This document shows, one piece after another, positions 1 through 64,000 of a stretch of 64,000 nt of DNA; within the stretch, counting starts at the first letter, position 1; each line of letters starts with the position of its first letter. The stretch comes from Gekko japonicus (lineage: Eukaryota): assembly GCF_001447785.1 (NCBI RefSeq), contig NW_015172560.1, forward strand, positions 371,240 to 435,239, given 5' to 3'. The notes under the pieces were generated by a model. It ran no database searches and was not told the DNA's origin. It saw only the letters and a program-made list of their open reading frames with translations. Made by a program: the position numbers and the translations under genes.

Positions 1-49
1 TTTGATTCCTAGCTGCATTTCCCTATCTGATATGATGTTTAAACTCAGA

Positions 50-900
50 AAAGTATTATTTATGTTAATATATTTATTTATAATATTTATATCCCATTCT
101 TCTACTTAAAAAGCACCAAGGGCAGTTTATAATAAATAAAAAAAACTAAGAACATTTGCCTAAAAATAAAACTAGATAAATCATAAAACAAAACAGCAGT
201 TAAAAGGAACACTAGTCTCAACTGAGCTAACTGAAAACATTAAAAAGCAGAAATTGCATACACTCAAAAACCCTTCCCCAAATAAACCAGATTTTTGGTC
301 CTCATATATGGAAGAAAAATGTTTTTATTGATATCCCCCACGATAGTGGGGAAGAGTGGTATACAAATCAAATAAATAAATATTCAGAAGGTCATCTATG
401 ATGTACTCTGGAAGAAGATATTCCAGAGCATATGGGCCCTGTCCAATGTGCCCACCTGTCTCATCTGCTGCAGAACTGACAAGCAGAGAAGATCTAAAGG
501 TATGGAAAGGGTTATGTTGGTATTAGTTTTAGTTTCTGAATGGACTTCAAGGGCAGCCCCATTTAAAGCATGTTACAGTATTCTAATCTCAGTGTTACCA
601 AATCTGTGTGACCAAGACCAAGTCAGCCATTTCTAGGAATGAGTTGGAAAAAATACTCTTCTGGCTACCATTACTATTTTTCAAGCAACTGGGCAGAATC
701 CAGGGGCAACCCCAAGCTGTATACCTGCTTTTTAAAAATAGTATTGCTAAATATCACTTCCATCCTCCAGAATTAAGCCTCAGATTGCTCACATTCAGCC
801 CTTCACCATCCATAGACTGGTTGCATTGCCTCCTTGGGTTAGATGGAAAGAGGAAAGAATGCTGTGTGCCAATATACAAATAGCACTATAGTCCAAATCT
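50..900 (-). mobile_element. Highly degraded L2-like LINE remnant
   Basis: (TTTA)n-like tail followed by tatcccattc...caagggcagttta near 70-130, and decayed RT-region-like sequence near 570-620; boundaries approximate. Confidence 0.4.
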
Positions 901-1524
901 CCATTATACTTGAAATACGTCCATAACATTTAGAACATTGCATGACATTTTATCCACCTGACCACCAAATGACTCCTGAGAATACTTTCCTGCTGTTACA
1001 TAGCTAGAACTGGCTCAGTGTATGGAGTTCATGTTGTTTCAGGCACCTAAAAACATTGGAAAAGTTCCCAAGTACAACATTTCAAACAAAGTTCTGTAGA
1101 TAGTCAGGTTTTTCTAGTTATATTCCAAACAAAGGTTAAAGAAATACTTGCCATCTAAAAAGCTTTTGAAAACAACTCTTGTGACAGTGCTGGTACAGCA
1201 CTATGTGCCTTGTGCTACCATATATGTTAGATCTCTCCTTCCCACATTAAAAATTGGGGTAGCTGTTGAGCAGATGTTTAGGTTAGGTTATAAAAGTGCA
1301 TTTCATTGTAAGAGGTGAATTCTAAATCTGGTGTTTAATTCTTTGTTTCAGGTTTATAGTGCAATACATATGCCAGTCATCAATATTTTATTTCAGATAT
1401 TGCTGTACAAAGTATTTTGCATTCTCCCCTTCCCTTCACATCTGAAAGCCAGAACTGCTGTCCATCCTTAAAACTGATAATCATGCCCTAGCCACGAAGA
1501 CTGCATTTCATGCTGATATCACAG

Positions 1525-1800
1525 TTATTCTCTCTTGCTCTAGAGGGCAGGGCTAGAAGTCAATGGGTAGAAACTGCAAGGAAGTAGATTTGGGGCTAAA
1601 TATCAGGGGGGAAAACTTTGTAACAGTAAGAGCTATTCAATAGTGGAACAGGCTACCTTGGAAAGTGGTATAAAACCTCTGTCACTCTAGATCAAGTTCA
1701 GCCTGGATAACCATTTGTCAGGGTTACCATAATTGCATTTTCCTGCACTGAGCAGGTGGTTGGACTACATGGCTTACAAGGTCCTTTCCAACACCAACTA
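1525..1800 (+). mobile_element. CR1 LINE 3' fragment
   Basis: Typical CR1 3' motifs (aatgggtagaaactgcaaggaagtagattt, tggaacaggctacc, ggttggacta...ggtcctttccaac). Confidence 0.75.
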
Positions 1801-2461
1801 TATCTCAGTTTCAGAACAATGATCATGTTACAAACCAATAATCAGAGACTTACAGAGATTGCCAAATAGATGAGTTAAACAAGAGGTCTGTTTCTTCAGC
1901 TCACTATGTTTTCCTGCTCAATCTTGACTCTACGCAGATAAATAAGCAATTGTAACTGTTTTCTATTCCTAATACTCCATTTGAATAACTGTTAATTTTA
2001 GTCAGTAGGCATTTGAGGAGCTGCATTTCCCCATTGATATTTAGTTGATGTTGACTAGTGAGTGACCTCATAGAAAGGAGTGAGAATAGATAAAAGGATA
2101 TCAATCGTTAAGGCAGTAGTTTGTACATGCCAAATCTAATACACCCTCTGAAATAAAATCAATTCTTATAACACCATTCATGACAGCCTGGGCCTCAGTG
2201 AACAAGTAATTTCTGATAGTTTTGGATAGGTTACCCAATGATAAATAGAACGAGAGAACAGCAACAGCGACAGAACATGTTCATGGGCTTTATATTAGCA
2301 GACCTGCTGAGATACATTTGGTTTGTGCATACTTTTTCCCAGGGAAGGATTAGAAGGCATATTGTACTATAACTTTGTTGAAATAGAATGTATTTGAACA
2401 TCATTGCATATAAATACAAATGGCTGGTGAGCCAGCTGTGGCCCTTCCAGGGTGGGAAAGA

Positions 2462-2690
2462 CCTTGCCACTGTGATGTATGCCCTGGTAACACCAAGACT
2501 GGATTACTGCAATACACTGTATGTGTACTGAAGACTGTCTGGAAGCTGCAGTTGGTGCAGAATGCTGTGACCAGAATGTTGACCGGAGTGGGTCATAAAG
2601 ACTACATCACTCCAATCCTTGCCCATCTACACTAGCTCCCAATTCACTTCTGGGCCCAATCCAAGGTGCTGGCATCGACTTTTAAAGCTG
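2462..2690 (+). mobile_element. L2 LINE ORF2 fragment
   Basis: Encodes RLDYCN and KLQLVQNAVTRMLTG...ITPILAHLH, characteristic L2 C-terminal motifs; frameshifted. Confidence 0.8.
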
Positions 2691-5146
2691 AGGTTATATA
2701 TAGCATTCTGATCCCATAGAGCCCTGAGTCTGTTATTGGCAGCCAGCAGTGCCTGTTAAGCTTTGGAGGGCCACCATTGGTGTTTCCAAGGCTGGAGAAT
2801 TCCACCCCCTGTTGCTTTGAAGTTTTGTAAACATTTTAATTGAGTGGAGATAATCTGTCTAGAAATGTATCCATTTACGAACTGCCACAAACAGCTTGAA
2901 AGTTTGTGGAATGATTATGCTATTCACCTTTCCACAAACTTTGCTTCATGAACCACAAACCAGCCAAAATTCATGACGAACTTTAGTTTGTGAGCCGGTT
3001 CCTGCTCACCCTAACAGCCACTGTTATCCTCTATGTAAACTACGTTCACAGTCTTTTGTAAACAAAAGAAAAGATTGCTGCTAATGCAATGAAAACAGAT
3101 TCTTTTGTAACTCTTCTGTAGTCTTGCCCCAGGGATGCTTAATTTTTGACAGTATGGCTTCTTGGTCATGTTTAGGAATCATGGTTGGAAAAACCCAGAG
3201 CCAATAGATTTTTCTCCCATTGTGAACAATACTCTTCTCAGTTTCACTGAAAAGAGTTCCTTCTTTGATAATGTCATACCTGTCAGTGTCATAATTGTTC
3301 CTGATCATGAGCCTGTTAATCAGCTCAAAGCATATCAATGGCAAAACCCAGTAAATCAGAACATGCTGCTGTCTTAACTGTGTTTGCCAAAAGATTTTTC
3401 TGAAACAACACTGCTGCAGTCATTATGACAACAGAGCAGGGCAACTGATGCATTTCTAAGATTCTTCTGTACAGAAACCAATTTACCAGCTTTGATCTTG
3501 AATAAAACAGTCTTAAATGGAAATGTGTTTGACTAGATCGTGCTTTTTAAAAAGTAAATCTTTAGTTCCCCCTGAATGATTATTAATCACAAATCTATCT
3601 TCCCAGTTTGTTTATCTTGCATGCTCTAGCCAAACACAAAGAAAATTAAGGACTTATGTTTCACTGCAAGGTAGAAATATGTGTTCATTATCCATTATGT
3701 ATATATTATATTTCTTTAAAACCAAAGAATAATAAAAGGAAAACAAACACAAATGGGTGTAAGCAAGCAATTAGATTGGCCATTAGTATGTCTGTTCTGC
3801 CAACGTAGAGTGGCTGGATGACAAAGAGAGTCTCATTCTCTTTTTCTCCTTCTGCTAAACTACAGAATTACAAACTCTTGAGGTTTTTGCATACATGTGT
3901 TTTGCTCACAGTGGCTCCACATCTACTTCTAATGCTACATCAACAGCTATTGGTTCTTAAATGTGCATTTTAATTTTTTTTAAATGTAAGCACCAGGAGG
4001 ATGGTATGATTACTAGGTTTTGAGAGACCCAGGTTGAAGTCCCTACTATGCTATGGAAGCTGTGTGGATGATAGTGGTTATTCTCATGTACACATTTTAA
4101 TATAATTTGTGATACTGGCATACTTCCTGGATGTACTACAATAGATCTAATTAAGTAGTGTACATTCCAGTTTGACAGAATCCCAAATTTCAAACAAAAT
4201 TCTGGTTTAGGACAAATTAACATAACCCTAATACTATTCTCCGGGCGCGATCACAGCGCCACATCTGGGAAGCGTAGAGCTCCCATGGTGAACCCAAGGC
4301 TTCCCGCCGAAGATGCGGGGTGAAAACTAGTACTTCCGAGGTACTAGTTTCCGGAAACCGTGGGGCAAGGGCGGGCATCTGATCGCATTTCCGGTGGTAG
4401 TTCCGGTGCCCGCCCATGTCCCCTCGCAAAAAGGTTTTTTCTCCCCCAAGTCTCCATGGATGCGCACAAGCACCCAACGGAGCATGCACACACTTCAGTT
4501 AAACAAATGAACAAACCTCGACCAATTGTCAGGCTGCATTGCCTGTGTCCATGTTGTGTTCAGAGCTGGGTGCTCTTCACATACTGATAGGAGGCCGGCG
4601 GGTGGAAATGGACATGGATGGCTAGGTGGGCGGAGCAAAGAGGATTGTTGAATGTGCCGCGGAACACGTTCCTGCTGCGGTTCCAGCCGCTGTCTCATCC
4701 TCATTGCAGAAGCCCTCCTCTCAGACACAGTTGCATCCTGGGATTTTGTGAGTGACAGACCCCCCTGCCCCCTGAAATCGACTGCGTGTTCTGAGGCAGG
4801 CAGCGAAAGGGAACGTGCCTATCTGCACATATTGCCCCACAGCCCCACTTCTTTGCCGCGCCGCAGGATTGTCCTGTGATCGGCACCTCCCCCCTAACCA
4901 CAGGACCGCTACAGGACATCCACAGGACGTCTGATTGCGTAACTGCGCATTATTTTGCCCTGGGGCGAACAGCCACGCTCCCCCCCCCCGCATTTTCTGG
5001 CCCGTGTGACTGGGGCCTCTGTTTTGCAGATGAAAACAGGCACACTTGTATATGTGCTCTCTGCATGTACACACTGGTTTCCGTGTGCATGTATCCCTTT
5101 CTTTTAAAAATATGCTTCGTTGATCTCATTTGTGCAGTTGTATGAA

Positions 5147-5340
5147 GACCTGAATAGCCCAGACTAGCCTGATCTTATAAGATCTCATAAGCTAAGTAGG
5201 GTCAGCTTGGATAGGAGACCAGATAGGGTGTATATGAAAAGGCAGGCAGGCAATGGCAAACTATCGCTAAACATCTCTTGACTTGAAAACCCTCTGGGGT
5301 TGCTATAAATCACCTGTAACATGACAGCACAAAAACAAAA
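5147..5340 (+). mobile_element. 5S rRNA-derived SINE (SINE3 class), degraded
   Basis: cctgatct...gatctcataagctaagtagggtc...ggataggagacc resembles 5S rRNA; A-rich tail. Confidence 0.7.
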
Positions 5341-5349
5341 AGAAGAGCA

Positions 5350-5775
5350 TCTATTATGTTTTTATTCTGCCTTTACTTCAACGGGTTCAAGGAAAATGTA
5401 CACAGTTGTCCTCCTCCATTTTATCCTCACCGCAATCCTATGAGGTAAATTAAGCTGGACTGGAAAAGACCGCCCACAGAAAGACCACAATAACGAAGTC
5501 TCCGCTTCAGGGTGCCTGTTAGGTTAGTCACTTCCCACATTGTACATGTGTGTGTCCTTAGGTAGGAATTGTATCAAATGTATAATGTAAACCGCTCAGA
5601 GCCCTTAGGGGGTGAGCGGTATATAAATCGAAGGAAATAAATAAATAAATAATAAGCTGAGACAATGTGACTGGCCCAAGGTCATCCAGTGAGCTTCCAT
5701 GGCGAAGTGAGGTTTTGAAGCTGGGTCTCCCAGATCTTAGTCCAGCAATCTAACCACCACTACACTATACTGGCT
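5350..5775 (-). mobile_element. MIR/Ther1-Squam3-like tRNA SINE interrupted by an L2 tail
   Basis: ccattttatcctcac...tgaggta / tgtgactggcccaaggtcatccagtgagcttccatgg...taaccaccactacac. Confidence 0.7.
5458..5652 (+). mobile_element. L2-family 3' end inserted into the SINE
   Basis: tgtaaaccgctcagag...gagcggtatataaat plus (AAAT)n tail; TSD taagctg at 5451-5457 and 5653-5659. Confidence 0.7.
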
Positions 5776-6413
5776 GGGACACCCCATTAAGAATCTTCTG
5801 AAATGTAACTTCAAGCCTACTCTCAACAATGGGCACACTTAAACATCACAAGTGTATTTTTAAGTATACATAATTCATGAATGAAAGGCTAGTGCATCAC
5901 AGAATTATTGTAAGTCACTGCAGTTCTGGAATGCCTTATTCGATTGTTACAACCTTAACTTTCCAAAAGAACTATGTTGGAGGAAAGGAAAGAATAAAAT
6001 GCCCTTATGACATCTGTTCTCATGTAATGCCATGCTTGCACATGGGGTTTCACATGTGTCACTGTGCCCTCTATTAGCACAATCTAGTTATCTGAATTGT
6101 GTAGATAAAGCAACAGTTAGTTGGGTTGTTTGTATCTGTAGACATTGCATATAAATATTTTTCTTATCAGTGAAACATCTGCTTGTCTCATTTTAGGTGC
6201 TAAATGAGCATTCAGCTCATTTTCTGTGCAGCATATAAGAGCTGAATTTTAAATTAGTAATGTGGATACTGCAGCCATTTATCATGGCTTTCCATGTAAT
6301 TGCAAAGACAATGATATGCAAAATAATGTCTGACTTTTTTAAAAAAAGATCTCTTTCTATGGTAGTGATAGTAGTTTCTAGTGATAGTTTACATATTGAT
6401 AGTAGGTTATAGC

Positions 6414-6619
6414 CAACGTTCCCTCTAAGCTGTGGAGTCTTGTGAGCAAAAATTCTACTTTGTGAGCGACTGGCATTAAAGTTGTGAGTGAGTGATTTGG
6501 CTGCTGCATAAATTAGTTCGCTCTGGAGTCCTCCTTCCTGAGCTAAGACAAAATTGTTTGAGCTGGAGGCTAAAAAACTGTGAGCTAGCTCACACTAACT
6601 CAGCTTAGAGGGAACACTA
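6414..6619. mobile_element. hAT-type MITE
   Basis: TIRs caacgttccctctaagctg / cagcttagagggaacacta; 8-bp TSD gttatagc at 6406-6413 and 6620-6627. Confidence 0.85.
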
Positions 6620-7899
6620 GTTATAGCAGTGGTTTATATTCTCTCTATGCTTCATCTGGCGTGTTTTGAAATATACACCACAGTGGTATACAAGACATCT
6701 TGCATAAAGTATCATTTTATGTTCAAGGTTCTTATATGAAGCTTGTGTAATTAAGATTAAGGTAAAGCTTTTTCAGCAGACTTCAGTTAAAGGTAGAATT
6801 TTTGGAATATCAAGCTCAGAGAGAAGGTGGTACAAAACCAAACTGAAAATAAAAGGGAACTAGAAAATCAAAAGGGCCCTCTTACCTTGCAACTTCAGAA
6901 CAGTGGGACAGGATCAAAGATAGGTGATGAAGCCAAGCCAGATGCAATGATAAATTGAAGAAGTGGCCATCTGGTATCAAGAAGAGTTGAGCAGGGCGAG
7001 GCACAAAAACACTGTGAATGTTTTTGGCTTTGTGAATGTTTTTGATGAGGGACAAAATTCAGAAGAAGAAAAATGGACCTGGCATACGTGACAATTCAGG
7101 TGTTTTGCACTGCTGACTTACAGTAATTCTTTTCCTTTACAATATAAATGTAAATCCTACATGTGCCAGTATTCTCATTTGTGTTATAAATGACTTTTCG
7201 CCCCCTATGAGTGACAGCTGCCTTGAATCAAGAGGAAAGGCGGGGTACAAATATTTCAATAAAATTAGATAAATGGGATTTGTATGTTACCTTAAATAGC
7301 ATGAGAGAAGCTGAAAAGGCAATGTGTGAAAATGCTGAACAATAGTCATAGTTTGCATCCGGAGATTATTTTTGAAAAGGCTGATTTAAGCATCATGCGT
7401 GAAACCAACTGTAACGGCTCCTCATACTTGCGCACTTGGGTGCATTCCTACTGATAGCAAAGAATGGGAGGGTGGCTATGCTTGCAGGCCATGAGTCAAA
7501 GCTAATACAAGCAGTTGGAACTGGGTGCAGACCCCCCACGTCTAGACCTGCACACACAAGTGAATACATGTTGACTCTGACCCAGACATCTGCCCTGTAG
7601 ATCTGCAGTGCTGTGACTATTGTGACCTCAAGTGCAGAAATCCTGGGAAGGTATCGTTTATTACCCACATCTCTGGGTATAATAAGATGATATGATTCAG
7701 GTGAGCCCAATTTCTCAAGTATAAGGGATAGTTACATTTAGGGTGAGCTCAGTTCAGTAGGATGTGGAACGACTGTAGCCTTGGTATTGTCACAGTAGCA
7801 CTGGAGCAGTGGCACAATTTTGCAGCATTCCCCTCTCTTCTTTAGTGGAATCCGAGGTGGTGGTTTCTGGTGCAACGTTTGCAATTGGCAGTTTTAAAA

Positions 7900-9900
7900 A
7901 AAGTAAAAAACCCGGCGGGATCCTAGCTTCTTCCCTCGGGGTTTGACATTCACACACACACAAACACCCCGCGCCGCGCAAACGATCCCATTGGGTGACT
8001 CTGCTTTGCCTGCCTCCGATCGCTTCTCTTCCTTTATGCCCCCTCTGGGCAGACATTCGAGGCTTGAGCTCCCTGGCGAGCCCCACGAGGCTCTCTGGAG
8101 CTGGCACACTCGGCTCCTTAGTGACAGCAGTTGTTGCTCTATTTCAGAACGAGGGTGGAAAGAAAGGGAAAGTGGGTGTGTGAACAGCTGAAGGGTTTGT
8201 TGCTCATAGGGGATGGCGGCGGAGACGGCTTTTGGCTCCTGGGCGCTGCCACCACCGCCGCCGTCGCCGCCTTTGGCACTGCAGTTCGACAAGGAGAGCA
8301 GCCGAAGTGCAAAATTCGGGGTGGGGGGGCAGGGAAGGGAGGCGGGGCTAAGCCAGAAGGGCTGCAGATCGCCGCGCACGTTACTCCCCCCCCCCTTCTC
8401 GCACCCCCGTCTCTTCTTCTGCTGCCTCCTCCTAAGTAAAATGCAGCGAAAGGAAAAATTCGGGGGTTGGGGGGGGGGCAGGGAAGGGAGGCGGGGCTAA
8501 GCCAGAAGGGCTGCAGATCGCCGCGCACGTTAGTCCCCCCCCTCTCGCACCCCCGTCTCTTCTTCTGCTGCCTCCTCCTAAGTAAAACGCGCAAGCAGCC
8601 TGGCTAATCCTCGCTTCCCACGAGCATGAGGAGGATTTGGGGGGTTTTGTCTTGGGAGCTCCGTTGCCGGCGTAGCAGGCTAAGAAGCTGAGCAAGGAGG
8701 ATTCTTACGCACGAGCTGGGAAGGGTGGGCAAAGGACACTCCAGAGAGCCTGCCAAGGAAACGTCGCCGCTGTGGCTCAGCGCCCCCCGGGCAGCGGCAA
8801 AGGCGCCAAGAGGCGCACGGGCGGAGGAGCAGCGGCTGCGCCCCCAGCTTGGGAAAGGCAGGGCTGGGGACTGAAGCAGCGCGCGCACACACGCGCACGC
8901 GTTCCCCTCGCCAGGGGCTAGCACGCCGCACACCCACAGAGCGGCAGCCCTTCCAGGCAAACACAGCCAGGCAGCTGCCGCCCGCGGAAGACGCCAGGCG
9001 ACTGGCCGCTTCGCCGTTCGCCTACCTCCACCTCGCCCAGGCGCTTCCCGGGCAGCCGAGGCGGGGAAGGGACTCGGTGGGCACGCGGAGAGGTCCGGGC
9101 GGGAGCTGGCGAGGAGGAGGGCTGCCGAGCGATGCCTTTGCGGCGGGTCCGGGCGGGAGCGCTGAGGCGAGGCGGGAAAAACGGCGCCAAAGAGCGACGG
9201 CCCGTCTGACCGACTGCAGGCGGCTTCGCGCCCACCCAGCCGCTCTCGCCCTCGCCCCCGCGCTCCCCTCTCCCTCAACTTCCCGGAGTGGCTGAAGACG
9301 CCGCGAGACCGAGCTGCAGTACGGAGCAGCGAGGCAAAAGCGACAATGGGACCTCTCTGCAGCAGGGGCGCCTGGTGTTGAGCGGGGAGGGGGGAGAGTC
9401 CGAAGAGAGCCCTGTCCCCCCCCCCCTTTCACCCAGCAGCAGGTCGGTGACGCTGGCTAGCCCCTCCGTAGTATGTCTGCACTCCGAAGGAAATTTGGGG
9501 ACGATTACCAGGTCGTGACCACCTCGTCCAGCGGCTCGGGCTTCCACCCCCAGCAGCAGGCGTCAGCCCACAAGAAAAAGCGCCAGCGGTTCGTGGACAA
9601 GAATGGCAGGTGCAACGTGCAGCACGGCAACTTGGGCAGCGAGACCAGCCGCTACCTGTCAGACCTGTTCACCACCTTGGTGGATCTCAAGTGGCGCTGG
9701 AACCTCTTCATCTTCATCCTCACCTACACCGTGGCCTGGCTCTTTATGGCCTCCATGTGGTGGGTCATTGCCTACATACGGGGTGACCTGAACAGATCCC
9801 ACGACGATGAGTATACTCCCTGCGTGGCCAATGTCTACAACTTCCCCTCTGCCTTCCTGTTCTTCATAGAGACAGAGGCTACCATTGGTTATGGCTACCG
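7900..9900 (+). promoter_or_regulatory. KCNJ3: CpG island: KCNJ3 promoter, 5' UTR and start of exon 1
   Basis: Very GC- and CpG-rich compared with the CpG-depleted background; several GC boxes (GGGAGGCGGGG, GGGCGGG); overlaps the start codon. TSS not determinable from sequence. Confidence 0.85.
8311..8590 (+). repeat. Near-identical ~135-bp tandem duplication in the promoter
   Basis: aaaattcgggg...cctaagtaaaa at ~8311-8441 and ~8455-8587; differences mostly in homopolymer lengths. Confidence 0.9.
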
Positions 9901-10156
9901 GTACATTACGGACAAATGTCCGGAGGGCATCATCCTCTTCCTGTTCCAGTCCATCCTGGGCTCCATTGTGGATGCATTTCTCATTGGCTGTATGTTCATC
10001 AAGATGTCACAACCTAAGAAACGGGCAGAGACGTTGATGTTCAGTGAACATGCTGCTATCTCCATGAGGGATGGCAAACTCACGCTCATGTTCAGGGTGG
10101 GCAACCTCCGCAACAGCCACATGGTCTCTGCACAGATCCGCTGCAAACTCCTCAAA
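9473..10156 (+). CDS. KCNJ3: KCNJ3 (GIRK1/Kir3.1) coding exon 1, aa 1-228: N-terminus, M1, pore (TIGYG), M2, start of cytoplasmic domain
   Basis: [23 protein letters not shown]...[20 protein letters not shown]...[20 protein letters not shown]...QIRCKLLK matches vertebrate GIRK1; donor AAA/GTAAGT at 10157, phase 0. Confidence 0.98.
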
Positions 10157-11766
10157 GTAAGTTAGTTGAAGTTTTAGTCCTCTATGCTAATTGCATCTGC
10201 ACATTCCTCTAGGTTGTCTCTTTCTCTCAAAGTCATTTGTACCTGTCTCCTCTTTTTCCAGTCTACTCTTCACATCTCCCTCAACTCATTATCAGCCTGG
10301 TACCTTCCTTTGACTTTTCCCACTTCTAGTGCATTTGCTTGGGAATTTCCCATGAGTTCTTATCTGTGTATGTCTACTCCAGTTGTCTCCAGGGTACATA
10401 CCGGTAATTGCTATTCTGCTCTCCTTAGAAGGCTCAGGATGGATTATCTGATTTTTAAAATCCCAATTCCATTTTCTTTTCTCTTTATTCCATGTAAATA
10501 GCTTCTCAAACTAGGATTCAAGCTCTCTTCCAGACTTTTACATTTAGATTTTCTTCCCCCTCCCTGTTCTTTTTGTGCTGTCTGAAATATTTCACTAGGA
10601 CACATTGCCTCTTTTTTTATTCCTTAAACCCACTAAACCATCTGTTCCTATCTTTTTGTTATCAATTCCTACTGAAGACCAGTATATGCTTGTGTATTTG
10701 TAATAAAACGAATTGATTACATCTGGTGCTGCTAAAAGAACAAAATACTTTTCCAGACCAGTCCTTTGAACAAGTCATAACCCCTTCCCCCATACCATAA
10801 AGGTGTTTCTTTGAGTTCATTGGAGGCCTAACTTCAGGAGTGTGGCTTGTGTGCAGTGACGGTATCATTGACAGCTGTAACCTTTAAAAAATTAAAATAC
10901 CTAGTTATAGTACCATCGGCACTGTACATTGCTACGTAATGGTGACTATAGATTGTTTGTGCCCCCTTGTGCACAGTGTCCTAACCACCAGGGGCACCTT
11001 GAGGTCTTACATGCTCCTCCCTCCCTCCCTCTTTTGCACATGCATTCTCACTTTCCTTGGGAGTTTTACATCTAACTGGTTAATGTTGCCTCTGCTCTGG
11101 CACTTTCTGTTGACCATAACCAGCACCAAAGTGTAACTTGCTGCCATGGTTTGAAAACCGTGGTTTGGTCCAACTATGATGACAGTTAACATTGATGCAG
11201 ATGTAGCTGTTGGGGCAAAACATTAAGTCAGATGACAAAATAGAAGTTACTTTCTTGGAATTCCTGAGTATTATGCTTGAGGTTTGCAAGCCTTTCAACC
11301 TTGGTTTTTGAGGACGGTGGAGCTCAGTGGCTTCAGTGTAACATATATGCAGCATGCTATATATGAGTAGTTCCAAATGGGTTCAGGTGGGTTCACCCAT
11401 TGCTTTCACCATTGCTCACTAGTCATTACTAGTTAATACATTTTAGTTTGTTGCTGTGACCGCTAAGCATGATACAGCTTCATAGGGTGAAGACAGATGT
11501 AACATTCAGACCAAAAGTTAGCAATTTACATAACAGACTTAAGCCTATGAATGCTGGTTCAGCCAAGGTACCAGCAGTTAGAGCTCAAGAGCCTCTTCCA
11601 GTTCCCAGCTGATTACAGGATGAAAAAATGAAAAGTAAATTGTGAAGAAAGGAAGTTTGTAACTACAGCTGGCCTTGCCCAGGATGGTAGACATAACTGT
11701 GATAGACAATAGAAGCTGAAACCTGGCATTTCTCTCTCCCAGAGGACATACATATTCCAAATTTGT

Positions 11767-11996
11767 GTTTGGTATAGTGGTTAAGAGTAGCAAACTCTAC
11801 TCTGGAGAACTGGGTTTGATTCCCCACTCCTTCACATGAAGCCAGCTGGGTGACCTTGGGCCAGTCAAAGTTCTTTCAGAGCTCTCTCAGCCCCACCTAC
11901 CTCACAAGGTGCCTGTTCTGGGGAGAGGAAGGGAAGGCAATTGTAAGCCTCCTTCAGGTAGTGAAAAGCAGGGTATAAAAACCATCTCTTCTTCTT
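11767..11996 (+). mobile_element. Squam3-type tRNA-derived SINE
   Basis: gtttggtatagtggttaag A-box, gggtttgattcccc B-box, ctctcagccccacctacctcacaagg body, (CTT)n tail. Confidence 0.85.
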
Positions 11997-12217
11997 CTCT
12001 GGGAGAAAGAAATGCCAGGTCTCAATATCTGTTGTCTATCACAGTTAAGTCACAATAACATGCATGTTAGTTCTGCTTTTTTCAGTTTCTATTTAAAGAG
12101 GTAATTATTTTTGATCAGTAATTTGAAGTGGTAAAATAAATTACATGTGAGAGATCCTGGTTGATGTTTGTCTAGTCTTTAGAGGGCATCTCACCTACCA
12201 CATAGCAGACTTTTGTT

Positions 12218-12249
12218 GTTGTGGTTCAGTCGCATAGTTGAGTCCGACT
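12218..12249 (-). mobile_element. Extremely 5'-truncated BovB 3' end
   Basis: gttgtggttcagtcgcatagttgagtccgact matches the terminus of the BovB copy at 39235; TSD agacttttgtt at 12207-12217 and 12250-12260. Confidence 0.75.
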
Positions 12250-13767
12250 AGACTTTTGTTATTAGGCTGTAATAATCACTTACGAAGAACAGCCTGCAAA
12301 ACTTAGCTCAACCTCAAATTTAAATTATTGTTTGCTGTGAGATCAGATTTGCATTGTGCACCAGTTACTGCAGTGGTTGATAAAAAGTTGCCCCTTTCTG
12401 TAAAATTGAGATGTCTCTGCATATGATTTGAAATAGCTGAAACTGCTTTCAGAAACAACTGCCATTCAAAATATGTGCTCAACTTTACAACAGGGCATTG
12501 CTCCTCTTTTCCACTCAGTTGCACAATTTCTGTAGCATTCAGTGTCCAATGGGCATCTTATTATATATATTTAACTCTCTATTTTTATTTTTATACTGAC
12601 ATAAAAAGGATTTAAGACCAAAAACATCAAGAGTATTGCATTTTGTATTGTTTTTACATGAATGCCTTATTGCACACTTTTAAAGAATACCCCCAACTTG
12701 TTATATAATCTGGCTGTGGGGAGTGTATACTGTGTGTCTTAATTTAGAACAAAATATGCATAGATGTTTAATATATGTGAAAGCTGGATTACCAAGAAAA
12801 AAATCTATACCATTTAGATTCCTTTTTTTGGGGTGTGTGTGTGTAAGGTGATGTAGGTAATGGAAAGGATTTTCTTAAAAAGCACTACAAGAATATTCAG
12901 TAAAATGTGAGATGTGTTTCCTAACCTCTTACTGCAAAATACAGTCTAGATCGCAGTCTGTAAAAGAACACCAGATTTATTCCTTCTAAATACAAAGATC
13001 AGAAGGATAGTCTATTGAAAACAATTTTCCATTGAAGAACTTTGGATTTAAAAGATATAAGGGGAATTAATGTCTTTAACCTATAAACAACATTATGATA
13101 TCAGTTAAAGTGAGGTTCAGAAATCCTGATACCATTGATGCTATATAGTTTATGAACTTAGATGCTGGAGTGTATGAACTGGAAAAAAGTCAGTCTCTGG
13201 CTGGGAGTGGGTGGAAGAGAGAGGTAAACAGCAGATAAGGAGGATTGAGGCAGTTTTATTTATTATCATTTTTTTATCTTGCCCACCAGCCAGAAATGTA
13301 AAAAATTCTGCGGTTAACTTGGGCACAACAGTAGAGTTTTCTTATACAAGGCCTGGAATTAAATGGGAACTATGAAGGAGCATGGTATAGCTCATTCTCA
13401 GTTCTTGTTTGTCCCCGTGGAACTTGGAGAGTGTCTTCGTAGATTGTTCTCATTTTGATGGCATGAGAGGTGATGGAATGTTATAGACCAGAAGGAGAAG
13501 GAGCAAATGTGGAAAGTGTGTATTAATAAATAAATGGAACAAATTGTCTCCAAAATGATAGGATCTGAAATACTTGTGTTTGATTAACTGAAGAAAATTA
13601 TTTAGAACGACCACTTCCAGATTTCACGCTTGGCAGTATGTCTGGACAAATCCATCTGCCTAATTAATAATGTTAAGATATAGTGGTGTTATATGTCCAG
13701 CAATGTCTACATACACTACAGCTTGTTAAGATATAGTGGTGTTATATGTCCAGCCAAGTTGCAAGGA

Positions 13768-14110
13768 AGCACGCTGCTGAGGACGGCTCCCCCCCTTCTC
13801 CAACTCACCCTGCCGGCTCAGAGACAACACAGAGTCACTTTGCAAAGCAGCAGAAGCCACCCAATCGTCTCCAGCACGCTGCTGAGAATGGCTTCCCCCT
13901 CCACCTTCTCCAACCCACCCTGCTGGCTCAGAGACAAAAGAGTCACTTTACAAAGCAGCAGAAGCCACCCAATTGTCTCCAGCACGCTGCTGAGGACAGC
14001 TCCCCCCCCAACTTCTCCCAACGCCAACTAACCTTGCTAGCTCACAGGGACACACAGCCACTTTGTAAAGTAGCAGAAGCCACCTTCTAGGCCAGGGTAT
14101 CTCCAGCAGC
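13768..14110. repeat. Minisatellite, ~105-108-bp unit x3
   Basis: agcacgctgctgag...aaagcagcagaagccacc units start at 13768, 13873 and 13981. Confidence 0.9.
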
Positions 14111-14651
14111 ACAAGGCAGAGGACTGCCGGGCAGGGCAACAGCGCCTCCTTTCATAGGGGAAGCAAACTCCTGCTGAGGGGAGGCAGGGCCAGGCCAGAT
14201 TAGGAAACACAAATCATACTGCCGTGTTTCTTTGCTGCCTGACCAAACGGATCCGTGCATACTATTGGAAAGGGAACCTCCCGTGCCTGCGCTCCGGTAA
14301 AAATTGCTGCGCTGGGCGAGGTAAATCGGTGCACCAGCGCAGCCTGGTGCAGCTTAAAGGGAACCTAGGTCCTAATATAGCCATCTTCAGCTGCCTCCTA
14401 GGGACTGGAAGTGAGGGAGCTAGACGCACCTCCCTGTGGAGGTTGTTCAATAACTGCAGGGCTGTCAATGAAAAGGCTATCTCTCATGTACCCACCAAAT
14501 GGGCTTCTTTGATTGATGGGACAGTCAGGACGGCCTCTCCCTGTGATCTTAATTCTTGGGCAATATCATTAGAAAATCAGAACTGAGTCTTAACATTCAT
14601 CTTCAACCAGCTCCTGTATTTCAACGCTGTATCTCCTACCCCAGAATACCT

Positions 14652-14994
14652 TTGCCATGATTCCCAGCTGGCCTCAAGAATCAAAGTGAAATCTGATTTC
14701 TAACGTACTGTACCCAAACACATTAGAGAATTAAGTTTTGGTGCAGATTCCACTTTTATTATATAGGTATCTGTGGAATAAAGATTGATTCATTTTACAT
14801 AAGTCCTTAATATGGTATCCTTACTTAAGCAGACCAACAAAGACCCTCCACAGGGTGCCGGTAGGGCAGTCCCCATCCCCAGTATATGTGGCCATAGGTA
14901 GGGATAATGATTAACTGTAAGCCGCTCAGAGACCCCCTGGGGGGGTTCGAGCGGGGTAGAAAGTTGAAAGGTAAATAAATAAATAAATAAATAA
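14652..14994 (+). mobile_element. L2-family 3' fragment
   Basis: tgtaagccgctcagag...gagcggggtagaaa plus (TAAA)n tail; possible TSD aatacct. Confidence 0.6.
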
Positions 14995-16016
14995 AATACC
15001 TGAACCTTGTTTTTATAGAGTAACAACAGCAAACACACTCAGTGGAACTTACTATTGACATTTCAGCACTGAGGAAGACAACAGAGGAAAAGGAGAGAAC
15101 AAGAGATTACTTTGAGCAAACGGAGTTACACAAAACCTATTTATTTAACACCCCTTCCACACTTAGCATTCCTCCTGAGATAGCTTCCAAAAAATCAGTA
15201 TAAAAAAGGATAAAAAATACATCCCTCCAAAATATGAGAGAAATATCAAGAATACAAACCATCAACCAGATTTTAAAAAAAAAATGTTGAAAGAACTTTG
15301 AACAATTTAGGACAAGAATTCAAGTACACACTTATAAAGAACACAGGACGTGCCCTGCTGGATCAGACCAGGGGTTCATCTAGCCTAGCAGAAGGAACTC
15401 CGGGGGAAGGGGAAAGCAGCAAAAATCCACTTCCTCTACCATCTTCCTCTGACAGGTTACTGGATCTGATCCATCTTTAGCAACGTATCTCCTTTCTCCC
15501 CTGCAAGTTTTGCTTAGCTTCAGACCTTGTCATCTGTCAGCATTTAGGCCATTCTTTGTTTTCTGATTATATACAAATTCCCTGTAAGTAATCACGATCT
15601 CTTAAACTTTCAAAACAAAATGCTACAGATGTCCAGAGTTGCATGGTATGCACAGATGAATTTTAAGGAATACATCATGTTTAAAATATTTATGTAAAAG
15701 CTCATGGTTGCGTGATAGAATGGCATAGCTGTGAAAACATGGCCATATAATCTAGTGAAATTTCATTTTTTGTCTTATTGGAACGGTGTCAGATAAAAAC
15801 TGATATATGTCATCTGAGGTTTTCCTTCATACTAATGGCATATAATTTCAAACCTAAAAGAGAGAGAGAGAACGCACGCTAGGGTCTGATATATGACATG
15901 TATAGATATTAGCAATGGAATTCTTTCAATATCTATTGCTAAATCTTTTGCAATATAATTTGCTATACAATAAATTCTGTGTGTTCAAAATGTATAGAAT
16001 AGGCTCAGGTTGTGGC

Positions 16017-16417
16017 CAGTGTTTCCTCTGAGTTGAGTTAGTGTGAGTTAGCTCACAGTTTTTTAGCCTCCGGCTCACACATTTTTGACTTAGCTCAGGA
16101 AGCATGGCTCCAGAGCAAACTAATTTATACAGTAGCCAAATCACTTGCTCACAGCTTTAATCAGGCCTATAGCCAGGATTTTTTAAAGTCAGGGGGCATT
16201 TAAATTTCTTAGGGGGCACTGGCTAATCAAATTAATCCAGGGGAGAAGGCTGTGAAGCCCTGGGCTGGATGGGAAGCCAGGGGGCCTTGCTAGCAAGTCA
16301 GGGGGGGGAGGGCTAGCCCCAAGATGCCCCACTGTAGCTACGGGCCTGACTTTAATGCCAGGTGCTCACAAAGTAGAATTTTTGCTCATAAGACTCCACA
16401 GTTTAGAGGCAGCATTG
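16017..16417. mobile_element. hAT MITE, same family as 6414-6619 in opposite orientation, hosting a nested MITE
   Basis: Reverse-complement homology to 6414-6619. Confidence 0.8.
16162..16348. mobile_element. Nested hAT MITE
   Basis: TIRs caggcctatagc / gctacgggcctg; TSD gctttaat / actttaat. Confidence 0.8.
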
Positions 16418-16621
16418 TGTGGCCTGGTTCTGTCCTAAGTAAACTTGTTTATTTGCTTCTAACAGTGCATTCATATGATAAACATAACTTTGATTAAACT
16501 AAAGCTGGGAACCCACAAGGACTTGTGGGGGGCATCTCCCTTTCCTCTATATCCCCCTCAACACAGTATTTTCTTTCTCCCTCCTCCTGGCAACCCCTAT
16601 ATCCTTACCTTTCCCTGATTC

Positions 16622-17280
16622 CAGGACTGTAGCCCAAGAGGGCCCTTGGGGGCAATGCTTCCTCCTGAATTTGCCCTGCCTCCTCATCTCCCATTCCCCC
16701 CTCCCCAGGAGGTGGAGGGAGCCTGGGGCTGCTGGTCAGGAGGGAAGTGGTGAGAGCGGCTAGCTTGCTGGCTGATGCCCACCCAGTGGAGTGAATGAAT
16801 GAGAGCAGGTGGGGAAGGAGTGTGCGCTTGGCGCTGGCACAGTTGGTTCCGGCCCAGCCTAAATTGCCGAGTGAGCAAGAGCCATGAGCCAGATTGGAGG
16901 GCAGAGGGGAAAGCAGATGTGGTGCTTACCTGCCTGTGGTGTGGCTGGCTTGCTTTCCTCCCTTGCTTGCTGGCTGCCCTGTCGTCAGCTCCCTGCTGCT
17001 GCCCCAACTCCTCCGGAGCAAGCTGCTCACTCAGGGTTTGTTTGGTGTGGCAAGCCCAAGAGCAGCCCCAGCCGGCCTACTGGCTGGGAGGCAGCCTTAC
17101 CTGGTAGCGTGTTCCAGCCCCCCTGCCAGACAGGCCGAGGCAGTGAGAGAGGCAGGGGCCCTGCTTGCTTGACCTTAGGGTGCTGCTTGACCCTCCTTGC
17201 TTGACCCAAGGGTGTGTGGCTGCTGTTTGACCCCACCCAAAACGTGCTCCCCCACCAAAAAGTTTCTGGCTGCAGGGCTG
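16622..17280. mobile_element. hAT non-autonomous element
   Basis: Termini caggactgtagcc / ggctgcagggctg; TSD cctgattc / cctgcttc. Confidence 0.65.
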
Positions 17281-17334
17281 CCTGCTTCCTTCCCACCCAC
17301 CCACTGTTTAACTGTCACAAAACATCTTTAGCTA

Positions 17335-17563
17335 TATTATTTATTTATTTCTCTTATAACCCCCTTTATCCACAAGGGGGACCAAAAATCACCTTACAAC
17401 ACTTTCCCCTGCTCCATTTTATCCTCCCAACAACCCTGTGAGGTAGGTTAGCCTGACAATGTGTGACAATCCCAGGGCCTCTCAGTGAGCTTCCACAGCA
17501 GAGTGAGGATTCAGACCTGTATATCTGATATCCTAATTTGAAACTAACAACTATACCACACTG
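17335..17563 (-). mobile_element. MIR/Squam3-like SINE
   Basis: ccattttatcctcccaacaaccctgtgaggtaggttag...aactataccacactg. Confidence 0.7.
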
Positions 17564-19032
17564 TCGTGGTATAGTTGTATAGTTGTTAGTTTCAAATTAG
17601 TCGAACAGTAGTAAGCAGCCAGTCCTGGGTGAGTCATGCAAGTTACATAGTATCAAGTTGCTCAGTGGTCACTGCCAGATCTGGAACTGATGAGTTGACT
17701 CCTCCCTCAGAGGCCAAAACAGCCCTAGAAAGGGCCTTCTCCCCTCCACTTCCCTTTTACTGACAGAAACCAAGGCTTGAAGGTTGGCAATAATGTTGTG
17801 GTTTCCTAGCATCCCCCACAGCAGCAACAGAGAGTGCATTAATTCCTACAGTTGTTGCTTCTATTATTTTGGGGTGTTTTAATACCCTGATGCTTGTTAG
17901 TTTGTTTGTTTAGATTTCAGAAGGGTTTCCCCCCCCAGCTTTGTAGAAAGATCTGTCTTCTCTGTTCATGGCTACAGTCTCTGAATTTAATTATTCACAT
18001 ATGGGGCAAGTTGAAAATTAAATATATTGATGTGCATGGACAGAGCTGGTTGCCAAGCTTGCACATGGATCTCACTCTGCCATCAATCCTTTCTTTCTCG
18101 TGCAGAGCATGATGAAGGATATTGCAGTTAAAAGGTAGCTCTGGCTATCCATGACGTATGAATGCAGGCTGTGGTTTAACTGGAGTTAGTTTTCCTTTCA
18201 CTGACCAAATTTTAAACCTGGATATAACTGTAGTTTAAAAACCCAGTTAGTGAGAGGAAGACTAATCTTGGTTAATCTGCGTGGCTGCATTTGTACAACA
18301 TGGTTTGCTGGAGTTTGAAAACTAACCATGGCCCATTATGCATGCATATCTTACTGCAGGTTTTCAGAGCAGTAAGCCTTTAATCTTGACTTTGGATTCT
18401 GTGCCCACTTTATGCACCATTCTTTTTACTCTGGTGTGTTTATTCTACAGCTACAATTTAGAAAACACACACTTTTCTAAATAGGGGTGGAGTGTCACTT
18501 GTGATGTGTGGGGGGTGGCATGCAAAGGTGTTTTTTTAAATTACACAGTTGCCCTAACACAGTTGTGTAGTAGCATTCAGCAAGCGCCTTCCATTTAAAT
18601 CCTCGTGGTTCAAGCTTTGCACAGGCATTTTTGTGTTAGTTTGTTGAATGAAAATGAACAGAAGAGAATACAGGCAAAGGGGAAAACCCAATGTTGAAAT
18701 TGACCAGACTTTTTTTTGAAACTGAGAAGCAGCAGCAAAGCCCCGTTTTTCATATTGCCAAGGACTAGGGGATTCTCTGCTGTATTATTGGCCACTGTGA
18801 AAAATGGGAAAGAATCACATGATCTCATAATATGGGGAAACATGTTGAGTGTACAGAATGTGTGGTAGAACCCACTGACACTGGCATTGCAAACTGTGAT
18901 AGTTGGCAACGTTTATGTGTGTACATGTACCTGTGCAGAGCTGGCTGCAATTCTATCACACTTTGCACAGGGCTGCAATTTGTATGGGGGAGGAGTCCTC
19001 TCACAGAAGCCCGGGAGAGCTTTTAAAGTCTT

Positions 19033-19292
19033 TTTTTGTTTGTTTTTGGTATTTTTGAATTTTGTGTATGTGTGCATGCGTGTGTGTGCTCGTGCCTGGA
19101 AGTCATGGAGACATCTGTCGACTCATACTGGGGCATGGGGGATGTTCAGAGAAGTGGCTTGATAGCCTGTGTCTAGCCTCCCGGCCCTGATATTCTCTGG
19201 AGGTCTCCCATCCAAATACTTGCCAGGGTCAGCCCTGCTTAGCTTCCAAGAGCTGATAATATCGGGCTTGCCTGGGCTATCCATGCCAGGGT
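19033..19292 (-). mobile_element. 5S rRNA-derived SINE
   Basis: ggtctcccatccaaatact...ccctgcttagcttcc is the reverse complement of 5S rRNA; imperfect TSD gagagctttt..agtctt. Confidence 0.85.
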
Positions 19293-19440
19293 GAGAGCTT
19301 TTTTAGTCTTGTGCCACTAAACTTAAAAAAATTGGGATATTTTTGCCGATGCCCTAGCACAGCTGCATAGTAACAATAATTTCCTGCCCTTTCTTGCAAA
19401 TTTGCATGGTTTTCTCTTTGTAATTCTCTAATTTGATTCT

Positions 19441-19629
19441 AAGGTGCTGCAGTGGCTCAAGTGGTTAAGACGCTGAACTGCAGACCGGAAGGCGTCTAGT
19501 CATGCCGGCCACATAATCATGGAAATGTCTTTGAACAGCGCTGGCTCTTCGGCTTGGAAACGGAGATGAGCATCACATCCCTAGAGTTGGATTCGACTGG
19601 CTTTTGAGCAAGGGAAACCCTTACCTTTA
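19441..19629 (+). mobile_element. Sauria SINE (Squam1), internally deleted
   Basis: tRNA head gtggctcaagtggttaag; body gctggctcttcggcttggaaacggagatgagc; (ACCTTT) tail; 13-bp TSD ctaatttgattct. Confidence 0.8.
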
Positions 19630-20677
19630 CTAATTTGATTCTGCACACTGGATGGATCTTGGTAGTTTTGAGAGCCTGTCCTGTGTGGATTGTACTCTGT
19701 CCTCCAAATAGATCGATCCCAAGTGATTCTTAAGGTTGGCAGTGTGCAGAAGGTCCATGTGGTCCAGCCACCATTTTAATGTTAGGCTTCCAGAGCCTGC
19801 CTGCCAAAATGCTCCCCCCCAACTTTGTTCACTAAAGTATTGAAGGGAAAAATATTTTCAAAGCTTTAGGCTTCCCATCCCAGTGCCTCTCTCGCTTTAC
19901 ATCTCATATCAGTTTCATTCTGTGCTGATGATTCCCCCCTTTATTTTGTTTGCATGAAGCTCCTTTTAAACTTTCCCTGTTGTTTTATTTTTTTTATTCT
20001 GTGATCTGAGACTAGCGATAGTCTCATATTGCTAGACTCATGACGCTTGTAAAAAAAATTAAATTTAAAATTGAGGGGGAAATGGAGCTTGTACAACAAT
20101 CAATGGGGGGGATGCAGAGTGGGTGCAGAGTGGGGGGGTGCAGAGTGGGCGGAACAACCTTGATGTGGGCGGGGAGTTCCTTTGAGTGGCGGCAGAAGGG
20201 CATGGAGAAATCTGAGGGAATCTGTATGCTTTTGAATTACCTTCGGTTTGGAAGTGAAACAAGGGATAAATGGGCACAAAAGCACTCATAGAAAACTTGG
20301 GGAAACAGTATCCAGAAAGCAAAGTGAGCACTGAAGGGGAAAAAATCAGTCAAGAATGGCAAGATCTGACAGACATCCATGGTGAAAGCAAGGGAAAACA
20401 CCCACGCAGTAATAGGCCCCTGATTCCTTCATCTTGCTCCATCTATAGGGGAGGGAAGGGAGGAGTCTGCAACATCCTGACAAGCCAAGTTCATAATGGT
20501 TATGATTGCCATCTGAATGCAGCCTAAGCATGTATCATGTTTAAATCTTAAACTTTAAATTTGAGTGTGGCTCTAATTAATGAAAATTAGAGTGTGTAGC
20601 ATGTATGTTGTGCATGCAGAACATCCCAAGGTCAGTCACTAGCATCTCCCGATGAAGGGTCTCAGAATCTCCTAAAA

Positions 20678-20757
20678 TAAGAACATAAGAGAAGCCAATG
20701 ATGGATCAGGCCAGTGGCCCATCCAGTCCAACACTCTGTCCACACAGTGGCCAAAAA
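20678..20757 (-). mobile_element. CR1 extreme 3' end
   Basis: taagaacataaga...ggatcaggccagtggcccatccagtcca terminal motif. Confidence 0.65.
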
Positions 20758-21715
20758 TATTTAAGGAATTGAGGAAGAATATTTAAGGAAAAGTAGAATG
20801 TTTTAAATAAACAAAATCTGGTATAGCACATATTGGGGAAGAACTTATTCTGCTTGGGATCCTGGAGAATATCTTGTCAGCTTGAGTATATAATATTGTT
20901 AGATCGACCAATGATACGAGATAGCTTTACAAGTTCATAATCATGCTGGTCTTTATAATTAAAAAAAAGCTTACTGCATAGTGATGCAGTCTTCACCCTG
21001 ATTTGTTCTACTGCATGTTATCATCTCTTTATTTTGGGGCCAGTTATTTTTCAGTAGCTGTGCTTATTCATTGTTTCACAATTTGAGTAGTTTGAACATA
21101 TTTCCAAGTAAGAGTACTTTATCTCTGATTCCTTTATACTAGAAAGCCCTCTAGAATTGGTTTGGCTCTTGCCAATTTTTTGCACTCAAGGTCAGCCAAT
21201 TCACCTCCTTGTTACAGCCTCCATACCTCATGGCTTTATGTCAATGCAGGTCCCATGATTTCTAGCCTTTTTAGTTGTCAAAGGAAACTCCTTCCTCCCT
21301 TTTTTACAAGTAGAAAAGCTGGCTGGATCAAACCCATGGAGAGGAACCATATTTATGTGTAATTTTGGTTCTAAGGTGACTAAATGACAAGAATTTTAAA
21401 TATTGGCTTGTATCCAGCTACTCTGCACAGCAAAGTTTGAAATCTTCCTTGAGCCTAGCAAACAGAAGTGGTTTTTCCTCTGGCGGAGGAGGTATGGTCA
21501 TTGGAGCAAATTTTCTTATGCTGAAGGAAGTCTTCAAACTTTGTTGAAGGACGCGGTAAGCCATTCTGTCATATGTCTATCGTAGACTATCAATTATTAT
21601 TTATTTATCATTTATTAAGCACCTTTAAATAGCTAGACACTGCACACAAAAACAGATTCTGGCAGTGAAATTTTTCCCCCATCTATGTACTAGTTCAACC
21701 ATAGAAGGTCTGGAT

Positions 21716-22365
21716 TAGGGATGGCCATGGTCCAGAAAAAAACAACAACGACGGACCACAGAGGTCCAAGGTTTGTGGGATTACAGACCTTTGGACCATG
21801 AACCTCCATGTTTAACAGACCAGGTCATGGCCTGTTTGGTCTGTGAATTTGCATGGCTTACAAAGCTACTTAAAGGAAATGAGTTCCTTTTAAATGTCTT
21901 TTGCAAAACCACACAGTGCGTGAGTGAAGGCCAAGCGGTGACTTCCCCCACTTCCAGTTCCCTTCTGGGTGAACATTTAAATGGCTTTGGCAAAGCTGCA
22001 TGGTCCACGACTGAAGGCCGAGTGGCGAGTTCACCCATGCAGAAGTAGGTGACATCATCGCTCAGCTTTCCCTGATGCGCTGCATGGTTTTACAAAAGCC
22101 ATGGGTCAAAGCCATGGGGTATGTGAGTGAAGGTGAGCACCAACTTCACCCACCCAGAAGTGGGTAAAGTCACTGCTCGGCCTTCCCTCATGCATTCCTT
22201 TTAAATGGCTTTTGCAAACCCCACTGACATGGACCTTACAAATCTCCTGGGAGAGTTGTGAGAGGTCCATGTGATTGTGATGGCATGGACCGGGATCACA
22301 GACCATAAACTGGGCCATGGTCCTTGGAAAAATTAGTTCTGTGGTCCAGTCCATGCCCATCCCTA
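21716..22365. mobile_element. hAT non-autonomous element (650 bp)
   Basis: TIRs tagggatggccatgg / ccatgcccatcccta; perfect 8-bp TSD gtctggat. Confidence 0.9.
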
Positions 22366-23359
22366 GTCTGGATCCTTATAAACTAATCAAGGTGAAGGTG
22401 TTTGGGTGTATGCCACCATAGAAACAAATATTGGTATTTCTATATTGTTTTAGTTGTTAGTTGCCTTGAACACATTTATGGATATGTGGAATATAAATTT
22501 TCTGAATGCATGACTTAAGAATATGGTATTAGCCAGGCCTGTCTAATATAGGTAATGGCCAGAATTCAGAGAACTGCAGTTCAACACATGAAAGGGGCTT
22601 TCCTGGTTTTTTCTGTACTACCCTGTGCCCCTGGAAAGCTGTTCATGATGCCTCATCATGTGGGATGTATCATGGCAGGCTTCCTTCCACTCATTCTGTT
22701 AATGCAAGCAGAACCTCATCCACAATAGAGTTTAGACAAAGCAATTGAATTTAAGTTTCTAAAGTAAAATCAGTCACCTGGAGGCAGCTTACATTCAGCT
22801 ACCTGTGCTTAACCGTTGAGCAGATACTGCTTACAAAGAAGAGTCCTGAATGATTCATTGGCGCGCTGTCATGCCACACAATACTATGCTTGAATTACAG
22901 GATATTTCCTATGCATATAAACTGGTGCAAATGTTCAGGATTGTAACATACATTGATTCAAATTTAAAGTACTTTAAGATGGGTTAAGATGCATATAACC
23001 ATATTTAGTTTTAGCTGTTTCATGTGACTGCCAGCCATACCCTAGGAGCTAAGATATTGGGAGCCAAATATACAGGAGAGTGTCTGTGCCTATATATTTA
23101 GGAGAGCAACTGGGCTGTTGTAATGGGTCAGTGTATTCCATCGGTGTCATTGCCTTTTGGAAAACCAATCTGTAGATACCCAACTAAATTTTTAGTTGTT
23201 TGTATAGAGGAACACCCGTGTGGTTCAAACTTACAATAACATTACAGAGGAAACTCCCCAGTAATGCAAGTGTTAGACCATCCTGTAAAGCCGTATGAAT
23301 GGAATGCAGGAAGAATGGCAACAGGCAAGTTCTCTTCTCCGTCATTTTCCTTGCAGTAT

Positions 23360-24170
23360 AGGGAGAGGCTGTGGCTCAAGTGATAGATGCAGAAGATCCC
23401 AAGTTCAGTCTCCAGATATCCAGTTAAAAGGATTGAACAGGAGATGATGTGAAATAACTCTCCCTGAGTTCCTGAAGTGCTTTTGCTAGACAGAGTGGAA
23501 AGTACTGACCTTGATATGCCTATTGTCTGACTCTGTAGACCTGTATTCAGGGCTTTTTTTGTAGAAAAAGTCCAGCAGGAACTCATTAGCATAATAGGCC
23601 ACACCTAACAGCAGAAACGCATTAGCATATTGGGACACACCCCTGACAGCACCACACATTAGCATATTAAGCCACACCCACATGTTACCAGAAGTGTGGT
23701 CATCCAGCCACACCCACCTTTTGCTTCTTATTCTGTTTACCTTGTTTGTTGTCAAAACCCAGGTATTTTTTTGTAGCAGGAACTTATTTGCATGTTAGGC
23801 AACACACCCCTAATGTAGCCAATCCTAATGAGTTTCTGCTGTTGGGTGTGGCCTATTATGCTAATGAGTTCCTGCTGGGCGTGGCCAACTCAGGCGCCAG
23901 CCGGAACTCCGTTCCTGTGCGTTCCTGCCCAAAAATAGCCCTGCCTGTATTAATGTTACAATGAATGTACAAACAATCCATGTACGGTATTTTTATACAC
24001 ATGTCATTTTTACATGACATTCGACACATGTGCAGCTGAACCCCACATTTATTTCTAAAGTGAACATATGTTGGCCTGTTTCTTACACACAAGTTTACAT
24101 GTATACAGTAAAAATGTATGTGCATTCACTATAGTGTGTACAGGGTTAGCGTAAGGCAGCTTCATGTGTT
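23360..24170 (+). mobile_element. tRNA SINE with CR1-like tail, interrupted by nested MITEs
   Basis: Head ggggagaggctgtggctcaagtg; tail aggcagcttcatgtgtt at ~24153-24170; homologous to 31234-31445. Confidence 0.65.
23548..23943. mobile_element. hAT MITE with repeated octamer-like subterminal motifs
   Basis: TIRs cagggctttttt / aaaatagccctg; perfect TSD cctgtatt. Confidence 0.9.
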
Positions 24171-24541
24171 GATACCTTGGGTGCCCCTCCCTGCTGGCAG
24201 GATATAATTGGATGTACGCTGTCTCTGTCACTTGTTTTAGCAGCCACGTTTTCCTGCCAAGCAGTTTTTCATGTCTTATGAGCCAGCGAGCTTTAATTAT
24301 AGTAAGATGTATTTATAAATAATTCATGTATGTTCTGTAATGTTTGGCTTCTGCCCTCCCTTCCCTCCTTTATAACATAGCTGCATAATCATTTGTTTGG
24401 ATTTTCTCTCAGATGATTGATGGCGCAAAGTGTTGGCAAGGATGTGACTTGCTGTCACACTGACTTGAAAATCACTGAACTGGTTGCTGATTTTTTCCCT
24501 CCCCTTCTCTCTCTCTCTCTCTCTCTTCATGTTTTATGTAG

Positions 24542-24758
24542 TCTCGCCAAACACCTGAGGGTGAATTTCTTCCTCTCGATCAACTTGAACTGGATGTAGG
24601 CTTTAGTACAGGAGCAGACCAACTTTTCCTTGTTTCGCCACTTACAATTTGCCATGTGATCGATTCCAAAAGTCCCTTCTATGACCTTTCTCAGCGAAGC
24701 ATGCAGACTGAACAGTTTGAGATAGTTGTCATCCTAGAGGGCATCGTGGAAACAACTG
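24542..24758 (+). CDS. KCNJ3: KCNJ3 coding exon 2 (217 nt): [73 protein letters not shown]
   Basis: In frame with exon 1; (CT)n polypyrimidine tract and TAG acceptor ending at 24541; donor G/GTGAGT at 24759; translation matches the GIRK1 cytoplasmic domain. Confidence 0.97.
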
Positions 24759-26696
24759 GTGAGTACAGTGATCTCAAAGCTCACCAAACCACAGATGTAG
24801 TAGCTGCCCCCCTCCTCAATTTCAAGTCTTATTCCTCTCCACCCCCATCCCCAAAATAAACTACAAAGGTATTTCTGTGCTTAGTGTTGCAGGTGATTAT
24901 TATCGACAGTGACAAGGTGACCTAAATACTGAATGTTTTAAATCTATTAGGCACATATTCCACAGATTTACCTGTTTCATGTCAAAATATGTAAGAAAGA
25001 AAGCAGCCTAATGAGATGATGATGTATTTTCTGTAGGTTGGGATAGTATTGCTTCACAGCAACTTGCCTTGTGTTGGTATTCAGCTTGCATTGACTTTAC
25101 GTCTTCTCTTAGCAGTGTAGGCGTTTTCTTGTGGTGTTTATACACAGTAGGTTATATCAGAGAAACTGAGTTGTGCAGTTGAACTTTGCAAACCAGGATG
25201 TAGTATCTTACTATATGCCTGCCTCTTGATTGATGGGTCCTTCATGGGGAAAAAAGTATTTTCAGCAATTGTAATTCCAATGGCATCCTTTAAAAAAATG
25301 TGTTCCTCCACAGCAAGCATTCCAGAAGTCCTAAGTACAACCAGAGTAATACCCTGCAAAACACAGTTGGCAGCTGGATTGTAATTGTGCAGAGAGTACC
25401 CCTATAATATGTCAATTAATTGTAGCTTGTCTGGTTTTTTTGCTTATAAGTGGGATACATGTATGTGTAAGAAATAAATCTGTTTTTAAGGGGAATTACT
25501 TAACCAAAATGTTTATTATTTTTTTCAAGTTTGCTGTTATAAACCATTAAATTTAGTCAGAAAAAAATTCCTCGGAAAAAACTTCATGCTTCACTGCATT
25601 TGTAATGTTGCACATTCCATTGAGATGTTGGGTCTTGCTCAACAAAAACTCTTGATGGACTTAGTATTTATATGGAACAGAGCAAATGGATGTGTTTGGT
25701 AGATTTGGGCAAATAGTAGGGATGGGAAAGACCACACACAATCTACTTTGCACTGGTTAGCGCAATGTACTAGGCTTGCAGTGTGCAAATAATGTGGCAT
25801 AATTTATGGGTTGTGCTGCCTGACCAGTATGGCCAGTCATATTAGAGAGGTGCCTGTGGAATGGCCTATTACAATCTACATGCTGCTCCACCAGTGGCTG
25901 GTGAGGTCTGAAGTTGGTGGGGACAATTTCTCTTACTCATGCATAGTATGCATCACTACAACAGGAAATTATAAATCATCATTGGGGATCTTTTATTCTG
26001 GATTTATTTTATTGACTGTATACGGATATTTTAAAATTTGTATTTGTTTTATGGCATTTTGCCTTTTGTACATTGCCCAGAGCCCAGCGTAAGCCAGGAT
26101 AGGGTGATTAATAAATCGAATTATCATCATCATCATCATCAATAATAATAATACAGTGGTGCGTATGTCTTCAACACACATGTACAGTTTTCTTGTGTGT
26201 TTGTGCACACTTGGATAACCACCATATGCCAAACAAAAGCCCTTCACTTCCACCTGTACTGTATTTTTCAAAAAGTATTATCTGCCACTCTAGCAAAAGA
26301 CAACTGAAAGTTACTTTTTGCATTATCACACTAGATCTGATAATTATCCCTTGTGTATTTACATCATTTTTATAAATTAAATTAGGCAGGCTATAACATA
26401 CCTTTGGGATTGCCAGCTCCCAAAGAAGTTGAAGAAGGGGTGTCTCTTTATATTAAAGATTCAAAACAACAATGATTGTATGTAGAACATAACATGCAGC
26501 CAACCTGATATTGCTTAACTAAATTTCTCTAAGTAACGTATGATACACTACTTTTATCATGGTTAATGGAATTATACCAGTGAAGTTCTTTGAGCACTCA
26601 GAAACATTATATAAATGCTCTGTACCAATTTCCATAGTCCTCATACATGAGGTCTTCCCTTACAAAATAAATGTAAGAAGTTACCGAGACATTCCA

Positions 26697-26939
26697 GAGA
26701 GCCAGTTTGGTGTAGCGGTTAGGAGCGTGGACTCTAATCTGGGAGGACCGGGATTGATTCCCCACTCCTCCACATGCAGCTGCTGGTGTGACCTTGGGTC
26801 AGTCACAGTTCTCTCAGAGCTGCTCTCAAGGGCAGTTCTCAAGAGAGTTCTCTCAGCCCCACCTACCTCACAGGGGAGGGGAAGGGGAAAGGGAAAAGGA
26901 TTGTAAGCTGTTCTGAGTCTCCTTCAGGTAATGAAGGGC
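26697..26939 (+). mobile_element. Squam3-type SINE, runs into assembly gap
   Basis: gagagccagtttggtgtagcggttagg head and conserved body. Confidence 0.85.
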
Positions 26940-27094
26940 NNNNNNNNNNNNNNNNNNNNNNNNNNNNNNNNNNNNNNNNNNNNNNNNNNNNNNNNNNNNN
27001 NNNNNNNNNNNNNNNNNNNNNNNNNNNNNNNNNNNNNNNNNNNNNNNNNNNNNNNNNNNNNNNNNNNNNNNNNNNNNNNNNNNNNNNNNNNNNN
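26940..27094. other. Assembly gap (155 N)
   Basis: Run of N. Confidence 1.
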
Positions 27095-29144
27095 ATAGCT
27101 GTAATTTTTGCAGACATTCCTTGAAGGTGTTAAATATGCAGCCTCCAACCTCTCCATACAGCTGCCACTAAAGCTCACAGTCTCCATATCGGGTGCTATG
27201 TGAGGCACTGATACAAAGACAGTTATAACTGAGGAAGTTGTTCCCCCACCCCAAACATTTTTAATATAATATAGAACTATTGAAAACTCCATGATTGCTT
27301 TCAGTCATCTCCTGGAGATTAATGCTGATCTCATTGAGACTCTATGCCAATCCTGGAGGAGTGGAAACCCTACTGCACAAGTTTATACTTTGGGAACCCT
27401 ACCCACAACTGCTGGCAGTCTCAGCAGCCATCGGCTGAAAGTTTTGATAATTAATTGAGAAGAAGGGCTGAAAAGTGAACCAATTAAATGGGCCCTCCCT
27501 CTACTGACAACCATTGCAAGGGAGTCTTGCCTTATGAGTCTCGAGACTGTAGGCTCCCCCCTTGTCCTGACAGCCTCAAAGAGGCCTGAGAGAGAAGCCA
27601 GCTTGAAACTAAAGACTCAGACCTGAGAGAGAAGCCATGGGATTGGACAACCAGAAGAAAACCAGAGTTAATTAGTAAGTGACTTAGCCTAGGCCACACA
27701 GGAATCTTTAAATGAGTAATACAACTAAGTCTTTAAATGCATTTTTTTTCTTGGAGGGGTCAAGTCCCATTTGTCCATAAAGAGGAGCCTGCTGTGGGCC
27801 AAGTGCTCCCTGTCTAACAGTCCCAGTGTCTGTCCTGTAGCTATTTATTAATTAAGACATTTATATCCTGCCTTTCCTCATGGTTCAAGGTGGCTTACAA
27901 TAAAAATCATCAGTTAAACCCAAAAACAAAATAGCAAACTCCACTTCTCCCCACACCTTAAAAGACGCCTGCCTTTCAAACCTCCTCAGAATCCCTGACA
28001 AACAGGCAGGCTTTTGACCATCCCTTCATTTTGCTTCCCTGGATGGTTCTAAGATGTCATATATACTTATGGGTGTTGAACATGGTGGACATCACCAATG
28101 CGCCTGATTGCTTTTGCATGGTATCTGTCAGAATCACAGGACTATGCCAGCTGTGCTATCACTACTTGTTTTGATGGGTCAGACTGGGTCCATAGCTACG
28201 GTGGGGCATGTTGGGGCCACACCCCCTCATTTTACAGCCATGCCCCACAAGTTTCTATGCCAGAAAACAGTTTTTAAAAATATTTATTTGTGTATTATTT
28301 CAGTTGATTCACACCGTGCCATGCCCTGCTCGTGATTAGCCGGTCCTGCGCCTTCTGATTCACTGGTTCTGGCACCGTGTGACATCACCTGCTCCGCCCT
28401 CCCTACCTGCTCCCTGCCCATGATTAGCTAGCTGGTCCCGTGCCTTCCAGGCCCATAGCTCCACCCGGCACCCTCCCTACCTGTTCCCATTCCCATAGTG
28501 TGAATAAACTGTAAAAATCCTTAGTTCGGATGATCCTCAGTGTGGCAGCAGGGCTGATCCTGACCTGGAAAGGACCCTGGTAGGCACCTCTTTTCACAGA
28601 TGTCAGACTTGTTGGGTGTGGTAGGGTTTGAATGAAGAGTTACCAAAACTCCTATTTGCGGCAGCAGCTCATGGGGGGGGGGGGGTTGGGGTGAAGAGCC
28701 AAAAATACAATTCATTGTTGAAGAGCTGCTGTAGGAAGCATACCCAATGAGCCTGTGCCTCTACGACAGTTGGAGAGGCGTGGGGGGCAGTCTTTTTCTG
28801 CTTCCACAGCTGACTTTGTCTGCAGAAGCAGGAAGAAAACCCAGTGAGCCTGCGCTTCTCCGACAGAGAGGCGGGGGGGGTTCTTCTCTCTTCCACCCCC
28901 CTGGATTTCCCAATTTCCCACCACCCAGAATTTTCTGGCTATAGCCCTGGGTCAGTCTGCTTTTTTTTTCCCTGGGTTTTCATTTTTGAATTCTCCCCTG
29001 TGAACTTGCTAAATTTTAGGTATTCTTGATGTTAAAAGTAACAGCTGATGAGTGGTGAATGGTTTGATTTGCAGAAAGGAATCCTATGAAAACATAATTT
29101 TTACACACACACAATTTTGTAAATATATCTTTAAAACATTTATC

Positions 29145-29379
29145 TGCTGCTGCTTTGGAGACCTGGAGGTAGTTCACAGAATAATACAAGATAACTTTAA
29201 AAAACCCATAAAATCAAATGATTAAAAATTTGGACAATAAAAAATAGAACATATATACAGATGCTGCTGCTTTGGAGACCTGGAGGGGGTTCACAAAATA
29301 ATACAAGATAATTTTAAAAAAACCATAAAATCAAATGATTAAAAATGTGGACAATAAAAAATAGAACATATATACAGAT
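29145..29379. repeat. ~117-bp tandem duplication
   Basis: tgctgctgctttggagacc...catatatacagat occurs twice with a few substitutions. Confidence 0.9.
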
Positions 29380-29598
29380 AGAGATGCAATTGTAGGACAA
29401 AGAATTCTAACTAGAGTGTAAATGAAGATGAATTAACTGGAGGTCAAATAAAAAACTATTGAGTTTGATTATTAGCAATTGCAGAAGGCTAATTAAAGTA
29501 GAGTGCAAAATCAAAGCCAGATACCAGGAGTTGCCATGTAAGGTGGGGATGATGCTCTAAAGCATGGAAATTGATTTAATGCATAAGAAATATACATC

Positions 29599-31200
29599 TT
29601 ATTTATTTATTTGGGTTTGTATTCTGCCCTCCCTGCAAGTGGGCTCAGAGCGGATCACATCATAAATAGATAAAAACATACACTAATAAATATAACAGTA
29701 TTTAAAACAACTAAGTTATACAGTTTAAAACAGCCGTGTATAAACACAATCACAGTTTCAGTTGGAGTGGTAGAGTCCAGAGATCATCTTAATCTGGGAC
29801 AAATAATGATGTGAAACTTCAGTGAAGGAGGTCAGCTTCATTGGATGGCCTCTGCCTCAACCAAAGGCCTGGCAAAACAGCTCCGTCTTACAGGCCCCAT
29901 GGAATGATAATAAGTCCTGCAGGTAGGGCTGCCAATTCCCCCCAGGGGGCGGATTTCCCCCCGCTTTGGAGGCCCGATTTCCGCCGCCGCGGAATCGGGC
30001 CCTGGGGGAAACCCCACCCCGGCATGCACGTCACCCGGATGTGACGTGATGACGCCGGGCACGCTGGGGGCGGGGCCCCAGCCATTTGAGGGGAAAACAT
30101 AGAGTTTCCCCCTCAAATGTCTGTGGCCCCGCCCTCAGCGTGCCCGGCGTCATCACGTCATATCCGGGTAATGTGCATGTGGCGCGCATGCGCAAAGTGC
30201 CGAGCGGGAGCCCCCCACCACAAGGTAAGAACGATTTGGCAATCCTACCTGCAGGGCCCTGATCTCAAATGGGAACTTGTTCTAGTGGGTCAGGGCCAAA
30301 AAAGCCCTGGCCCTGGTCAAGGCTAGACAGATGACCCTCGGGCTGGGGACTAGCAGCAGATGCTGAACCATTGAGCACAAGGCTTTCCGGGACACATATG
30401 GGGAAAGGCAGTTCTGCAGGCATGTCGGTCTGTGGCCATGCAAGACTTTAAAGGTCAAAACCAGTGCCTTAAAGTGGATCTGGTACTCAATCAGTGCAAA
30501 TAGCATAGCAGCGACTGGGTGTGTGCCCACAAAGGTGACACAGTCAGCAAGTCCTCCACTGCATTTGTGCACCAGCTGGAGTTTCTGGATCAGCAGCAAG
30601 GGCAAGCCCGCATAGAGTGAGTTACAGTAATCAAGCCTGGAAGTGACCATTGCATTGGTCACTGTAGCCAAGTCCTGGGGGGAGAGGTAGGGAGCCAGCT
30701 GCCTGATCTGCCGAAGATGATAAAAGGCAGACCTGGCAGCAACTGTGGTGACCTGGGCCTCCATAGTAAGCAAGGCATCCAGGATTACCCCCAGGCTCTT
30801 CACCCTCTGGACTGGCACAGGTCCTGACTCAACCGCCCGGGTTTCGGTACAGGCCCTCTGTCTTTGTGGGATTAAGTTTCAGCCAGCTCTGCTGCAACCA
30901 TCCAGCCATGGCCTCCAGTGCCCTGGTCAGATTTTCTGGCGTGGAATCTGGGCAGCTGCCCATCAGCAGATAGAGCCGGGTGTGATCTGCATATGGGTGG
31001 CACCCCAGACCAAGCTCCCAGGCCAACTGGGCGAGGGGGCTCATATAGACATTAAACAACATTGGCAAGAGGATTGCCCCCTGTGATACTTGACTGTGGG
31101 TATCACTGAGAGATCTCCCCGCCAGGCGCCACCCTCTGTCCCTGACCATGGAGAAAGGAGAAAAACCATTGCAGGGCCATCCCTCAAACTCCTATGTTGG
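29599..31200 (-). mobile_element. L2 LINE, 5'-truncated, RT remnant
   Basis: QGAILLPMLFNVYM...YADHTRLY, VKSLGVILD, SRLDYCNSLYAGLP; (TTTA)n tail. Confidence 0.9.
29924..30247. mobile_element. Young CpG-rich hAT MITE nested in L2
   Basis: TIRs tagggctgccaa / ttggcaatccta; perfect TSD cctgcagg; internal inverted repeat. Confidence 0.9.
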
Positions 31201-31233
31201 TGATTCCTACACTATGGATGTATATTGATCTCA

Positions 31234-31445
31234 TGAATATGTGAAGCTGCCGTATACTGAATCAGACCCTTGGTCCATCAGGGTCAATATTGTCTACTCA
31301 GACTTGCAGTGGCTCTCCAGGTTCTCAGGTAGAGGTCTTTCACATCACCTACTGCCTGATTCTTTTAACTGGCAATGTCAGGGATTGAATCAGGGACTTT
31401 CTCATGCTGGGCAGATGCTATACCATTCAGCCACAGCCCCTCTCC
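31234..31445 (-). mobile_element. tRNA SINE with CR1-like 3' tail
   Basis: tgaagctgccgtatactgaatcagacc tail; B-box and A-box-like head on the minus strand. Confidence 0.7.
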
Positions 31446-33119
31446 TTATTGACTTTGTTTCAGCAAAGTTGCCTGTGTCCTAATTGAAGAAACTGAAAAC
31501 CAATTACAGTCTGGTTTATGCAATGGTTATGAAATTAAGTTTAGCATCAAATATAGTGGGCATTCTGTCGACAAATGTTATTTTGTGGATCTATGGCAGC
31601 ACAGTTGTTGTAAATGCCTTGAGACCCAGATGTTCATCACCTTTAGTGTGTTTCTGTGGCCAGTGTTGGTTAGGAAATGCCTGAGCTTTCCTCTTTAGTA
31701 GTTGTGCAGCATTGGTGACTGGGTAATGTACCTGAATATGCTGTTGTGCTGGCTTTTGCAATGATTCCAATGCTGTTTTTTTTAAAATAGCCCACAATTG
31801 TAGCACTTATAAGGATATGTCAAGAAATATATTTTCACATAGATAACTAGTTTTGGATGACAGTTTTCATATCTGAAAATCTTTACATTGCTACCTCTTA
31901 TGTGACATTCAAGATCGACAGGAAGAGCTTCCAAATTCTGAACAAAATAGGTCACTCTTCGTCTCATGAAAAAAAATTGGAATGCATAACTAGAATAAAT
32001 TATGCAAAGTAGGCAAATTTGCTCAGTTTACATGCTTTAATTGATTGCCTTCAATTTTGTTGCAGATTACAGATTATGAAACATGAACTGGAGGGAATGT
32101 GCCATATATAGACGTCTAGTTCCTAAGTATTTAGCAGAATTTGCACACATCTTTTTTTGTTTTCACGATAAGCACAAGGGCAATTTACTTCAAATTTTAA
32201 AGTGAAAGCTTAAGTTTTTCATGATTCCATAGTTGTCAGTTTAGCATTTGAGAGACTCCTTTGATTCACAGTCACATGGCACATGCTGATAGTCATTCGT
32301 GTACTTTGTGAATGTGAAGTGTGTGGTATTTAATTTTTAAAAATCCTCTTTGTGGGTTTCTAATATATTTATTTATATTTACTTCAAAGCACTCTGCATC
32401 TTTTTGGGAGGGTGGGGTAAAAGTTTATCTATATGATTTCTATATTTATCTCAACCAAGAGATGTGTGGCTGTATTAGCAGTTGTGAAGCCCCCTTTTCC
32501 CTTCTCACTGAAAAGATGTTTGCATTGTTTCCTACCCCTAACAAAGCTGAGAGTTGAGCTGCCAAGAGAGCAGCCTAGTTGTGTGACTCTCTGAATGAAG
32601 AGTCAAAGCAGAGAAGACAAATATTGATGCATGGTGAAAAAATACTGTATTCCATACAAAGATGCCTACGTGTTTCACACTTTATTTTGTCAGGGGCTCT
32701 GTAAGGAAACCTTCTTCAGGATGTTCCCATGTTTTTCTTCTCTGCTTGGACTCTGCATTGGTGCGTCTCCCCCTTTCATCTCTGGATAAGGGCCACAAGC
32801 CAGATTCTGGAAAGTTGCATGTGGGGGATTCTTTCCTTCCTTGACACAGCATCCTTTTTCACATGCTGTAGTGGGTAGTTTATATGTGGAAATCTGTTAC
32901 TGCACATGTTGTTCTTCTCATTGGATTGGTGCTATGACTTTTTAAACAAATACTTCTTCAAAGGTTTTTTCCCCTACAAAGCTAAATTGTTGGGGAGGGG
33001 TTGCTTTGTTTCAAACTGATGACTGTTATTACTGGAATTGGGTTGTATTCAGTAGGTATATTACTAGTGATGTCAATGGCATGTGTATGGTACCAATAGC
33101 ATATACAAACAGAATGTTA

Positions 33120-34290
33120 TGTGAGTAACAGGACGCACCTGGAGTATTGTGCGCAGTTCTGGAGGCCTCACTTCCAAAAGGTTGTGAACAGAATGGAGCG
33201 GTTGCAAAGGAGAGCGACAAGGATTATTGGGGGCCTGGAGACCAAGCCCTATGAGGAAAGACTGAGGGTCTTGGGGGACATGATTGTTCTGTTTAAGTAT
33301 TTGAAGGGCTGTCACTTAGAGGAGGGCAGGGAGCTGTTCCTGTTGGCAGCAGAAGATAGGACTCACCATAATGGGTTTAAATTAAGGGCAGGAAGGTACT
33401 GGTTGGATATTAGGAAAAAACCTTTTTACAGGAAGAGTTGTGCAACAGTGGAATCAGCTGCCTACAAAGGTGGTGAGGTCCCCCTCACCAGCAGTCTTTA
33501 AGCAGCAGCTGGACAAACACTCTAGAGGGATGCTGTAGGCCAGGGGTGGGCAAACTGCAGCTTGGGAGTCACATGTGGCTGTTTCACTCATATTGTGCAG
33601 CTCCTGGTGGGGAAGCTGTGGAAACGAAGGGGAGGCATGCCTCCCCCATGGGTTTTCCCTTCCCCAGCCAGTATTCCCCTCCCTGGGTAGGCTTGAATTG
33701 GGGGGGAGAGCAGAGAAAGAAAGCTACTCTAACTTAAAATGCATTCTGAAAGCCCCCGCCACCACTGGCCAGCTTGGAGAAAGCATTTGTCTCTTTAAAT
33801 CCCTTTGCCAAGCCAGCAAGGATATGGGTACGGGGGGGGGGCTTGGAGGACGCAGTTAAAGTTGCTTTCTTTCCACCTCTTCCTCCCCCATCTATCTGCT
33901 TTCTTTGTTTCTCTTGCTTTTTCTTTTCACCTCTTTCAGTTCTTTCTTTCCACCTCTCCCTCTCTTTCTCTCTCAGACAAATAAATATCATCAGCAAACA
34001 AATATCATTGGACAAATAAATATAATTATCAATATTTGTTTTTACCCCTTTTGTTTTTATTTTGGCAGTCTCATTTAATGCTAATAAAAAGCAAATTTGC
34101 ATATTTTCCAATTAAAATGTGTGTGTGATATTTGTTCATGTCTTGCAGCCCTCATGCAACTGATGTTTATTCTATGTGGCTCTTATGTTAAGAAAGTTTT
34201 GCCAACCCGCTCTAGGCTGATCCTGCATTGAGCAGGGAATTGGACTAGAAGGCCCTTCCAACTCTGTGATTTTAAGATTCTATGATTCTA
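33120..34290 (+). mobile_element. CR1 LINE 3' part, interrupted by a hAT element
   Basis: HLEYCAQFWRPHF...ERLQRRATRII...YEERL...GDMIVLFKYLKG; (ATTCTATG)-like terminal repeat at ~34270-34290. Confidence 0.9.
33541..34209. mobile_element. hAT (Charlie-like) MITE
   Basis: caggggtgggcaaact ... agttttgccaacccg; TSD ctgtaggc / ctctaggc; CR1 resumes after it. Confidence 0.75.
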
Positions 34291-34633
34291 TAACTTGAGA
34301 GCCACTGATGTGTTATGGTTAGAGTTTTGTTGTACTAGGATTGGAAGGACCTGGGTTCAAGTCCCCACTTTCCCATGAAGCTCATTGGGAGACATTGGGC
34401 CAAGCTTACCTGCATGACGGGATTGGTATGAGGATAAAATGGAGAAATGAAGAACATGAAAGTCATCCTAAGCTCCTTTGAGGAAGGGCAAACAAAATTG
34501 TTACAGAAAGTATAAAAAACAATACTGAAAACACTGATGCAGGCAACAACACTAATTGAATTCCTTCCTTCTAAAAAAACTTTTTGTGGGATTAAAAAAT
34601 ACTAATTAAATTGCAGAGGTATTTGTTAATGAC

Positions 34634-34841
34634 ACCATGCATAAACACCGTGGCTGTTGTAGACTGCCGTTCAAAACGTCTCTTGGTGCATTTCCAGCAC
34701 TTGCTTTTATAGAAGCTTACCATGCATAAACACCGTGGTAATGATATTTACTAAGTCATAACAAATATCGCATTGGCTGTTGTAGACTGCCGTTAAAAAC
34801 GTCTCTTGCTGCATTTCCAGCACTTGCTTTTATAGAAGCTT
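34634..34841. repeat. Tandem duplication, first copy internally deleted
   Basis: accatgcataaacaccgtgg...tatagaagctt twice; copy 1 lacks ~37 bp between tgg microhomologies. Confidence 0.9.
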
Positions 34842-35849
34842 TTGCAGCAGTTTGACACTCTGTGAATTAGTGGAGGCAGACTGTTTTCAGTTTGCTTTAG
34901 TTATCTGAAGGACTTTGGAGCCAAATATGGAAACTGAAACTGATAAGTGATATTTCTTTCCACATTCTGTCCTGGATCTTGTAAATAATTTTTGTACATA
35001 GTTAATACTTGAGGATGAGTCGGATCTAAAACTAGTTTTCTACTAGGAGAATGCAATTAAGTTTGCTTTGCAAAATAATTAAATCAAAGCTGTCAGAAGC
35101 AAGTTAACTGAAGCTAAATGATGCTGGGGAATAGAAATAAGCATTTCGTCATCTGTTAAACTGTAGTGGTATATATTGTATGCAGCAAGAATTGGTTTTG
35201 TAGATTTGAATGTTTCATTTAGCTTTGTTCGTATTAAGGACCAAATTAATTTAGCTTGAATTATGTTACTTAACTATAGGGATGTGCACATCAAACATTC
35301 TTCAGATTAATTTCAGATCTAAATTTGAGGACAGCATATTTTTTGTTATCCCAAATTTTTGGAACTCTTCTTACTTTTTTGGGACCCTTTCAGGTGTTTT
35401 TTTTAACCTGAAAATTCAAGACAATTTTAGCAATTGCCCCCTCCATTCTCCACCCCAAAGAGGCATCAGGAACAGGCGGGGAGGGAGGGACAGGAAGGGG
35501 CATTATTTTCTATGGGAAGACCTTGCCTCCCATAGAAAATAATGGCCCTTTAAAATTTAAAGGGCCTAGAGACCTTGACTAACAGCTGATCAGATAGATC
35601 TGGCTTCTCAAGCAAGGTCTACTGCCCATAGGAATTAGTGGAGGGATTGCTTCCTATGGATGGGAAAGAGCCCAGGTCTTCTACCAATAGGAAATAATGG
35701 CTCCATTATTTCCTGTGGATGGTAGGCCTACCCTCCCAGGTCAGGGCAACCCAATCACCTGTTAGTCAATGCTTCTAGTCCCTTTAAATTTTAGGGGGTT
35801 GCTTTTTCTATGACGGCAGATCTGGCCTTCAATTTTAGAAATAATTTTG

Positions 35850-36745
35850 AAATTGTTGGGATTGGTCCTCTCAGTTGGACTGTCCATCTTGGGCTATTAT
35901 GGAGCATTCTTCTTCTTCTTTATATGGAATGCATTAGGGCCTATTCATGCTAATATAGATCCTGTTCCTCCAGCAATTTCTCCTGTAAGAGAATTATGGC
36001 ACATATTGTCACGGCAATATCAATGTGATCCATCTTCACATGCTAAATCAACATTATGGGCCGATCCAGATGTAAAAGTTGGGAAGAAATCTTTTTTATG
36101 GAAGACTTGGACAGATAGGTGGAATTTTACTTTGGACCAATTAGTAGACTGACAACCATTTTTTGTCATTTTCTTAGCTGAGGTTTAGATATGACTTTGT
36201 CAACCTCTGTAGATGGCAGTATTTACAACTACAACATCTGTTGCTATCTAAATATGGCCCTGCAGCACTAATTGTTTCAGTCTCACTCTTGAAACCTCAT
36301 TTGAATCAATGCAGAAAATGAAATCTACAATGTTCGTAAAAATCTGATGTTGACTAAGAAACATGAAATGCAAAGTTTCAAGAATGAAGGGAATAAGGAG
36401 CTAGATTGCCCTATTATGTCAAAGCAGTGGCACATTGTTGTTTCTTTGGATTTCAAGCTGCGACTTATTAGGCAAAAAGTTATGTTTAGGATATATTGGA
36501 CACCTCATTGCCCTTTTAATAAAGAACTGAAAGTGTCTCATTGTTGTATCTTACAAGACATGTCTCTTAAACATATGATTTGGACCTGTCCAATTATTTG
36601 GTCTTTTTTTAGAGAAAGTAATTATTCATATCAATGTTCATTGATCTTTGTGGATGCTTATGTACTTCTAAACGATTTGCCTGTCTCCTGGAGGCTAACT
36701 GATGGAAAATGGGCCCTCCATGCCCTTACTGTTATGAAAAGAGAC
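35850..36745 (+). mobile_element. Degraded L1/Tx1-clade ORF2 C-terminal region
   Basis: KLRLIRQKVMFRIYWTP...HMIWTCPIIWSF zinc-knuckle-like motif; probable continuation at ~37170-37270. Confidence 0.7.
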
Positions 36746-37506
36746 CAGGTCTACTGCGTACAGGAAATAATGGCTCCAGTATTTCCTGTAGGTGGTAGTC
36801 CTAGCCTCCCAGGCCAGGCCAGCTGTTACTCAGGGTCTCCAGACCCTTAAAATTCCAAAGTACCACTATTATTTTATGGGGATAGACCTGGTCTCTAATT
36901 TTGGAGGCCTGGTCTTACAGAAAATAATGTTCCTTTATAATATAAAGGGAGGGAGATGCTGTCAAACACCTGTCTGGCAGACCAGTGACCTCTCTCTCCC
37001 TCTTGGTTCCTGGCATCCCAAACACTGCTGTAATTATGGGAGATAATTTTTTGTTACTCCTGGAATTTGAGAGTGTTTTGGGTCATTTTGGCTATCCCCA
37101 AGTTGACCCAAACCAGCTAATTTCTAGTGAATTCTTGGTTTATGCATACTTGACTGCACACCCCTACTTTTGATTATTCTTATTTTCTGGTTCCAAGAAA
37201 CTAGTAGAACTGCCGCTTCTGGAAGACTGGGTTGCAAAACAAGTATTACAAACAGCTATTAATGCAATTGAATATTAATAGAATTTCAAACAAACCTATA
37301 TACCTGAGCATAGCAGTAAGTACAGATAAAACCATGAAGTTGCTATATGCCTAAATTTCTCTTGGTACTTTGGAAACTAATTGATATCTATACAAAATGA
37401 ATATTCACTATGTTGGTGAACATTTTTGGAATTTGCTGAAAGATTATCTTCTACAACCAAGATGAAAGGCTGAATTTGTTCATCAAGGAATAAGTGATAT
37501 GCAGGG

Positions 37507-39226
37507 CTTTTTATTATTATTATTAAAGTAAGCATAACATGTGAGGGAGAGAAAAAAACAGTCATAATATGCAAAAATAGAAATCTGAATTTAAGAACTT
37601 TTATAATGCGATTCCCGTAATCTAAGAATTAATGCACAAAACCCAGCGACTGAATGTGTAATCTCTGCATTCTTATCTGATAGGAGCCAGTGAAGCCTTG
37701 CTTTGTTTGTATTAATGTGCCCAGGTGTCCTATCGACTAATGGGGTAATAATTTTAAGACGAGCCTCTCTGTAAAATGGACAGCTGAAGAACATGTGCTC
37801 TACCTATTCAACCTCGGTTAAAAGGCATCGGCATAGCCTTTCAGAGTAGGGTTTTTTGTTGTACTGCCTTGAATAACTGCAGATGGAAGGGCAGAACATC
37901 TAGCTAGGGCAAATGCCCTTCTAGAATTCTTTCCCTCCACTGAAGTCAAATATATTGCCGGCTCAATGGTGCTTTTGATATTTAACAGCACCCTGAGTTT
38001 GGAAGCCTTAGAGATTTCAGATGACACTCAATATCCTCAACGCTTTGTTTAATTAGCCCTTTGGCTTGTTCAAATCCATAGGATAAGAGTAGCTGAGGTG
38101 AGAAGCCAATTCTATGAATATGATAATGAACTGCCCGGATCCAACTGGATTGGAAATCATCCTGGAATATCAGGGGAAGTAAGCCTTGTGAATTGAAATG
38201 TCCTTTCAGCCACATATAGATGGATAGACTATATACCCTAGCTTCGATTCTAAGATACCCAGACTCTAGTCGTATCCAAGCATTGGATACACATTTAGGA
38301 ACTTGCAGAACAACTCTCAAAAATTTGGACTAAATTCTTTCTTGCGGTGTAAAGCATGAGGAAGGCGGTCCTAAGAATGTTCCATAGAGCAGTTGTGCCA
38401 ATGTTTTGGCCTTATATAACTTCAGGACTGCAGGAACGAAGTGTTCACCATGAGTTCGAAAACATTTCAGTATGGCATTTGCAGATCTTTCCCCTAGATC
38501 GGCAACGTATTTGCTGTGCTTAACCCTAGAACCAGAGGCCTGTAACTACGCCCAGGTATTTAAAACTATCAACTTGTTCTATCTGGTGGCCGTTTATTGC
38601 CCAATTCCTGGGTTTTGATCTACTCCCAAAGGCTACAATTTTAGTTTTTTGATAGTTAATTGTGAAAAGCTCATCTTCACAAAACATGCTGAACTTCCTT
38701 AGGGCTCGCCTAAGACCAACTGAGGTTTGAGATAATATCACAGCATCATTGGCATACAGTAAAACAGATATATGCCGGTTAGCAAGTTTAGGGGGATGAA
38801 GATCAGAGGTGTCATGCCAATTTACTATATTATTAATATAAAAAATGAACAAAGCTGGAGCTAATAGACATCCTTGCCTGACACCTCTGAAGGTTTTAAT
38901 AGGATCAGTAAGATGGCCAGATCTACTACATCTGACTCTTAGAAAGTATGATCATGCAGGGCCTCTAGTAGAAAAAGGAGTCCTTTATCAATATTTGAGT
39001 TTAAAAGCTTATTCCAGAGCCGAGGTCTAGAAATAGAATCAAAGGCAGATTTGAGATCGACAAATGCAGCATATACTGAAGTTGCTCCCCTGGCTGAGTA
39101 TTTCTCAATAAGGTGCTGTAATGTCAGTCAGTGATCAAGTGTAGACCTCCCTGGTCTGAAGCTTGCCTGTTCAATAACCAAACTGTTTTCTTGTTCTAGC
39201 CAATCTAAACATTTGTTTAATAAATA
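37507..39226 (-). mobile_element. RTE-X-like LINE, 5'-truncated
   Basis: RT motifs LLYAND, INYQKTK, IEQVDSFKYLGV; C-terminal FALARCSALP and HMFFSCPFY; (TAA)n tail; TSD gatatgcaggg at 37496-37506 and 39517-39527. Confidence 0.8.
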
Positions 39227-39234
39227 TCCGATAT

Positions 39235-39510
39235 TTTGTTGTTGTTGTTCAGTCGCACAGTCGAGTCCGACTCTTCGCGACCCCATGGACCAGATCACAC
39301 CAGGCCTTCCAGTCTTCCGCCGTCCTCTGAAGTTTGCTCAACTTCATGTTCGTTGCATCTATGACACTGTCTAACCATCTCATCCTTTGCTGCCCCTGTC
39401 TTCTTTGACCTTCAATCTTTCCCAGCATCAGGGTCTTCTCCAGTGAGTGCTCCCTTCTCATTTCATGGCCAAAGTATTTGAGCTTCAGTTTCATTATCTG
39501 GCCTTATATC
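39235..39510 (-). mobile_element. BovB (RTE) LINE 3' fragment
   Basis: LKLKYFGH.MRR.SLEKTLMLGKIEG.RR.G.QRMRWLD...VHGVAKSRTRL is diagnostic; (CAA)n tail; TSD tccgatat. Confidence 0.93.
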
Positions 39511-41689
39511 ATGTCCGATATGCAGGGTTACAAAATGCTGCATCCTAGGACCAGTGTGTCTACAGTGTGATTCTTGCTAAATTGAGGCTGATATGATTGT
39601 GCAGTATTTTACAAACAAACAATGGACTTCTGCGGATAAGATCCATGGATCCATCCCATTGCAGACATTAAACTAGAAGCAGAGAAAGAAGGAACGAAAG
39701 TTACTCGGCTTGCTCTTCTTCTGCTATATGGTTGTAATTGGCTGTCAGCATTTCAGGTTTATAAACATTGATTCTAGTTTGGACTTGTTGTGTCTATTAA
39801 CAACAGTAAATATACTGTTAAAATAGTAAATAATACAGTTTGCATATATAGCATTTGGATCCAAATATGGGTTTCTAGATAAGATTTTTTTCAGACTAAT
39901 TAGCAGCAATTTATATTTTGAAAAAATCACAGCCACATAATTCTTTTCTTTCTGACTTATCTTCGTATTCTAAGGATGAAATATAAACTTCGGTTTAGGA
40001 CACTAGCTGAGGTTTTCTGAGTGTTCACTTCCCTAGTTCAGAACATTCAGAAAAATGAGCAATGATATTGGTCTGCATTTCTTAATTTAGCTACTAAAAC
40101 AAGAGAATGACTGCATTGTCTTCATTGGACAGCAGTAACTAGAACATTTCCTTTTTTTGTAAAGAAGAAATTCTCAGTGTGTATGGGCTAAATTATACCA
40201 AAATATTCTAGACCAGATCATCATGATTACAGCCTGTTCCTGCACATAGTTACAGGAGATTTATGTGAGCACCACTGATTATTATGTACCTTGTTTAGCA
40301 GCTGAGAATGAAGGGTTGTACCAACCCAAGGTTTTGATGACCTCTGTAGCTGTACCCACAATATCAATAGTATCAGTGTTGCTGGTGAAAGAATTCTTGA
40401 GGTCCAGACAACAGAAGTGATAGGACGGAAGCATCTGGTGTTGATTTTTGTATCTTTGTATACTTTAGGTTGTAATTAAGTACCCTCTTGCTGCTTTCTA
40501 CTGAAAAGAATACAGGTATCCTCCTTTTTTGGCTTTCATCGCCAGATTTTTTTTAAATAAGAAATTATTTTTAATGGAGGAAATTATTAATTTTCAAGTA
40601 AGACAGCAAGTAATACATAAAATCTTGTTTTTAAATATATTCTGATTTATGAATCTATCAAGCTCTATTACCAATTAGTATAGGTGAGCACTGATTGTTT
40701 TATTACAATATTGCATTTAATACACCATTCTGGAACAATATTGATAGCATTTCATTTATGTTTGCTCTCTGTTGCTGTTGTGAAGTGATGGTGTCACAGA
40801 CTTTACTTTAATGGAATAGAATCTCGAACAAAGTATACCTGAGAATTTGCTTTTTTAAATTTTCAAATCTACAAGCATGTACTGCTCTTTACTGTTTCAT
40901 GTTTGTTCTCATTGTCCCAAGCTTGAGAAAGATAGCTTATAAACAAATGGCTTTATTCCCAAACTAAATCTTAGAATGAGAAGAACAAGAAGAACACCAT
41001 TTGAGACAAGTGTTCTTCAGGCCTTCAGAGGAAACAGATTAGATGATGTAATAAAGTCATGTTAGGTTCATGTAACTGGGTCTATATGAGGTAACCACCC
41101 TCTAATGCCCCTGTACACATAGGATGTGTGCTAATGTGAGGAAGGTGAATGCATGGGTGGTAAAATTAGCAGGATACGTAGAGGTGGGGTGTACTGTCAG
41201 GAGTGGTCTCATGCATGGCTTATATAAACACACATGTTGTGTACAAGGCTGCTACTTCTAGTCTGTGGAATAGGACATCTGACTATTAAATAGCAATGCA
41301 AAGGTTTATTGAAACATGTTAGATTTGTTTTAATGTAATTATCTTAGTAGGCATATGATTAGCCGGTTTTAAGGCAAGGCACATGAAAGCCCTATTCCAT
41401 TTACTCCTGTTCACATGAAAAACTAGCTGTTTGTATTCTGCTACAGATTTGGGAATGAGAGATTTTTTCCCTGCAACGACGCACCTAGTTTTTAGAGGAG
41501 GAAAACAGGAAAAAAAAATCTGAACCAAATAGTGTAATAAAATATTTAATAAACTATACAGAATAACATTTGAACCATGTAAAGTGAACAGCAGTCAACG
41601 GTGGCATTAAGAACCATTATCACTGTCATTAACAAATGGAGAAACTTAAAGGTTTGAATACTCATCATCGCTAGAGTCAGAATTTATGA

Positions 41690-43060
41690 CTGAAGCAGTC
41701 CCAAGTGAGCCAGCAGTGACTTCTCACCTTGCTACCTTGCTGCCACTCTTTGTGGCTCACCTAGAGCAGCGCTGAGTGAGCCAGCACAGTCTCCCCCCGC
41801 CACTCTCTGGGGGGTGGAGCAGACAGTGCTGACTTGCTGAGACCTGCTCCAAGTGAACCACAGAGGCCAGCGGGGGGATGGGGACTCTCCACTGGCTTGC
41901 CTGGAGCTACTTTGAGCGAGCCAGCAAAGACTTCTCCAGGCCCAGAGCCAGGAATTTCTAAGTCAGGGGGCATTTAAATTTATTGGGGGGCACTTGGCAC
42001 TGGCTAATTTAAATAACTTAATTATTCAAAGGTGGGAGGCAGAGCTGAGCCCTGCAGAAAAAAGGTAAGGGGGGAAGAGGAATTCTCGCCATTCAAAGGC
42101 GGGAGGCAGAGCTGAGCTCTGAAAATAAAAAGGGAAAAGGGGAGGAAAGAATGGAAGCAAAATCATGGGCTCCGAAGCCGAAGGAGGGATTGGGCAGTGC
42201 GGCACTTGCTTTGCCAGCTTGGGAATTGGAGGGATGAAGGCGGTCAGGGCTTGCCTTGCTGGCTGGCAAAAAACAAGAAAGAGTAGCAGCGTGGGATTGG
42301 AGGGCGGGAGGGCACGGGCCTTGCCTTGTCCAGAGAGAGCAGTGTGGGATTGGAGGGCACAGGGCTTGCCTTACCCAGAGAGAGTGGCAGGCAAGAAAGG
42401 GTGGCACAAGGCTTGCTGCTGGTGGTGACGAGTGCAATAAATAAAATTAAAAATTGGAAGTGGGGGGGGCTGGGCTGGGTGGGAAGTTGGGGGGTCTTGG
42501 TGATAAGTTGGGGGGCCAGGCCCCCAAAGGCTCCAATGTAGCTATGGGCCTGGAGTTCCCACCACTGCTCTCTGCAGCTCACCCAGTTCTGAGAGAGCTG
42601 CAGAGAACACAGTCTTCTCTCACAGGCTGCTGTGGCTCCACCACTGAGTCCAGCATAGCTCCTGGGCTTCCCCCCTCACTGTTGCTCTTTGTGGCTCACC
42701 TAGAGCAACTCTGAGTGAACCAGCACAGTCACCACTCTCTGTGGCTGACCTGGAGCAGCTCCAGGCAAGCCAGCACAGTCCCCCCCCACCTCTCTGCAGC
42801 TTGCTGGAGAGCTGGGGGGAGCAGCCTGTGCTGGTTTGCCAAGAGCCGCTCCAGGTGAATTGCAGAGATTAGCGGGGAGGGGGGGAGTCTACTGGCTCAC
42901 CTGGATCTACTTTGAGCAGGTCAGCAGAGACTCCCCCCCCACTCTCTGCAGCTTACCAAGTTCTGGGCAAGCTGTAGAGAACACAGTCTTCTTCCCAGGC
43001 TGCCACGGCTCCATTGCCAGGTCCAGGAAGGCTCCTAGGCTGCTGTGTTACTAGGAGGAG
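41690..43060. repeat. Degenerate ~60-bp minisatellite array, probably TE-internal
   Basis: Recurrent gtggctcacctagagcag...gccagcacagtctcccc units, split by the MITE at 41937-42552. Confidence 0.6.
41937..42552. mobile_element. hAT MITE, same family as 16162-16348
   Basis: caggcccagagccagga...gtcagggggcatttaaattt start; gtagctatgggcctg end; degenerate TSD. Confidence 0.75.
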
Positions 43061-43923
43061 CACAGCTCTCAGCCTGACATGCCAACGTCAGATGGAGTGC
43101 GGAACCCAGGCTGCCTTGCCACCAGAGGTAGGTTGTTTCTCTGTGCTTTTTTATTTTGGGAGGAATTTAACCCCCCTGTGTATTTTTTTAAACATTTCAG
43201 ATTTTTCTGCATACTTGGAGATTTCCCCAAGTGTGCAGAAAGATCTATTTAGGCTCAATGTGGCCCCAATCTGTGGAGTTACGTAACAGCTGATGGGGGC
43301 CATGGGTGTAGGGATCCCAGCCCCCTGGTCCGGGAGGGGGATCCCTCAATTTGGAGTGGGCTTCTCCATCCTCAAATGACATTTTTGGGGCACTTCCAGT
43401 AAAACCAGAAGTACCATCCCTGACATGATGATATCACTCCCGGGTCATACCGGAAATGTTGCACAGGGACACTCTGGTATTTGGGCAAATTCTATGGTTT
43501 TGAGGGCGAAAACCATAGCATTTCACCCAAGTACCAGAGTGTTCCTGTGCAATGTTTCCGGCACAATTACGTCACTTCCGGGTGATGTCATTGTGTCAGG
43601 GACAGTGTGTGATGTCTCCCCACCTTTGCAACAAAGAAGCTCTTTGTTTCCATGTGCCTGTTTTAAACTAATGTTTCTCCAGAGAGTGGGATAAAACCCT
43701 GTAACAGTGGTATTCCCACCCTGTGTTCACGAAAATTTATAAATAGCAAATAACTCTGTGTGTGTGTGAGTGAGTGTGTGTTTGTATTTATAACCTGTAT
43801 ATACACATGTAACCTGTAGTATATTGAAATTACACACATAAGTCACTGAGTTTTTACTCTTCAAACTACATAACATGGTAACTAGAATAGAATTCATTTT
43901 TCAGAATTTACAAATGTGATGGC

Positions 43924-44106
43924 TAGGGTTGCCAACTTTTACACTGATCCCTCTAGCTGTCTTGTTAATGTCAGTTTGATCTGCACACAATTATCAGGCA
44001 GTGTTATTTAACTTCATGCCATATAGAACCTCAATGGTCCATTTCTATTCATTAAATCTCTATTGAATGAACAGGACATTTCCCCCCTGTCTAGTTGGCA
44101 ACCTTA
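43924..44106. mobile_element. hAT MITE
   Basis: TIRs tagggttgccaact / agttggcaacctta; TSD gtgatggc / gtggtagc. Confidence 0.7.
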
Positions 44107-45269
44107 GTGGTAGCCTGCATTTTCTTTTACACTTCTTGTGTCCCTACTACAGACAGTGCTTTCAATAATGTGGAAAAACATGCTATCTGTACAGCTTCTA
44201 AATCACCTTTAAAGGTCATGATCTTGAAGGCATTTCAGAAAAAGCTTGTAATTAAGGGCTAAGGTGCAAAGATACTATACCATTTAATGATATTTATTAT
44301 ATTTATGACGAAATAAACGATATAGACAGAATCTCTCTGCTTCTAGTGTCTGTAACATTTTTAAAGTATTTGTTTGAGAATAGTGCTCAAAATACGGTAG
44401 AATATGGTGGTATGGCATCGCAGTTTTTCACTATCCTAGGATAACATCAGATCAATATTATGAAAGTCACTAAGAATATGTTTCGTGGTCACTTCACTCT
44501 GAATAAGGCTAGTTCGAAATAGACTCTGCTGAGCTCGGGGCCGTGGCTGCTGAAGAAAGATGAAGCTGTTTTGGGGGCAAGGCTGAATAAGAATGGGAAT
44601 AGCTGCCTTGGTCCTATTCTGTCTAGGCTGCCCAGGTCAGAGATGTTTTTGGAGCTGGGCCAGGGAGAAATAAACACTGCAGAAGCAAAAACTTGAATAG
44701 GCAGCTTTTGGGAGTTTCAGTTATTGTAGGGATAGGAAGCTGTCTGTTCAGCTGCCTGTGTCTGCAGGGCCTATCTCTTCCAGCCCCAACCCCATAAAAG
44801 GTTCTAGACTGAGGAAAGATAGAAGATGGAAATAAGCTTTGCTGGCCTTTCTCTGCCGTTGCAGTGATGAAGTGCACGCAATTTACACAAGAGTATCTGG
44901 AAACTATTTTTTTTGAAAAAAGAACTGTGATGGCTAATTTTAGATTACATTCATTAATGTTTTTGACTTAATTTATAGTACCTCTATTTTAGGTAATGAT
45001 TGATAACTGACTCACTGTAAGGATTTTAAGGTGTGAATATGTAATTTAAGCTTTTTAGCAAATAGTTTATTCAGCAATGATATATCTAAAGATGGTGAAT
45101 GGACCACAAGCTAAATTGAGCCTGGCCTAGATTGAATGAAACCATCCCACATCTTTCTTTTCCTCTTCTACTTCAAGCACTGATTTAAAGCAAGGCTGGG
45201 GTTCTATGTACTAACTCTTTGTATGACGTGTTTAGTGACGTGCAGACTCCTTTCATGGTTATTGTTGTT

Positions 45270-45445
45270 GAGGGTTACCTGTGCTAGTCCGTTGCAACAA
45301 ACATAAATAGGAATATTGTGGCAATGAAGTTTTCATTTTCGTGTGGGCTTTCATGGACTAGGACCACTTTGTCAGATGCATCAGCCCAGAATAAAAACTT
45401 GTAGTCCTGTAGGTTTTACAAGATTTCTGTTTATTGCTACAGACT
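45270..45445. mobile_element. Penelope-like element pseudo-LTR remnant, inverted arrangement
   Basis: gctttcatgga...ccactttgtcagatgcat followed by inverted aataaa...tagtc...gctacagact, typical of reptile Penelope termini. Confidence 0.7.
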
Positions 45446-46559
45446 TTGTTGTTCCCAATGTCTTTTAAAAAAAAGGTATTTAATTTTGTGGGTGGGAAGA
45501 AGAGACAAGCTCACTTTTCAAGGTGCAACCTTCTGCATCGTTTCATGAACCTAGGGGAAAGAAAGAAAGAGAAGGGAAGAAAGGAGGTAAAGAGGAAAAG
45601 GAGAGAAGGAAAGAAGGGAAAGTGACAGAAGAAAAGAGGGAAAGAAAGAGAGAGAAGGAAAGAAGGAGGAAAAGAGAAAGGAAGGACGGTGAGCCTGAGG
45701 CCTTCCCCGGGCCACAGTGCTCCAGAGCGGGCCCTGGGAGGCCAACGACGGGCCTCTTCAGGCCTCCCCTGGTCTGCAGTGCTTTGGCGCGGGAAGCTGG
45801 GGGCGGGGCTTGCCGCCACTGCCATTTGTGCCCGCTCCTGGGCTGCTGGAGCAGTGCTCTGGTGCGCTCCGGCCCCAAATGACCTCTGGATGAAACAATA
45901 AAAGGAACAGCATAGCCATCTTAGAACGGCTTTTATAGGACATTACAAACTTAGGGTGGAGCAGAATATACCTCCTCACAAATCTTCTTGTGCAATATCC
46001 TTCCACTGTTTTTATACAAGGTTTAGAGCTAGCTCTCAACAATAGATCAAAGGGGTGTGGGGTTACCTTAAATCAGTATTGGGGGGAAATAGCACTGGAT
46101 TCTTAGTAATCCCACTAGTCCTCCCCTTCCCTCAGTGAATTTAGTCCTGTGTCTCCACTGAGAATATCAGTGTGCAAACTGTACAGCCTGTAGTGAATAC
46201 ATGTAGACAGGGTGTGTGTACTAGGGGTGTGCAAAAAATAAATAAATAAATTCGGCCCATTCGGATTCGGCGGAATCAGGCAGAATCAATTTCGGCTGGC
46301 AGTAAGACTCCCACATGTCAGTTTCGTCAGTACCAGCCTATTCGGGAGTCTTTTGGGCCAGCTGAATGTCAATTTCAGCCCCATTATATCCTATGGGCCA
46401 TTGACGTCAATGGCGAAAACATAGGGTATATTCTGGGGGCTGGAGGGGAGGGGGCTTTTTCCCACCGTGTGCAATTGTATGAAGCGCCGCTGCCGAGTGC
46501 GCACCAAGGGGGAGCCAGGAGTACAGTACGGGGAACTGACTCGCCGCTCAGGAAGGCGC

Positions 46560-46664
46560 TGTTCAGGATGGTGCGTATTTTGCGGTATTCACTCCATAAG
46601 ACGCACACACTTCCCCCCCACTTTTTTTGGGGGGAAAGTGCGTCTTATGGAGTGAAAAATACGG
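46560..46664. mobile_element. Tc1/mariner-pogo (Tc2-like) MITE right end
   Basis: Palindrome actccataagacgcac...gtgcgtcttatggagt, terminus aaaatacgg followed by TA. Confidence 0.65.
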
Positions 46665-48765
46665 TAATTAGGATGTTTATATCACCCTGCAGTTTTCATT
46701 TTGTCCTTGAACATAGAATTATCCAATGCAGAAAAATCTTTTATAGGAAGTTTGTAAGAGTTACTAGATCACAAATGTTTTTATGTTTTCAGTCTGCCTA
46801 TGTATGCTAATACAAGTCTTTTGTGACCTGTTAGGAGTCTTAAAGAGGGTGGAGGAGAAACAATTTACAAAAAAGTCATGCTTGGTTTCCTGGAGATAAT
46901 GATTACTGAAGGTGAATGCACAAGTGACTATTTTACAGCTGAAATAGAAAAATGAAAAACATACAAGGAAATATCTTGCCCCAATCAAATCTGTATCTAC
47001 TGTAAAGCAATTTTTTCTTTCCTTTCTCTCTCTTTTTTCTGAACTTGAATGTACAGTTCAGCAGACAGATCATGATACAATAAATGTTATGGCAAAATAA
47101 AAAGAGATTAAGTGGGTTCATAGTGCAATGTCATTTTGAGTACAACTATATTGTGAACTTGTATTTTGTTTATAAAACTGACTTGCAGACAGGCAGCCTC
47201 ATGAGCAATGGATCAGTTACAGAAGCAATAAAAAGGCCACACAGAAGACTTGTGGTTTCTTCTTCTTCATTTCCTAAGTGTTCCCAAAGTACTTCTTTAT
47301 CCAATTGACCCTTCTTGGTTCTCCTTACACTCTTAATCCTAGGCATTTGCTCAGTTTGGTATGTCAAAATAAACAGAAGATATTTTTGTGCTTAACATTT
47401 ATACTGCTTATTGAATTTAAATAGAAATCCAATACCTGTCTGCCTGCACTGAGATACAGCATTTAGGGTAAATTTTCATCTGCATGCTTCTCACTATAAT
47501 GTATAATGGGCATGCTCTCTCATTTCTCCTACTTGACATTATAGAGTAGCACACAAGAATGCTACTCTATAGGTTTTTAATTTCATCATGGCAAAATTTT
47601 AAGACATCCTGCCATGGTGGAGAAACGGAAATTATTGAGAAGAAAATGTGTACATGAACATGTATGCATTGCTCATAACAAGTGTAATTACAGAGGTGAG
47701 TTGCAGGTAGGACTATCATGTCTGACCTTATCAAATAATTTTTTGCACCCCAAATATGATTAACCCACTTTAGCATGTTATTCTATAGAAAGTCCATGCT
47801 GGAAGACTTTATTATCTTGAAAGGTAGTCAGAATGTTTACATATCCAGAAAAAGGACAATGCATATACACCATAATTAGTCTCCATATTTTATTGTGAAT
47901 ATTTTTAAATAAAAGAATGTAAGGAAACAGGTTTGTAGTTCAACTTTTGACTGGACATCATCAAAAGCATTGTAAGGAATGCAAGCACTTTTGGCTGAGT
48001 GTGATTGTCATCTATTTGGACTGTAATGATGTTGAGTATTTGTAGCATGTTTTCATTGGATTTATACAGTGGTTATAATCCTACCATGAGATTTTATATG
48101 TTTTATATAACTAAATCCTATAAAAGGAGTTGTATTCAATTGGCCTTCTGCAAAAGTACAATGCATATATGATGACGGTTCTCTGCAAAATGTGTTTGAA
48201 AATTGGGAGCTATCCTTGGGAACATGTACTCTTTCTATTTTCCTTATCCCCTCTCTGGAGCCATTTGCATTTTTCCTTCTTTTTCCACTTTTAATCATGG
48301 CTTTCTAGTACATGTGACCTGGCAAACCATTGGTAACATGAGATAGATTCCTTCATATCTATGGTTTCAGTTTCTGGTATTTGAAAGGACCATGTTTTGT
48401 GATCAGTATTCATAAAACGAAATATCATGGTTAATAACTGGAAAGACAGAATTGGTCTGAATCAGAAAGGAGTTGGGGGAGGAGCATGTATTTCTGAGGC
48501 TAGCTTCAAATTGGCAAACTGTCTGCCATCACCTCCGTCTCATAGGCAGTCTTCTCCTTAGAACTGCCGGTATAGAAACACCTAAGTAATGGACATTCTC
48601 TGTGTTTAAGCCTCTTCCTCTGGAATGGCCTTTCCAACTGAGTGGGTATGGAAGGTGTCTTACAAAGGCCTGAAGACAGTTCTGTTTCAGGAGATATTTG
48701 AAGGAGGGTGAATTGTCTCAAACAATTATCTATTTGTAGTTTTTAAATCTGTGCATTGTTTTATT

Positions 48766-49165
48766 TAGAATCAGAGAATAATAGAGGTGGAAGGGACCTT
48801 CAGGGTCATCTAGTACAACCCCCTGCACAATGCAGGAAATTCATATATGCCCCCCTCCCACACCCCCAGTGACCCCTGTTCCATGCCCAGGATCCCTGGC
48901 TAAACTGGCTTGGATAAAATTTGGTTCCTGACCCCATAGTGATGATCAGCATTTCTTTGGGTGTGTAAGAAAGGACCACAAGAACTAAGCACTGATACAA
49001 CCGTTCCTGCTCTCCCTCTCGTTGCTGTCAGATGACCATCTAGCCTCTGTTTAAAAATTGCCAAAGATGGAGAGCCCACTGCCTCCAGAGGAAGCCTGTT
49101 CCACTGAGGAACCACTCTAACTGTCAGGAAGTTCTTCCTAATGTTTAGCCAAAAACACTTTTGTT
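48766..49165 (-). mobile_element. CR1 3' fragment
   Basis: VPQWNRLPLEAVGSPSLAIFKQRLD; tagaatca terminal repeat. Confidence 0.85.
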
Positions 49166-50008
49166 TACTTTTCTAGGGTGGTTTCCACAGTTAATGCTTG
49201 GTATATTGTTACATAATTGTGCTAATGAGGATAAAGGTTTACACTTGCAAATGGATTTGCAAAAATACAGTGTAGGATACACTAGCATTTTTGGATTATT
49301 TAAAGAAATCTAGAAAGAAATTTCATGTTGTGTTGTAATTTGGTCCTTTCATATTAGAAGAGCTTTGGTCTTATTTGCCTTCTCGTATGGAGTTTCTCAC
49401 TACATAGTGAAATGTGCACATGGTTGCTCCTGTAATGCAATTTTTAATCATTTTATTGTCCTAGCTTTGAAACAATTGTTAATTTTTAAAAAAAAGATTT
49501 TTATGGTATTGATAATTATTCTGACTTTTCTGACACCATTTCATTTTAACAGTGAAATAAAACAGATGCCAGAACTGATTTTCTGGGGATCTTAATACAG
49601 GTGTAGCAAAACTTCTGGCTGAAAAGACATTTGGGTCTTAACTGGATTGCAATTAGAAGCCTAAGCAGCATGGGTTCTTCTGTCCTTTTGTGGCTGTCTG
49701 TCATGAGATGATATACTTTTATAATTGCAGTATTATCCTGTAATGTAGCAATAAGCTGCTGTACCTATTATGATGTGAGCAGCTAATGAGAACCTCAGAT
49801 GAATAAAAAAAGGTAAAGTTTCTATAAAAAACTGGTTTATGGATTCGTTAAGCTCATTAAATATTATTTGGAGACCTTCAGATTGTCTTCTGAGAAGAGA
49901 CCTTAAACTGTAACTGCTATATCAGAAAAGAAAGTAGTGGATAAAAAAGGGGTTGTTGAAAGATCTGATAATATAATGAACTGAGAGAGTCATAGAAACT
50001 CCTTTACT

Positions 50009-50291
50009 GTTTGGTGTAGTGGTTAAATGTGCAGACTCTAATCTGGGAGAACCAGGTTTGATTTCCCACTCCTCCACTTGCACCTGGCTGGATGACCTTG
50101 GACAAGCTGTAGTTTTGATAAGAGCTGTTCTTGAAAAAAGAGCAGTTTCTTTCAAGAGCTCTCTCAGCCCCACCTACCTCACAGGGTGTCTGTTATGGGG
50201 AGGGGAAGGGAAAGGAGTTTGTAAGCTGCTCTGGGACCATTAGGTAGTGAAGGGCGGGGTATAAATCCAATCTCTTCTTCTTCTCTTCTTC
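50009..50291 (+). mobile_element. Squam3-type SINE
   Basis: gtttggtgtagtggttaa head, (CTT)n tail. Confidence 0.85.
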
Positions 50292-50824
50292 TTACTGGCA
50301 GGTTATGTCTGCAATTGCCATGACTTGTGTGTCCAAGGGCAGTTAGTGAGATCAACTGGGGTTAGCAGAAAGATCAGGGGAATGAGCTTCTTTTGCTTTT
50401 GAAACATTACCAGGTATGATGACACCCCACAAAAGACAATAGTATGCCCTGATCTCCTAAAATGCCTGCTTTAATATCTCCTATCAGCTTTCCAGAATGT
50501 TGAATTGCTGATGAAGACTGTACTGATCAAGTGCACGGTGTGCATTTGGTAGATATGTGCTAAAGACTTTGACTGTAATGTGTGCACTCATATTGAGTGG
50601 GCTTACTGTGCCTACTCATGGGTATCCACAGGACAGAGGCCATCTGGAAGAACTGAAATTATACACACTATCCTAACAGTGGAATGCCCCAGTGCTCTTT
50701 GTTCTGTCTCATGATCAGCTTATTCAACATATGCTCCTTTAGAAGCATTTGGATTAGAGGAGTTTGGTCACTGGTAAGCATTCTGGCTGAGCAGATATCA
50801 TCAGTGTGTATCATTATATATATA

Positions 50825-51270
50825 CAAGAGGGGGACCCGCGATACTCGCGGGGGGGGAGAAGAGCTCCATCTCCTCCCCCCCGCTCGATCTCCCCGAGGC
50901 GGTGAGGCCGGTTCCCCCCTGGCTCCGAGGCGGCGGCGGAGAGGCTGGTCCTCCCCCCCCCTCGGCGGCGGCGGCCGGCAGTGGCAGCGGCGGCGAGGCT
51001 AATATCTCCTATCAGCTTTCCAGAATGTTGAATTGCTGATGAAGACTGTACTGATCAAGTGCACGGTGTGCATTTGGTAGATATGTGCTAAAGACTTTGA
51101 CTGTAATGTGTGCACTCATATTGAGTGGGCTTACTGTGCCTACTCATGGGGACTGGCCCACGTGGGGACTGGCCCACATGTGCACAAACCTCCCCCCGCC
51201 CCCCAGCTGCCCCCGGAGCGCTGATTTAGCGATCCGCACTCCGGGGGCAAGTTCGCTATTATATATATAT
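50825..51270 (-). mobile_element. Non-autonomous Helitron-like element containing a captured local host segment
   Basis: Minus-strand 3' end: hairpin cccgcga-gta-tcgcggg ending 11 nt before terminal CTTG|T; (TA)n-rich 5' end; no TIR or TSD; CpG-rich. Confidence 0.65.
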
Positions 51271-53023
51271 TCTCATGTTGTTGGCATGTGTCTTTATACG
51301 TATTTGTGTGTATCATATTTGCATGTGCACGCGCGCATGCACACACACACACACACACACATACACATAAGCATGCAAAGTACTTGGTCTTCCATTGTTC
51401 TGTACTGACAGAAAGTATGCATCTTGAGGATTTGCAATATGTACTGTGTACCTCACTCTGATTTTTAAATAGTTATTCTTTTCTGATAAAATATTATTTA
51501 AAAACCCTTACAGCCTAAAAAGTGAGATAAAAATTTATAAATAATAATAATATCTGATAAATGCACAGATGACTCAGGCTAAATAACTATCTTATAAACG
51601 CAAAATATAAACAAAATAATATAAATTTTTAAAACATGTATTTTGAATATAGTGTTAAAAAATCACCCTCACTTACTTACAATGCAGCCGTAAGCATATT
51701 TACACCTTTTTTAGCCAGTTGACTTCAGTTGACTTAGAAGGATGTAACTGTTTAGGAGTGCACTGTTAATTTGCTTGCTAAAACTAAAAATTCCTACACC
51801 ATCTCAAGACAATACTCTAGTTCAAAATTTGGATAGGCCTCAGAAGATGAGGATTCCAGAGCTGAGGAAAAAATAATCCTTACATGTCCCATTTACTAAT
51901 TTGCCACATGAATGGTATGCTCATAAGACTTATCTCAGCTGATCTATGATTGTAGTCATGGGCAGGATACAGGCAATCTCTGAGGTATGTAGTACCTAAG
52001 ACATAGAAGATTTCAGTCAATTTCCCTATATTGATTTACTTTCCTTTATGAACAATGAGTAAGTAATGAGACTTCAGGACCTGGGCTGAATTAAAAGCAG
52101 AGGTATGTCTTTTGCATACCGATGAAACCTTACATCACATTTCAGTTTGTGTGTTAAGGAACTAATATATTTGGTAGAAGATACAGTTTCTGTGAAGTTC
52201 ACCCTGGGACTGCCTAAGCACGGTTGGATTGTCTGATGACCTTCTTTCCTATCACTTAATTATAAAGTATTGTTCCATGGATTGTTGCTTCTAATTAATT
52301 ATACTTAGTAGGATTCATACACTACATTTTAATTTCTGTACCTGCTCTATTTTCTTCATGTCTCTTTGGGCATTTTTTAAAAAAGTGCTAAAGGAGTCAA
52401 TTTACCTTTTATTGAATAATTAATTATGCAGAGTTTAAAATAAATGGAGCTGACTTGTCAGCAATAGAATTCAGGAATGAGAGTATTAAAACATCGGCTT
52501 CTAATGAGTATGTGCACTCATCTGTTATTTTCTGCATTCAAAGTTCTAAATTCACTTGGTGATTCTTTTCCCCCAACAGGTGATTAAGAAGTAGCATTGA
52601 TATATAGTGTATATATTATTTGTGATATTTTTACATTTCAGTAGTGTTAAATAACAAAATGTATCTTATAAAATAAAAGCAAAATCAGATATTCCAAAGA
52701 AAAAAAGGATTTATTTATGCTTATATAAGAAAGTAGGAAACACTATTTAAAAATTATTCAAGGTCAAATGCAACATTGACTGAAGCTGTGCTTAACTGGA
52801 AAACTAGACATTAATGGTTTTGGTCATGAAAGTGAGCTGGTAATCATGAAATTCTTATGAGCAAAGCTTGCTTTGATGATAATTTAAATTGCTGTTATAG
52901 CCACTCTTCATAATTAATTTGGAGTTTGTTGATAGACAGCATAGAGAGAGATAAGATTTCCAGAAACTTTCAAGTGGGGGGGAGGACTTGAAATTTTAGG
53001 GGAAATTGAAATATGTGCAGTGC

Positions 53024-53262
53024 TTTTTTCTTTTGTATTTTTGTGTGCGTGTGTGTATGCCTGGAAGTCATGATGACCTCTGGCGACGGACCCCCATTGG
53101 GGGCCAGGAGAATATTTAGAGAGATGGCTGAATAAAGCCTGCCCCCCTTTCGCCTCTGGTATTCCAAGGAGGTCTCCCATCCAAGTACTTGCCAGACCTG
53201 ACTCTGCTTAGCTTCTGAGATTTGATGAGATCGGGCTTGCCTGAGCTATCCAGGTCAGGGCA
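53024..53262 (-). mobile_element. 5S rRNA-derived SINE
   Basis: ggtctcccatccaagtact...ctgcttagcttctgagat; TSD gaaatatgtgca at 53008-53019 and 53263-53274. Confidence 0.88.
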
Positions 53263-53744
53263 GAAATATGTGCAATATTGTTAGGCCTAAATTTTATTTG
53301 TAACTTATTTAGCAATATAAAATGCATAATTTATAACTTAGCCTATAAAATTGTACATACACATAATAGTTCAGGGTACACAATCTGAGAGAGTAAAATG
53401 TTTAAAAATCATTTCAGTCATTCCAAAAGAGAAATTATCGTATAACAGCTTTTTTCCGGTGGTCCCTTGCATAGGAAAAAAAGTCCTTCGAGAAAAATCT
53501 TCTCTCTCCCCCCTCCTCATTTGCCCTGTGTTTTCCATTAGTTTTCAGATCGCTAATCTTGCACCACCTAATCTGTGGGAAAAAATCAACCAACAGCCAA
53601 GCAGTTTATATACTATGTTCCAAAGAGCAATCCTGAATTGTCAAAAAAAACCCAGATTAGTTGGATATGAACTATATCCCAAATTCATTAACGACAGGCA
53701 TGCTACAGTGGTATTCTGCTTAATGTTGCAAGAGAGCTACAACC

Positions 53745-54328
53745 TGTCACAGGCTGGGTTTGGGATGAGAGGCAGAATTCAAGTCCAGTCCAAGGTCGTT
53801 GCCAGGAGAGTCAGAGAGAGAGCCAAATTGGGAATCTGAAAGAGGGGTCGTCCAAAGCAAGGGTCAGGGAGCCAGGAATCCAAGCCAGAGTGGGGGTCCG
53901 AGGACAGGAGCCGAAAGTGGATGTGAGGGATGCATGGAGGTGACTTGTTGTTTCCACAAGAGCCCAATACTGAGTGGGAGTTATATAGGCCTCTGGCTGG
54001 GCTTCCCGTGGTGGCAGCAGCGCTCCTGCTAATAGTCGGCTTTCACCTTACCTGCCAGCGTGCATCTTGACGGAGGGTGGCTAAGTCTCTGCGGGGCCGC
54101 TCTCTTAGCTGAACCACCCACGGAGGTGAGTCAGGTGGGTTCCCTGATTGTACCTGTGCCTCCTTGGCTGCTGCAGGACCAGGTGCGGGGTTTACAGGCT
54201 CAGGCGCTGGCAAGCGATCAACTTGTGAGGAGTCAGAGGGCCCGGCTTCTGGTTCTGGCAATGCCGGCGCCTCTGGCTGCAATGCCAACTCGGGTGGGGA
54301 CTCAGCACCGTTGTCGTTGCTCATGACA
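53745..54328 (-). mobile_element. Solo LTR (Gypsy-like), 584 bp
   Basis: TGTCA...TGACA termini; 5-bp TSD caacc; TATATAA on the minus strand near 53981-53987. Confidence 0.85.
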
Positions 54329-56547
54329 CAACCCACAATGGTGTTTTCTCAGGATTTAAATGATAGTTTGGCTTTCATTGCTTTAACTGAATGTTGGTTA
54401 TTAAAAAGTTATGATTTTAATGTTGCTTAAGATGAGTTTTGATGTGCTTAGAGAACTCTGAAGTTCTCTGACTAAACAATAATACTAAAAAAAAGGAATA
54501 TCTTAATAGAATTTAAATAAGTGACCATTACTGACAATCATATAAAGGAGACTGAGTAGTCTATTCATACTTCCCCAGGGACAGCTAGTGTCACATACTT
54601 GAAGTGAAAAACAAATTTAGATTTAGAGTGGATCATTCTCATATAGTAGGGCTGTTCTTGTATATATGACCAGCAAACCAGTGGTTTCATGTTGATCTAG
54701 GTAAATGTGGATTGGGGAATCCAATTTGAAGCTAACTGGCAATGACTAGCAACAGTTTGTAAAAATAGGTTCTAGGCAAATAGCTCTTCTCTGATTCACC
54801 AGAGGCCTCAGGAAGCAATAATAAGCTCCTTGTTTTGGCTATGCAAGACTATTGCAATGACACACGACCAGAACCAGCCAGAACGTGTGGGCAGTGGAGG
54901 CAAGGGTTGGGAATAGCAAGTGGGACTTAAGAGGGGTAAAAGCAGACAGGGGTTGTTGCAGGGGAGATGCTAGTTGATCAAGTAGGAGAGAGAGACCATG
55001 TGACTGGTTCTCTTTTTTATCGGGGGATCCAGGAGGTGGGTGGTGGCCGTGCCAACCTCCTGGCCCACGTCCCTGTTAGTCTGTCCCAAAACTAATCCTA
55101 TTGGTTGCATGTAGGGAGGGGTGGTTACCTATAAGGAGTGGCCAATATCGTAATCTAAAGCCTTACTCAAGGAACGGCACCTGGGCAGGTGTGAAAACCT
55201 TGGCGTCAGGATGCTTCATTGTAGTGTTGATGAAGCTGGCCATTCCATTGTAAACCAAATGTCTATTTGGCAGGAAATACCAAAGCAGGAACAAAATAGT
55301 GATGTGTCCTACGTGACTACAACTATTTCTGCAATGGGGGCTGTCTCTTCTCAAAGCTGTTGTTTCTCATTGCTCACAATAATGGAGGTGTGTGCTTCTT
55401 CACCAGGCTGGTAACTGTGTAGCTGAAACCTCATTTACATGTAAGGCTTGTGCAGGCACCTTCTATGTGTTGCATCACAACAGGTGACTTAAAGTGTCCA
55501 GTTCTCTGAGCCTGTGTGTGTGTGTGCACAGTCCATTGTGTGTAGCAATAAATATAAGTCCATAAAGCAAAATATCAATCTCATTCTCTAACAGGTGCTT
55601 CTAGTCTCTTTAACATTTAATTGCTGACAGCTGTTTGATGGGTCAGCTTCCTCTCTCTCCCTCCCCATTCTTGCACCTTTCTGAAACCAAAACACATCCC
55701 AAAATTCCTGGAGATAAATTTTTGTTTCTTCAAAATTTTTGGAAGTGTTTGGATCATTTCGGATACCCCATAAGTGATACAAAACAGCAGCTTTTGGGTT
55801 TAATTTCAGCTCAGCTATATCCAAATGCATACCCCTAATTTACATTTTATGTTGTGTTTTCCAAACTCCTATTAGCATTCTCATGAGTTTTATATATGGA
55901 GGCTATTTCTGCCCATGACAACAATATTCAGTTTCCATGGCTTCCTTCTCTTTTTGTCAGTAGAGTGGAGAAGGAAGGTGAGGAAAGAATAAACTTGGCT
56001 GGGAACATTTCAGAGTCTCGTACAAATAATGATTTTCTATAAGTTTTTGTGCAGTATGTATTATACAAGCGAGGGACCCACAATGACTTGTGGGGAAGCA
56101 TCTCATTTCCCCTTCACCCATTATTTCCTGAAAGCCCCCACAGGCTCCCCCCCTTTCCTGCCTTTGTCTCTGCTTCCCACCCACCAGCCAAGCCACCTTT
56201 ATCTACATTCCTGTCTTATGCTTTCTCTCCATCCTTTCTCCTGGCAGCCTCTACCTAGGAAAACTACAGCACCGTTGCACAGTAGGGAACCTGCAAGGAC
56301 TTCTGTGTCACTGAAAATAGCCCGTTCCCTAACTTTTACGGACAGTAATTAGGGCTTGAAAGCTGATAATTTTGTTGTGGTTGCCTAGCAATGGCCACTG
56401 GGGGTATCACTTTCTTAAAGCTATGGCTGCTGCTTCTATTTTTTTCTTTTTTCGTGGGGGTTAATTCCCCATAGGTCATGGCTCCAGTCTCTGGATTTAA
56501 GGATCCACAGATTTTGCCATGTTGGGAATTAGATATATTGATGGAGG

Positions 56548-57258
56548 CAGTATGGTGTGGAGGTCAGAGTGTCAGACTAGGGCAGTGGTCCTCAACCTTT
56601 TTGAGGTAAGTACCATTGGAATTCTCACTTGCACTTTGTACTGAGGCTTTCATTGGGCCCTTAAATATTTTTAACTATCTTTCTAATAAATATATGTATT
56701 TTTGTATATAATAAGTTTACACTAGGTTTCTAATATTGGTCCTTTATCAGGCTTCTTTCTTACCATTGGAGTTCTGACACACATGGTGGGCACAGCCACA
56801 AAATGGCTGCCACAGGAGGTGGAGCCAGTGACAAAATGACCACAACAGCTTACCTTCAGTCACACAGTGAAGATCCTTGTGCTGTGGTGGCAGCTACTGC
56901 CAAAGCAGTATTTTTAAAAGCCAATCAAATCTCCAGTGGCCAATCAGAAGCTTTGCTGGGAAAAGCCCCACCTGCCCCCCCCTTTCTAAAAGCACTTGGT
57001 AGAATACAGGAAAGGTGTTAGTGGGTGACATGGTGCCCATGGGCATCAGATTGGGGACAACTACACAAGAGCCTAGGAGACCCAGATGTGAATATTTGTT
57101 CTGCCATGGAAGCTTGCTGGGTGATCCTGGGCCAGTCACACACTTTCAGCCTAACTGACTTCACAGAGTTTTTGTGAGGATAAAAGGGAGGAGAGGAGAA
57201 CAATGTAAGCTTTGGATCCCTATTGGGGTGAATAACAAGGTATAAATAAATAAATAAA
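56548..57258 (+). mobile_element. MIR/Squam3-like SINE interrupted by a hAT-like insertion (~56583-57063)
   Basis: SINE head cagtatggtgtggaggtcagagtgtcagactagg resumes at ggagacccag; insert starts cagtggtcctcaacc. Confidence 0.6.
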
Positions 57259-58201
57259 TCATCTTTAAAGCAGTTCTTACTTGCACTGTGATACTTGCCA
57301 CCATTGCAATTTTCTAATAGTATCAAGAATGGATGCGATATTATGGGATTACTAATTAATACACACATATCAGATCAACTCCCAAGCATCAGACTGAGAA
57401 TGACTTTGAAGGCCCATGAAAACTACAGACCTCAAGAACGCTTTGGAAATGGTGAAAATTCTCACATAGTATCTTAACCTGGAGGTAAGGATCATTTCTG
57501 AAAAAATGCATTAACTGGGAATATTATTTGCTGGGAGATGCAAGATGGATACACTCTGTTGGTTAGTCACATTTCACCTGCTTTTCATATTATCTTCTGA
57601 ATTCTTTATAAATTGGTGTCTTAAAGGATTCTGTTTATCTTATTGTCAGATGGAGATATGTAGATTTTCTCATGGTCTCCAATGCTATTAATTGACTACA
57701 AATGCAAATTGAAATCTGTAGATGGTTACCATTGGATGTTTTCCTTTTAGAGCAATGCTAATTCAGAAATCAATGTGATGACATAAATCTGCTAAAATAA
57801 TCAAGAAAATAATTATCAAATTAAATAATTTAACAATTATTGTGAAATTATCATTCAATAATAAATTGTTGAATAGCTAATAATTGCAATTATTATTAAA
57901 TTATTAATAAAGCCTGTAATCTTTTCCCAGCATTTCTTGCTGATTTTCAGTCCAAAAGCCCTCAAGATACGCAGGCTACAATACTGACTGTAGTTATACT
58001 AACTAAATACCATCATAATCAATAAGATTTAAGTGACTGAACTGCAAGAGGTATTACAGCCATGGTCTAATGAAACATGCAGATGTGTTTGGACATAACT
58101 GGTATGAAAATGGCTCTAATCACCCTGATTGATGATCGTCACTTGGAGGGTTAGATGGGGGAGTGCATCCCTGGTCATTCCTCTGGATCTCTCAGTAGCT
58201 T

Positions 58202-59780
58202 AAAAAAAATTTTTTTAAGGAATTTTATTGAAGAAAGAATTTTATAATTTTACCAACATCAAAATCAATTAATAATATAAAAAACAAAACTTCACATGCA
58301 CACTTTGTCTTCTTCTTCATCTTCCTTCTTCTTACTTCTCCCAAAATTATTACAAAGTATTATTTATAAATTTTCAAGCAGTCTAAGCTCATTATAGTAA
58401 TTTACAATATATTGACAAATTACTCTTGAACTGAATCATAATCATGATTAATCTCAGTCCTCGGAGGCCTCAAGGGTCAGGAGGGTATAATAGGCCCTCC
58501 TTCCAGGGACTGATTGGTCCTGGGGGAACGTACCCAGACATTCGCCACAATCCCACCACTCATTAGCTTGACAAAATTATTGTATATTACCCCAAACCCC
58601 AAATTGTTATATTGAGTCCACACTCTTCAAAATCTTCATGGTCTTCAGAAGTACAAACCCGAGTCATTTTAGCTGACATGAGAGGTGAGCGCTCTTTCCT
58701 TTTGCCAGTTCTAATTTCTTGAGATTCAGAAGAGGAAGGATTTAAAGCGGCCAGCATTATTTCATCTGAGACAGAGTCATAAGCAAAATAGGAAGTTGAG
58801 CCCCGTTGAACGCATAGCTTGCCCATACGGAGCCATCGGTATTTTATTCCAAGATCCCGCAGTTTGGCTGTGGTGCTTTTAAGATATCTTCTTATCTTTA
58901 AAAATTCAGGAGGGAGGTCTGGAAAGACTTGAATCTTCCCCCCCCTGGAAGCCAAGGCCACCCCTTGCCCTAGAGGAATTTCTGTTGTGTTCGAAAGTCT
59001 TTGAATTCTGCTAGTATATCTCTAGTATATAGTGAGGAAGTAGATTCTTCACATACCTTTCCGACACGATAAACTCTCCGTAGGAGGGGCATGAAACCGG
59101 CCTCCAGGTTTAGAGTGCTCGCCAGCCAATTTGCCAGAAATATATTCAGCTCTGTTTCAGTTTCAGCGTTTGCTTCAAACCCCCTGAACTTCAAAGAAAG
59201 CTCACGATTGTGATGATCCAGAGACAGGATACGCTCCCTGGCCCAGGCATCTGCAGTTTTCGTAGATAATTGCCTTTCAAGCTCTGTAGCTTTAAGAAGA
59301 GCCATGTCTGCTTTATGGTTTGTTTGCTTTTGGAGCTCTTCTAATTTGTCCATGCGTTGGAATGCTGGCTTGAGCATTTCTGTGATATTGTTTCTCAACT
59401 CCTGACATTGTTTAGTTAATGCATGCATCAAAAAATTTGTAGTGAGTGGGGTCTCTTCAGCCATTTGTTCACCTCAGCCGACAGGCTGACTGGCTCCAGA
59501 CTTTAGGCAGACTGCTTTCAATTCCCACCGACTGGTTTCCCGCCCAAAAGCTCCACTAAATAAAACAGCCCTTCCCGCCCAGGAAGTGACTCTCCCTCCT
59601 GCAGCATTCTGGGGCAGATCTCCTCACAGCCTTGATGGACTTCCTGTCCTCTCTAGGGAGCTGCCCTCTGACTGCTGGTTGGAGGCGTGTGGGGGGGGGA
59701 ATGAGGAGGAGACTAGGCCAAGGCCTGCCTCAGGTTTCATGGTCTCCTCCTATCTGGCCAGTTAGTTGCAGACACCCCCC
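58202..59780 (-). mobile_element. ORF1-only L1-derived retroelement (HAL1-like), full length, ORF1 frameshifted
   Basis: G-run 5' end; ~315-bp 5' UTR; L1 ORF1p-like reading frames 59464-58970 and 58961-58587; AATAAA and A-tail; 13-bp TSD ctctcagtagctt. Confidence 0.85.
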
Positions 59781-60099
59781 CTCTCAGTAGCTTTTGATAC
59801 CATCAGCCATGGGGTTCTGGAAAGGCTGGCTGATTTGGGATTGGAGTTCACCATGCTTTGGTGGTTCCACACCTGTCTGGCTGTCTATTTTTAGAACGTG
59901 GTGCTGGCAGATTGATGCTGGCCCTCTGATAGTTATGCTGAGAAATCCCACACCATTCTGTTCTGTGCCCCATGCCGTTTAACACTGGGAAAGATTGGGG
60001 ATTTGGAGTGAAGTGCCCACATCTCTATTTCTTCTTAACAGCTGAGGGTTTGTGAGAAAGTTTTTGATATGGATGACAAATAGTCTACGGTTTGAGTGG

Positions 60100-60446
60100 C
60101 TGTTGAATATTGCATGGTTTTACCGTGTATGACAGATACACTTTTAACAATTCTGAATAATATGACAGCGAACTTCCTATTGGTCGCTTCGTAACAGCGA
60201 CCAATCAGAACGGTACCATTCCCTAGGAGGGAAAGACTCCCATTGGTCCTTAACTAAGCAATCTCATTGGTTGTTAATTGTAAATAGGCGTGGCTACATT
60301 AGCCCGGTTATGTTTAAAAGGAGCATAAGCTCCCACTGTTTTCTGTTCTGGTTTCTTACTGAGTTGAGTGCTTGTTCGTTACTTCCAATAAAGCTGAATC
60401 ACTTGCTGAATCACTCTAAGAGTTCTTTGTTAGCGCGATCAAACAT
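60100..60446 (+). mobile_element. Probable solo LTR
   Basis: Several CCAAT/ATTGG boxes, TATA-like tttaaaa, AATAAA, ends ...aaaca; no clear TSD, so the 5' boundary is uncertain. Confidence 0.5.
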
Positions 60447-60727
60447 TTAAGCATGGGTAATACTAAGAAATTCTGGTAAATTTTTAAGTCCTCTCTTCAA
60501 GATTGTAAAACCTATTACAGGATTAGAACAATTTATAATAATATACAAGTATCAGTAACCACTCTTCTACTATTACAGGATACTGTGGATGTGTTCTGAA
60601 GGGAAGCAGTGGTCCACATTGCTTTCTTTTGAAATACAATATGTGGCACACAGTACACAAAACTATAGGTTTCTGAATTTTGTTCAGGTTCCATAGAGTT
60701 TATTTGAGCCTATGAGCCATTGGGGAG

Positions 60728-60779
60728 ACACAGACACACACACACACACACACGTGCGCGCGCACACACACACACACAC
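60728..60779. repeat. (CA)n/(CG)n alternating purine-pyrimidine microsatellite
   Basis: Direct reading. Confidence 0.9.
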
Positions 60780-62873
60780 TTGCAAATTGAAATACAGTTG
60801 GTGACAGCTAAACTTACTTTTCCCTCTGTGATTCTAACATCAAAGAATATTTCTGGTTCATGGCATCTATATCTCTGATGGTTAGGGTGTCAGACTAGGA
60901 TCTGGGAGGCCCAAGCTCAAATTCTCACCCTGCCCAGGGCCGGTGCCAGTTTTTTGCACACTAGTTGAGGCTACCTTCTGGTGCCCCCCCCCACGCCCAC
61001 CAATTTTCACACATAAATGCATTTTAGGAAGAATGGAAATAATAATATACTAAATAAATAAATCAGAATAACATCCTCAGTCTTTCTAAATAAATCAACA
61101 TTGCATCCTCAGTCTTTCTCTTTGTATTTCTTTTATTCTTCCGTATAAAGGCCCAAGTGTTGAGAGTGTTATGGCTAAAATATGTGCCTCAGAGTTGTAT
61201 ATGGTTCAGATTTAGAGTGTGCCTACATTTTCTTAACATGTTCCTTGGAAGTCTGAGACTAAGGCACCTCCATGTCATGAGCCCTATCCAGAATTTTTAG
61301 CATTGGGTTAATCAAGTTCACAGTTTCCTTCACATTCTGTTCACTAGATTCAGCTATACTCTCATGCATTTTCACAACTATAGGTGATCAAAATGGAGGT
61401 GGCAATTGGTGTTCTATGAATCACAGGCATCCTAAACTCCTTCATTCTTCTATTAATCATTCTTGACTGCTCCAAATGTATGTGGTGCGAACCACAGAAA
61501 CTCAGAATTTGTTTCTGTTTCAAGTTGTGTTTAATACATACATCGTATTAAATAAAACTAGACAGGATCAAGTATTGTTTAAAAGGGGGCACAAATGGAG
61601 GGGGGAGGAAACCTTGTAGAGTAGGAATTTTCATTGGTTTTGAATTTGAATTCCCTGTCATAGAACACTCGACTATTGTTTCACTCCATAGAATCTTTGT
61701 TCTTCATAACTAAGTGCTGTGTCCCAAAAAAGTACTTAAGATGGCCTACAAAAAATTCATATTCACATTTTCTCTTAAGCACATCTTCTGATAATTCTGG
61801 GATGTTTTTTCCAGAACTGCAGGGAGATATGCTAGGGCAAACATTCAGTACTGTACCTGTTAATTATCTGTGCATATTCATGGAACTTTTTGTGACCTGC
61901 ATCAGAAACTTTTCACTGGCCATTTTATTGACTAAGAAAGTACATATTCAAACTGATTTTCTTTCCAATGGTAATGAAAATTCTTGCTGCTATCTTGCTT
62001 GGTGCTGTGATGCAGCTTTAAGAATATTAAACAGCTAAATCAGCACCCTTAGTAGCTCTTTATTTCTGCCTTTAGTTCAGTTCACTATACACAATTAATA
62101 AGTATAGCCTCATTCATATTTTCACTATGACTAATTATGGCTAAATCCAATTACCCCAGAATACATGGATTGTAGAAAGGAGACAGAAGGTTTAGCAAAA
62201 TTGGAGTGCAACCTAGCTCAATGTATAGTTTACATATGTAAATGTGCTACTCTGTGCTTTTAAGTGAATTCACTGTATAGTTGTTATCAAAATGAACAGT
62301 TTTCTCTTGATGATCATACTTGAGGGTAGTGTTATGGGGAGTGGAATTTCTTTTTCTCAAATTTACATTTTTAGATAAAGCCATTAATTCCTCTTATTCT
62401 CTTTTTTCCTCCTTTTTAAAGAGGGATTTCGCCTTGATTTTCTTTGTAGAGAAATCAGTGTGCTGTTTTGTAATTTCAGCACTTGTGGTTATTTTATGTT
62501 ATATACCACCTCTAGCAGAAAGATATGAATGTTTGGGAAGATCTTGTCTTACTCTGAGCATCTACAGGGTAGAATCCTGAATTTGCACAGAACCTCCCTT
62601 GATAGAAAAACAGACTCCAAAGTCCTTTAAATCAGCAAAAGAAACAGATTGTGGGATTTCAGGGAGAAATTTGGCAAAGAGGAACAAAGAGAATTCCTCT
62701 TAACAACACTACTTGAGAGGGGCAAGTACTGCCAGTTGGAAGCAAAGGACTCCATACTATCCTTACAGAATTACAGAATCCTTACAGCAGTAAGGATCAT
62801 CATGATTTGTCATCATGATTTGATTTCCCCTTGCTACTAACAGGGTAAGAACATAAGAAGACCTGCTTGATAA

Positions 62874-63022
62874 GAGAGCCAGTTTGGTGTAGTGGTTAAG
62901 TGTGCGGACTCTAATCTGGGAGAACCGGGTTTGATTCCCCCACTCCTCCACTTGCACCTGCTGATGTGACCTTGGGTCAGTCACAAGCTCTGGCACAGCT
63001 GTCCTTGAGAAAGAGCAGTCTC
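62874..63022 (+). mobile_element. Squam3 SINE, 3'-truncated
   Basis: Intact head gagagccagtttggtgtagtggttaag; no tail. Confidence 0.85.
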
Positions 63023-63134
63023 GGACTCCATACTATCCTTACAGAATTACAGAATCCTTACAGAATCCTTACAGCAGTAGATTATATTCTAAACTTGTCA
63101 TCATGATTTGATTTCCCCTTGCTACTAACAAGGT

Positions 63135-63771
63135 AAGAACATAAGAAGACCCGCTTGATAAGACCAGTGGTCGAGCAAGTCTACCACCCTTTCTCACACA
63201 GTGGCCAACCAGTTACTCTGGACGTCCAGGATGGCCAACAGCAGAGCATAGAATCAAAGGCACTGCTATTCAGAGGTTTACTGCCTCCAAATATGGAGGT
63301 TCCCTTTGGTCACTATGGCTACTAGCCGCTGATAAATCCTATTCTCTATATAACTGTCTAATCCCCTTTTAAAGCCATCTATGCCTAAGGCCATCACTAC
63401 ATCCTGTTGCAGTGAATTCCACATTTTAATCACTTATTATTTCCTTTAGTCTGTCCTGAATCTATTGCCAGTCAACTTCATTGGATGGACCTGAGTGCTA
63501 GTATTTTGGGAGAGGGAGAAAAAGTTCTCTGTCCACTTTCTCTAACCCATGCATAATTTTATAAACCTCGATCATGTCCCTACTTAGCTGTTTTTTTCTA
63601 AACTGAAAGGTCCAACATTTTTCAGAAAAGGTGCTCGAACCTCTTAATCATCTTGGCTGCCCTCTCCTGTACTTTTTCCAGCTCTGTAGTGTTCTTTTTG
63701 AGATGTAACTGGAACGGCACACAACATTTTATATGAAGCCACACCATAGATGTATACAGGGGCATTATAAT
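63135..63771 (-). mobile_element. CR1 3' fragment
   Basis: taagaacataaga terminus; decayed ORF2 reverse-complement motifs (tttataaacctcgatcatgtcccta). Confidence 0.75.
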
Positions 63772-64000
63772 TGTACTGGCTTGCAGGCTTCGAGTAGCAG
63801 GTGCCTGGAGTTAGGCAAGGCAGGGTCGATCAGTCCAAGGTCAGGGTTTCAGAAGTCAGGCAAGGTTGAGGTATTTGGTCCAAGGTCAGAGTTCCAGAAG
63901 TCAGGCAAGGCAGAGTCCTTCAGTCCAAGGTCAGGGTCCAAGAATTAGGCAAGGCAGAGTTGGTGGCTTAGTGTCTAACATACGCGTTGCATCTATGCCT
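63772..64000. mobile_element. Gypsy-like LTR fragment with ~39-bp tandem repeats, truncated by the window edge
   Basis: Repeated aggcaagg...gtccaaggtcag units, similar in style to the start of the 53745 LTR. Confidence 0.5.

What the first reader, a model, noticed from the sequence alone, without database searches (positions are those of the whole stretch)
50472..51270. Helitron-like element carrying a perfect 151-bp copy of neighbouring host intron DNA
Seen: 50472-50622 is repeated without visible mismatch at 51000-51150 (offset 528). The copy sits inside a CpG-rich element (50825-51270) embedded in a (TA)n context. On the minus strand that element ends in a 7-bp hairpin (50836-50852) 11 nt before CTTG|T, has an 11-bp hairpin near the other end (51208-51249), and has no TIR or TSD. 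The right junction uses tggg microhomology with the element's tggggactggcccac repeat. Established: a subterminal hairpin with a CTRR-like end and no TSD is the Helitron signature, and Helitrons capture host DNA by a debated mechanism. Inference: a recent capture event with the donor still adjacent, favouring local template-switch or filler-DNA repair over end bypass. The terminus is CTTG rather than CTRR and a 5' TC is not evident.
Basis: partly seen in the sequence, partly recalled or inferred. Interest (0 to 1): 0.8.

Follow-up and report, generated by a model that had tools for sequence, protein, structure and literature searches.

The report
Lizard Helitron holding copied neighbour DNA
A young, non-coding rolling-circle transposon (Helitron) in an intron of the potassium-channel gene KCNJ3 contains a perfect 151-base copy of DNA lying 202 bases away; this is either a very recent break-repair patch or an assembly error, and the reads I could lay do not decide between them.

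Summary
In detail: 50472-50622 equals 51000-51150 exactly (151 nt). The copy sits inside a CpG-rich element in KCNJ3 intron 1.

The Helitron reading is largely supported. Both GC-rich ends are high-copy in this species (about 12,000 copy-equivalents). I found two older copies in the same window (56066-56541 and 16501-18030). They show host A | 5'-TC ... hairpin + 11 nt + CTTG-3' | host T, with no TSD and no TIR. The 3' hairpin is kept through two compensatory pair changes. CTTG ends are documented for Helraiser and maize. The young copy lacks the 5' TC. Its apparent 12-bp flanking repeat is the element's own TA-rich 5' start, not a TSD.

The capture claim is unproven. The junctions (TGGG microhomology on one side, blunt on the other, donor in cis and in direct orientation) fit templated break repair (filler DNA) and exclude end bypass. 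But no contig from two other individuals covers the second copy. One contig runs unbranched through the donor. And 151 nt is a standard Illumina read length. I put real at about 0.45 and artefact at about 0.4.

Unchecked first-reader notes on other pieces of this genome describe the same CTTG-ended Helitron family. Filler-DNA capture by Helitrons is already published. Interest is modest.

The parts
50472..50622 (+). Donor: single-copy intronic DNA, the ancestral copy of the 151-mer
   Evidence: Single-copy depth in X1 and X2. A contig of a second species (X13, about 8% diverged) runs colinearly through 50292-50686. It is identical to 51000-51150.
50813..50824 (.). Host TA-rich target flank next to the element's 3' (CTTG) end; host A at 50824
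   Evidence: Sequence. Contigs of X1 (50267-50843) and X2 (50713-50843) run from unique flank 19 nt into the element.
50825..51275 (-). Young non-autonomous Helitron-like element, 451 bp (right boundary +/-4 nt); sense strand is the minus strand
   Evidence: High-copy ends; homology to the two older copies; CpG o/e 0.65-0.79.
50825..50900 (-). 3' terminal region (RTS): CTTG terminus (50825-50828), 11-nt spacer, 7-bp hairpin at 50836-50852
   Evidence: The hairpin is conserved in 3 copies with 2 compensatory pairs. Depth at 50828 is about 780,000 against about 60 for single copy in X1.
50901..50999 (-). GC-rich, (GGC)n-rich interior with uneven copy number: bin means about 53,000-67,000, but only about 88-108 at 50968-50976 in X1
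   Evidence: tables 2 and 4. No homology to the interiors of the older copies.
51000..51150 (+). Perfect copy of 50472-50622, in direct orientation; 147 nt of new DNA plus the 4 shared nt TGGG
   Evidence: No contig of X1, X2, X4 or X13 was laid on 51005-51138.
51147..51178 (+). Tandem 16-mer TGGGGACTGGCCCAC(G/A) x2; its first TGGG (51147-51150) is the microhomology shared with the donor's end (50619-50622)
   Evidence: family D9; junction sequences.
51151..51275 (-). 5' terminal region (LTS): TA-rich start (51258-51271) and the hairpin with 18-nt arms at 51208-51249
   Evidence: z = -4.15. Searches show LTS homology with 56420-56541 and 17922-18030, including the TA-rich start. Depth is about 700,000-766,000 in X1.
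56066..56541 (-). Older, CpG-decayed copy of the family (476 bp): host A | TCAATATATC... ...CGCTTG | host T
   Evidence: (local score 56 against shuffles 22 +/- 2.8).
16501..18030 (-). Third copy (1,530 bp) with unrelated repeat debris as interior: host A | TCAATATATT... ...hairpin...GCTTT
   Evidence: nhmmer hits at 16502-16549 (E 1.7e-3) and 17922-18031 (E 2e-6); sequence; alignments.
43201..43304 (-). LTS-related fragment of a related family or subfamily, with no matching 3' end found
   Evidence: nhmmer E 7.7e-5; alignment.

Best explanation
A recently inserted, non-autonomous Helitron of a high-copy lizard family with a CTTG 3' end lies on the minus strand in KCNJ3 intron 1, at a host A|T in a TA-rich tract. 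After insertion, the element broke between its 5' terminal region and its GC-rich interior. The 3' end ...CCCA of one broken end annealed to TGGG at 50619-50622 on the resected other side, 377 nt from the break. A polymerase copied 147 nt (50618 down to 50472). The new strand then let go and was ligated, without homology, to the other end at 50999. This is filler DNA, that is, templated end joining of the polymerase-theta or SD-MMEJ type; a two-step replicative template switch gives the same product. The result is a perfect, direct-orientation copy of nearby intron DNA between the Helitron's two ends. It would travel with the element if the element moved again. What is shown: the repeat in the assembly, the family and its ends, and the junction sequences. 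What is inferred: the break, the order of the steps, and that the copy exists in the animal.
For: Family membership. Both ends have about 12,000 copy-equivalents in two DNA runs of the species. Two older copies in the window have both ends, A|TC and CTTG|T junctions, and unrelated flanks (4/15 and 3/15 identities by my count from the flank strings printed). The 3' hairpin is kept with 2 compensatory pairs. CTTG ends are documented (PMC4778049).
The element is really at this site in other animals: X1 and X2 contigs cross the left junction by 19 nt.
Direction of copying: the donor is single-copy and present colinearly in a second species.
Repair signature. There is a 4-nt microhomology at one junction and 0 nt at the other. 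The template is in cis, 528 nt away, in direct orientation. A 16-nt tandem repeat sits right at the junction. The setting is hairpin-rich and 78% GC. A 4-nt overlap is too short for overlap-based assembly and would arise by chance in about 1 of 256 random abutments.
Filler-DNA acquisition with 2-13-bp junction homologies is published for insect Helitrons (PMC6544945).
Against: There is no independent support for either internal junction. Depth is 0 on 51005-51138 in all four runs. X1's contig runs unbranched from 50267 to 50843, through both ends of the donor, at a depth (60.3) no higher than its neighbour's (62.4). A second copy with different flanks should branch a k=31 graph and raise the depth. 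X2 shows only non-reference alleles at 50590 and 50604, and no contig with the reference alleles that a second copy would carry. 151 nt is exactly a common Illumina read length. The window holds a 155-N run at a SINE tail (26940-27094), which may be a sized gap of a scaffolded, gap-closed assembly. Templated insertions of about 150 nt are much longer than the usual 3-30 nt. This copy also lacks the 5' TC.
Confidence: 0.45

Rival explanations
1. The Helitron is real, but the internal 151-bp copy is an assembly or gap-closing artefact. The GC-rich, high-copy interior could not be assembled from short reads, and a read-length piece of nearby sequence was placed in the hole. One possible route is a deletion allele joining 50622 to 51151 through the same TGGG, which would have supplied the right-hand junction.
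For: The length of 151 nt equals a standard read length. The identity is perfect. It lies inside a repeat where k=31 contigs of X1 and X2 stop, at 50843. No contig was laid on 51005-51138. X1's contig is unbranched through the donor with no depth excess. X2 has no reference-allele copy. The 155-N run at a SINE tail may be a sized gap of a scaffolded assembly. X1 and X2 hold only 0.79 and 0.60 of the sampled words of 50300-51500.
Against: Assemblers and gap closers join on overlaps of tens of bases, not 4 and 0. A chance 4-nt match with the element's own tandem unit is about 1 in 256. Fill limited by reads spanning the junction would give fewer than 151 nt of donor-identical sequence. No other such duplication exists in the 64-kb window. 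X1 and X2 appear to be other haplotypes (5 differences in 615 nt to the right of the element), so absence there fits a young polymorphism. GC bias and graph simplification could also remove the junction words.
Confidence: 0.4
2. The copy was made by the Helitron machinery itself at the moment of integration: a template switch of the rolling-circle or second-strand polymerase onto nearby target DNA. On this reading, capture and insertion were one event.
For: The donor lies only 202 bp beyond the 3' end and in the same orientation. The young copy has an irregular 5' end with no TC, which could mark an abnormal integration.
Against: Nothing ties the event to transposition. The insertion's left junction is present in X1 and X2, while the copy seems absent there. 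That would make the copy younger than the insertion. Ordinary break repair explains every feature.
Confidence: 0.05
3. The element is not a Helitron but a retroposon or other element that makes target-site duplications, with the 12-bp ATTATATATATA repeat as its TSD.
For: An exact 12-nt direct repeat flanks 50825-51257. The young copy has no 5' TC. The 3' end is CTTG rather than CTRR.
Against: The right-hand TA-rich stretch is conserved inside the element in two older copies whose flanks show no duplication. There is no tRNA-like part, no Rfam hit above threshold, no A-tail and no TIR.
Confidence: 0.07

Closest known systems
Canonical Helitrons (HLE1), e.g. non-autonomous HelibatN families and Helraiser of vespertilionid bats
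   Same: No TIR and no TSD. Insertion between host A and T. 5' TC in the older copies. A short GC-rich palindrome about 11 nt before the 3' end. An AT-rich stretch just inside the 5' end. Thousands of short non-autonomous copies with variable interiors. A CTTG 3' end was seen for Helraiser de novo ends and in maize (PMC4778049).
   Different: The family's regular 3' end is CTTG rather than CTRR. There is a second, larger hairpin near the 5' end. The young copy lacks TC. No RepHel partner was identified here.
Filler-DNA acquisition in the insect Hel1 Helitrons (PMC6544945), after the Gorbunova and Levy filler-DNA model
   Same: A host fragment of about 70-150 bp sits between intact Helitron ends. 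There is short homology at a source junction. End bypass is excluded because the fragment is internal.
   Different: There, the donors are elsewhere in the genome and the acquisitions have been amplified in many copies. Here, the donor is 202 bp away in cis, the copy is 100% identical, only one locus is known, and it is not verified by reads.
Templated insertions of polymerase-theta end joining / MMBIR (e.g. PMC7165422, PMC8421209)
   Same: The template lies close to the break. There is microhomology at the priming junction and little or none at the closing junction. An extra short repeat sits at the junction.
   Different: At 147-151 nt, it is several-fold longer than typical events. The polymerase and pathway are inferred, not tested.
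HLE2 (Helentron / Helitron2)
   Same: Hairpins near the termini; rolling-circle type; high-copy non-autonomous derivatives.
   Different: HLE2 has 12-16-nt terminal inverted repeats and inserts between T and T (PMC11417382). Neither is seen here.

Membership tests
Helitron, canonical group (HLE1) | 5' terminus TC joined to a host A | tested here: inconclusive
   Met in the two older copies...CCA|TCAATATATC at 56541 and ...ACA|TCAATATATT at 18030. Not met in the young copy, whose homologous position reads A|TGAGAAT (51275).
Helitron, canonical group (HLE1) | 3' terminus CTRR joined to a host T | tested here: not met
   The terminus is CTTG|T in the young and old copies and CTTT (or CTT|T) in the third. 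CTTG|T is a documented non-canonical Helitron end (PMC4778049), so the letter of the rule fails while the known range is not exceeded.
Helitron, canonical group (HLE1) | Short palindrome about 10-12 nt upstream of the 3' end | tested here: met
   A 7-bp stem lies 11 nt from the end in all three copies. Two pairs changed on both sides (GC to AT) with pairing kept.
Helitron, canonical group (HLE1) | No target-site duplication; insertion into an A|T dinucleotide | tested here: met
   Old copy: host A (56065) and T (56542), with unrelated flanks. Third copy: host T at 18031, and A at 16501 if the end is CTT. Young copy: host A at 50824. The 12-nt repeat of the young copy is explained by the element's own TA-rich start. 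No empty site from a relative could be obtained.
Helitron, canonical group (HLE1) | No terminal inverted repeats | tested here: met
   The repeat finder shows only TA-tract complementarity between the ends (I9).
Helitron, canonical group (HLE1) | An autonomous RepHel-encoding partner sharing the same ends | not testable with these tools
   The window has no RepHel ORF.
Helitron, canonical group (HLE1) | Multi-copy family with conserved ends and variable interior | tested here: met
   Summed contig depth of the ends is about 700,000-780,000 against about 60 for single copy. The three copies measure 451, 476 and 1,530 bp, with unrelated interiors.
HLE2 (Helentron / Helitron2) | 12-16-nt terminal inverted repeats and T|T target | tested here: not met
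   No TIR. The older copies show A|T. Definition from PMC11417382.
SINE / LINE-dependent retroposon | TSD, 3' tail, pol III-type head | tested here: not met
   No TSD in the older copies. No tRNA-like part. No Rfam family.
Filler-DNA / templated-insertion repair product | Insert identical to a nearby template, microhomology at a junction, and presence in the organism's DNA | tested here: inconclusive
   Template and 4-nt microhomology are met. Presence outside the assembly is not shown, and contigs of two other individuals give no support.

The most novel reading that the evidence does not exclude
A Helitron caught at the first step of cargo acquisition. A still-young element, probably polymorphic in the population, has just taken up 147 nt from 202 bp away by microhomology-primed repair synthesis. 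Donor, acceptor and both junctions are intact, so individuals with and without the patch would give a before-and-after pair for the filler-DNA model of Helitron gene capture.
Probability: 0.4. Interest if true: 0.55.

Novelty: new member of a known kind. Interest (0 to 1): 0.33.

Why it matters
How Helitrons pick up host DNA is still argued: end bypass, filler DNA or template switching. Most captured pieces are old, and their donors are far away. If this copy is real, it is a clean natural example of the filler-DNA route, with the donor still next door and both junctions readable. It would also show that capture can be an ordinary repair accident after insertion rather than part of transposition. 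It remains one locus and is unverified, and published work already supports filler-DNA acquisition in insect Helitrons. If the copy is an artefact, the lesson is practical: perfect read-length duplications inside high-copy GC-rich repeats should be checked against reads before they are interpreted.

Tried and rejected
1. 12-bp TSD, and hence a retroposon or DDE element. Rejected: the right-hand TA-rich stretch is conserved inside two older copies that have no flank duplication.
2. Left boundary further out, at CAGTGTGTAT. This was suggested by similarity between the young and old flanks. Rejected: the third copy's flank is unrelated and homology starts at the CAAG/AAAG position.
3. The GC-rich parts as rRNA or another structured RNA. 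No Rfam hit near threshold; no tRNA.
4. HLE2 / Helentron. No TIRs and an A|T target.
5. End bypass. The 202 bp between the 3' end and the donor were not copied.
6. Fetching sister copies from outside the window. Exact-pattern scans found nothing: metagenome contigs, viral contigs, prokaryote genomes.
7. Empty site in a related species. The X13 contig ends at 50686 and nothing unique is laid on 50737-51340, so this is unresolved.
8. A systematic assembly fault. There is no other perfect duplication of this kind in the window, and the scan's notes record no such pattern.
9. Boundary inference from bin depths. Abandoned because depth within bins is uneven: in X13, 1,114 at 50828 against a bin mean of 21,260.

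Full report
THE OBSERVATION

The repeat is real in the assembly. 50472-50622 and 51000-51150 are identical over 151 nt, and the identity stops abruptly on both sides. It is the only exact repeat longer than 41 nt in the 64-kb window.

The second copy sits inside a GC- and CpG-rich block. 50825-50999 has 78% GC and CpG o/e 0.79. 51151-51257 has 69% GC and o/e 0.65. The window average is 42% and 0.28.

A 7-bp stem at 50836-50852 lies 11 nt from the CAAG (minus strand CTTG) at 50825-50828. A hairpin with 18-nt arms lies at 51208-51249 (z = -4.15 for the right-hand region).

The last four bases of the copy, TGGG, are also the first four of a tandem 16-mer of the element at 51147-51178. The other junction, 50999/51000, has no shared base.

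The window is the KCNJ3 (GIRK1) locus. Exon 1 is the ORF at 9473-10165, recognised from my own knowledge of the protein. The finding therefore lies about 41 kb into intron 1.

WHAT THE GC-RICH BLOCK IS

I laid Logan contigs of two DNA runs of the same species (X1 and X2; single-copy depth about 60 and 40-53). Summed depth was about 740,000 on 50804-50870 and about 700,000-766,000 on 51139-51272. It was about 53,000-67,000 on the bins between, but only about 88-108 at 50968-50976. So both ends belong to a repeat with roughly 12,000 copy-equivalents, and the interior is shared much less widely and unevenly.

In a second species (X13) the left end is present at much lower depth and the right end is almost absent.

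A profile search of the window then found older relatives. A CpG-decayed copy lies at 56066-56541. It was first seen as a 14-mer and 16-mer match and as a local alignment scoring 56 against 22 +/- 2.8 for shuffles. A 1,530-bp copy lies at 16501-18030, and a related 5'-end fragment at 43201-43304.

Read on the minus strand, the two older copies begin TCAATATAT(C/T)TAATT..CAAC directly after a host A. They end in the hairpin, 11 nt and CTTG (CTTT in the third copy) directly before a host T. Outside these points their flanks are unrelated: 4/15 and 3/15 identities, counted by eye from the flank strings printed. There is no duplication of the target and no terminal inverted repeat.

The 3' hairpin is kept in all three copies. 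Two of its seven pairs changed on both sides, GC in the young copy and AT in the old ones.

These are the defining features of canonical Helitrons as summarised in PMC11417382, with one exception: the end is CTTG instead of CTRR. CTTG|T ends were, however, produced by the reconstructed bat Helitron Helraiser and are reported for maize (PMC4778049).

Unchecked first-reader notes on other pieces of this genome independently describe a Helitron family with a CTTG end and variable interiors. I treat these as leads that agree with my result, not as evidence.

No RepHel partner could be sought.

TWO CORRECTIONS TO THE ANATOMY

First, an exact 12-nt direct repeat ATTATATATATA flanks 50825-51257 and looks like a target-site duplication. 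It is not one. The right-hand TA-rich stretch aligns with the conserved ...AATTA(G/A)ATATATTGA end of the older copies, so it belongs to the element's 5' terminal region. The left-hand one is host microsatellite. The element therefore runs from 50825 to about 51275 (451 bp).

Second, at the position where the older copies have A|TC, the young copy reads A|TGAGAAT. Paralogous contigs also stop aligning at or before 51272.

THE 151-BP COPY, IF IT IS REAL

The donor is the ancestral copy. It is single-copy, and a contig of the second species passes colinearly through 50292-50686.

In Helitron orientation the order is: 5' region, copy, GC-rich interior and 3' end, 202 bp of host, donor. All are in the same orientation.

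End bypass would have carried the 3' end and the 202 bp along with the donor, so it is excluded.

The junction pattern is a 4-nt microhomology where synthesis would have been primed and a blunt join where it ended. The template is 528 nt away in cis. An extra 16-nt tandem unit sits at the junction. The setting is hairpin-rich and 78% GC.

This pattern is what filler-DNA or templated end joining, or a two-step replicative template switch, produces (general knowledge; PMC7165422 and PMC8421209 for the pathways).

The most economical history has four steps: insertion of the Helitron, a break inside it, priming on TGGG at 50619-50622 and copying of 147 nt, then ligation to 50999. This is an in-situ repair accident. 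Nothing shows that the Helitron enzyme took part.

Filler-DNA acquisition with 2-13-bp junction homology is already described for insect Helitrons (PMC6544945).

IS IT REAL?

This is the weak point. I had one read-laying run, and the runs were Logan contigs, not raw reads.

In favour of the locus: contigs of X1 (50267-50843, no mismatch) and X2 (50713-50843) run from unique flank 19 nt into the element, then stop as expected at a high-copy repeat. So the insertion itself is present in other animals.

Against the copy:
- No contig of any run is laid on 51005-51138.
- X1's contig passes unbranched through both ends of the donor, although a second copy with different flanks should branch a k=31 graph.
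- X1's contig depth (60.3) is no higher than its neighbour's (62.4).
- X2 carries non-reference alleles at 50590 and 50604, with no contig showing the reference alleles that a second copy would have.

These points fit either absence of the copy in those animals or loss of weakly covered GC-rich junction words during graph clean-up. X1 and X2 also differ from the assembly at several sites just right of the element, so they are probably other haplotypes. A 100%-identical, very recent event may well be polymorphic.

Two coincidences pull in opposite directions. The length of 151 nt is a standard Illumina read length. The window also has a 155-N run at a SINE tail, which may be a sized gap as seen in scaffolded, gap-closed assemblies. 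On the other hand, a 4-nt overlap with the element's own repeat unit is what biology does, not what software does, and as a chance abutment it has odds of about 1 in 256.

I could think of no standard assembly step that yields a 0-nt and a 4-nt junction around exactly one read length. I also cannot exclude a hybrid of a deletion allele (50622 joined to 51151 through the same TGGG) and gap filling.

I put the real event at about 0.45, an artefact at about 0.4, and the remainder on other readings.

COMPARISON AND VERDICT

The element is a new member of a known kind: a non-autonomous canonical-type Helitron with a CTTG end, in a lizard-type genome. In the published record, Helitrons and internal, filler-type cargo are already known.

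The internal copy, if genuine, is a neat and unusually fresh example of filler-DNA acquisition with the donor still adjacent. But it is one unverified locus, and the mechanism is not specific to Helitrons.

WHAT COULD NOT BE DONE

- The genome itself cannot be searched for sister copies.
- Pattern scans of metagenome, viral and prokaryote collections and a word search with the element's open frame were blank.
- No empty site from a relative was recovered.
- The N run at 26940-27094 was left as it is.

Noticed in passing
window 56066-56541 (-): A CpG-decayed 476-bp copy of the same Helitron family, with clean host A|TC ... CTTG|T junctions. An old SINE starts about 5 nt beyond its 5' end.
   Followed up: yes
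window 16501-18030 (-): A 1,530-bp copy of the family. Its interior holds unrelated repeat debris, including a 27-nt-arm hairpin at 17533-17600 and a SINE-like piece near 17430-17470. It is an example of the family's variable cargo.
   Followed up: partly
window 43201-43304: A fragment related to the family's 5' terminal region (nhmmer E 7.7e-5), with a different outer end and no matching 3' end nearby. It may belong to a sister family.
   Followed up: no
window 29916-30255: A 340-bp MITE-like element with 23-nt terminal inverted repeats (CCTGCAGGTAGGGCTGCCAATTC...) around a 76-nt-arm, 91% complementary palindrome at 30023-30179. It is CpG-rich.
   Followed up: partly
window 9473-10165 (+) and 8150-9600: KCNJ3 (GIRK1) exon 1 ORF of 230 aa, with an upstream CpG island. 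Inside the island is a 123-bp direct repeat, 96% identical (8319-8441 and 8469-8587).
   Followed up: no
window 26940-27094: A run of 155 N begins inside the 3' part of a young SINE copy. I did not try to fill it or look it up.
   Followed up: no
window 51293-51371: Below-threshold mir-297/mir-466-like Rfam hits (40 bits against a gathering score of 90) fall on a (TG/CA)n compound microsatellite. This is most likely low complexity, not a miRNA.
   Followed up: partly
window 50590, 50604, 51529, 51555, 51932: Contigs of other individuals (X1, X2) differ from the assembly at these sites. The haplotype to the right of the element in the assembly differs from the one shared by X1 and X2.
   Followed up: no
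window 50009-50284: A squamate tRNA-derived SINE copy with a (CTT)n tail, with summed contig depth in the tens of millions in every run laid, including the presumed RNA run.
   Followed up: no

What the first reader, a model, noticed from the sequence alone, without database searches (positions are those of the whole stretch)
58189..59793. Complete ORF1-only half-L1 (HAL1-like) retroelement in a squamate
Seen: 13-bp TSD ctctcagtagctt (58189-58201 and 59781-59793) brackets 1.58 kb with a G-run 5' end, a 5' UTR, an L1 ORF1p-like frame (coiled coil; NRELSLKFRGF and RVYRVG RRM-like motifs; KIQVFPDL...GIKYRW CTD-like motifs) broken by a net frameshift near 58940-58975, ~385 bp of 3' sequence, AATAAA (58224-58229 on minus) and an A-tail. 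No ORF2 is present. Established: HAL1 elements encode only ORF1p and borrow ORF2p in trans; they are best described in mammals. Inference: this may be an independent squamate HAL1 family.
Basis: partly seen in the sequence, partly recalled or inferred. Interest (0 to 1): 0.7.

Follow-up and report, generated by a model that had tools for sequence, protein, structure and literature searches.

The report
Old lizard half-L1 lineage, damaged copy
This is a broken copy of an old, many-copy family of short jumping genes in a scaled reptile, likely a gecko, that keep only LINE-1's RNA-binding gene and likely borrow the copying enzyme from complete LINE-1s, a design so far described mainly in mammals.

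Summary
Real, and HAL1-like, but this copy is not complete. The 13-bp TSD, AATAAA and L1-type ORF1 are confirmed. A related organism holds the empty site.

The genome has dozens of relatives: full-length copies are ~1.5 kb, share both ends, often carry TSDs, and none continues into ORF2. Their ORF1s form one clade (57 of 57 rows) with three deep lineages, apart from 36 L1-tier ORF1s. Synonymous sites are near saturation while frames stay open (dN/dS 0.14 for the closest pair), so ORF1p was likely needed in cis.

After 21 native bases, 285 nt of a solo-LTR family replace 208 nt that held the ORF1 start and 39 codons. That junction is unique and absent from two other samples: a private allele or an assembly error.

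New detail: a predicted three-way-junction RNA ~100-150 nt after the ORF1 stop is kept in all three lineages. This genome's L1 spacers hold a covarying junction too, but homology was not shown.

No squamate HAL1 paper was found; Repbase/Dfam could not be checked. The scan noted other HAL1-like families in this genome before.

The parts
59781..59793 (.). Target-site duplication, 5' side of the element
   Evidence: empty site read through in organism B
59760..59780 (-). Native 5' end of the family (G-run plus 15 nt; 18 of 21 nt match L002 and L008)
   Evidence: the same 21 nt lie in the locus contigs of X1 and X2
59475..59759 (-). 285-nt internal piece (nt 43-326) of an ~870-bp solo-LTR family (TG...CA ends, 5-bp TSD), in place of 208 nt of the element's 5' UTR and ORF1 start; unique to this copy; private allele or assembly error
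   Evidence: (1 junction match in the genome); X1 and X2 contigs leave the window at 59760
58607..59473 (-). L1-type ORF1 remnant (codon ~40 to the family stop; coiled coil, RRM, CTD, basic tail); broken by an 8-nt deletion (~58972), a 1-nt insertion (58938-58945) and a 2-nt deletion (~58626)
58530..58536 (-). GGTAYGT-like motif kept in all three lineages, just upstream of the stem; role unknown
   Evidence: GTA invariant in 29 of 29 rows
58455..58512 (-). Predicted three-way-junction RNA in the 3' UTR, kept in lineages A/B, C and D with different helix sequences
58224..58606 (-). 3' UTR ending in TTCTTCAATAAA (poly(A) signal 58229-58224), the family's common 3' end
58202..58223 (-). Tail: 7-nt spacer, A7, T8
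   Evidence: X1 and X2 read an A-run here
58189..58201 (.). Target-site duplication, 3' side of the element
   Evidence: junction spanned by contigs of X1 and X2
59794..59890 (+). Older RT-like repeat split by the insertion (LSVAFDTISHGVLERL; left half ends at 58188). The L2/CR1 label is recalled from the motif, not tested; no Pfam hit
   Evidence: paralogous uninterrupted copies seen as loose ends

Best explanation
The window holds one dead copy of an old lineage of ~1.5-kb elements that carry only an L1-type ORF1 and likely move as HAL1-type non-autonomous retrotransposons, borrowing endonuclease and reverse transcriptase from this genome's complete L1s. Shown: shared 5' and 3' ends, 10-19-bp TSDs, A-rich tails, no ORF2, an ORF1 of human-ORF1p fold, a single clade with three deep branches, purifying selection on ORF1 between branches, and coexisting L1s with intact ORF2. 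Inferred: transcription from an internal promoter in the ~113-nt G-run-led 5' UTR; ORF1p made in cis coats its own RNA; L1 ORF2p supplied in trans primes on the tail at T/A-rich sites (TPRT); one origin by loss of ORF2 from a lizard short-5'UTR, long-spacer L1, independent of mammalian HAL1. Speculative: the conserved 3'-UTR three-way junction helps the RNA engage ribosomes or ORF2p. The LTR piece in this copy most likely came after insertion, as an allele-specific templated replacement or an assembly error.
For: Copies: 50 matches at about 40 loci (40 of 558 candidates scored). Of the 29 other top loci, 14 run from the common 5' start to the common AATAAA end (1.30-1.74 kb) and 12 of these have a TSD; 20 of 40 copies across lineages gave a TSD. 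No ORF2: 19 of 20 fetched hits of the >=44%-identity tier have no ORF2-like match downstream and the 20th has a weak one 2.6 kb away, against 19 of 20 in the 34-41% tier. 0 of 20 broken or 3'-less copies continue into ORF2 in L1 order. Partner L1 ORF2 matches human ORF2p at E=7e-184. ORF1 identity: profile of 6 HAL and 16 L1 ORF1s vs human ORF1p RRM-CTD E=6e-12; model of HAL copy L121 vs 2YKP E=1.8e-9. Tree: HAL 57 of 57 rows on one branch, SH-aLRT 100. With 26 database proteins added it falls among this genome's L1 ORF1s (support 85-94). Selection: A vs B dN/dS 0.14 (0.10-0.20), dS 0.71; A/B vs C vs D synonymous sites saturated at 51-60% protein identity; within lineages 0.41-0.76. Empty site in organism B.
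Against: Mobilisation in trans is not tested; no tool here can. Nesting inside the L1 radiation is not starred (SH-aLRT 85-94, quick trees, no bootstrap), and only 150 of 5010 and 150 of 11429 candidates were scored, so a closer parent L1 could be unsampled. No sequence link was found between the HAL 3' UTR and any L1 spacer or 3' UTR, nor between HAL and L1 5' UTRs beyond length and G-run, so how ORF2 was lost is unknown. Within-lineage dN/dS is below 1 (CpG decay or hidden sub-masters; not separated). The closest copy pairs differ by 4-11%, so there is no sign of present activity. Half of the copies tested gave no TSD (several loci were cut short or interrupted).
Confidence: 0.88

Rival explanations
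1. Each copy is an ordinary L1 cut short by premature polyadenylation in the spacer or by later deletion; there is no self-propagating ORF1-only lineage.
For: L1s of this genome have 500-1000-nt spacers after ORF1, so short transcripts could arise.
Against: No ORF2-bearing L1 lies inside the HAL clade. The best L1 ORF1s are only 33-42% identical. The 3' UTR matches no L1 spacer. 45 places share the same 29-nt 3' end. 0 of 20 broken copies run into ORF2.
Confidence: 0.04
2. The copies are processed pseudogenes of one or more domesticated host genes derived from ORF1 (L1TD1-like), which would also explain the purifying selection.
For: Purifying selection between lineages and near-star-like copies within them fit a host source gene too.
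Against: Three parallel lineages plus a ladder of sub-lineages, each with an L1-style G-run start and an L1-length 5' UTR. No intact, near-master source copy among the scored hits for lineage A. Synonymous saturation between lineages fits repeated retrotransposition.
Confidence: 0.05
3. For this copy only: the LTR piece is a recruited new 5' UTR or promoter, captured by template switching during insertion, as in L1 5'-UTR replacement.
For: It lies inside the TSDs, in sense to ORF1, with short similarity (GCTG/GAG) at its downstream junction.
Against: The junction occurs once in the genome. The element's native first 21 nt precede it and the ORF1 start is lost. The same insertion in two other samples leaves the window sequence exactly at 59760, so the piece was not part of the inserted molecule unless those alleles changed later.
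Confidence: 0.05

Closest known systems
HAL1 (half-L1) of placental mammals and marsupials (Smit 1999; Bao and Jurka 2010, not held, seen only through passages of PMC5753468, PMC3627910, PMC5322556, PMC2241872)
   Same: ORF1 only, poly(A)-type tail, TSDs, L1-derived, long-kept ORF1 coding capacity (guinea pig 29-44 Myr per PMC3627910), presumed dependence on L1 ORF2p.
   Different: Squamate host. ORF1 is 33-42% identical to this genome's own L1 ORF1s but only 16-17% to human ORF1p in the structural alignment, so an independent origin is inferred (no mammalian HAL1 was in my trees). Short ~113-nt 5' UTR and 1.5-kb length. Three coexisting deep branches. Conserved predicted RNA junction in the 3' UTR. 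Rat RNHAL1 is 98% identical to an active L1 (PMC2241872); this lineage has no close L1 parent.
Lizard 'clade 2' L1 families (Boissinot and Sookdeo 2016, PMC5381506; passages and section 10 read)
   Same: This genome's partner L1s share the design: short 5' UTR, long G-rich spacer, APE+RT ORF2. The HAL 5' UTR has the same length as theirs (101-133 vs 111-118 nt) and a G-run start.
   Different: The HAL elements lack spacer-plus-ORF2. Placement in Anolis clade 2 was not tested by tree, and the paper's clade-2 5' consensus is not matched exactly. The paper found no shared spacer structure; here the L1 spacers show a covarying junction.
HeT-A and Ag-Sponge (ORF1-only non-autonomous LINEs of the Jockey and CR1 clades; passage of PMC5786205)
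   Same: Same strategy: keep ORF1, borrow the reverse transcriptase.
   Different: Different LINE clades and hosts. That paper treats them as possibly bipartite (5' and 3' parts of the parent); here no L1-derived 3' part was detected.

Membership tests
HAL1 (ORF1-only non-autonomous L1 derivative) | Encodes an L1-type ORF1p (coiled coil, RRM, CTD) | tested here: met
   Profile vs human ORF1p E=6e-12; Foldseek top 11 hits all human ORF1p; Pfam alone negative
HAL1 (ORF1-only non-autonomous L1 derivative) | No ORF2 between ORF1 and the tail | tested here: met
HAL1 (ORF1-only non-autonomous L1 derivative) | Multi-copy family that propagates in the short form (shared ends and junction) | tested here: met
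   26 matches to the 5' pattern and 45 to the 3' pattern, controls 0
HAL1 (ORF1-only non-autonomous L1 derivative) | TPRT hallmarks: A-rich tail, variable 10-19-bp TSD, T/A-rich target | tested here: met
   TSD in 20 of 40 copies tested; empty site; target preference judged by eye, not by statistic
HAL1 (ORF1-only non-autonomous L1 derivative) | ORF1 kept under purifying selection | tested here: met
   dN/dS 0.14 between A and B; medians of real-copy pairs between groups 0.14-0.24 (saturated pairs dropped)
HAL1 (ORF1-only non-autonomous L1 derivative) | Mobilised in trans by L1 ORF2p | not testable with these tools
   Intact-ORF2 L1s coexist; no assay
Mammalian HAL1 families by descent | ORF1 descends from a mammalian L1 lineage | tested here: not met
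   ORF1 groups with this genome's L1 ORF1s; nearest named proteins are from geckos; no mammalian HAL1 sequence was in the tree, so the test is indirect
Bipartite non-autonomous LINE | 3' part homologous to the partner's 3' UTR | tested here: inconclusive
   No profile match above noise, but divergence is past synonymous saturation
Annotated Repbase/Dfam family | Matches a deposited consensus | not testable with these tools
   No such library is held
Squamate host | Carries the squamate-restricted SINE Squam3 | tested here: met
   Window 62874-62986 matches, by eye, Squam3B-type consensus lines in the supplements of PMC7983390; 3B is reported for Gekkota and Lacertoidea

The most novel reading that the evidence does not exclude
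Lizard L1s carry a conserved three-way-junction RNA in the spacer after ORF1, and this half-L1 lineage kept that junction when it lost ORF2 because it is the cis signal that lets an ORF1-only RNA capture ORF2p in trans. The lineage would then be a natural minimal system (5' UTR, ORF1, junction, tail) for how non-autonomous protein-coding elements overcome L1 cis preference, and it survived as three parallel branches for longer than synonymous sites stay alignable.
Probability: 0.2. Interest if true: 0.68.

Novelty: new member of a known kind. Interest (0 to 1): 0.42.

Why it matters
HAL1 elements are described from mammals. An independent, long-lived squamate lineage shows that the ORF1-only strategy recurs where many L1 families coexist. 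It also adds a clean selection signal that ORF1p is needed in cis even when ORF2p is borrowed. The conserved RNA fold gives a testable handle on trans-mobilisation. The kind itself is known, this copy is a dead and partly foreign fossil, and the scan has flagged other HAL1-like families in the same genome, so the surprise is moderate.

Tried and rejected
- Pfam on window and sister ORF1 frames: no L1 family. Even L1-tier ORF1s reach Transposase_22 only at E 0.015-0.089 (2 of 5), so the miss is a sensitivity limit.
- Single-sequence searches of the protein collection and PDB found nothing.
- The ORF2 search named only fish and frog L1s at ~30% identity, which does not place the host.
- Rfam on the element and on 6 loci: nothing at gathering level; no ribozyme.
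- Origin of the 3' UTR from an L1 spacer or 3' UTR: no profile match above shuffles.
- 5' UTR profile of L1s vs 27 HAL 5' UTRs: best 4.6 bits vs 3.6 in shuffles, rejected as evidence.
- A covariance model of the L1 spacer junction found no HAL junction in 15 HAL loci (only an antisense hit at E=5 and a partial hit at E=7.3), so homology of the two folds is not shown. The long and short arms also come in opposite order.
- RNAalifold on the 29 HAL segments recovered only the outer stems because the lineages are out of register.
- Expression: no RNA holder listed; sparse reads on both strands, mostly from other copies, in X20 and X21; no verdict.
- The script failed on an option and gave a tree without HAL rows; redone, where the careful search did not finish and the quick tree was used.
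- Bao and Jurka 2010 is not held.
- Literature searches listed no paper on a reptile HAL1; some searches were swamped by unrelated reptile papers. Subscription journals, Repbase Reports and bioRxiv supplements were not searchable.

Full report
1. Observation. The 13-bp repeat, the six-G 5' end, AATAAA at 58229-58224 and the quoted ORF1 motifs are at the stated places. The insertion splits an older RT-like repeat (reading LSVAFDTISHGVLERL on the plus strand; the L2/CR1 label is recalled, Pfam gave nothing). A contig of organism B (run X14) covers 59781-59959 with 6 differences in 179 nt and continues into the window's left flank, which is the empty site. Samples X1 and X2 of organism A carry the insertion at both junctions. 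The frameshift is an 8-nt deletion at ~58972 plus one extra G at 58938-58945. A 2-nt deletion at ~58626 also shifts the last codons. The tail is A7 then T8.

2. The 5' part is foreign. Relatives match the element only from about position 308 on and share a different ~230-nt 5' part among themselves. The window keeps the first 21 nt of that part. It then has 285 nt that are nt 43-326 of an ~870-bp repeat with TG...CA ends and 5-bp TSDs (exact in 15 of 21 copies with both ends found), a solo LTR. This replaces 208 nt, 117 of them coding, including the start codon (3 of 4 aligned copies; the fourth has a deletion there). The downstream junction occurs once in the genome. The locus contigs of X1 and X2 follow the window to 59760 and then carry 31 and 40 other letters, with no cover of the 14 LTR bases offered; those letters were not shown. 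The piece is therefore a private allele or an assembly error, and I cannot tell which.

3. The family. A DNA search scored 40 of 558 candidates and gave 50 matches at 73-95% identity. Of the 29 other top loci, 14 run from the common start to the common end (1.30-1.74 kb) and 12 of them have a TSD. Patterns for the two ends of lineage A/B gave 26 and 45 matches, controls 0. A protein search (150 of 5010 candidates scored) gave two tiers. Of 20 fetched hits at 44-70% identity, 19 have no ORF2-like match downstream and one has a weak match 2.6 kb away; of 20 at 34-41%, 19 have sense ORF2 matches, 18 of them beginning 0.6-1.1 kb downstream. That ORF2 matches human L1 ORF2p over 1240 residues (E=7e-184). 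Twenty broken or 3'-less copies were fetched: none continues into ORF2 in L1 order. Across lineages 20 of 40 copies gave a 10-17-bp TSD, mostly starting at an A-rich site after T (by eye; several loci were cut short).

4. The protein. Pfam misses these ORF1s, and most L1-tier ORF1s as well. A profile of 6 HAL and 16 L1 frames hits human ORF1p RRM-CTD at E=6e-12. An AlphaFold model of the open-frame HAL copy L121 (mean pLDDT 71) shows a long helix, an RRM and a CTD, and its top 11 Foldseek hits are human ORF1p.

5. History. In a quick maximum-likelihood tree (57 HAL copies with at least 200 readable codons, 3 dropped; 36 L1-tier ORF1s, of which L099 has a gap where ORF2 would lie; 2 database proteins) all HAL rows form one branch (SH-aLRT 100) with three deep lineages, A/B, C and D; the window copy is in A. 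With 26 further database proteins the branch falls among this genome's L1 ORF1s on a long stem (support 85-94, not starred). The two named proteins among the ten best database hits are from geckos, and the window holds a Squam3B-type SINE, a squamate marker (PMC7983390, passages and supplement lines). Between A and B, dN/dS is 0.14 (0.10-0.20) at dS 0.71. Between A/B, C and D synonymous sites are saturated (or nearly, dS 3.9) at 51-60% protein identity. Within lineages it is 0.41-0.76. The closest copy pairs differ by 4-11%, so no very young copy was seen. The window copy is 5.9-7.1% from four sisters. That is somewhat more than the 3.4% flank difference to organism B would suggest; the short sample, CpG decay or ancestral polymorphism could explain it.

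6. A conserved RNA fold. The 3' UTRs of the lineages align across groups mainly at 60-170 nt after the stop (A/B vs C 12-20 bits; D 2-4 bits). There, 29 segments (of 35 UTRs: 5 skipped when the anchor motif was not found, 1 dropped for a deletion) fold with median z of -1.8, -2.2 and -3.9, against about 0 in three control windows. By my count of the printed structures the outer stem forms in 27 of 29 and both inner hairpins in 22 of 29, with different helix sequences in each lineage; the second hairpin is weak in A/B. This is three independent lineages only, and no formal covariation test was possible. The L1 spacers hold a covarying junction at a similar place. A model of it does not find the HAL fold, and no sequence link to spacers or L1 3' UTRs was found. 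Rfam has no match.

7. Mechanism. Shown: anatomy, copy family, absence of ORF2, selection on ORF1, coexisting complete L1s. Inferred from established L1 biology: internal promoter, ORF1p acting in cis, ORF2p in trans, TPRT. Speculative: a role for the junction. The rivals (truncated ordinary L1s, pseudogenes of a domesticated ORF1 gene, promoter capture for the LTR piece) are each about 5%.

8. Comparison and novelty. All testable defining features of HAL1 are met. Descent from mammalian HAL1 is not (indirect test). HAL1 is described for mammals in passages of PMC5753468, PMC3627910, PMC5322556, PMC2241872 and PMC8535693, and grouped with HeT-A and Ag-Sponge in PMC5786205. The primary paper was not held. 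Seven searches listed no reptile HAL1 paper; Repbase and Dfam could not be checked. The scan's index holds 16 notes that fit 'HAL1' in this genome and 66 that fit a HAL1/half-L1/ORF1 word search across at least 22 genomes. None was found by sequence, so they are probably other families; I did not check them. Verdict: new member of a known kind, interest 0.42; the RNA-signal reading has probability 0.2 and interest 0.68.

Noticed in passing
L139:5481-5565 (-) and 16 other L1 loci; weaker in L095, L098, L101, L102, L104, L107, L110: The ORF1-ORF2 spacer of this genome's L1s holds a conserved, covarying three-way-junction RNA: 89% of cells paired, 13 of 23 pairs with two-sided changes, 0 of 500 shuffles as high in covariation score (structure derived from the same rows). 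The model finds the sense-strand spacer in 7 of 12 more distant L1 loci (E 0.003-5). PMC5381506 reported no shared spacer structure.
   Followed up: partly
L032:1459-2333 and 28 other loci: An abundant ~870-bp solo-LTR family (TG...CA; exact 5-bp TSD in 15 of 21 copies with both ends found), 92-95% alike; class (Gypsy or ERV) not determined.
   Followed up: partly
window 62874-62986 and ~26698: tRNA-derived SINE heads; the 62874 copy matches Squam3B-type consensus lines of PMC7983390.
   Followed up: yes
window 60167-60400: Another very high-copy repeat begins about 370 nt from the element (summed contig depth above 280,000 in X1 and X2); not identified.
   Followed up: no
L212 (G000:C10571): A HAL copy split inside ORF1 by a 3.6-kb insert that carries L1 ORF2 pieces on the same strand.
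   Followed up: no
window 58202-58216; L004 and L008 tails: Tails of several lineage-A copies contain T-runs in the A-tail; at the window locus two other samples read A where the window reads T.
   Followed up: partly
L092-L111, L132-L151: The genome holds many divergent L1 families with intact ORF1 and several with intact ORF2 frames of 1190-1330 aa, all with a 111-118-nt 5' UTR where it could be located.
   Followed up: partly
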